Positions 1 to 52,942 of a stretch of DNA of 52,942 nt are shown here, one piece after another. The number at the start of each line of letters is the position of its first letter. Position 1 is the first letter of the stretch. The notes below the pieces were generated by a model. That model had not been told where the DNA came from. It saw nothing but the letters and a program-made list of their open reading frames with translations, and made no database searches. Position numbers and translations under genes: made by a program. This DNA comes from Catajapyx aquilonaris (Eukaryota): the NCBI GenBank assembly GCA_000934665.2, contig JYFJ02002669.1, positions 1 through 52,942 of the forward strand, read 5' to 3'.

Positions 1-112
1 TACAGATCGCCCGGGTTATTTGTACCCCCCCCCGGGGGGGTACAAATAACCCGGGCGATTTGTACCGGGGTGGGTACATTTCGCCCGGGGTACGTTTCGC
101 CCGTTACACCGG
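1..112. mobile_element. Probable terminus of a DNA transposon/MITE with a perfect hairpin
   Basis: 26-bp arms 6-31 and 34-59 are exact reverse complements (atcgcccgggttatttgtaccccccc). Further (t)cgcccggggtac-like subrepeats end in ttacaccgg at 112. The other end lies outside the window. Confidence 0.45.
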
Positions 113-423
113 GAATCTGGCAGCCAATGTCGGAGGAACAATACTAAATACCGTACCTACCAAGCATAAGGTTTTTTTATCTCAGTGAAATTCCCTATGC
201 ATATTGCATAACAATGTTGTGTCAGTGATGCGCAAGTCAAGCACAGGGAAAGACTTGAGTTTCTGTAGTGCTGGTTCTCAGGGAGTTACTCAGATTCTAC
301 AGAGAATTCGTCGTCACCTTATATATGGTTTGAGTCCGTGAGATTGGTGAGAATCATTTTAGTAACATCAGCCATAAAAGGGAATAACCACAAAGTACAA
401 AGACTAAAAGGAAGAAATCTAAT

Positions 424-608
424 ATCATTGGGTGCAGCAGCGCTTGGAGGATACTAATGTCTCTGTGAGCCATAGTTATGCTCTGCTGTGGGTTCTCGTC
501 GTGTTTGCATGTGTTTTCTTGGGGTTCTCCCGTTTCCTCCCACCACCAAAACGCCACTATACGATTACCAGATAGCCTTAGTTGCTTTGGCATAACCAAC
601 AAACTAAC
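424..608 (+). mobile_element. Degenerate SINE (V-/Meta-SINE-like central domain)
   Basis: gtgtttgcatgtg-ttttcttggggttctcccgtttcctcccaccaccaaaa resembles the conserved GGTTTTCTCCGGGT(A/G)CTCCGGTTTCCTCCCAC SINE core; short aac/caaa-rich tail. Confidence 0.45.
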
Positions 609-3600
609 AAACTTCTCCTCTGCAATGAGGTGTCCCCTTGGTATGTCCCAATTCTGCATTTTCAAGCAGGCCCTGAGGACGTCCACCTGATTCAGAGTCA
701 GCCTCTATGGGTAGTTATGAAGATATGCATCACAAGAGTTAGTCGGCGAGTCAGGTTCATCAACATTTTGACGCTCAGGTTTATTAACTGGCGAGTATTT
801 CGACATTGCTCTGTTGTTCTGGATTGTGACCTGTGAGTCTTTACAGTTGGTTTTACTACTGAAGTATTATCCATTTCATTACCAATATTAATGAACAAAG
901 CAAAATCAAATAGTGTGCCAAGCCAGATTTAGTAAGAAGAGTACGGTAACTTAAGAGGTTCGAAAGTGTTTTTCCATTTCGTAAATTTGCTTGGCAGGAA
1001 TAGGCCTTCTTAGTTAGTAGCGCTTCTTCCTTTTTAGCTTCTGTCTCCCTCGCTTGTTCCTACGGATGTGACCGTTCTTCCTGCTTTTCGGCTTCTGCCT
1101 TGTGGTCCTCTTTCGTCCCTTCACATACACCTTGTTTCTATCTTGTGACTCCATCGTCCTCGGCCGTCCTTTGTGCCCTCTCCATGCGAATCTTTATCAA
1201 GAGTAATAGAAAGCTAGAGTGATCCAACCTACCTACAAAAACGTCAATGAAAGCCAGATGTGCATCTCAAACACCTTGAAGGGGCACAGAAGTAAACTGC
1301 TTCCGGTTTAAAAATGACGCCTTTGAATACTTTGGTGCTGTCATGCGAATATGGCAGCCATCAGTGCACCCGATTACATTAGGAAAACATGCTACTCGAA
1401 TTTGTCTCACTTTTATTATTACTTTCTAAGGTAGTGAAAATGCCAATAATATGGAGAGGAAAACTTGGCTATTACCACCACTTAGTCTGCTTTTATAAGG
1501 TTATTATTGTAACATGTTGAAAATTCTAATCACACACCATAATGAGATGAAATTAGGTGCATGCGCGTCACCTTCGAAATAGGCAGTCCTCAATTTACAA
1601 TACAAATGTTTCATCTTCATCATCAGTCGGTATATGCTGTTGGCAGGTTGGGGGATTCTGATGATTCTGGTACATGTCGCATGACTAGTCCCATAGTCAG
1701 ACCTGACTATAGCTTGGGGAACATAGGTTCGTGAAATGATGCACACAATCCTGTCGCTGTCGCTGACGTTTGTTAAGTTCATAATTTGTGTATGAAGCCA
1801 GAAGCCACACTGCAGACCCAGTGTTTCGTTCATGCTGCAGATTGATTTCTGAAAATAGTGTTTGGATCACTGTAAGTTGAGTGGCTTGATCTGCCTGGCC
1901 CGCGCTATCCTTCCCTTGGAGAGAGCCACTTGAGGATTAATTTATTCAGAAAACACTGCAATTAAAACATTTCTGCATGATGCAGATGAATTATGCGCTG
2001 GAATCAAAGGCAATACACCGTCACCTTGTGATGTAATAAGGCATTTATGCAGGTCGATGCCTGCACATGTTGCAGTTGGATCATTATTCTTCATTTCTTG
2101 GCCTTACAAGTTCTGTGATAGGCCAGAACTTTTCCCTTGCAAATTATGTTCATTTTTTTTTCACAAAGTGAGTATGCTGGTGCTCCTCACATTATATGAA
2201 TTTGCAACGTTTCTGTTGGTGAATAGTAATGTCAAAACCTCTTAAATAACTTATAGCACTTAAGTGATGCAATATAAAACTATATTGTCTTGCCAGTTTT
2301 GGTAATGGTTACCATCCCTTCATTGCATTGGCTGCATTGACTACTGCTCTTTTCACGTGGCTTACCACGTCAGTCCGAACTTGCCGTATGTAACCTCTCT
2401 TCTAGATTGCATCCCCTGGTACTACTTCCGGCGATTGCTTCCATCAAGTATCTCCTGTATGGTGCGCCTCGTAGTCATTTTAACTGAAATCCTTTCCTCC
2501 CTTTTGCTCTATAAAAAATTGTATACAATTTCTATCTAGCCCTAAGACTAAAATAGATTGTTATAGCAATTTTTGTCTTAGAGCCACATAACAATGGGGG
2601 TATGTTGATTAGGAGTGACTTATGTCCTTCTTGCATAATTATGTCTCGGCGTGGTTAATTTTTGTGTTCCTTGCCTGATGTACTCGTATGAAGGCCTCAT
2701 TCAACAGTGTTTCACGGGATGAACTGGCGGAAGCTGCATCTTGTATAGCCGGATACTCTAACAGTGGTATCTCCGCTTCTTTAACGACAAATCTACAGTG
2801 AATATCTACAGTACAGTGTCTTGACGCTGGTTTTGTTAGCTGGGTGCGAAGGCTTCTTGCGCTCTTTTTGGAGGATTTCGTGCTGGATTTGGAAGGCGTT
2901 GAAGGCTGCGGCTTGCTCATGAATTTCCATGGACAAAAAAAAAAAAAGAGTCACATTTTGTTGCATAGTGTAATAATTATAATGAGGAATAGGGCATCAA
3001 ATTAATCTGTGCACATTTTAAGTGCAGTACTGTACTACAGTATTATATAATATCATAAGAATATCAGAATACATTATAGGTACATCTATAGGTGTGGTTG
3101 CTAGCTTCGCTTCCCCATGGCTGGTTTCCCTAACAGCGTGAATTTGCAGAAAGAAACGCAGCCGGTTTCGTTTAAGATGCTTTCTTCATGCTTTTTGTAA
3201 CCCAGCAGCGAGGCCTGGGCACAGACCTTTCTGCGGGTCATAAAGGATTGAAATGCGAGGCTGGTCTCCGGCCATGGTTCCAATGGCGCCTATTTGGCAA
3301 GATTCCGGCTCCTAGCGGATAAAGACAGTGAGAGTGGCTCATGTCCCGTCTCCTTGATGAGTAGCCATTGGCGGATTTTTTATTGTTGGGGCATATGAGG
3401 TAGTAGTGGGAGAGAATAGGGAGATATAGTCCTCTCTGATACGGGATCAAGTAAGTTTGTATAGTGGTGCTGCGTCCAGCAGACCACCGTGGAGATGATG
3501 ATGATGGCCAGCTCTCTCGCCACAAGGTTCCTTTCGATTAGCATTCCTGAGATCTGTAGCGGCTTCATCCCTGGGCAGTACAAGATTAAGCCACATAAGT

Positions 3601-3925
3601 CCCATCTTCTTTGAAATGGAACCCTGATTGGTCGACCGGTAGGGGGCAGGGCTAATTTATGGTTGCCCAGGACCACCTCCCAAAACCCTGAAGTTAGCCT
3701 ATCCCTACTGTAACTGCTTCAGTTACTATAATAATTATAGCAATGACATTGAGAAAATAGACCGCTTAATGGGCGGCCATCTGGAATCGAATTGAATGTC
3801 CGGCGCACAGACTTGGATTAATCCAGGTCGTGCTAATGGAAACTAAAAATCGATATTTTTAGATATATCTATCTGATAGTTATCAGAACTGACGCTTTCT
3901 GCATATTGTACGAGTATTTACTTTA

Positions 3926-4300
3926 TTAGTGGCGTATGCCGGCGGGGCGGCCTTCCAGACCCTTCCGTCGCCCTGGATCTGTAAGTTGGTATAGATCTTG
4001 TTCAAAGTTGATGAGGCCATTGGCAATGCATCTTGTCATGGCTTTCTTAGCATTGTTTTTGTTGTATGTCATCCCAGGTACGTCATTTATCATGGTCTTG
4101 ACGTAAACTTCCAAAGCGAGTCGAGTGAGGCCGCCTGCTACTGCCTGGCGGCCCATGGCCTCTACAATTGCATCTATGCCCGCCTGAGTTGCTTTCTTGG
4201 CTGCTATCCTGGTTACTGCTTGGAACGTCAGGCCCAGGCCCGCCGCCTGTGCCGCCGCATTGGCCCCTACCTCGGCGGCGCCCAGGGCTGATGCCACCAT
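3926..4300 (-). CDS. Intact small protein with a linker histone H1/H5 globular (H15 winged-helix) domain and no Lys-rich tail
   Basis: [26 protein letters not shown] aligns without gaps to the H1 pattern [40 protein letters not shown] matches helix 3 (IKLSIKRLVTTGVL), followed by wing-like YQLT. The stop TAA overlaps AATAAA. Confidence 0.6.
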   Translation of the reverse strand: [124 protein letters not shown]

Positions 4301-5048
4301 CAACTCGTAGGGCAGTCCGTGAAGTTGCTAAGGGTGGGCAAAGTGGTGAGATTTTAAAGTAGCAGTGACAGCGGTGACTGCTCCAAGAAAGTAGCAGTGA
4401 CAGTGACAGGGAACGGGTGGGGGGATGGTAGGGGTGTTCCTGATATGTCCCTGGTATAGTCCACAGAGATAAAGATACGTAGTATCTCTAGTACTAGAGA
4501 TGACGTATTGATGGAATCGGGCCGTCCAGGATGCGTACGCAGCTCGTCCATGACAGTGAGGGCAACATGGCCGCTACTCCCTGTATATCACATAGAGTTT
4601 AAACTTCCCTATTGAGACAGTAGCTTCCCTAGACTAGAGACGTTAAAATGTTCAAACCTGAATGTGTCAAATATTGCTGCATATTCATGTCTATACCCAT
4701 CGGTTATTTCCTGGTTTCATCAGTTCTGTACTGGTTGTGTTGGGTTGTCAAATATGGGTTTGCTTGTAACTCGCGATTTTCAGAAGAAACCAAATAAGAG
4801 GAAATGCATTTTCGTGGCAGATTTTTTGTTGTTGTTTAAACTCCGTAAAATTTTGCGAAATCAAATGTCATTTGTCCTTCGTCCAGTGCTACCTCAAGAA
4901 GGGCTTGAAAATTTACCTTTTTGGGGCCTGTCCAAAAATTATTATGGGTCATTTTAAATGTAAGTTACTTGCAGATGTCAGCGTTTACGGAAATATCGTA
5001 ATCATATCTAGTAACATTCAGTCACAATAATTGTTGCATGTTGTGTGG

Positions 5049-5278
5049 CAGGGGTCGAAGTTTGAAATTTTTGTCCAGATGCAAAGTTTGCAGTCCAGAC
5101 TTTAATCTGAAGTGCAAATCGCTTACTAGGGGTGATTAATTTTTAATTACTGGGTATTGCCATGTTTAAAAGCAGCTCAATTGGAGTGCAAACTTTGCAC
5201 TCCAAGGCTCAGTTTGGAGTGCAGATGACAATTTTGGAGTGAAAATTGCACCTTTGCATCCGAATATTTCGCACTTTG
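5049..5278. mobile_element. Possible small MITE with tgca/ggagtgca subterminal repeats
   Basis: Imperfect inverted ends caggggtcgaagt / atttcgcactttg, internal palindrome ggagtgcaaactttgcactcc and repeated ttggagtg motifs. No TSD seen. Confidence 0.3.
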
Positions 5279-8214
5279 ATCTCACTAGGCACATATTTTC
5301 AGATTAAGAGGTACCGGTATTCATCATAACTACGATTCAGGACAAGTGGCTTATTAATCCATAGGGATAGGTTGGGGAACGTCCACTGCCTATTCTCCTT
5401 GCCTCCGCTCGGCAAATAGTCCATAGGTGTGGTATGCTGATGTCTGGCATGGTGTGGTATGCTGATGACTAGAGTCCTTGGTCGTTGGGATAGGAGACAG
5501 ACTAAGAGAGATGCCAGTCTTTCCTCTCTTCTTTTTTTCTCTTCGTTTCTCTCTCCATCTGTCCCACCTTTGAATCTTCTTACAGCCAGATAGCCATAGT
5601 TGCTTTGGCTTCTTCCAAATAAACCAAACCAAACCAACTAGAGTCCTCCTGATTTTTAGGCAAATGCCTATATTTAGTTCCTGAACAATTGGGATCGTTT
5701 TGTGAAGATATATATCCGTTTCATAAGTGCCGGATGTGGAAAATGTCGGGTTTTTACACATGGCCGTGTCCAGTGTTGATTCATCTTCGAGCACGACAAC
5801 GTTTTCGAACATTTTTGTCCAACCACGGCCTCCGAGGCAATAAATCACGACACTTTTTCAGACCGTGGTGACAACAGTCACAGACTGGGTGAAAGACCCT
5901 CCTCCCTGTGGCTTACATGTCAACAGGATCGCTGCTAGTTGCGAATCGCAGCTATTGCGGGAAAATTTAATTGAACCAATCCGGTTACTATCGTTTCATT
6001 ATATGGGACACCAGGTGATGGCGTCACCTCTTCTTAATTGAGGTGAGATAACGCATTGTCATGTTTTACCTGAGCACGGATCAGCTAGATGAAAAAAGTG
6101 ACAACCAGTTATGATATGTATAATTATTCTAAGTGCATGTATCATGAACGAGAGGACAGCACGGACTATAGATGAGAGAAAAAAGTCCTATGGAACGGCT
6201 CTGCCTGTCTGTCTGTGGACAGGTATCAGACAGACAGACAGCCGTGATATAAGACTTTTTATTATTATTTTCGGGTTCCGGGTTCACTATATCCGCCCAT
6301 TCTCCCTGGTATGTAAAAGGCCCCTCGAGTGTTACAGCTATCGTATCAAAGGACGCAAACCATGATGAGGAAGAGGCTTAACAATCGACGGATATTCTTC
6401 ACGTGTGAGTGACACAGCACAGTTAGACTATCTAGTGTACTGTGCACGTACAGTGTATAGTCTTGATTATTTCCGCTGAACATCGGAATCAAACGTGTCA
6501 CTGTCAGATTCGTCGGAGCTGCTTCCTGCAGCATCTCTCTGCTGTTATTATTCAGCTGTAATCAATGAAGATAAATATTTTCCATGAAATTAGTATTTAA
6601 CATTTCATGTGAATCACAAAAGTGCTACCCTACCTGTCCGAATAGCTTGTAAGCTGCTCCCTCCGCAATCATATTTTCAGTATGAGGAAGAGATGTATGA
6701 GTAGATGAGAGGGCGTTTTAAAATCACTAACGCCAAATTTAATTATTACGTACTAAGACCTCTACGTCACTACATGTCAAATTTCAAATGAATCAATGGA
6801 TGACTAGCAAGTAGCTCAGGCATTTTTCCATGACCATGAGATATTTCCAGTTGTGATATTGCATTATAGATATTAATTTACCTGGATTTGTGTTTGATTA
6901 CACAAGGAGTGCTGCTTTCCAGCTGCCCTGTTGGTCGCGTATGGGTAAGGCTAACATAATAATTATGCAGCTGTAAATTAGGCCGTGTGGCGGTGATCAT
7001 AATTATAATTATTTCGGCTGTATTTTGACACTAATTTGCCAAGGTTTGTTGATGGCGCTGCTTGTAGTATGCGCTTGCTGCTTCCTTGTCCTTCTTCACT
7101 TACTTATCTCAGGAGATGTTGTCCCGCGAAAGGAGTTTGTTAAATGCTTTTCACACCTAGGGAAGAATGTTATTTTCCCCCAGAATCCTCTCTAGCACAT
7201 AAATTCGTCCTTTTGAAGATATTGTGCAGCCCAGAGGGGCAAACTAATAGTGATTGGTCGGGTGACCTACCTTTGTAAGCCTTTCAATTCCACAAAGGAA
7301 GCGTAATTGAGCAGTTCTATTGTGTAAATAATATTGGTGCTTTTGTACTATGTGCAAAAAAAAAAGAAGGCTTCCTGCAACAAGTACTCAGGTTTTAAGT
7401 TGATTTTCAGGCCATCTGCAGTTGTACGTCTCTCGACAAGGTCCAGCTATTCTGCACTTTTTCTTGGAATGCCTCTGGAAAGTGATAGATTAGACTTGTG
7501 CTTAGAGCAATCTTAAATTGTCTATTTGATGTGCTTGAGGAGGTATTATATTGTATTTATTTCCCTGCGGGCCCGTGGCCCTTTCAAGGGGACTCACACT
7601 CGCCTGCAACTGTCAATCTCCCAAAAACGAAAGGAAGAAAGAACATGTGCAACTTCCCCCTTCACAGACATTGTCAAGGCAACGTAACAAAAACTATTAT
7701 TTTTTATGACTGTAGCAAAGGTTTACTTGCACAGGGCGGCGAGGGGACTCTTCACCCTGGTGTTCACCCCAGCTCAAAAGTAGCTGGAAGTCTTAGGCCA
7801 CTTTCAGTGCAAATGGCTGAGTGCGTTTACGCAACATGTTCAGCGACAACTGCAAACTGTAATGTAATGTAAAAAGTGAAATGCATTAGAAAGGTTTTCC
7901 GAATCGCTTAGAGAATATCACCTTATCCTGAAAGTGCCTCCAGTTAACCGGATTCATACATGAGACAGCTGAGTGGCGCGGGAGGCAATGTATTTCCGAA
8001 ATTTCTTGTCAACTTTCTAGCATTTTATATGCAAGTAAATATAAGTTAATATTACAATACTGGCACCGAGTGTCAGGTGTACCATACTAGGTCGCATTCA
8101 TGAAGTTGTGTGGGGCGAAATCCACGATCAATTTTTCTGCTTTAACATGGTGTTGTGTCTTCTGCTCTACTTGGAAAGTGTTGTGGAGGGTGGTCACAAG
8201 GGAAAATAATGTAA

Positions 8215-8460
8215 TTATCTACCATGGTTGAGAAGAAACGGTGTTTCCCCTGTTGATTCTTGGACAGCGCCTCTATATGCCATTAACAATGAAGGCATTT
8301 CCGTCACCAAATTTCGTTGGTTACTCTCCACATAATGACTGACCATATCCACTAATGTTTTATTAAAACGCTTTACTAGGCCATTAGCCGCGGGATTGTA
8401 ATAATAAGCGGTTGTGTGTGGAGCTTTGACACTTAATAGTTTGTGTATCTCATCCATCAC
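8215..8460 (-). pseudogene. Gypsy-type integrase core fragment inside copy A
   Basis: TTAY..PAANGLVKRFNKTLVDM ... LLMAYRGAVQESTGETPFLLNHGR, the rve integrase C-terminal motif. Confidence 0.85.
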
Positions 8461-8559
8461 TGAAGCTTAATGACTCCATTTCGGCTGGTCCACTAATTGT
8501 CATCTGGATTTAGGTTTTCGCTGCCTTCCATCACTTCCAGAGTGCAGAGAATATACCGA

Positions 8560-8740
8560 GCTAGGTACTTGAGCTGCAGGTGGAAGGGCAGGGGGTGGCA
8601 ACTGGATGTGCAGTGCTTCGGAATGACAAGAGTCGTGCAAGCTGGCTTGTTCTTGTAGGAACCTAATAGTTTGGCACATGTCTGCATGTCTGTTTGGCCT
8701 CCCAGGAGTCGATCAGCAGCACAAAGTTTTCCTTCATATT
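8560..8740 (-). pseudogene. Tc4/Tc5-like (pogo-related) DDE transposase fragment inside copy A
   Basis: VLLIDSWGGQTD...TLVIPKHCTSSCHPL (CQPL in copy C) matches the LLxDSWxGQ...IPxxxT..CQPLD motif. Confidence 0.7.
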
Positions 8741-9084
8741 TTAGGCCTCCACATTATTGAGGAACTCCTCCACCAAAGTTTTCGACATTTTTCCGGAATG
8801 GCTGTAAGTTGGAGTAACATTGGGAGGTGTGTAAAGCGATTCCTTCACCTGTGGTCCAAAAAATCCGCCCATATCTGGTGCACGGTTATGTTAATTAATA
8901 TGGTTCTTATTGTTAATAAGTGAGGTTAACTTGCATCTCTTTCAATTCTGACTACCCCTTGATGATAGGAAAATGTTGTCATGATTATGATGATGATGAA
9001 TAGTCGCGTAATAACCTGCTGTACAAATTGTGTATCAAAAAAAATTGTCAAGTCACCAACAGTATGTGCATGCTTTGACATTAC

Positions 9085-9765
9085 CTGGCAAAATAAGTGA
9101 AGCCAGCAGCCCGATAGCCTGGCTGCCGGAAACACTGCGACCAAAGCCCCTTGAAGATATTCTCTCTGGATTCCAGTTGGATCCATTACTTCCTCGTACG
9201 TGATTTTTTAGGTAAAGCAGTACCCACATATATGTAGGATTCCATGGTTCTGTTGATCATCAGTACAAACACTGCTGGGAAAACCTGCAAGACATCATCA
9301 AAGATTAGATACGCAATGGAAATTATCATTAGAAAATCTCTGACAATAGTTAATCAGCATTTATTCTGTAATGACACAGGATTTTAATTTTTGTGCATGT
9401 GCAGCACTCAGAGTTCAATAACAACAACAACTCACATATCCACAGGTTGCAACAGCTACAGTGAGCAGCTGGTGATACATTCCTGGAACCGGTTGAAAGG
9501 TTCCATCGATATGGAGCTGAACATTGTCGCCTCTCAGCGCACTATCCACAACCTCTAGTGCCTGAAAATCCAACCACAGTTCTAATTGTTGTGAGGTAGA
9601 ACGGCCCCCCCCCCACCAGTGGTCATGTGGTACTGGGGCAGTTGTAGAAGTGCGGCTCCAAACTCTTCTGCATTTTGGGGCAGTGATGGCATGGCCCCCT
9701 TACGCCGCTTCTGCATGGCGCTTTCCAGTTGGGGAAAGCCAACAAGCACTGCAGCCTGTGGGTCC
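9085..9765 (-). pseudogene. Intron-containing MULE transposase fragment inside copy A
   Basis: Exons encode LHIDGTFQPVPGMYHQLLTV and VFPAVFVLM...VFPAARLSGCWLHLFCQ, bounded by GT..AG. Confidence 0.8.
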
Positions 9766-11391
9766 CTGCAAAACTACGAAGTGAAATTGCTGGTTGCGTT
9801 ATGGGCAAAAGAGAGTTCCTGTGCAAGGCAGCCACAAAATAATTATTATTGAGCATAGAAGAATCACACATATCATGCAATGCTACAACGTGGCACCAAT
9901 AAGAGTAAATAATACATTATTACATGCCGTACAGCAAGTATATTAAGTTACATCAGAGCTGAAATATATTCTTCACTACAGCCAGGCCATGAAGATTAAA
10001 ATTAATGTTAACGACTTGTACTCACCCAACAATATGTTCTTATCAGTCTTCTGACATTTTCTGACATTTTCTGATCCTGGCAAATGTACCAGTCAGTATA
10101 TATGCAATCATGTTTCATTCTGCTCCCAGTAGCAAAGGTCACGTGTTCACTGGAAACAATAATTAAACAATGACAATTGACGTGTGTGTTCACTGAGACA
10201 CTGCACTGAAAGAAAAAAGGCAACACCACTCGTCTTCAGCAAAGTTTAAAGCAAAGACAATGCAACTGCACAATTATCTTCGGTAATTCGAAGCCTAAGC
10301 CAGCACTTACGCGGCAGAACGCCACCTGGCCTCACCAACGGCTCTTCCTAGACAGCACGCGCCATTCTCTAGAATCACACGGACTTCAGTAATCGTGGCG
10401 GCTTCCAATGCAGGAATAATAGAGCTCCAGACATCCAGTCTCTCGTGTAAATGCAGATCAATGGAACCTGCCGACATCGAGTCTGTTATGTGAAATGTGG
10501 ATAATGATAATTTATTAAAATAAAATCTCCCATTTCCCCCCAAATTTATTCGCGTAATATTGCCCTGGCCTGTTTGTGGGCACTGCCTTACAGGATTTCC
10601 TGTCAATTACGACGTGCTTTCGGATGATTCAAAATCACCCTGCTGATGGATGACAGCGTGTGTTTACTTGTTTACATCTTTGCATGTTATATACAGTACA
10701 TTTCGAGCCACCTTCGCTGAAACATTGCTTGGAACTGTTTTATAAAGTGTAAATAAATTTCGATAACTTGTGTGCTAGGCCAGTACTCAAAAGCCTCATT
10801 CGCTCTAAGATCCAGTCATATTAGCGTCATATCCCATTCGCATTTTCTGCTCTATACTCTAATAGGATTATGTTACAAACGGTTCCAAAATTTGATGAAT
10901 CACCGAACTTGATGCAACAGTTGAATAATAATTGTAACCTTACAAACACTGGAGGGGCTCTGTGTACAATATTAATTTAATTAGTTACCCGACGAAGGAT
11001 CTTATGAATGTGAACCCAAACGACTTCATTGTAGTATATATATTCTATTTCAGGTAATTGTCGCTTAGTTGCCATCCAGTTGTTCTTAACTTTTACTTGA
11101 ACCACTACAGTGATATTCTAAGGGACTACTCTGTTTATTAAAGTAGCAGTTGTTGTGTTGATGTCTATGTCATTTAGTTTTTCCTATTAGGTTAAGAGGA
11201 AGAATTCTGGTGACTTCGAAGGTTATTTTGCTCTGTTATTCGGCAATATCAGGTAAATGAAATTGAACGTTTTTGCAGAACAGTCAAGCCGATAACATGG
11301 AAGGCTCTGTCTGTCTGTTCTATAAGACTTTTTTCTCGAAAAAGTCTACACTTGATCTAGTCCCGTCATCTCCGAGAACTCCTCTGATAGC

Positions 11392-13118
11392 TTTTTACAC
11401 ATGGCCGCGTCGTCGGGTGTTGTTACATCTTCCAGCACTACAACGTTTTCGAAAGTTTTTGTCCAACCACGGCCTCCGAGGCAATCTCAACACTTCTTCC
11501 AACCATACTGACAACCAGACCGTGGTCACAATGGTCACAAGAGTCACAGACTGGGTGAAAGAACCTACTCTCTGTGGCCTCCATGTCAACAGGATCACTG
11601 CTAGTTGTGAATCGCAGCTATTGCGGGAAAAATTTCATTGAGCCAATCCGGTTACTATCGTTTCATTATATGGGACACCAGGTGATGGCGTCACCCTTTT
11701 TAATTGAGGCGAGATAACGCATTGTCATGTTTTACCTGAGCACAGATCAGCTAGATGAAAAAAGTGACAACCAGTTATGATAGGTATAATTATTCTAAGT
11801 GCATGTATCATGAACGAGTGGACAGCACGGACTATAGATGAGAGAAAAAAGTCCTATGGAACGGCTCTGCCTGTCTGTCTGTGGACAGGTATCAGACAGA
11901 CAGACAGCCGTGCTATAAGACTTTTTATTATTATTTTCGGGTTCCGGGTTCACTATATCCGCCCATTCCCCCTGGTCTGTAAGAGGCCCCTAGAGTGTTA
12001 CAGGTATCGTATCAAAGGACGCAAACTATGATGACTATATTTCGGTTGTATTTTGACACCAATTTGCTAAGGTTTGTTGATGGCGCTGCTTGTAGTATGC
12101 GCTTGCTGCTTCCTTGTCCTTCTTCACTTACTTATCTCAGGAGATGCTGTCCCGCGAAAGGAGTTTGTTAAATGCTTTTCACACCTAGGGAAGAATGTTA
12201 TTTTACCCCAGAATGTTACTCCTCTCTAGCACATAAATTCGTCCTTTTGAAGATATTGTGCAGGCCACACAGGCAAACTAATAGTGTTTGCTCGGGTGAT
12301 CTACCTTTGTAAGCTATTCAATTCCACGAAGGAAGCGTAATTGACCAGTTCCATAGTGTAAATAATATTGGTAATAATGTATTATGCGCAAAAAAAAAGG
12401 TTTCCTGTAACAAGTACTCAGGTTTTAAGTTGATTTTCAGGCCACCTGCAGTTGTACGTCTCTCGACAAGGTCCAGCTATTCTGCACTTTTTCTTGGAAT
12501 GCCTCTGGAAAGTGATAGATTAGACTTGGGCTTAGAGCAATCTTAAATTGCTTATTTGATGTGCTTAAGGAGGTATTATATTGTATTTATTTCCCTGCGG
12601 GCCCGTGGCCCTTTCAAGGGGACTCACTCGCCTGCAACTGTCAATCTCCCAAAAACGAAAGGAAGGAAGAACATGTGCAACTCCCCCCTTCACAGACATT
12701 GTCAAGGCAACGTAACAAAAACTATTATTTTTTATGACTGTAGCAAAAGTTTACTTGCACAGGGCGGCGAGGGGACTCTTCACCCTGGTGTTCACCCCAG
12801 CTCAAAAGTAGCTGATAGTCTTATGCCTCTTTGAGTGCAAATGGCGGAGTGCGTTTACGCAACATTTTCAGCGACAACTGCAAACTGTTATGTAATGTAA
12901 AAAGTGAAATGCATTAGAAAGGTTTACCGAGTCTCTTAGAGCAAATCGCCTTATCCTGAAAGTGCCTCCAGTTAACAACCGGATTCATACATGAAACAGC
13001 TGAGTGCGGTGCAGAAGCCAAGATATTTCCCAAATTTCTTGACACAACTTTCTAGCATTTTATACAAGCAAATATAAGTTAATATTACGGTACTGGTACA
13101 GAGTGTCAAGTATACCAT
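11392..13118 (+). repeat. Composite repeat unit, copy B (internally deleted, truncated)
   Basis: Matches 5751-6368, jumps to ~7010 of copy A (lacks ~640 bp), and ends at the equivalent of ~8086. Confidence 0.95.
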
Positions 13119-13774
13119 ATTTACAGAAGACAATAATAGTTATCGTTGTACTATATCCTGACACATCATCTTTCTTTATATCTAGCTGTTTTGTAACTAC
13201 AAGCTTCATTCTTAACGGGAATGATTTAATTAAAGTTTTCACTTACATTGCGATGTATACCAAGTGTAACTAATAAATTACGTCCAATCAACAAACACTC
13301 AACACTGATAATATATGCAGGTGGTATCTTCCTATGATGCAGGCGGTCTCAAGTGCGGTCACTTAGGGTATTACATGATATTTCGTAGGCTACATCATGA
13401 TTGTAAGCTACACAAAATTGCTTTCTCAAGATATGCAGCATATGGGGGTATAATAGTAGTGTGACGCTAGATTGTGATTGACTGAAGTCACCATAGGAAA
13501 TGGAGATAGTCCTCTTGTCGTTACATGTTGCTGGACATACCCCGACCCAATTCGGCCTTCCGCCAACTCAAGTATTCGGTAATAAGGAAGCACTTTTGTA
13601 TTGATAAGGTCTGATAGTCCGGGCGGCGCAGATACTGCTCCCCTCCCACCGGAAGTATACTCAGGCGGAACACCTGCTGTCCCAAGAATGAGGATAGGAA
13701 CCTATCCCCAAACTACCCTTGCATGAAATGAGACACAATGTATTGTTTTTCAACCAGAGCTCGACAAGCCAGAG

Positions 13775-15467
13775 TACGGTGCATTAACATTTTGACCCGG
13801 AAATTGATAATAACTAAGGTTCCTTTACAGGGTATGTTTATTGGGTCTTCCTGAAGCCAAAACGAAAGTTCCCCGAAATTCCGGAGGCGGGTTTGGCCGC
13901 CATCTTGGATTATGTAACGGCCATATTGGAAAATTACACGGTACCCTTTCCACACGTGTAGCGGGCGAACCAGTGAAGCTAGAGCGATGATTCCTTCTTT
14001 AACCAGTTCCTATTGAAACGCCCTTTAGAACTGGTGTCCTCGTAACAGTCATATGTGCTGCTTTTATTTTGCAAATGGTCAATGAAGTACTACGAGGTGT
14101 GTTTTTTTCCAGTGTGTGTTACGTTAAATGGTCTTTTACTCAACACTTAGGCGTTTTATGACGAAAAGTTTCCAATAAATATTTCAGAGCAGAGCCTTCT
14201 AAGTATGAAGCGTCTCTTAGGTTTTTCTTGTCCGAATAATACATTCGGTGCTATGGAGGCCCCAACCCGAGCCAGCGCGCGCGCTCGCTACGCTGCCTTC
14301 CTGGCCTATCCTGGACATTTTTTTTTTCACTCATTCACTCACAAGTACCTTCGCTTCAAAAAACAAACAAACAAACAAACAAATGGGGGAGTATTCACAA
14401 GACAGAAATGCATTCACATTTCGCAATTTTATTTATATGACGGTATACAGAGGGGTCAAAAACCAATAGAAATTTTGTGGAACATCGTTCTTACCTTAAA
14501 AAACAAATTGCTGGTCAGGCGTACGAACAGCTGGTTTCAGGTGCATTACCCTCCGATGCCGACGAATGTCACTGCTTAATTTGATGTAGCCACATAATTA
14601 TCTTAGCAATCTTTTTCTCACTTCCCCTCACTTGAAATATGATTGCGCTGGGACCTAAGTTAGTTGCGCCTGCGTCGCTGCGCTGGAGGTGGCCCTTCGC
14701 TGTCAACGTCCTGGGGAGTTTGGTCTGTCTGGTAGTCAGCGTCTACTGGCTCCAGAGCACCGTCCAAGTCTTCTTCCTCAATATCCACAACGTCTGTGTT
14801 GCTGCAGCCGTGTCCAGCGCAGTGACCACACATATGGGAGCATGGTAGCCCACTCCTCCGACATTCACATTTGCTCTCGCATCCAGACTTGCAATTGCAG
14901 GCAATGATGTGGAGGATTCGGTCTGGAGCGGCTTCCTGGAGTGTTGGAACAGGCCGTAGACGACCATTTTCCATTCGCCAGCCCCACTCGATTGGGTCAA
15001 GTTCCACCCCTCTCCACTGCTGGACTTGGTGGTACACGCGCAGGGAGTGCTGGCGAGCAGCTGCGGAAGTATCAATCAATCAATCAATCAATCAAGACCA
15101 TTTAACGTAACACACACTGGAAAAAAACACACCTCGTAGTACTTCATTGACTATTTGCAAAATAAGAGCAGCACATAATATGACTGTTACGAGGACATCA
15201 GTTCTAAAGGGCGTTTCAATAGGAACTGGTTAAAGAAGGAATCATCGCTCTAGCTTCACTGGTTCGCCCGCTACACGTGTGGAAAGGGTACCGTGTAATT
15301 TTCCAATATGGCCGTTACATAATCCAAGATGGCGGCCAAACCCGCCTCCGGAATTTCGGGGAACTTTCGTTTTGGCTTCAGGAAGACCCAATAAACATAC
15401 CCTGTAAAGGAACCTTAGTTATTATCAATTTCCGGGTTAGGCCGAAATTTCTCCTAAATGCACCGTA
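13775..15467 (-). mobile_element. Internally deleted Academ-like DNA transposon with ~340-bp TIRs
   Basis: 13795-14135 is the near-perfect reverse complement of 15094-15437; outer termini tacggtgcatt / aatgcaccgta; the interior holds the Cys-rich C-terminus of the transposase. Confidence 0.75.
14660..15070 (-). pseudogene. C-terminal XPG-associated/Cys-rich (CXC-like) end of an Academ-type protein
   Basis: TSAAARQHSLRVYHQVQQW...DPIEWGW...AAPDRILHIIACNCKSGCESKCECRRSGLPCSHMCGHC; the 5' part is lost at an (ATTG)n tract, 15071-15094. Confidence 0.75.
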
Positions 15468-15544
15468 CTGGTCTCCGAGGAGAGGTCCTTCCTCTTCGAC
15501 CTCTGCCGACTGACTGGATAATGCCCGAATTTTCGAACAGTTGT

Positions 15545-15760
15545 TCACGTACTTGTGCTCGGGTGGAAGGGTTTGCTAAAGGAGTAATAAGGTAACTGCG
15601 GCAAGGATACCCTCCGTCCCCCAAAAAGAAAACCATTGCGAACGTGTTGGAGTTCAAACATGGCCCGTGCAGATGATGCGTCAAATATGGTGACATCGTG
15701 GACTGACCCTGGCCATCGAGCAACAAGGTGCATGACGTACAGTGACGGATCACATATCAC
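15545..15760 (-). pseudogene. PIF/Harbinger (HARBI1-like, DDE_Tnp_4) transposase fragment
   Basis: ICDP...VARWPGSVHD in one frame and LGDGGYPCRSYLITPL in another (frameshifted). Confidence 0.85.
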
Positions 15761-15960
15761 AAGAATTTTCAGTAAAAGAAATCAGAATAATAGGGTATGG
15801 TGTCTGTAGGGAAATGTTTACCCATAGTTGCAAAGTGTTGGCTTTCTGTGCCCTTGAGTAACCTTTGCCAATCATCGCCATTTGCATCGGTCAATGTGGG
15901 AGATGTCTAAGTGCAGGGTCATTGAGTGACCGCGAGGACACTAAATTAAACTGAGTACTC

Positions 15961-16480
15961 CTGAAAGGTAAATAATACAACAATAGTCTTTGTAATAGTC
16001 GGGTCCTGAACTCCGGCCAAGCCGGTCAGCGCCTTCTGGAGGTCTTACCTCATCAGAGGTTGGCGACTGACTGACTCCTCGCCCTGGCTCAGGACACCTC
16101 TTTATATATAGTCCTGAGTTTGTTGATTAAATCCTGGGCATTACATGGCTCCTTTTTTTTTAAATTGAAGAGTGGGGTCTTAACGAAAGGCCGCCACTCA
16201 TTCTTACAATAAGAAACAACAATGAAACAACAATTGCACAACAACAACAACAACAATAATCTTTCCACAAATCCGGATTTGCAACACACAAAACCACATA
16301 CACACACACACACGAAAAAATGAAATGTCATTTCTGTAGTCTCACCAAGAGCAAGGGCTCCTTAATTCGTCCTCCAGGTGTATGGTGGTGATGTCCAGGT
16401 CCGCTGTGACTCTTCTTCCTCCTGAATGCCCTCAAGTTGGGTGATCTCCTGCATGACGTTGTCTTCGGTTCCATCTTCTA
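15961..16480 (-). mobile_element. 3' end of an LTR retrotransposon, copy 1 (accessory ORF end, PPT, partial LTR)
   Basis: On the minus strand: ...DLDITTIHLEDELRSPCSW*, a UTR, purine tract aaaaaaaaaggag, LTR start TGTAATGCCCAGG at 16145, then TATA. Homologous to 21466-22150. Confidence 0.75.
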
Positions 16481-16879
16481 GTTCAGAGCAACCAAGTAGA
16501 TCTTATGCCCAACAATGAAAGGGAAGGATCAATTATTGGCTTATGGAAATAATAGCACACCTTTATCAACGACGCATGTATCCTCCCCCTCTTCTGCTGT
16601 TGCCATGGGGCCTCTCTCTGCGGCACATCTTGCACTACTTTTCTCCACCCCAAGCACATCTGATACAAGAAATAATCAGTTTAAGAGTATGGCATAACCC
16701 AAGCAAGGCTGTAAAATCAGCTTGCAGAAATTATAATCATACCCCATGCCGTGCAGGTCCCCTTCTCATGTCCGCTGAGGTTCCAGAAGACCTGGTACGC
16801 AGGGACTCCTAGGACTTCCGCTGTGTAACTGGCCGGGGGTAAAACAAAATCTGGGCTCAGCACTTTTTTTTTAACACGT

Positions 16880-17400
16880 TTCGCAGAAAGCTGGCCCTGA
16901 TTTTGCACCCCTTCTGTGAATACCGTCTGCGGCCAACATCTTCTCCAACTTATGATTCTGCGCAACGGGCTGTAGAGAAAAATTAAAATTCCATGTAACT
17001 GTATCCTCATGGCAATTTTATAATAAAAAACTCATGCTGATCTTAAGGAGGCACACTTGTGTCTCACGGCAAACCTTCCTCAGCCGGAGATTCCAGAAGT
17101 GCCACAGTTCCCCTTGCAGGACTCGATGCCGTGTGTCCTTCACCCTTGGTGGTACCTCACACACGACAAGCCTGCATTGCCTTCCGAAGGCTCATTATTA
17201 AGGCCTGCAGCTTCAATAATTCTATTGCCCTCGTCTCCAGGAGCTTGATGGCTTTGGTGGCGATGTTGGATAAATAATTCCTTCCACCACTTAGCACCAC
17301 GACATCCAGCCCTCCTCTATGTGCTAAGTGGTGGACGAGACCTTCCATGGAGGCAAGGGTGCCCGGTGGGAAGCTTAAGGTGTTCCCCAGTGGGCACTAG
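16880..17400 (-). pseudogene. SGNH/GDSL esterase-like remnant (typical retroelement ORF1 accessory domain)
   Basis: SFPPGTL...DVVVLSGGRNYL (block III-like) and downstream MLAADGIH (block V DGxH); several stops and frameshifts. Confidence 0.5.
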
Positions 17401-17489
17401 CTGCTGTGGAAGGATATACTGTTCTAGGCTGGTCCCAATTAGACATCCCCGCAGTGGCCTGAAGGCAGAAAAAATTGCAATTATACGTA

Positions 17490-18429
17490 GGGAAGGTGGG
17501 GCAAAGCGGAACGGTTCAGGGATGTTTATTTTTTCCCCAATCAGATGAAAAACTTGATGGGATTTAATGTGCACAGCACAATGCCTTTATGTCTCATCTG
17601 TAATACCTGAAGTGATGAATTACAAAAGTCAATTACCGTAGGAGTTAGAACCTTATTTTTGAACCCTCACCAACCAGTTTCACTTTGCCCCACCTGCGGG
17701 GTAAAGTGGAACACGTAGTGGGGCAAAGCGGAACGACTCTGCTTTAATGAGATCAATCAGTCCTGGATGCCTGTATGCTACCATCGCACTCATGATCCAG
17801 GTCCTACGGGAATGTATAGTAATATTAAGGACTTTTTCCAATTATCTGCCACAATTAAACTTTATTTGACACAGAATTTTACGACCAGTGATTTTTGGGA
17901 CTTTTAGCCGCCTTTGATCTGAGACCCCTCATCTTACACTTTAGTCTACCGTTTGCATAAGTCTGTATGCAGCCTCATCATCTATTTCGGCATCAAACAA
18001 TGTGCATTCCTCGTGAACCATTTCTTGCATATACGGAACAAAGCGGAAAGCTTTCCACTTTGCCCGTTCCACTTTGCCCCATACCACGTGGTCTCGATTA
18101 ACATTACTTACATTTTAATAGTGCTGATCAAATCAAACTTTAAGAACTACCATGCTGTGAAGAGTGATCTTACATACCTCAAAAATAATTGATAGCTTTG
18201 ACAATGGCTTACGCCAACTTCAGGAGCTTATTCAGTGAAGGGTCGAATTTACATCCGTGACCGCTCAAAATGCAAAATAGCTGCCTGAGTCGCTGTAGTT
18301 TCAAAAAAGTGCTGCCATCAGGTAATTAATGTGCATCATTATGTGGATCATTAGATGTAGCAAGATCCAGGAGATGGCACACACCGCACGGAAATTTACG
18401 CCTGTGTTTCGCTTTGCCCCACCTTCCCC
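17490..18429. mobile_element. pogo/Tigger-like MITE, 940 bp, TA TSD
   Basis: TA|gggaaggtggggcaaagcggaac ... gtttcgctttgccccaccttcccc|TA; the TIR motif recurs internally at ~17680-17735 and ~18050-18082. Confidence 0.8.
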
Positions 18430-19329
18430 TACCTAGGCATGTTAAACTGGGAAATCGGTAAGGGCAAAGAGTAATAATTACACTGTGCTCCCAATTATCT
18501 GGGTGCGGATAATCCATGCATCGCATCGGCAAAAAAAAAAAAAAAACATAAGTTAAAATGTCCGAAAGAATGTCTGTCTTGCAAACAAAAAAATATGTAA
18601 GCCTTTTTCCAGCAGAAGAATTAAAATTATGTTTCAAGTTTTATAATTTTGATAAAACCTTATTTCAAGCAGCACACACTATATACAAGTAGTTCATTAA
18701 AAACCTGTGACTAGCTCATTTTAAAAACATATATATGACCATTTAACGATTCAGTGTTATCTGATTATTATCCAGGCACACATGTGCAGTCCTTAGGACA
18801 GATAATAATCAGGAGTATTGTACAGTATACAGTGTGTTGAGTAATTATGCCTTCACGTGTGACAGTAGCAGAGAAAAAAAAATAATTTGTGCTCATGCTA
18901 GTCATGCATACACCCACTTACTTCCTTGCCTCCACAGACTTGGCCAACATCGCCACATATGCTCCATTGCCACCTTCGCCTCCTTTGGTGCACCTGCAAT
19001 AAACAATAAAAATGTAACATGAAAGGATGAAATTAACAAACAACATCATATCACCACGACATTTCCCTATAAGGGGTAGTCAGCGATGACGGGCGCCGCA
19101 AGCTAACCCAAAATATGAACTATATATATATACCTAGGTATTTTAACATTTGTAAACTGAAATAAACCTGTAAACAACCCGTCCCGCCCCCACCCATCTC
19201 AGACGACAAACACTCAATATTAAATTTAAATATTACACTATGCAACGCGGTACTTGGAGAAATCAAGTCATCCTCCTCGCCACCAGCCACTACTCCGGAC
19301 ACCGTAGCCATGCCGACGTGTATGGCACG

Positions 19330-19511
19330 TGTATGGTGTAATGTTAAGGAGACTGTTAAAGATAAGGTGCGTAGGTCTACTCTAAGGTGGTTTGGCCATG
19401 TGGAGAGGATGAAGGAGGAGGAGATTGTGAAGAAGGTTTATTTGGGTGGAGTAGTTGGTAAGAGGGGCAAGGGTAGGCCTAGGAAGACATGGTTGGACCA
19501 GGTGGGTCAGT
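19330..19511 (+). pseudogene. RTE-clade LINE ORF C-terminal fragment
   Basis: LRWFGHVERMKEEEIVKKVY...GKRGKGRPRKTWLDQV. Confidence 0.85.
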
Positions 19512-21077
19512 GTCTCGAATGGAGTAGCGACATCAAGGATCATCAGAATATCAGCACCCTGGGAGATGACCAGGTCCGGCCGCAAGGGGGAACCAGGAAC
19601 CACAGTCTGGTTACAAGACATGATGGAGTGCTTGTAGCCAGCCGCCTTCTTCAAACGCTCCAAAATCGCATCGTGTCGTCGCCGGTAAGCTTCAGAGATG
19701 GGCATGCAGTGGCAAACCACGTGCGGCAGGGTTTCAATTGGGCCGCCACATCTCCTGCATTTTTTGTCAGCCGACTGATCAGTCCACGCCTGAGCACCGC
19801 GAAGGGGAACAATCCCTAGGCGGGCTCGATGAATGAACCGCCAGTCAGCGAATCGAGTGAATTTCCCTTCAGCAATGAAGTGGCAGGAGCTGGAGTCAAG
19901 AGCGACGCACTGCATCACCTTCCCTTGGCTAGGCAGGTCTTGCAGCCGCTGGATCTTCTGCTGCTGGGCCACTCTCCTCAAAGTTGCCACCACCTTCCTC
20001 CTCATCTTCGGTATGACCTTGGCCTCTCCCCGAGCCAAGGCAGGGAGCCCGTTCAAGAAGGACCACTTCACCTGGCTCCTCGTTGAAGCCACCCTCGCCG
20101 AGGTCCACATGCTGGACCTTCGGTTGGTGTCCAACCTGTACGGCCCGTCGTTTCTCCCCGACAGAAACTCCGCAACATCCAGATCGCTCTTCCCCTTACC
20201 AAGACGGCCACACACTGTTGTCATTAGGTTATCAAAAGCAGTGTGGGCCACCTCGTCGTCCGGGGAGGTTAGCAGTTTGAATGCGGAATCAATGATGAAG
20301 AGATCCGACTCCTCCGCAGCAACAGGGATCCCACACGCACCAGCCCGGCGCGAGCCATACAAGTACTCATTGGCGGCTCTGGTTGGGAGAAACAGGGTCT
20401 TCTTGATTAGTGGGCGTAACTCCCGGTCCAACTCGGCCCATGAAGTCTTCGGAAGCAGGCCCATGCGCATGGGGTATACCATAGCTAGATACACAAAAGT
20501 TCTTATTGCATCTAGCCTCTGCCACGGTGCCAGTTCAGAGGTAAGAATCTTCCGACCTATCAAGATAAATTCTTCTATCTTGGCGTACGGAGGGACAACC
20601 TGAAAGCCCACGGGCTTCCCCAAGAACTTTGTGGATTCCCCGTCCCTGAGGCATCTGACCTGATAACCTTCCAAAGTAAAGGCGGTCGGCCTGGTCCCAA
20701 CTGGGGTCCTGCCACACAGGTGGATAGTGGCAGTCTTGGCAGGGTTGACATAGATGGACACCCGGGCCGCCTCCTTCGCCACCGTCTCCATCAGGTCCTG
20801 AAGCTCCTGGGGTGAGTCTGCGATGATGGTAATATCGTCCACGAAGGCCAGGACCTTGTGGACACCGCTGTCAGTCCCTGGTTGAACTGCCCACAGAACG
20901 GGATCGATGGCAAGGTTAAAGAGCAAACAGGACAATGGGTCACCCTGTCTGATGCCATTCAAGACAGGAATCCCTTCTGTGAGCCCCTCTGCTGTCAGAA
21001 TCTTGGTGGAACCACCCCGGCACAAGTCCTCCACGATGGAAGCCACAACTTCTCCCGCTCCGGATGCCAGAAGGGCC
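19512..21077 (-). pseudogene. Utopia/NeSL-clade non-LTR element, minus copy, 3' part (RT, CCHC knuckle, RLE start)
   Basis: GIRQGDPLS, LAFVDD, LAPWQRLDA, ADWRFIHRARL, CRRCGGPIETLPHVVCHC, RHDAI, RPDLV..ILDVATPFE; truncated at the RTE fragment. Confidence 0.9.
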
Positions 21078-22827
21078 TGTAATGCCAGGTTTGGGTACAT
21101 GCACAGGTAAACTTAAGGTGACCAATGAGTGTCGTATTATTGGTATACCTTGCCCTGATTCGGGCTTCCGCTAACCTACTGGCTGGTTAGTGAGAGGGAA
21201 GCTCTTACTAGATTGTTGCCAGGTACAGGGTACAGTTCAAGACTGACAGGTTCAGATATCCGAGCGACGCAGTTGCCTGCTGGCCCTGATATGCTTCGCC
21301 TAGTCAGTGTATGTATGGGCGACGCAGATGCCAGCTGGCCCATCCATCACACGTGACTGGTCAGTCTTGAGTGGACGGATTCGTACATCTGGGCGACGCA
21401 GTTACCTGCTGGCCCTGATATGACGAATGCCTAGTCGGTTGTTGACTTGTCTCTAACTGAATGTTCTGAAAGGTAAATGAAACAACAATAGTCTTTGGTA
21501 TGACCGGGTCCTGAACTCGGCTAAGCAGGTCAGCGCCTTTCTGGAGGTGTTACCTCATCAGAGGCTGGCGACTGACTGAGCCCCGCAGGCTCAGGACACC
21601 TCCTTTTATAGTCCCAGTTTGTTGACAAGCATGCCAATAGAATTATACAAACAATTGAACAACATCAACAAACTAATAGAACAAATGAACAATACTTAAG
21701 CAAGACCTGACAACAACAACAAAACAATTGAATAACATTTAACAAGAACAACAAACATGAACGAAACAATTGAATAACACATCCTGGGCATTAAATTGCT
21801 AATTTTTTTTAAATTGAAGAGTGGGGGTCTAAATGATAGGCCGCCACTCCTTCTTACAACAACAACAATAATGGAATACAATAATTACATACAACAACAA
21901 CAACTTAATAACAATCTTCCCACAATTCTTTAGGGAATTATATACACAAAAAAAACAATTTCTCACAAATTTTTACACAAATCCGGATTTGCACACATAA
22001 AACAATACATACACACAAAAAAAATGAAATGTCACTTCTGCATTCTCACCACGACGAAGGGCTCCCCAACTCGTCATCCAGGTGCAGGTCGACAATGTCT
22101 AGGTCCTGAGACTCGTCCTCCTGGACGACTTCCAGTTCAGTGTCCTCCTCTACGTTGATGTATGGGTCCTGGAACTCCTCCTCCTGGACAACTTCCTCCT
22201 TGGCTCCCTCTGGATTGCCGCTGGCCGGCAGCAACTTCCCCAGCACCAGGGTGTCCATGGGCTGGTTCACCCACTGCAGGTCCATCCATGGTCTATTGCC
22301 GATTATTTGATTGATGATGATTGACTTATTCATTGACGAAATTGGGCCACACATTTGTGTGACATGGTCGTATAGCCACGGGCCTTCCCTGTGTCGGACT
22401 TTACGGGATAACCTGTATTTGGTGTCCACGGGGTGGGACAACACCTGAATGAGGCCAGGCCACTCCTTTTCCTCTTCTAAGGGGAAAGCCTCCCTGAGCT
22501 CTGGATTAAGAGCCAATTCTTGGTTGTGGGACATTGGTGTCGGTGTGAGTGGTAGATAGTATGGAGATGCATTTGAACATGGTGACACCACCTGAAGTGT
22601 TTTAATTGGGGTCTGTCGTAAGACTCGGTAAAAAAAAAATATGGAGGGAATAGAAAGGTTCTCACCTCAGGAGACATGAGAGAACTTATGCCATTATTCT
22701 CTGTAATCCTGGGAGGTGTAGCTGGTAGAGGGCTTAGCATAGCTGGAGGATGGTATGGTCTGTACGACTTGCCGCCCCTGGGATGTAGTTTCTTCCCCAT
22801 CTTTCTTCTCCGAAGTCAGGCAAATGG
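21078..22827 (-). mobile_element. 3' end of an LTR retrotransposon, copy 2, inserted in the Utopia RT; LTR 21078-21795
   Basis: LTR bounded by T(T)TAATGCCCAGG ... CCTGGCATTACA, TATA ctataaaagg near 21605. About 90 aa of Utopia RT are missing at the junction. Confidence 0.8.
22046..22800 (-). CDS. Predicted spliced 226-aa accessory ORF of the LTR element (exons 22800-22666 and 22591-22046)
   Basis: GAG|gtgaga...cacttcag|GTG, a 74-nt phase-0 intron, joins MGKKLHPRGG...MSPE in frame to VVSPCS...LHLDDELGSPSSW*; the C-terminus is conserved in copy 1. Confidence 0.55.
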
Positions 22828-23390
22828 TTGAGCGTGAGATAGAAATGGGCCGCCAGTTAGCAGGATCGTCGACACTGCCCTTCTTGTGAATAAGGATGGT
22901 GGTCGAACTACCCCAAGCTTCCGGGATACGCCGGTGACTCAGGCACATATTGAACAGTGTCGAAAGGAGCACCGCGTCAGGGTCAAGTCTTTTCCAATGA
23001 TGGTAGGACAGCCGATCTTCCCCGGGAGCTGAGTTTCCGCACCGGCGCAGTTTAGCACAAACCTCTTGAGAAGTAAATGGTGACATGGGCATCTCAGGGC
23101 GATCCCGACGCCACGGGTAAAACGAAGGATCCCACGGTCTCTCCTCGTACGCCCGCCTAAAGTAATCGTGCAACAGGTCAGAGCCAATGGCGCATCTGGT
23201 GCCTTCGCCTTGAAGAATTAACCGGGTGGCCCGTCTCCTGTTACGCCGGTATAGGGATTGGATACTCTTAGGATCCTCCACATCTATGGCCCATCTTCTT
23301 CCAGTTTGTCCCTCTGGTCGCGGAGGGTTGGTGCCCGATGGTGCTGATGTTGCTGCCATGACGTCCTCCTTCATGTACTCTGAAGTACAC
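22828..23390 (-). pseudogene. Utopia/NeSL minus copy, 5' part (pre-RT and RT domains 0-1)
   Basis: IDVEDPKSIQSLYRRNRRRA...NSAPGEDRLSY..WK...IPEAWGSSTTILIHKKG...NWRPISI. The 23390 boundary is approximate. Confidence 0.85.
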
Positions 23391-23700
23391 AGGCCTGGCG
23401 GTGGAGGTGTCAATGGTGTGTGCGATGATGCTGGTGGTGCTGGCTCTCTAGATGAAGCTCGTACTGCGGTACTGTACGACGCCCCCTCACCGGCTGGCTT
23501 CGCCCTCTTCGGCTCTCTGCCTGAGCTTGACAGCCATGTTGATCCTATCCAGATCGCGATAGCGGATGACCAGGAATCAGTAGATGATTCCAGTGAATTC
23601 ACTGAAGATGTGGACCCGCCACCAACTATGCTTACCACGACTGAGGAACCGCCTTTCCCGGGGGAAGAGCTTTTGACCCCAGAGGGACGTACCCCCATCC

Positions 23701-25720
23701 ATGACCACCTTCCAGGTCCTCGCCAGGATTTCCTATCTTGGCAGAACTGAGGAGGCCTGGACCAGATTTGAGCAGCTTCTGGAGCGTATTTCCAGCACGG
23801 CCCGGGAGGCAGCTCGGATTCCGCAACCATCAGGCGATAGGGGCTCCGCGAAGAAACCGATTGACGTGGAGGATCCCAAGGTGATACAAAGCCTGTATAG
23901 GAGAAACAGAAGGAGGGCCATCCGTCTCCTGCTGGAGGGGGAGGGCCAGAAATGTGACATTCCTGCCGATCGTCTCGAGGCCTCTTTTACGGAGGCCTAC
24001 GGCGCTAAACCTTGGGACCCGACTTTTTACGTAGCAAATAAGACTAGACCCGAGATCCAGATGCATGAGTTTACTCCAGGAGAGGTCTGGGCCAAAGTGA
24101 GGAGGGCGGAGAATACGGCGCCCGGGGATTATTCCCTCACATACCAGCACTGGCTGCTTTTGGATACGGAGGGAGTGTTGTTGGCCGCTGTCTTCAACAT
24201 TTGCCTCACCCAGCGGAGGATCCCGGCCCTCTGGCGTCACTCCACGACCATTTTGATCCCGAAGAAGGGTGACCTCGCTGAGCCGGGAAATTGGAGGCCA
24301 ATAGCCATCACTCGTACGATCACCAAGCTGTACACCGGATGTCTATCTGGCCGGTTGGCAAGATGGTTGGAGACGTATGAGGTCCTGCATCCAGCCCAGA
24401 AGGGTTTCATGCCTCATGATGGGGTCGTGGAGCACAATCACGTCTTGCAGGCTCGGATGGAGCAGACGAAGAGGGAGAAGTCCGATGTTTGCATAGGCTG
24501 GTTGGACTTCACTGCCGCTTACACCTCTGTTCCACATGGGGCTCTGAGGGCAGCCGTGGAGTCCGTTGGGGCCGGGGAAGCCTTCGTGGAGGTGGTTGCT
24601 GATCTCTGTCTTGGAGGAACCACCAGAGTAATGACGGGAGAAGGACTGACCAACCCTGTGCCAGTAGACAACGGCATTCGCCAAGGGGACCCTCTCAGCT
24701 GCTTGCTTTTAAACCTGGCCATCGACCAGGTGCTGTGGACGATCCAGCCAGAGGGAGGCCACGAAACTCATCGGGTGTTGGCTTACGCTGATGATGTCAC
24801 TTTGATTGCTTCTACACCTGATGAGTTGCAGGATGCTCTGGAAACGGTGGCGCGAGAAGCAGCGAGAGTCTCAATTATGGTGAACCCCCGGAAGTTTGTC
24901 ACCCTCCACCTATCGGGCAGGAAACCGGCTGGAGTTCGACCGACTGAGTTTCAACTCGAGGGGAGAAACATCAGGGCGCTAGCCGAGGGGGAGGCGACCA
25001 AATTTCTGGGAGTTCCTGCGGGCTTCAGGGCCGTTCCAGAGGCTGGGATTGCTGACAACTACATTAAGGTGGGGGAGAAGATAATGCGGTCCATGCTAGC
25101 CCCGTGGCAGAGACTGGACGCTTTAAAAACGTTCCTATACTCCGCCATGGTTTTCCCCATGAGGACAGGCCAGCTTCCTAAAGCAGAGTGGAAGAGGGTG
25201 GAGAGGCATCTGCGTCCACTTATCAAAAAGACTCTGTGCCTGCCCATTCGTGCGACTAACTAATATCTCCATGGGAGCCGTCGTTTCCAATTATTATCAC
25301 AAACGTCATGATGCGGTGGTTGGGAGGGTGAGGCGGGCGGCGGAGGCGAAGTTCACAGTCGTGGGGGACAACCAGAAGATCCTGGACGACTGTCAACTGA
25401 GACCGGTCCAGAAGGATGAGGTGCCCATCATCATCGACGTGGCCATACCCTTCCAAAACAGACTGGAGGCGTTGGCGGAGGCTCGACAGCGGAAGGAGGT
25501 CAAGTACGCCGCCTTGGCTGAATCCTTGAGGAAGAAGTATGGACGAGTGGTTGTGGAGCCCATCATTGTGGGAAGCTGGGACATTCAGAACGACAAGATT
25601 TTGAGGAAGTTCTGTGGTCGCACTTACCTGAGAATGTTGCGTAGATTGTGCGTGTCCAATGTTATTGCGTGGTCACGAAAATGTTATATTGATCATTTGA
25701 CCAACGTGCACCAGCAGTAG
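23701..25720 (+). pseudogene. Utopia RT-RLE polyprotein, disabled
   Basis: Full RT (QKGF, WLDF, GIRQGDPLS, LAYADD). Stop at 25261 where the minus copy has Glu (ANEYL); CCHC region deleted; RLE IIDVAIPF..KEVKY retained. Confidence 0.9.
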
Positions 25721-25962
25721 TCACTTGACCTGTAGATATATTTTTATGTACGAGTATGTTGACTCTTTCCAGTTATTCCTGCTGATGCCTAAAGGACAGC
25801 GTTCTACAGGATGAATAGAAGTTGTATGCTGTGTGTGTTATTAGTGATGACACGTTGATTGTCTCTTGTTGTGTTATTTATGCCGGGTTGTACCGTGTAT
25901 TTGCGTAGTTGAAGACTGGTGACATTTTTTTTTTTAGATCATTGATGACAAATGTATTAACC

Positions 25963-27470
25963 CAGTGGTTCCCAAACTGGGGGTCGCGACCCCCCAGGGG
26001 GTCGCGAAGCCTTTTCTGGGGGGTCGCGGCCGTAATTCTCACTTGCAATATTAATTTGGTGGAAAATTTCATCACGAAGGTATTTTACAACACGGATATA
26101 TTTCATTATGGTTTCGGTGCATTACTCTTCTACTATTAGACTTAGTCTAGTCAAGAAGTCCGCATAGGATAGGGCCCACCAGCTGGAAAACTCGAGAACT
26201 GAATGTTCTGTGGCGGGCCAGTCATTTTAAAATTTCCGCTTTCGCTAGCGAGATAAAGTTGAGGCAAATATCTCTCTCTAATAACACCATTCAGAGGAGA
26301 ATTGTCGATATGTCCCAAGATGTAAAAGAGCAGGTTCTGACTGAAATCAAAGGATCTCCTTTGTTTTCTATACAAGTTGACGAATCAACAGACGTAAGTT
26401 CATGCTCACAATTGATTGCTTTCGTGAGATATACGTATGCATTCAGATGACATCAAGGAAGAATTCCTGTTTTGTAGTGCACTTGAAACCACTTCCAAGG
26501 GTGAAGATATTATGGAGAAGATATGTACATTTTTTGAAGCTGGGGGACTGCCGTGGAAAAATCTCTGTGGGGTTTGTACAGATGGAGCACCAGACCTTGT
26601 GGCTTATTTTGATGATGAAATGTGGAAGAAAAGGGTTGCTTACTTAGCAGATATTTTGGAACAGCTAAATAAGCTTAACCTGAAGCTTCAGGGCAAGGAC
26701 ACGCACATCAATATTATTTCGAGACAATCTTCAAGCATTTGTGTGCAAGCTTCAAAACTGGAGACGGAAAGTGAATCTTGGGAACATTTCCATTTTCGAA
26801 AAACTCTGTTGTGTGGTTGAAGAATCAGAAGGAGACCTGGATGAAACCCTGAAGGTGGAGATTATTGCACACCTCGAGTCACTTGAAAATGAATTTGAGC
26901 GTTACTTTCCTGAGCTTAGAGATGAAGAAGCTGCATTGGCACGTAATCCATTTTCTGATTCCCTGGAGGTAGCCAGCATTCCCGATGAAGTACAGGATGA
27001 ATTTTTGGATCTGCGGAATGATTCCTCTGCACGTAATTTGTTTTATGAAAAATTTCTGACTCAGTTCTGGTGTGCTATGTATTCAGTCATATCCAAATGT
27101 CACCATCCTGGCCTTTCGGGTTTTACTGCCATTTGTGTCTACATATCGGTGCGAGAGTTGATTTTCAACGCTACTTCACATTAAAACCAAGGCAAGAAAT
27201 AGGCTGAATGTTGAGGATGACATGAGGCTTTCTTTAACAAACACTCAACCGCGAATTTTGGACCTGGTTACCCAGATGCAAGTGCACCCATCACATTGAA
27301 TGTTGGGTAAATAAAATGAGGAAAGATCCATCATGTAAGAAATATATTTCGTTGTTCTCTTTACCCTTACAATGCCTTTAACGCGAATGTGGGGGAGGAG
27401 GAAGGGGGGTCGCGGGTTATTTGGCTATTGTAAAAAGGGGTCGCGACCCGAAAAAGTTTGGGAACCACTG
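25963..27470 (+). mobile_element. hAT Charlie/Buster-type transposon, internally deleted
   Basis: TIR cagtggttcccaaact / agtttgggaaccactg; perfect 8-bp TSD tattaacc (25955-25962, 27471-27478); fragments SLSNNTIQRRI, FSIQVDESTD, GVCTDGAP, AYLADI..LNKLNLKLQG. Confidence 0.95.
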
Positions 27471-27556
27471 TATTAACCTGTCGCTTCTCTTTATGCCGGT
27501 TTCACTGTGATAATGTACATTTTCCATTGCAACTGTAGACATGAATGATAATAAAC

Positions 27557-27576
27557 TCTGTTCTTATCAGCTTAAT
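27557..27576 (+). ncRNA. 20-nt U2 snRNA fragment (Utopia target-site sequence), not a full gene
   Basis: tctgttcttatcagcttaat equals U2 immediately 3' of the GTAGTA branch-point recognition sequence; similarity stops after 20 nt. Confidence 0.8.
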
Positions 27577-28410
27577 TTTGCGCCTCGCGCGCGAATCCCA
27601 GAACCAAAAGTAACAGTATAAGCGATAAAACAAAATAATCTTAGAGCAGTGCTGCACCTTGATCCTGAGGTGCAAATAAGGGCGTTGCAGGGTGTGAGTG
27701 CTCAGGCCGACCCCGCTGTAATGCTTGCTGCATTACAGGATAGGCTTGCGGGTATGGCCGTGGCCAGGCCGGTGAACGAGGGTGTTGTCCCGGAGAATGT
27801 GCCTATTAATGGTGGGTACGATTCGGGGGGTACACAGTCGACATCAGTACAGGGTACTAATGTGACTGATCGGCGTGATGGACCGACGGTGTCCAATACA
27901 TCGACTGGTGTCGATGGGGCAATATTACAACAGCAGCAGTTGGCATTGACACAAGGTGTTAAGGGTTGCAGGTCGGTATAACATACAGCAATTCAATAAG
28001 AGCCCAACAAGACAGGGCCCATGTTCTATTGATGCTCACTTCAAGGGAGGGAAGTAACATGCGGGATGGGGCATGGGTACTCTGTAGTTTCCAGGAAGTT
28101 GGTGTAGTAGGACTGCCGGCAAAGTCATGATAGCCTGCTCGAAGAGGCGGAAGCTTCTGCTTCTGCTGCATGGTTTGCTGGGGAGAAAAAAAGAGGCTCC
28201 TGCTGAATGGGAGGATGTGCTGGGTTCGCAAAACCTGGCAGCTCCGAAAGGAACATGGCCACTACAACACACTGGTAAGACAATCAACTTCATCAGGAAT
28301 TGATACATTTCTACAGGTGCGTCACAAAACTATTTCACATTACTGCTGTCATTACTTACATACATTTTATTAAAATTGATGAAACTGGGCATTTGCGACT
28401 GCACATGTAC

Positions 28411-28412
<2 letters not shown>

Positions 28413-28479
<67 letters not shown>
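28413..28479. repeat. (AAT)n microsatellite
   Basis: About 22 perfect units. Confidence 0.95.
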
Positions 28480-28480
<1 letters not shown>

Positions 28481-29180
28481 TGGACCTCTTAATGAGGTAT
28501 TGCACGGACCTTTATTGTGTTTAGTGTTTAGTCACTACCGTATCAAAAATTAGACAAAAAAAATGGAAGGTACGGTTGATTCTACATTTTGTAGACCTGG
28601 CACTTGCGAATTCATGGGGGCAATACAGGCGGGACCAAGTGAATCAGGGGGTGCAAAGTAAGAATGTAATGAAATTTCGTTTTCATGTGGCGGAGGCCTT
28701 AATGTATTTGTGTGGGGAGGGATGAGAGCAATGTGAGCAGCGATAGTGAGGTAGCGGATGTAAGAAGGAAGGTCATTCCTAAGCGGAGCAGGGAAAAGAG
28801 GAAGAGTAAAAGCCTCATGCACCTTCCTCAGATGTTGGATGACAAGCACGCCAGCCGTTTTCGGTTAGAGGGGTGTAACGGGCGTTCCAGAGTTATCTGC
28901 ACAGTATGCAAGATGTACCCCCGCGAGCATAAAGATGGAGACGGCAGGCCATTTTGTGACCTTTCTTTATCCGACTCAAATTAATGAACTATTTTTTGGA
29001 CCGAGTTAGCTGATTCAGGCGTGTGTTCGTGTATTTATGACAGTATATTTGATACTATAATTGCTGAGATTGACAGAGCAGCCTGCCGAAGGGGAGGGCC
29101 GGCCGTCTCCATCTTTATGCTCGCGGCAGTACCTATGTGTCTCAACGCAGAGAAATTGTTTTCTACAGTTCCACATGTGA
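28480..29180 (+). pseudogene. piggyBac transposase C-terminal remnant
   Basis: VDLL, TKKWKVRLILHFVDLALANSW, and Cys-rich tail HLP...GCNGRSRVICTVCKM[MITE]YLCVSTQRNCFLQFH*. Confidence 0.85.
28918..29129. mobile_element. 212-bp Tc1/mariner-type MITE, TA TSD
   Basis: TIR core ccgcgagcataaagatggagacggc and its reverse complement. Removing the element plus one TA restores piggyBac K-M-Y-L-C-V-S. Confidence 0.9.
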
Positions 29181-29489
29181 TTTGTGTATGTGCTTTGCAA
29201 GACTTGTAAGAAATTTCACATTGTGACAATATGTAGAGAAGCAATAAAGTCATTCCAACCCGATGTTCACATATGTGTACATGCTCTAAGTACAAAACTA
29301 AATTACGTATGACCCTGATTATTTTTTTCAGCATTGCGAGAGCCTCCATAACTTGATATGTATATATTTTACTTGGGAAAGTTTGAATGATATTTTGCTC
29401 AGGTTGCTAGAGGATATAAGATGGTTGGTCACATGCACAGGGAACCCCATTTTTGGCATCACAACACTTTGTAACTTAAAAAATAAACC

Positions 29490-30780
29490 ATAGTACCTAA
29501 ACAGATTGGCGAACAACGCCGGCAGACTGGCACCAGGAGGATCAACGGAGCTGAATGAGAACTTTAAGAGCATGGTGGTGAACAAGATCAAAGTTTTATG
29601 GCGGAAGTAATTCGATGAACACTCGGGTTTCGGCTGCAGTTGGCCAGAAAAACGTGGGAACGGTGTTTGCCAGCGGGACTTTTGAGATGCTGTCCCTGTC
29701 CCCTGGTTCTGTAACCTAAAGAAGTATGAAAAGAAAAGATGCTCTGAGGCTAAAAATGAAGCCATTGAAGGGAACGGAGGCTTTCAAAGCACGGCGGTTT
29801 TTTTTTTTGTTGTTGTTAAAAACGAAGAAGTCGACAACGCCAAGGAATGAAACGGTGGGAAGGTGCTTCTTACATGGCCGATGTTGGAATTTTTCAGCCC
29901 CCTGTTGTATCCAGTCCGCACCTAGGAGGAGAGGGCCCAGTTCCAGATGACAGAGTGCTAGTTTATTTTGACCTGGAAACCAGTGGGCTGGCCATGCGAT
30001 CGGAAATACTCAAGTGGCAGGTAAATGTGCTGGTTCTGAAACACCACCATGTGTACTGCAAACCATTACGTGGGATCTCAACTGCTGTCACAGGTCTGCC
30101 AGCAGTGGAAGGAGACTTATACCTTCATGGGCAGCGTGTTTCGGTTGTCCCACTTAAAAGTGCACTGCAGCAATTTATTGACTTCTTAAAAACCCTTTGG
30201 AATCACATTGTGTTAGTGGGGCACAATTCTTTTATATTTGATATGTCCCGACTTCTTTGTGCACTGCGTAACAATGGACTCAGTGATGAATTCGAGAGTG
30301 TTGTTTGGGAGTGTAGCAGACACATATCCGCTGATGAAGGATCTCCATAAGGAAGACAAAGAAAAGTGGAAAAAGGAGCCTTCATACAAATTGTCCTCTC
30401 TGTCTGAAAAGTATGATGAAGGATATGACCCCACGGGTGATGTGTTAGCTCTGGAAGGTGTTTGCTTATCACAGCAATTGAATGTGGAATTACTAACTCA
30501 TTGGATAACATTGTCCTACTATCTTGATAGGCAACTAACTAAAGCCAGAAAGTCTCAACTTGTACAGAGACTTGCACCTCTTGGTGGTTTTGTGTCAAAA
30601 TCAATGGTACACAAGATTGCTGCTGCAGGTATCACAATACAACAACTAAGAGACTGCATCAACCATGGAGGGGAGAAAGGTGTTGAATTGTTTATGAAGG
30701 AAAATGTTGGAGGAGGGAAACCGGCCGTGTGACTAAATCACGATGGGTTATTGACTAGGTGGTCTGGTTTCTGAGGCAAT
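29490..30780 (+). pseudogene. Kolobok-like transposase tail followed by a DEDD exonuclease (PML-C/exuperantia-like)
   Basis: LAPGGSTELNENF...FYGGSNSMNTRVSAAVGQKNVG, then VYFDLETSGL, LVGHNSFIFD, SYKLSSL, GDVLAL; frameshifted. The superfamily call is inferred. Confidence 0.6.
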
Positions 30781-31081
30781 TGTGACCGGTGCATTTTTGC
30801 TCATTGTACATTTTACTCATAACGTCACAAGATTCCTACATATGTAAATTTTCTCCCATCATGCAACTGTCGCTCTGGTATTTAAGCCAGCCTCTGTTGA
30901 TGGCTCGAGGTCAGTCGGTTCCCTCCTTGGGCCGACTACCCGACTGGGGTTAATCCCTTGGTCGTAAAACTACCCTCATCCACCTTGTTAACCACACAAC
31001 CACGCTGATCAGAAATAAAATTGTCATAGTCTATTTTATGTCTTTTCGTATCCCATTCACGCCCCCGCTCGGTCACCTACG

Positions 31082-31099
31082 TGGTGTCAGAAGTGGGAT
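31082..31099 (+). promoter_or_regulatory. Primer-binding site complementary to the tRNA-Leu 3' end
   Basis: tggtgtcagaagtgggat, 4 nt after the 5' LTR. Confidence 0.85.
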
Positions 31100-31599
31100 T
31101 TGAGGGAAAAAGGGTCAGGGAATACATCTCACACAGGAGATAAAGAGCTGTTACACTCGAAAGGATGAGGGAAAAATGAGCTACTCATGGTAGTCAAAAT
31201 GGTGCTCCAAACACCGTACATTTCGGACCGGTATTTATGGCCGAAAAAAGGGGTTTACTTAGGAAGGAAAAAAAGGAAACACCCAACAGTCAACAATTCT
31301 GATCAAAGAAGTTTTTAACGGACATGACCGTCCCGCAACAGCGAGGGCCAAGCCGACCATGTTGTCTTAGCCACCGTAAAACGGCATCCCACTTCTGACT
31401 TGATCCACCAGTACTGACGGCGAGCCTAAGGGATGTCACGACCATGGTGCATTGCGACGATGCCTTTATAAACGTGCAGGAGTGAAGCAACCACACCATT
31501 TCAGATGAACTGTTACTAACTGTCATCATTCCCATTCAGCAGCAGGTACGAGCCTTCCACGTGACAGCAACTATGGCGACCGCAGCCCCGTTTGGAAGC

Positions 31600-31960
31600 C
31601 TCCATCTTGCCTCCGCCACTACTCTTACCGTGGACCTCTTGGGCCCACCAATAACGGCCATGTTGGATAGTGGCGCCGTATCATCTACCATCGATGTTAC
31701 AACGCTGGAAGCTCTGCCCCACCATTTGCGCCCAGCCATGCTGCCTGATGACCAATCCTGTCTGCACGTAGCTGATCAACGCACCATCCAACCTGTGGGG
31801 CGTGTCCTACTACGTACTACCCATTCAGATTGGAGACGTCACGACCTGGAAACTGTTCCTTGTGGTCGTGCGAAGCCTTATTCCGATTGTACAGGTCGCC
31901 GATTTCCTGTCTTCGCATCAGTGTCGTATGGACTTCGACAGGATGTTGCTGACTGGATCT
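31600..31960 (+). pseudogene. Retropepsin aspartic protease remnant
   Basis: ITAMLDSGAVSSTI active-site motif; frameshifted continuation FLVVVRSLIPIVQVADFL. Confidence 0.75.
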
Positions 31961-32976
31961 GCTCCTGATCCCGCAAATGAAAATGCTGACCGACGCCATT
32001 TTGAGGCTCCCTTCAACCTGTTTGAAGATACTCCAGTGATGGACACTGCGCACAGCGGGATGCCTGCCACCGTCTCTTCCCACATCTGAATCTGAATCTG
32101 AAGACGATGGTCCGGCCAGCCCTACTGCAACCAATGAATGATGTGATGTGATGTGATGCTTCACGTGTGATGGAAAAACCCCGTTTTCTCCCTAGTGACA
32201 GTTGAATAGCTGGAAGCCTATTTTGTTGACGTGTGAACTCCTTTTTTTGTTTACTTCAAGACTCTGCACCTGGCACAGTTTTTTTTTTGTTTGACCGTCA
32301 GTGAATTTCCGGGTCATATCTTTTCATTAGATTTGATGTATGTTCACACGTGTCCAGCCATTTTTGTGCCTCTTTTTTGTTACTATGTTTCGTGCTTGGC
32401 GAAGGGGTGTGTGACCGGTGCATTTTTGCTCATTGTACATTTTACTCATAACGTCACAAGATTCATACATATGTAAATCTTCCCCCATCATGCACCTGTC
32501 TCTCTGGTATTTAAGCCAGCCTCTGTTGATGGCTCGAGGTCAGTCGGTTCCCTCCTTGGGCCGACTACCCGACTGGGGTTAATCCCTTGGTCGTAAAACT
32601 ACCCTCATCCACCTTGTTAACCACACACCCACGCTGATCAGAAATAAAGTTGTCAGAGTCTATTTCATGTCTTTTCGTATCCCATTCACGCCCCCGCTCG
32701 GTCACACCATGAAAAGTGAGGCAACCTTCCTCCAAATCCTCAAAAAAAAACCTGTTGTACAATTAATGTATTCTCCAAGATACTTTGATGACAATCCTTG
32801 TCAAATGGCTATTGTTTATTTTTCGTAAATCTTTGTAGTAAAAGTAGCAATTATTTGGTAATCTACTTCTGTTTCCTCATTTTTATTTTGCTTTTCAGAA
32901 TTTAAACCGTTTGTTAACATAGGTGAGCAGTGAATAAGGATGGTAAGACAACATGGTGATGAGGAAGATCTACAGA

Positions 32977-33040
32977 GTAGTAGTAGTAGTGGTTGTTGTA
33001 GTAGTGGTTGTTGTAGTAGTAGTAGTAGTAGTAGTAGTAG
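32977..33040. repeat. (GTA/GTT)n microsatellite
   Basis: Direct inspection. Confidence 0.9.
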
Positions 33041-33952
33041 AATAATATACCATGTCAGTCGTGAGGTAAAAATTACCCCCTATCGAATTATGCATTGATA
33101 ACCATCATAGACTTGTATTTATCTAAAATATGTGCATGAAGGTGAATACGAAATAACTTACGGAACACCCTGTATAGGTGTAAGTTTTTGGTTTAAAATT
33201 TCTTCGACGTATAATTCGGCGACCTCGATAACGTAAGAAATCGGATCTAGAACAGACACATGGCTACATTGTATAGTCAACAAAAACTTGTGACAGGGTC
33301 CTTAGATAACATGAGTTTGGTTTTAACGTCTAATTATAGCCAGGGATATATCTGTCGTTCAGGTCCATCCAGAGATGGATTAAGAGGTATAAGGAGGAGG
33401 CACTTGCCGGGTTAAAGACGCGAGATTCCCAGGCGCCCACGTATTAGCACTCCAGATCAAGACGCAGCGCTAGTGGAGGCCGCGGAGAAGCAACTCTTTC
33501 AGCCGACCACCTCAACTGTCAGGGGAGATGTCCAGGATTTTCCGGGCCACTTTGATACCGCAAGACGGAGGTAGGCTATGTGAGGGGTTGTTTTTTAAAA
33601 TGGGAGGGACCGTGAGAGCTTGGTCTGTACGCCTCGCCTCCGGACTCCACATGCGTCAGGCTAAATGATAGTTAGGATTAAAATGTAGACCTCAAAAGTG
33701 ACTCGCACGTGTTTCGTCGTTGCTTACAGGCTGACAGAAAAGGTCATCAAGCGCCGGGTCCCTGTGGGGGGACTGTGGAACACAAGCGGGCCCGGCTTCA
33801 GTTCGCCGAGACATACATAGAGAAGTCTGACGACTTTTGGATGGGGACTCTTTTCTCCGATGAAAAGACTTTCCGGTCGGATTGTCAGGGGAAGCTTCAC
33901 TGCTGGAGGCCGGATGGAACACGGTATGTGTCAAGGGCAAGAAATGTTCCGG

Positions 33953-34995
33953 CGCCATCATTGCATGCAAGAAGCGTGCAGAGACGGAGCCAGGAGTGTC
34001 ATTGAGGACAATCTTCAATGAAGAAAGTTGCAAATAAAGTGACCTTTGCTACTGGGAGCAGAATGAAACATGATTTACGAGTCGTTAACATTAATTTTAA
34101 TCTTCATGGACTGGCTGTAGTGAAGAATTTCAGCTCTGATGTAACTTAATATACTTGCTGTACTCCATGTAATAATGTATTATTTACTCTTATTGGTGCC
34201 ACGTTGTAGCATTGCACGACATGTGTGATTCTTCTACGCTCAATAATTATTTTGTGGCGGCCTTGCACAGGAACTTTCTTTTGCCCATAACGCAACCAGC
34301 AATTTCATTTCGTAGTTTTGCAGGGACCCACAGGCTGCAGTGCAGGTTGGCTTTCTCTAACTGGAAAGCGCCATGCAGAAGCGGCGTAAGGGGGCCATGC
34401 CATCACTGCCCCAAAATGCAGAAGAGTTTGGAGCCGCAGTTCTGCAACTGCCCCAGTACCACATGACCGCTGGTGGGGGGCCGTTCTACCTCACAACAAT
34501 TAGAACTGTGGTTGGATTTTCAGGGTGCGCTGAGAGGCGACAATGTTCAGCTCCATATCGATGGAACCTTTCAACCGGTTCCAGGAATGTATCACCAGCT
34601 GCTCACTGTAGCTGTTGCAACCTGTGGATATGTGAGTTGTTGTTGTTATTGAACTCTGAGTGCTGCACATGCACAAAAATTAAAATCCTGTGTCATTACA
34701 GAATAAATGCTGATTAACTATTGTCAGAAATTTTCTAATGTTAATTTCCATTGCGCATCTAATCTTTGATGATGTCTTGCAGGTTTTCCCAGCAGTGTTT
34801 GTACTGATGATCAACAGAACCATGGAATCCTACATGTGGGTACTGCTTGACCTAAAAAATCACGTACGAGGAAGTAATGGATCCAGCTGGAATCCAGAGA
34901 GAATAACGGATTTTGAGTCTCCTCTTCAAGGGGCTTTGGTCGCAGTGTTTCCGGCAGCCAGGCTATCTGGCTGCTGGCTTCACTTATTTTGCCAG
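33953..34995 (+). pseudogene. Intron-containing MULE transposase fragment (three exons) at the start of copy C
   Basis: KKRAETEPGVSLRTIFNEE; exon 34324-34631 with IDGTF; exon 34783-34995 with TDFE and GCWLH. Confidence 0.8.
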
Positions 34996-37634
34996 GTAAT
35001 GTCAAAGTATGCACATAATGTTGGTGACTGGACCATTTCTTTGATACACAATTTGTACAGCAGATTATTACGCCACTATTCATCATCATCATCATAATCA
35101 TGACAACATTTTCCTATCATCAAGGGGTAGTCAGCATAGAAAGAGACGCAAGTTAACCTCACTTATTAACAATAAGAACCATATTAATTAACATAACCGT
35201 GCACCAGATATGGGCGGATTTTTTGGACCACAGGTGAAGGAATCGCTTTACACACCTCCCAATGTTACTCTAACTTACAGCCGTTCCGGAAAAATGTCGA
35301 AAACTTTGGTGGAGGAGTTACTCAATAATGTGGAGGCCTAAAATATGAAGGAAGGCTTTGTGCTGCTGATAGACTCCTGGGGAGGCCAAACAGACATGCA
35401 GACATGTGCCAAACTATTAGGTTCCTACAAGAACAAGCCAGCTTGCACGACTCTTGTCATTCCGAAGCACTGTACATCCAGTTGCCAACCCCTGCCCTTC
35501 CACCTGCAGCTCAAGTACCAATCTCGGTATATTCTCTGCACTCTGGAAGTGATGGAAGGCAGCGAAAACCTAAATCCAGATGACAATTAGTGTACCTGCC
35601 GAAATTGAGTCATTAAGCTTCAGTGATGGATGAGATACACAAACTACATGTATTAAGTGTCAAAGCTCCACACACAACCGCTTATTATTCCCATCCCGCG
35701 GCTAATGGCCTAGTAAAGCGTTTTAATAAAACATTAGTGGATATGGTCAGTCATTATGTGGAGATTAACCATCGAAATTTGGTGACGGAAATGCCTTCAT
35801 TGTAATGGCATATAGAGGCGCTGTCCAAGAATCAACAGGGGAAACACCGTTTCTTCTCAACCATGGTAGATAATTACATTATTTTCCCTTGTGACCACCC
35901 TCCACAACACTTTCCAAGTAGAGCAGAAGCCACAACACCATCTTAAAGCAGAAAAATTGATCGTGGATTTCGCCCCGCACAACTTCATGAATGCGACCGA
36001 GTGTGGTATACTTGACACTCGGTACCAGTATTGTAATATTAACTTATATTTACTGGCATATAAAATGCTAGAAAGTTGACAAGAAATTTCGGAAATTTAT
36101 TCCCTCTCGCGCCGCTCAGCTGTCTCATGTACGAATCCGGTTGTTAACTGGAGGCACTTTCAGGATAAGGTGATTTGCTCTAAGAGACTCGGTAAATCTT
36201 TCTAATGAATTTCACTTTTTACATTACATTACAGTTTGCAGTTGTCGCTGAACATGTTGCGTAAACGCAGTCAGCCATTTGCACTGAGAGAGGCCTAAGA
36301 CTTCCAGCTACTTATGAGCTGGGGCGAATACCAGGGCTAGAGTCGTCCCCTCGCCGACCTGTGCAAGTAAACCTTTGCTACAGCCAGAAAAAATCATAGT
36401 TTTTGTTACGTTGCCTTTACAATGTCTGTGAAGGGGGGAGTTGCACATGTTCTTCCTTCCTTTCGTTTTTGGGAGATTGACAGTTGTAGGCGAGTGTGAG
36501 TCCCCTTGAAAGCGCCACGGGCCCGCAGGTAAATAAATACAATACAATACCTCCTTAAGCACACCAAATAAACAATTTAAGATTGCTCGAAGCACAAGCT
36601 GAATCTATCACTTTCCAGAGACATTCCAAGAAAAAGTGCAGAACAGCTGGACCTTGTCGAGAGACGTACAACTGCAGATGGCCTGAAAATCAACTTAAAA
36701 CCTGAGTACTTGTTGCAGGAAGCCTTCTTTTTTTTTTGCACATAGTACAAAAGCACCAATATTATTTACACAATAGAACTGCTCAATTACGCTTCCTTCG
36801 TGGAACGGAAAGGCTTACAAAGGTAGGTCACCCGACCAATCACTATTAGTTTGCCCCTCTGGGCTGCACAATATCTTCAAAATGATGAATTTATGTGCTA
36901 GAGAGGAGTAACATTCTGGGGGAAAATAACATTCTTCCCTAGGTGTGAAAAGCATTTAACAAACTCCTTACGCGGGACAGCATCTCCTGAGATAAGTAAG
37001 TGAAGAAGGACAAGGAAGCAGCAAGCGCATACTACAAGCAGCGCCATCAACAAACCTTAGCAAATTAGTGTCAAAATACAGCCGAAATAATTATAATTAT
37101 GATCACCGCCACATAAGGCCTAATTTACAGCTGCATAATTATTATGTTAGCCTTACCCATACGCGACCAACAGGGCAGCTGGAAAGCAGCACTCCTTGTA
37201 ATCAAACACATATCCAGGTAAATTAATATGTATAATCGTATAATGCAATATCACAACAGGAAATATCTCATGGTAATGGAAAAATGCCTGAGCTACTTGT
37301 TAGCCATCCATTGATTCATTTGAAATTTGACATGTAGTGACGTAGAGGTCTTAGTACGTAATAATTAAATTTGGCGTTGGTGATTTTTAAACGCCCTCTC
37401 ATCTACTCATACATCTCTTCCTCAGACTGAAAATATGACTATGGAGGGAGCAGGCTACAAGCTGTTGGACAGGTATGGTAGAACTTTTGTGATACACATG
37501 AAATGTTAAATACTAATTTCATGGAAAATATTTATCTTCAGTGATTACAGCCGAATAATAACAGGAGAGAGAACCACTGCTGCAGGAAGCAGCTCCCACG
37601 AATCTGACAGTGACATGTTTGATTCCCATGTTCA
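34039..37634 (-). repeat. Composite repeat unit, copy C (inverted)
   Basis: Reverse complement of 6477-10142 with small indels. Confidence 0.95.
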
Positions 37635-40600
37635 CTTTTACTGTTTAATTTTATTTTTCGCTAATAAGTGGCATCTCTTGTTAGTTGCAGAGAAATCCGA
37701 TAATGATCAGTTCGATACAGATGCATTCATGGATGACTTCGTGTCTGGCCCCGACGGAGAAAACCTGGCGGACACGGGAACCGCTGCCGGCTTCAGTTCG
37801 CCGAGACATACAGTACATAGAGAAGGCTGACGACTTTTGGATGGGGACTCTTTTCTCCGATGAAAAGACTTTCCGGTCAGATTGTCAGGGGAAGCTTCAT
37901 TGCTGGAGGCCAGATGGGACACGGTGTGAGTCAAGGGCAAGAAATGTTCCGGGGCAGCATGTGTTTTTAAATATTTTTAAATTATTGATCATGGGGTACT
38001 GAAATTATTTTAAAATGGGTTGGCTAGGAAGTAGTCGTCGAGTACCGTAACCTCATTACGAATATTGACCCTAATTCCGGACGGTGCAGTGGTCGGACAA
38101 TGTGCACTCGCTTCGAGCTGTCTTATGAAATGAAATTTCTTCAGGCCTCTTCTTTTCTCTTTAGATTTACTTCCGTAAGCTCATCAGATGGTCGTCCGCG
38201 TCGTGCTCACGTTGGGGCGTAACAACTTACGGTCTTCTTATTGTTACAGCTGTGCTGTAAAGCACATCCTGGAGGCTGGCCGAAGCGGCCACGTCACGGC
38301 CGGTTTCTGAGGGGGTCATCCGTGGGCATGACGCGGTAGTTTTCACCTCTACCCCTCGGCATATGAACGCCGAGGGGTATGTGAACCTACTGGAGGACGA
38401 TCTTCTACCAGAGTTGGAGGCCCGGTACCCCGAGGAGCAGGGAATCACATTTGTCCAGGACAACGCTGGGATCCACCGGGCGAGGTACACCAGTGCCTTC
38501 CTGGAGGATCTTTCTCGGCTGCAGTGGCCGGCCTACTCCCCTGACCTCAACCCCATCGAAAATGTATGGGGTATGATGGTCAGGGAGTGGGACAACAGGA
38601 GTGAACGGCGGGACGATCTTCTCCGGGCTCACTGCAGCCAGGTGTGGGAGTCAGTGGCTAACCGCCCGTGGATCCTGGGCAGCGTCGTGTCAAGCATGCA
38701 TCAAAGGCTGGCCGATGTTATTAAGAGCAGAGGAGGCCACACTAAATACTGACTGAAAGTTCCTTGTTTTTTTCCCGTTGGTGTTCCCAGTCAAGTTCCC
38801 AGGGTTGCTGATTGCGGTTTACCTTATACTTTATAGCGGAGCAACTAGGAGAATACGTCCAGGATGCAGTGCATTGTTCAAGTGGACGTTAGGAACATGT
38901 TGTGATGAAATAAAATATTATACTTATCACATGAAAAATACAAGCGAAGCGAGGCTCAGGGCCAGAAAGTCACTCCCTTCTCCCACTTTTTTTCTAGGCC
39001 ACAGGCCTGCGGTGGTGGAGGCCGTATAGTTAATCGCTTCGGACTTATAGCCAGTGATAATGCCCGTGAATTGAACAACCATCACCAAAACCCTCTCCAC
39101 TCACCCTCACCGCCCTCCATTTCAAGGGTGAGCAGTAGTAAAAATATGGTAGATCAAGATGGCTCTGCAGCCATCTGTTGAACTGAATCTACCGAATGTC
39201 AGCAAACGGACCGCAACGGACCCATTTTGCCAACGGCTATTTTATTAACCAGCTAGAATAACAAAGACGACAATGACATGTCACTGGGAGCGGTTGGGAG
39301 CAACCACGTACGTCACGGGAGCAACCTCCGACCATGGTCGAAAGGAACAACAGACATCGGGAGGACACAGCTGACGATCTGCCTGTAGCCGCAGCCCTTG
39401 CGACTGCCCTTCCCTCTATAGTTGGGCAAGAAGACCAGGACCTCTCTGTGCATGTAACGGTTTTATTCTCCACTCAGTGTCACCTAGAGCTGGTGTCACA
39501 AAGGCTCAAATTTTGAGTACCTTCAACCTATATCGAGCCGTCAGAACAACAAAGTTGAGAGTTGACTCCTAATTGTACGCGCATCATTTGACAAAGCAAT
39601 TTTGTTGAATGGCACTAAGGCTCATCTACTCAATGTAATTACAGCAGTATTGCAAACTATACTAAAATTACAGAACCACGACGCCCATCCAGGAAGGTTG
39701 GATGTCCATGGCGGTATGCAAAACCTTTTTGGGATTACCCTGTATAGTTACTTGCGGTCTGGATGGCAGTAACAACATACACTGGTTGCATGGCGCCTCA
39801 GTCCAATGTGGATAATGTGGATCAGCCAAAGCAATACCGCTGGCCACTCATCCGGCCAGCACCAGCAAGGAACTCTTCATAACTATACCGTAAAACTGAT
39901 TGTACCCGTATTATACAAATTAGACCAGAGGAAAACAACATTTGGGACATTACCCCCATTTCCAAACCAGACAAGGTCAGTTTTCACTTTGATTGGCCAG
40001 GTTTCAACCACACCAATAGGTGCCATCGGTGGGCTGGGGTTCAGTTCTGACTCACTGATTGATTGCTTGCTTGCTTGGTTGGTTGGTAAGCTTCTTAGTA
40101 AGCAAGAATGATTGTTAGCTCATGGAACAAATATTAACACCATTATTTTAGGATAGACTTGTACTGACTCCATTAGTAACATGTTCATTTAATTTCATAT
40201 TCCTCCAAAAGATAAATCCATGATTGACTGTGTAGTTGGTGACAAGACGTCTGATGATGAAGTATATTAAGAACATGATCATGATGCATTTTGCTGGGTT
40301 TTAACTCATTTAAGTGACTGAACTGAAGCTACTTTTAAGGTAACAATGGTCAGCTTGTGAATTGCATAATATCTCCTCCCACCAATGGCATGCTCCAAAC
40401 ACTGCCATCCACGTACGCTACCCACTGCATAGACCAAGGGACCCTTGACGCACCTGGCCTCTTCCCCTGCCTGCAAGCCCTACCGTGCGGTCATGGGACC
40501 ATGCGGCCAAGGGACCGCGACCATGGTTGGTGTTGTGGATTACGAAATTCGCCAAATAAACAACCGCGGTAACCTGGCAGCGCCCATGACAGCGAACACA

Positions 40601-41836
40601 TAAACACACACAAAAAAAACCACAGTTACGACAATCTTTTTGCTGGTCATAGTACTAAACGGCCGCCGTTTTTGACGAGGCCTGCTACCACAACTGCGAG
40701 ATCTGGACCGACCACGGAGACGGAGGTGACCTGGACAATGTCTTTTGTCGTCATGTCTTGCCCGCGACCTATGCTACTCCATCCCAACAATCCCATCATC
40801 GAGCAATAAACTAAAATCAATCATGTATTAAACGACTTATTAGGAGAAATCCGGGCACTTCTTTTCGGCGCGCATAAGCACCATCGGAATAAGGTCTCCC
40901 GCTCTGGCCCAGGGTTACATGTCGTCATGGTGCCAAAGTGGTTTGGGGAGAAGTTGGGGAGGAGGGAGGAGAGAAGTTTGTTTGGGGGCGGGGCCATGGG
41001 CCCAGCAGTTCACTCTAAGAAATAACCCATCATTATGACGACATATATGGAGGGGGTCTCACTTAATTCCTTAGTATTATACTAGCCAACAGGACTGATA
41101 TGGCCACATGTAGTTCACATGTAGGGCTACAACATACGTGAAAACCAGCGAAAAATAAAGTACAATAATTTCAAAAATTAAATGTTTAAAATTTGCAATT
41201 TCAATCTTTTTAACGCAAAAATGTTAAATTTTAAAATTTACCATAGAATACCATTATATCAACCTTTCTGAGTAAATTGATATCAAAAGCACATCTGTCT
41301 CACGATTAGTTGCGGAGAAACAGCCAAAAGAAAAATGGCTCTGAAAGAAAAAGCTCAAAATTACCACCCCCCCCCCCTCAAAAAAAACGGGTAAAAATCA
41401 AAAAAAATGTCAAAACGCTTTGGTACAATGTTTTAGCAGCGCTAGGTCACCATAACCTGTGAATATCATTCAAATCCGCCACATCAAGGGTACAAAGGGG
41501 GCCCAACTGACATGGACCCATATATATTGTAATGGTTTAAACAGGGTCACTCCAGGAAAAGAGTCATGCACGGTGCACGCAGTCGACGCTGATAATCATG
41601 TAATAAGTGATGTAGCACATACGCAGTACTGCCCTACCTGAATAAAGCAGTGCTTATTGAAGAGCATGACTCTGATGTAGTCGAGGTATTAATGTAAAGT
41701 GAAACGGGAGACAAGTGTTAACGTAGATGTCCTTGTTCATAAACTATACGTACATGCAGTAGTAGTAATATCGTATGGGTCAATTATGTTACATAGTAAT
41801 GACAGTATACACTGTTAATTTCATTCTAACTTTCAG

Positions 41837-42559
41837 GTCTTCCCGTGCATATACGTACTCATGACGCGTGCCACGGATATCGGCATGTCATGGAGTACGT
41901 ATTATACAACTTCGGTTGCACACCTGACACGTTCATGACATATTACGAGAGGGCCCTGCTGAGGCCTGCGGGAGAAGTGTTCCCCGCAACCAGAGTAGTA
42001 GGCTGCAGGTTACATTTTGCGCAGGTGAGTCGAAATTACAGATCAATAATGTCTCCAAGGTAAAATGCAGCGTATCTCCCATAATTACAGTACGCCGACT
42101 TGATAATTTGAAACATTTTTATGCACTTCAAAAATTTACATTCACTTTCTATCAGGTTACCCTGATTGTTCATCTCCCGTTATTCTTATTAGGCACTGAA
42201 AAGAAGAATTCAGACTCAGTGGATGACCACCCCGGTGCAAGAAGACGCCAGGCTTGCTAAAGCAGTAAAGATGGCGATGGGGCTACCACTGCTTCCCGCT
42301 GAACACATAAGTGAGGGTGTGAGACGTGGCGACCCTAAGACCAGAGTCGGCCAACCTTGGCAGGGCCTTCTTGAGATATGTGAAACAACCGTGGGTGCAA
42401 GCGTATGGGGTGGACATACTGTCTGTCCATTGTAGCCAACCTAGGAGGACTAGCCCCAACATTCCTGGCACATCCCTCAACTATAACAATGTCGAAAGCT
42501 TCCACTCGACGCTCAGGAGGAAAGTAGTCTACAACCCAAATGTCTGGGATTTCCTATAG
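41837..42559 (+). pseudogene. Second, divergent intron-containing MULE transposase fragment
   Basis: cag|VFPCIYVLM...YERAL..VFPATRVVGCRLHFAQ|gtgagt; next exon MGLPLLP...NNVESFHSTL..NPNVWDFL. Confidence 0.85.
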
Positions 42560-42939
42560 GTAATGTAGCATCCTGAAAAAACTTTGTCTCACGGACTTAT
42601 CAGGGTTCTCCAGTTTCTAAACATGCCAAAATCCACCTCATTACTTCATGTGTGTGTATGTACTGTGCAGCGTGTGTGCTTGACAAGAGAGAAAATGACG
42701 ATCATCATGGAGTGCCTAAAAGTGTAAGGTCCGTTGGATTGTGCAGTTCGCTATTATTTAGCCGCGTATTGCACTCCGGCACCTGCACTCTGGGTAAGAT
42801 CTGGCCAATCTGACCTAATACCCCTTACATGCAATAACATATGGTAAATAAAGACACCGCAAGTGTACGTATGTGAATCGAAAATCATACAGAGTTTCCT
42901 CTTACCGTATGCACCATTCTTGTGTCCGCACAATTTTAG

Positions 42940-43130
42940 CCATCTTCCGTCGATCTCATCATGCTTATTTTTACCAGATTCAGGGCCAACTACAAGTCAC
43001 AGAAAGGAAGTGGTGTGATTTTGTAGTTGACACTCACAAGGACACCCAGTTCGAAAGAATTGAGACAGTAACATATGGAGCGAAGTAGTGCTTCCCACGT
43101 TGGAGACTTTTTTACAATTGCTGTATGTTG
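42940..43130 (+). pseudogene. YqaJ/lambda-exonuclease-like fragment
   Basis: HAYFYQIQGQLQVTERKWCDFVV..ERI motif. Confidence 0.8.
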
Positions 43131-43299
43131 CCAGAAGTGGCAAATTCAAGAAATCATCGCAATTTGAAAATTCGCCATCTTGAGTACATTCTTCAGGCAC
43201 AGCAATTGCATGCCGAGCAGCTTGCAAGCCACAAAGGAGAATAAGGCAGGTAGAAAGAGAAAAAATCGAGAACATTTTGGATGAGACGATCACTCCAGC

Positions 43300-43532
43300 G
43301 CACAAACACTGCTGAGGTATTCACAGTTGCCTTCTCCAGCGGCGGCCTTCAAGGCAGTACTTCTGCCCCGTTGAAGTGGAAGGCCTGAAAGTTGAGATGC
43401 CTCGCTTCCTGACAGGCCAGGTAATAATAAGCAGTTCACAACATAGGAAGGCAATAGTTCCCGGTTGGCGACCAGGAAGTGGTCAATGGCCGCATCAAGA
43501 GGTGGAAGCTTCTGCGGGATACAATGTGTCAA
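43300..43532 (-). pseudogene. Possible vertnin-like OTU fragment
   Basis: LP...ALKAAAGEGNCEYLSSV resembles the GDGNCLYxSxS OTU catalytic loop. Confidence 0.3.
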
Positions 43533-44109
43533 TGAAGAACTGTCACAATAACGGGAAATCGAACTATTATACAGGTAGCCGTTATAAGTGTCTTATACGG
43601 GCGACGGCATATCTAGGTTGCTCTGTATTGTATTGTATTGTAAATGGTGAGCAATATTACTCAAATCAGCATGTTTTTCTTATTCACAAACTGGCTCGCT
43701 AAAGCTGCAGAGACACGCTTGGGCAGTTGCATAAGACAGTTCGAACCAGTCATCTGACGTTTTTGCACAGTAGACTTTATTTTCTTCGCTGTCACTTGCT
43801 TTTGAATGATCATGTACTTCAAACGTGATTCAATTAAATTCTTCAAGACTGGCACCCCTGCTCTCTTCCGGGGGGGGATCAATTCAGAAATGATGTCTAT
43901 TGACGGAGAGGCAGTTGTGTGAAGTAAGCACTCGGATTTTGGACATCGTTGGTCCTTGATCGTAAACACGTAACTGCGTAAGTCACAATTTTGGTATACC
44001 AGTGATCTGTCAACATCACTGATTCTGCCTGCAAAAGTTCGTTTCAATATGTCTTGACTGGTGGTGAATTTCATGGGTCGCTTTGAATGCTCAAAAGTTT
44101 CTCACAGGG

Positions 44110-44590
44110 CCCGTCCCATGAGCCGAAGCTTTCGTTTGATGAACAGTTAAAGGAAACTCGAGGGATGTTGAGACAAATTCTGACCTTATGGCAACGTAAA
44201 CCCTCCCCTTTGAATCGTAATTCGTTATCTTTCAGCAGCAAGAACGTACAAAAACTTAGTTTCTGCTAAAAAGAACTTGTATTACTCTAATACAGTCCAG
44301 CAGCTGCTAGCCTCTTCCAAATCGACTGACTTTTGGTCGCTAATAAAAAAAACACACTGGAAACCACTTACTAGAACTGACCTAGATCCCAAGGTCTGCT
44401 TACGCTACTTAGCGACATTTTACCAAATATCTGATGCGTTACCGAAAGTAATAATAACCAACCCCCTGGAGTCCCCTCCGATCTCATTAGATGATGAGAT
44501 AACAACTGCAGAACACTCCAACTGCATAAAAAGCACTGAATGTCACTCCGCTCCGGGGAATGATGGGGACACGCACTGGGTATTTCGCCT
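44110..44590 (+). pseudogene. LINE ORF2 linker/RT-proximal remnant
   Basis: DFWSLIKK...LDDEITTAE...IK...SAPGNDG. Confidence 0.65.
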
Positions 44591-44600
44591 TACGGTGACA

Positions 44601-45251
44601 CAGCCAACCCAGAGACAGAGCCAGTAATATCACAGGACAGACAATGACGATATTAAAATATAATATTTTAACAACTTCTTCAACTCCTCAAACTCAGCTA
44701 AATGTTGTAGGATCATACATAAGCATGTACATATTGAATGGATTGAATTAACGTTCGATCAACTTGGTCAAACTATTTACTTGAAACGTACTCAAAATTG
44801 ATTGCACAAACGTAACAGAAGTGACATAAGTGACTTCAAAGGTCCCTGCGAGTCACCATTCGTGACACTTTCCAAGTGTCACTCACGGATTTTCATGAAA
44901 TTTGGTGCATTGGTACCGTTGACCAGCAAAACTTCAAAGCATCTGCATCTTGGCTACATAAGGTCAAAAAGACAAGTAGAATTGTGTCAAGAAAAATAGC
45001 TAAAGTCATCACAAAGAAACAAATTGCGGAAAAAGAAGCCATTTTGGCATCAGTCATTGAATTTGCATGGAAAAGGCAAAGCACATCATAGAGGAATTTG
45101 GAACATAAAACACATACAATAGAGTGACCAGAGTGGCTTCAGTCTCGAAATGCATTTTGGTCGTACACTGGTGTACTGCGTGGCGAAAACTGTGGAAGCA
45201 GGTGCACAGTCAGTGAATTCAACGAGCCACAGCTACACAATCCAACCAACC
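44601..45251 (+). repeat. Direct repeat copy 1 containing a Tc4/Tc5-like transposase N-terminal fragment
   Basis: Repeated at 48339-48802; encodes FKASASWLHKVK..RIVSRKI and DQSGFSLEMHFGRTL...SHSYTIQP. Confidence 0.85.
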
Positions 45252-46149
45252 AACCAACCAACCACATACATACAAAAATTATATACATTGATCATTTTTG
45301 ATGTATATAATTTTTGTGTGTATGTGGGAAAATACATGTCCATGTGTTCTGTATGAGGTTGTGTCCCCCTAGAGGAGCAATTCTCCACAACGAGGTATTA
45401 AACAAACAAACAAAAATACGTATATAGCAGATGTACTAATAATGTATAATAATGTATAATAGACTTGCGGCGGTGACCATGGTGGGCGGGCTGACTTTAG
45501 CGTACAGGCTACGCCATCCGACGCGACGGTGCCAATGGGCCAAATGACGACAGCAATTGTCATCGGATTGGGGATCGCATGACGTATTACGCCATGTCAT
45601 ACGCCAAGTATTACTCATAATATACACCACCATGAACAAGAATCGAAGGTCCTCCACTCCCCCTAAACTAACCGGTTCTCTTGGATTTATGTGCACGGTT
45701 ATTCAATACCCCCAATGTGTCTTACGTTGTATCTTCCTGCGTAGGACACGGCTTCCACAGAGCTCCACCGTGGACAACAGTGTAAGAGCAAGGCATTTGA
45801 AATCTTGACTCAAGAGAACAGTGATAAATACAAGTCGGACTTAGCCACGACCGTCGCAGACCTACGGAGGCTATGCAAAACCAAGAACAGGCCATGCGAG
45901 ACAACTTCGCAAAACATTCCGCGACAAAGTCATATATCTTGAAAATGAGGCAAGAGCTATGTAATTTTCCTTATTATTTTCGTTGGAGAGGATTTGGCAC
46001 TCTGCTCACAAGCTTTACTGGTATATTTTGCCCTTCAAGTGAGTCGATTCAGCCCGATAGCACATACAGACCAGGACATGTTAGACTTCGACCGCATCGT
46101 TTGCCTTCAAAACCAAAACGAAATTCATCTGTCAACAATATTGCACTTC

Positions 46150-46514
46150 TCAATAGTGACCTTCAAGCCCAAGGAATGAGGTTGGGGAAAAGGCTGGAGA
46201 TACACTTACAAGAAATAGAAAGTTACACCTCAGCCAACCTATTGTTGCAGAGCAAATTAACGGATCTCGCCAACAAGCAGGTACGCTGCAATCTGATCAT
46301 CCGAATATGTATCCTGAGAGTAAATAAATCTATGCTCAGTGTGTATATTTGTGCTTGTTTCACTAAGATTGCCCAAGACTTTGGTATCTCCACGTATTGT
46401 GCATTACTTGAGTCTGGGGAGGCCTCAGATTCGCAGAACACATCAACATATTCAAGAAAGACAAATAGTGGTAGCAAGCATAATAAGCTGGCGACCAATG
46501 AGTACACCATATAG
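46150..46514 (+). pseudogene. Possible LINE ORF1 coiled-coil remnant
   Basis: LQSKLTDLANKQVRCNLII resembles the KLxDLENRSRRxNLII motif. Confidence 0.4.
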
Positions 46515-46614
46515 CAATTTGATGCTAAAACTGGTTGTGCCACACTATACACCTCTATCTAGCCCGACGCCAATGACGACGATGACCAGCAGGAGGGACA
46601 CTCACGACGCGACG

Positions 46615-47826
46615 CACAGTGATCTAGATTCGGAAAACCCTGGTCACAATTATAGTTATCATCCTAGAAGGATAAAAATAAGTGTTTAGGGGTTTTCCGA
46701 GTCGCCGAGTACGAATTTGAAGTCAAAATTGTCAATAATATAATATAATATGGGGCAAAAAGGGGTTGAATCTTTACGTCTATTTTCGGCTTAGGAAAAT
46801 GTAAAAGTTACAAAGATGCCTTTTGCTCACTTTTTAAGCTCAGTCTATGTAAATTTGTGTAGGTATGTTGATGACGCAAAAATCACGAGAGGGGGAGAAA
46901 GACAAAAGACGAACGATATACCCCAGATCCCATTTTTAAATTCAGTTAACAACATACTGCAAAGTTAAAATTAATGAAAATACTATTCAATATATAGGCC
47001 TAATCAAGGTACAAATTAGCCGCCCCCATTCTGTATAACCAGCTCCGAAAATAAACTACCGTATAGTAGATGATTAGTTCCTCAAGACTTGCCTTTCACT
47101 CGCACGCACACCAAAATAATATTCCCTCATCTCTCGAGGAAACATAGGAAGTAATGTAGCCTACGATATCAAGAGGTATCAATGTGTCACTTGTCAGTTT
47201 GACCACACTTCGAATTTCTCCCCCCTTCCCGCCACTGGACTCCAGCCCGTGCACTATTTGTTTCAGGCATTAGCTCGAGCGCGAGGGTGGAAATACCGCC
47301 ACGGCGAAAATTACGAATTACGATAAAATTAGCAGATTTTAGCAGCTGGACTTCGTTGACCCTTCACCTGCACACTATTTCGCACATTACGCACCAAAAA
47401 TTAAAATGTCCTTTTTTGTCCATTTTTTTGTATGACTCGATTTAATTTTTGAAACGACACATTTGAACTGCTATACCAAAATTCGATTTAATCATTAAGT
47501 TTATAATTTACAAAAATGAAATATGAACAATTTTGCAAGTAAATGTACACTCTACAACACAGTGTAACCAAAATTACCGTTGACATATGTTTCAGAACAT
47601 TTAGCAAATGGTTAAAATACGCCTGCCGTGCATGTCTATTCAGAACAACGATTACCCCCAAATTTAAATGCCTCCGCGCTGCCGAATAACTTTTTTTTCA
47701 GGAACAAACTAAAGGCCAGAGTATAGCTCCATTATCATTGATTATGCAGGCATGAATGGGAATATCATACTACAAATTAAAAAAATTCTGATTTTGTCCA
47801 GGGTTTTCCGAATCTAGATCACTGTG
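46615..47826. mobile_element. Transib-type non-autonomous element, 1212 bp
   Basis: Perfect 29-bp TIR cacagtgatctagattcggaaaaccctgg; 5-bp TSD cgacg (46610-46614, 47827-47831); no ORF in the track's interior. Confidence 0.9.
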
Positions 47827-48338
47827 CGACGCGACGATGACAAGCATGGGAATAATAATTATGGTAGAATAACAGACGGCCAGTGTATTTTTCGGAGACA
47901 TACTAAGTATCATCCTTACAAGGTTTACATGGTGACGGTAGAAAGCCAGGCAAGATAAGCTTCACTGACAGTCACTGACAGTATGTGATGGATCGACGAT
48001 TATGAACGACTATTGCACAGGAAATCCTCGAGGGCAAGGAGATTGGATTCCAGGGAAGCGTGAGCAGCCTGCGTTGAAGGTAGACGGGCGACTGCACCTG
48101 GTCGAGCCGAGCCACATTGCAGTCATGCTCACTACCTTTCTTTGGCGCCTGAGGGACAACGACAATCTGCCCGACCATTCCGATAATATAAAATTCGCCG
48201 ATAGCAAAGTATGTAGGTACACTAACAATCCATGTGCATTATGTGTTGGATTAATATAAAACGAGAAAATGGAAATTCTCCTTGGCATGATAATGCACTT
48301 ATGAGGGGAAAAGTTGCCACTTTTAAATGCCGGAGATG

Positions 48339-48802
48339 CAGCCAACCCAGAAATGAGCCAGTAATATCACAGGACAAACAATGAAGATATTAAAATATAA
48401 TATTTTAACAACTTCTTCAACTCCTCAAACTCAGCTAAATATTGTAGGATCATACATAAGCATGTATACAGTGAATGGATTGAATTAGCGTTCGGTCAAC
48501 TTGGTCAAACTATTTACTTGAAACGTAGGCAAGTAGAATTGTGTCAAAATAAATAACTAAAGTCATCACAAAGAAACAAAATATGGAAAAAGAAGCCATT
48601 TTGGCATCAGTCATTGAATTTGTATAGAAAAGACAAAGCCCATCATACAGGAATTTGGCACAGAAAACATAGTGACCAGAGTGGTTTCAGTCTCGAAATG
48701 TATTCTGGTCGTACACTGCGGTGTACTGCGGGGAGAAAACTGTCGAAGTAGGTGCACAGGCAGCAAACTCAAAGAGCTACAGCTACACAATCCAACCAAC
48801 CA
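48339..48802 (+). repeat. Direct repeat copy 2 of 44601-45251, with a ~180-bp internal deletion
   Basis: Shared start cagccaacccaga and end gctacacaatccaaccaacc; lacks ~44790-44972. Confidence 0.85.
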
Positions 48803-49137
48803 TAAAGCCAGGGTAGGATTTTAGAAACCATACCTAATAGTTCTTAAGGAACCTGGAGGCGTGTTTGGTCCAAGAGTGAGTAAAACAATATTCAAGGTAC
48901 CTAAGGAAATTGTATTGGCTTTCAATATTAGGCCAGTCCGTGTATCATTTGGGTGAAGGTACGCTATAGGGTTCGATTTCAACAACACCACAAAGCAAAG
49001 GAGATAAATTTTTCTCAACTATGTCCACCTTCATCAACAATGTTGCATCACATTAAGCGTGCATAACGTCAGTGCTACATATGGACGAATGTGCTACAGG
49101 GAAAACCATCACTGGACCTACTACAATATGGTTACAC

Positions 49138-49161
49138 AGAAGAAGAAGAAGAAGAAGAAGA
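49138..49161. repeat. (AGA)n microsatellite
   Basis: Direct inspection. Confidence 0.85.
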
Positions 49162-52100
49162 CGTTTTAATGGACTGTATGTAAATAAATACCCACGATAT
49201 CGTAAATGTATTTGTACCTCAATAAACAACATTTTATTAGGAACATTTTGCAACAAGTCCCGTTACAACATCTTACTTGAGTACCCAGCACGGGTCAACA
49301 ATAGGAACCTATACAGTATTTTAAATAGCATAAAAGTGCAAAGAACTGCACAGACACTACCAGGATGTTGCTTCATACAACATTCTATCGCCTCATCATA
49401 AAAGGATTCATACTGTGAAGGGAATCATATTTCAGCTAATTTCTACGGCGTGAAGCGGTACACAATGAGAGTAAGAGACGGAAAAGGACCACATCCACGC
49501 AGTGAGTACTATCTCAAAACGTACATTTGCCAGTGAACGAACCACAAAAGACAGTACAATGCAACATAAACAGCTGCAATGAAGTAATCATCATATTAAT
49601 GTGAAATGGGTAGAACAACTTCTATTCGGTTGCCTCATCGCCACAGAGAAGGGGACTCGGGTTCAAAAACATCGTCTCAAACACCATGACGACTTCATGT
49701 TGCAAAAACCACAGCATAAGAGATATTATTGCAACATGTAACATTGGTTGTTGTTCAATACTACACAACGACGCGAAGGAAACTCAAAACTCCGAAACGA
49801 AACGCAAATGACGTACGTTCCAAGGAATGGAAATCGGTTACTTTTTCATGGAAAAGTAACAAAGAAGTAATTAATTAAGATTAATTAAGATAAAATCATC
49901 AACATGATGATGACATGCACCACACAAGTGAATGCAGAATCTATATTACAAAAGTTTTACCACGCGACAGTTATTCAATTTTCAGGTACTTTCTGACCAA
50001 GGAGCAAAATCCACAGGCATGCATCAAATGTGCATAAGTTAGTAACGTTAGACCAACAAAAAGACGAGATGGAACTCTTCATAATTATATGTTATTCTTC
50101 TCTTCAGCAACACTTTTTAAAGCGAGCAATGAATTTTTGGAAACTCGATGAACTTCTCAGCACATCACGAGCATCATTTGTCGGAGAACAACTTTCTAAA
50201 GCACAATCTTTTTCAAGCATGAACCCCAACATGTCATCCTCTATCACAACATCCGCCTGCTCTTTACGACCTAGCTCGCGACACTGTTTCAAGAGCATTT
50301 CTGATCCATTAGAAAAAACCTCTTCACAGGTGGCGCAATGGCCATGCACCTTCAAATTGCGCCTTTCAAACAATTTCATTTCCAGCAATGCATGAAATAC
50401 ACGTGCGATTCAAGTGAGTACGTACTGTACACGTGAAATGTGCACTGGCAGGAGTGACTGGGTGTCTCCAGCAAGAACAGCACACACAAGATAAGAGAGG
50501 AAGAGACCAAGGTAACACTCTACACCTGGACCAACCTGGCAAGCAAGTCCATCGCTGTGCCTCCAACAGTTCCAACCGACGAAGAGTGTTCTTCCTGGAG
50601 CCAAATATCCTGCATACACAGGCAACGTCCTATCAGCTGATGGAGAAGAGGCAGCAGAACGGTGAGAGAAGAAGAGACATAGCATCGCAGTAACAGCCTA
50701 ATGAACCGCGATCGATAGCAGCTATGTACTACAACAATTGCAGCGGAATTGTCGCAATTAGCTCTCGTTACACAAATGCTCCATGATAATGCTCAATATT
50801 TGATTAAACAACGTACATGTGTCACAGGAGCGATCAAGTAATCAGAATATTAGCTGCAACTGACCTCTGTTAGTCTGCGTCAGTTATTTCATGAGATTTG
50901 ATATTGTTGATAACCATAAGGTAAATAATGTTAAGATTGTAGGATCGATAACCACATACTTGATCTTGTTGGCCCAATTCAAAGGGACTGAGGTTGGAGA
51001 AAGCAACAAGGAAAGCACCATGTCACCCTGAAACCTGCCCATATGGATCATCATTAATTTGCGAATTTCGTCTGACATGTTACTCAGCGAAGAAATGGCT
51101 GCGTCCAGCTCTCACTCACACACGTTTCTAATATACTGTAGACACATTTCCAGAAGGTGGTACAGGCAGACTCTTAATGATAATATACCAATCTGCCTTG
51201 AATATCTCCTGGCAAGGGCAGGCAGGACAAATTAATACTAAAATAGTACCGTATACTATTATAGGTGGCGTCGCAGGTGGTCTTCTCTACGAGTACAGTA
51301 TATGTTTAGTTTTAACTAATTGGCGTGATATTAAACATATCGGCAAGTCACTCGAGATGAGTTATACAAAAGCAAATGCCACGACAATGTCCACCCAATA
51401 TGATTATGAGATGTCTCCAGAGTAGCGCCAAATGCGAAGCACATTACATATGCAAGGAGGTAATCTCAGAGGTAATGCATAATTATAATGCGAACATCAC
51501 ATAGGAAGTCCTGACGATTCGAAAGCAATGGTCTATATATTACGAGTAAGAAACAAAAGTACAAATATGTAATGGACACTCGGTACAGACAAAGAAACCT
51601 GTGGGAAGGCACGAGACGGCGCACAATGATAAAGATTACCAAAAATATGGATAAAAATTATATTTTCCAAAATCTAAATGTGATTATGAAAGTTGCGCCT
51701 ATAAGTCTTGTACATTCTTTATGGTCACAATGTACAGTACGCTATTTTCTTGGCTGAAATTGGACCATTATCGCAAGAAAATAAACCACTCAAGTCACGT
51801 GAAATTGTGTTAAAATGAGTATGGTCGATTATTGGTTTGGAATCTTATATTTGGACACTTTTCATGGATTACCTTAAAACCAAGCAGAAAATTTGGCTGC
51901 GCCCAATTCTATACATATATTTTGTCGGGACTTTCCTACAACCTGTTCTTCTCAAGCGGAAACACAGACTCTTCAGGCAGACGTGGTAGAGGTCAGCCTG
52001 GGTCAACATCTGAAGACCAACTGTGGGGAAAAGGCACTTCCACAGGTATTACACCAACCACTGCATTATGATAGAAGGAAAAATATGCCACCAAATTGAC

Positions 52101-52459
52101 CAAAGGCGACCAAATCTAGCATTTCGATAAGCAGGTGGATCTCATCCCAACAACATGTTACACCTAACGCAACTGATGACATACTCATATATTGTTGTGC
52201 ATGTAAATGTGTATAGAAGGAGGAAGGTCGGCCAGGCAGCATGTGCGGCAGGCCGGCGAAATGTAAATAAAGCTATAAACAAACATATATTGGTGTGACG
52301 TCTTCAGTTACAACCAATAATATTTCTGTTGTGTTGTATACAGAATAACAAATGTTATCAATCAAATAAAAACGCGCAACATTTTACTAACTTGCTACCT
52401 ACTTGAAAAAGGAGCACAGACGGATCATATTGGATTATAGGTTTTTTCTTTGGCTCAAA

Positions 52460-52720
52460 AGCGGCAATGGTTATGCTGCGCCAACAACAACAATGCCTGT
52501 GGCCATACAAGAATCGACTGGTGAAACCCCTTTTTTTCCTCAACCATGGAAGGGATCTCATCTTCCCATTCGATGACATTTTGAAGCGTGAAAATTCTAC
52601 CCCTACAAACACTTTCACCCAAAGTCTTGTCACAACAAAACTTCAATCAGCATACGAAATTGTCAAGGAAAGAATCCACGAAGCTTTTCTCGAGCAGGGC
52701 CACAAGACCATGTGCATCAT
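52460..52720 (+). pseudogene. Gypsy integrase C-terminal fragment
   Basis: IQESTGETPFFLNHGRDLIFPFD...KLQSAYEIVKERI across a frameshift. Confidence 0.75.
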
Positions 52721-52942
52721 GAAGCCTTCGTCAGCGACATCTTCGAGTTCATCATTACCTCCAGGTGATCCAGACACGTATATCCAGACACCTTCCCCCC
52801 GATGTATTTCCACCTTGTCGTGGTGGTGGGGGGTGGGCTTGCGTTTTTCCCGACGGACCCGACCCCAAAGAGCTATGCCGGCGGTAGCTTCGTCTAGTGG
52901 TAGGTGTAACGGTAATTTGGGGTGATATAGGTATAGGAATGG

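Follow-up and report, generated by a model that had tools for sequence, protein, structure and literature searches.

A low-copy open reading frame with coding-type periodicity and a possible winged-helix module in a transposon-rich contig of Catajapyx aquilonaris

We analysed a stretch of 52,942 nucleotides from Catajapyx aquilonaris (contig JYFJ02002669.1; hereafter the window), which is eukaryote-like and transposon-rich, and found on its minus strand an uninterrupted open reading frame (ORF) of 124 codons at 3926..4300. The ORF carries a codon-position bias of the coding type and lies in a single- or low-copy segment between repeats. Our interpretation, held with moderate confidence, is that the ORF is, or was until recently, a true single-copy coding unit; its product would be a small helical protein whose C terminus probably contains a winged-helix-type module. 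The ORF would be either a small gene without introns or a gene's final exon. Residues 52-121 of its product probably fold as a winged-helix-type DNA-binding module, with a putative recognition helix near residues 91-104 and a putative wing near residues 105-121; through this module the product, if expressed, would bind nucleic acid.

The ORF extends from an ATG at 4300-4298 to a TAA at 3928-3926. The first-pass annotation of this DNA, which named no strand, had described an uninterrupted 124-codon ORF with nine open codons upstream of the ATG and a stop overlapping AATAAA, and our reading of the minus strand agrees on all of these points. The upstream codons bring the stop-to-stop frame to 133 codons, reaching 4327, where a TAG (4330-4328) closes it; around the stop, the minus strand reads CAC TAA TAAAG, with AATAAA at 3927-3922. 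The features of the ORF and its immediate surroundings are as follows.

3926..4300, minus strand: ORF from ATG to TAA, 124 codons plus stop, with a poor start context (T at -3, G at +4)
4301..4327, minus strand: in-frame open extension of nine codons (QLHGLPYEL) upstream of the ATG, read from the sequence
3922..3927, minus strand: AATAAA overlapping the TAA stop
3965..4174, minus strand: winged-helix-like stretch, residues 52-121 of 133, with profile matches below cut-off
4328..4350, minus strand: possible 3' splice acceptor, the TAG at 4330-4328 after a tract with 16 pyrimidines in 20 bases (4350-4331) that starts CTCAC
4484..4501, no strand: perfect 18-bp palindrome (self-match 100%) where the unique ORF segment meets the repeated flank

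A heterozygous C/A site at 4304, within the upstream extension, changes Glu to Asp, and a 16-bp exact direct repeat occurs at 4356-4371 and 4388-4403. The product, of about 124-133 residues, is helical, Ala/Gly-rich and Ser-poor, with one Ser and seven Lys in 133 residues and with varied Ala codons. Because the pyrimidine tract and TAG resemble a 3' splice site, the ORF may form a terminal exon instead of an intronless gene, provided that this putative acceptor is used.

A serious rival reading, in our view somewhat unlikely, is that the frame stays open by chance in a patch of locally high G+C content, that it makes no protein, and that its likeness to the linker-histone (H15) domain is a composition-driven coincidence caught by eye. 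The length of the ORF is not beyond chance and is unremarkable alone. On average, 4.8 frames of at least 133 codons were expected by chance per window (Markov-1 model, 30 simulations) and 25 were observed, many of them sitting in transposons. When 2000 segments of 668 bp were simulated with the local composition, 5% of them contained such a frame, and a second frame of 134 codons overlaps the ORF on the same strand. Nor does the ORF coincide with a CpG island (CpG observed/expected 0.73, against a window median of 0.68), in keeping with a chance frame.

Codon-position composition, by contrast, argues against chance. The ORF displays the canonical pattern (G1 0.43, G2 0.18, T1 0.08), which none of 380 simulated ORFs of at least 120 codons matched. 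This first periodicity score had been picked post hoc, with the data already seen, and for that reason we also computed a generic measure, Cramer's V between nucleotide and codon position. Cramer's V was 0.201 for the ORF, a value reached by none of 1037 simulated chance ORFs of at least 120 codons (maximum 0.185). Among the 69 window ORFs of at least 100 codons, the ORF ranked fourth in periodicity, the higher three all lying in the transposon-rich 19-28 kb part. Residues 46-125 by themselves gave a V of 0.199, which 1.25% of simulations attained.

The bias is also bounded by the ORF. Six 150-base windows inside it had V values of 0.17-0.31 (0.22-0.31 in five of them), compared with 0.07-0.17 over the 300 bp on each side, and the periodicity climbs on entry into the ORF from its 5' side and declines at the 3' end. 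We found no tandem repeat within the ORF, which rules out a tandem-repeat origin of the periodicity. Since this strong periodicity is unmatched in simulations and confined to the ORF, we take the ORF to be a genuine or recently genuine coding unit; the evidence is fair that this frame is in coding use or was so until recently, with the unit beginning near 4300-4327. Periodicity of this kind is a sign of coding origin, not of present function. The single Ser in 133 residues likewise speaks against a chance frame.

Three-base periodicity occurs elsewhere in the window as well. A patch at 3443-3637 (minus strand), mostly inside the repeated left flank, has V values of 0.23-0.26 in another phase and may be a remnant of the coding sequence of that flank repeat. 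At 27622-27978 (plus strand), an ORF of 119 codons equals the ORF studied here in the strength of its codon-position periodicity (V 0.222).

The resemblance to a linker histone was reproduced by profile searches, at scores below the curated cut-off. Linker_histone (PF00538) was the top Pfam match of the 133-residue frame, aligning residues 52-106 with model positions 6-59 of 74 (E 0.0019, 18.8 bits); the match had an E of 0.0016 (19.1 bits) with the 80-residue domain (residues 46-125) and an E of 0.0036 (17.9 bits) with the 124-residue ORF. All of these scores fall under the PF00538 gathering score of 22.4 bits, which places the ORF outside the family by that measure. The H15 globular pattern that the first-pass annotation had picked out by eye thus stands as the best Pfam match, at sub-threshold strength. 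Residues 91-121 were further aligned, in one consistent register, with the helix-3/wing end of the models of HemN_C (PF06969, E 0.10-0.13), HTH_45 (PF14947, E 0.16) and Sso10a_fam (NF053610, E 0.044); HemN_C is, we assume, a member of the HTH clan. These matches are far under their cut-offs, weak and mutually non-independent. As for the fold guess, then, PF00538 and three winged-helix families point weakly but consistently in the same direction, all of them under curated cut-offs.

Controls put these scores into proportion. In a scan of the 106 ORFs of at least 50 codons in 1-14000, the PF00538 match was the best (E 0.0019), and the runner-up had an E of 0.016; about one Pfam match at E 0.002 is expected by chance given the 710 window ORFs of at least 40 codons. 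A PHROG of unknown function (1234 positions) matched residues 20-116 at E 0.0017, a score equal to that of the H15 match and incompatible with it, so composition can yield such scores, as the chance reading holds. We also considered an internal duplication, the first-pass annotation having suggested a second degenerate H15 start upstream. Residues 1-66 matched no Pfam family at E<=10, and a BLASTP comparison of residues 1-48 with residues 49-133 gave an E of 8.8; we therefore rejected both the duplication and the second H15.

Structure prediction yielded models of low confidence, a further point in favour of a chance frame. Single-sequence AlphaFold gave helices throughout and no strands, with a pLDDT of 57.2 for the 133-residue frame and of 67.6 for the domain (residues 46-125). 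The domain-only model had three helices where PF00538 aligns them and helices, not strands, at the wing. With these models, Foldseek found nothing in the PDB at E<=0.001, and the best VIA-align result (Z 5.4) was to an unrelated chain, with no H1/H5 or clear winged-helix match. The models are too weak for the absent fold match to exclude a winged-helix fold.

Searches for relatives returned none, again as a chance frame would predict. No relative of the ORF was detected by exhaustive HMMER over 1.84 billion representative proteins at E<=0.001, by word-indexed protein searches at near and longer lengths, or among IMG/VR viral contigs and JGI metagenome contigs, and the window contains no paralogue. 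When the 124-residue ORF and the 80-residue domain were compared with the PDB by phmmer, no H1/H5 chain appeared at E<=10, the sole matches being glutamate dehydrogenase (E 0.16) and SMC3 (E 1.2). In the ESM Atlas, the recognition score was 2268, under the mark of 2300 that 91 out of 100 known-family proteins reach; the best feature score for the ORF was 0.77, and the domain had no usable named match. These searches exclude close relatives only, because a very divergent winged helix would fail to reach E 0.001 against so large a library.

The copy number of the ORF was assessed from sequencing depth, summed over Logan contigs at a likeness of at least 85%, in bins of 167 bp; the contigs came from four DNA runs of a single sample, and the edges of the single- or low-copy segment are known to this bin size. 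In DNA run X5, there was essentially no cover over the ORF. The depths along the region were as follows.

3002-3502: depth 37 in run X1, single-copy baseline
3503-3669: depth 924 in run X1, repeated flank
3670-3836: depth 236 in run X1, repeated flank, with GCGGCCAT at 3773-3780
3837-4504: depth 50-70 in run X1, ORF segment, single or low copy
4505-5005: depth 280-352 in run X1, repeated flank, with GCGGCCAT at 4567-4574 (minus strand)
5006-5840: depth in the thousands in run X1, very high-copy repeat

With a depth of 50-70 where the baseline is 37, the ORF is of single or low copy number; it is enclosed by repeats, the flanks of its segment being present in 6 to more than 1000 copies. At a likeness of at least 85%, no more than about one additional partial copy of the ORF segment exists. 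Allelic bubbles would account for the slight excess over 37; heterozygous sites are present at 4304, 4339, 4387 and 4389, and contigs break at 4262-4357.

The two flanks of the ORF are unrelated, sharing no match longer than 9 bases, and no convincing inverted repeats bracket it; terminal inverted repeats were thereby ruled out. The inverted motif GCGGCCAT, which the first-pass annotation had labelled YY1-like, does occur on both sides and on opposite strands (3773-3780, plus; 4567-4574, minus), but both copies sit in the repeated flanks, outside the unique ORF segment. The window holds four copies of the motif, compared with 1.11 expected, and 2 out of 100 shuffles attained four. Among the neighbouring repeats, those at 5006-5840 and 6175-6341 reach summed contig depths of up to ~50,000, against the baseline of 37. 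The repeat at 5006-5840 carries a minus-strand ORF at 5390-5857; the peptide motif at the N terminus of its product is found again at 11349-11486, also on the minus strand.

These data bear on a second alternative, namely that the ORF is carried by, or left over from, an unclassified mobile element or endogenous virus, the remaining copies of which have fallen below 85% identity. We regard this as quite unlikely. The position of the ORF between repeats in a transposon-rich window is in its favour, as is the G+C content of the ORF (0.56), which resembles that of the window's transposon ORFs (0.53-0.59) rather than the background (~0.37-0.45); the stop overlapping a poly(A) signal would suggest a compact gene. 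However, the segment is of low copy number and has unrelated flanks, and multiple copies sharing flanks or terminal repeats, as expected of mobile cargo, were not seen at a likeness of at least 85%. The hallmark genes that would adjoin the cargo of a Maverick/Polinton, adintovirus or other mobile element (polymerase, integrase, capsid, packaging ATPase, protease) were likewise absent next to the ORF. No virus or Maverick hallmark family was found at E<=0.05 among the 106 ORFs of at least 50 codons in 1-14000, no such gene lies within 10 kb of the ORF, and among the 22 ORFs scanned out of 36 of at least 120 codons, none with a virus or transposon hallmark family adjoins it. Together with the lack of a relative in IMG/VR, these results leave the first-pass proposal of a virus- or transposon-borne mimic or antagonist of H1 unsupported. 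A single copy, which had been named beforehand as evidence against mobile cargo, is what the depths indicate, as far as contigs show.

The transposon domains nearest to the ORF (RVT_1, MULE and DDE_3) are at least 15 kb away. Besides a MULE fragment, a DDE_3 transposase fragment and a PML_C-like ORF, the window contains two long reverse-transcriptase frames.

19385-21112, minus strand: reverse-transcriptase (RVT_1) ORF, open frame of 576 codons
23677-25260, plus strand: reverse-transcriptase (RVT_1) ORF, open frame of 528 codons

With open frames of this length, the earlier statement that nearly all other coding remnants in the window are broken was too strong. The two frames belong to non-LTR retrotransposon fragments in opposite orientation at 19385-25720. 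The first fragment closes with a Cys/His motif and then a nuclease-like stretch, which, judged by eye, may be a restriction-like endonuclease of the R2/Hero type. At 29820-30729 (plus strand), there are two overlapping open frames, the second of which matches PML_C below threshold (23.7 bits, cut-off 27.1; E 5.5e-05); the pair may represent a single exonuclease-like gene split by a frameshift. Scans for Rfam families and tRNAs in the window returned nothing, and a scan for sigma-70 promoters and terminators, which is not relevant to a eukaryote, stayed at chance level.

That the ORF is a true H1/H5 linker histone minus its Lys-rich tail, binding the nucleosome dyad and competing with H1, we hold to be very unlikely: PF00538 is its top Pfam match and is covered at model positions 6-59 of 74, but the score is under the gathering cut-off, phmmer retrieved no H1/H5 chain, and the product has neither a tail nor more than 7 Lys in 133 residues. 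A more elaborate idea, to which we assign a still smaller probability, is that of a lineage-specific single-copy gene whose product, an H15-type winged helix that lacks a tail and follows an Ala-rich helical arm, would occupy the linker-histone site of the nucleosome without compacting chromatin, acting as a natural H1 competitor; such a gene may stem from a captured or very old mobile-element gene.

Our preferred reading remains a single-copy coding unit with a probable winged-helix-type C-terminal module. If expressed, the ORF would yield a small, orphan DNA-binding protein for which relatives are not detectable, and would bear on the birth of chromatin-binding genes in repeat-rich DNA. So far, it is an unverified candidate. 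It matters chiefly as a caution for reading such DNA: the H15 pattern caught by eye amounts to a sub-threshold match, and codon-position periodicity is an independent, testable sign of coding origin.

Among known systems, a virus-borne linker histone of the type envisaged by the first-pass annotation does exist. According to one study, Medusavirus encodes a linker histone beside four core histones in a giant-virus genome (PMC11500106). Unlike that gene, the ORF has no virus genes nearby and no relative in viral contigs. The generic winged helix-turn-helix families (HTH_45, HemN_C and Sso10a_fam) meet the product over the same residues, 91-121, in a consistent register and with weak scores, and these families are prokaryote-centred. 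The C-terminal domain has been described as one part of the tripartite organisation of H1, and as essential if H1 is to bind chromatin with high affinity (PMC7334387, PMC9243160). The product differs from linker histones H1/H5 in having no Lys-rich, disordered C-terminal domain, only 12 residues following residue 121, which bears out the earlier claim that a Lys-rich tail is absent. It also leaves the wing positions 60-74 of PF00538 unaligned. The likeness lies in the globular domain, for which the H1/H5 family (PF00538) is the best in Pfam and for which the domain-only model of the ORF has helices at matching positions.
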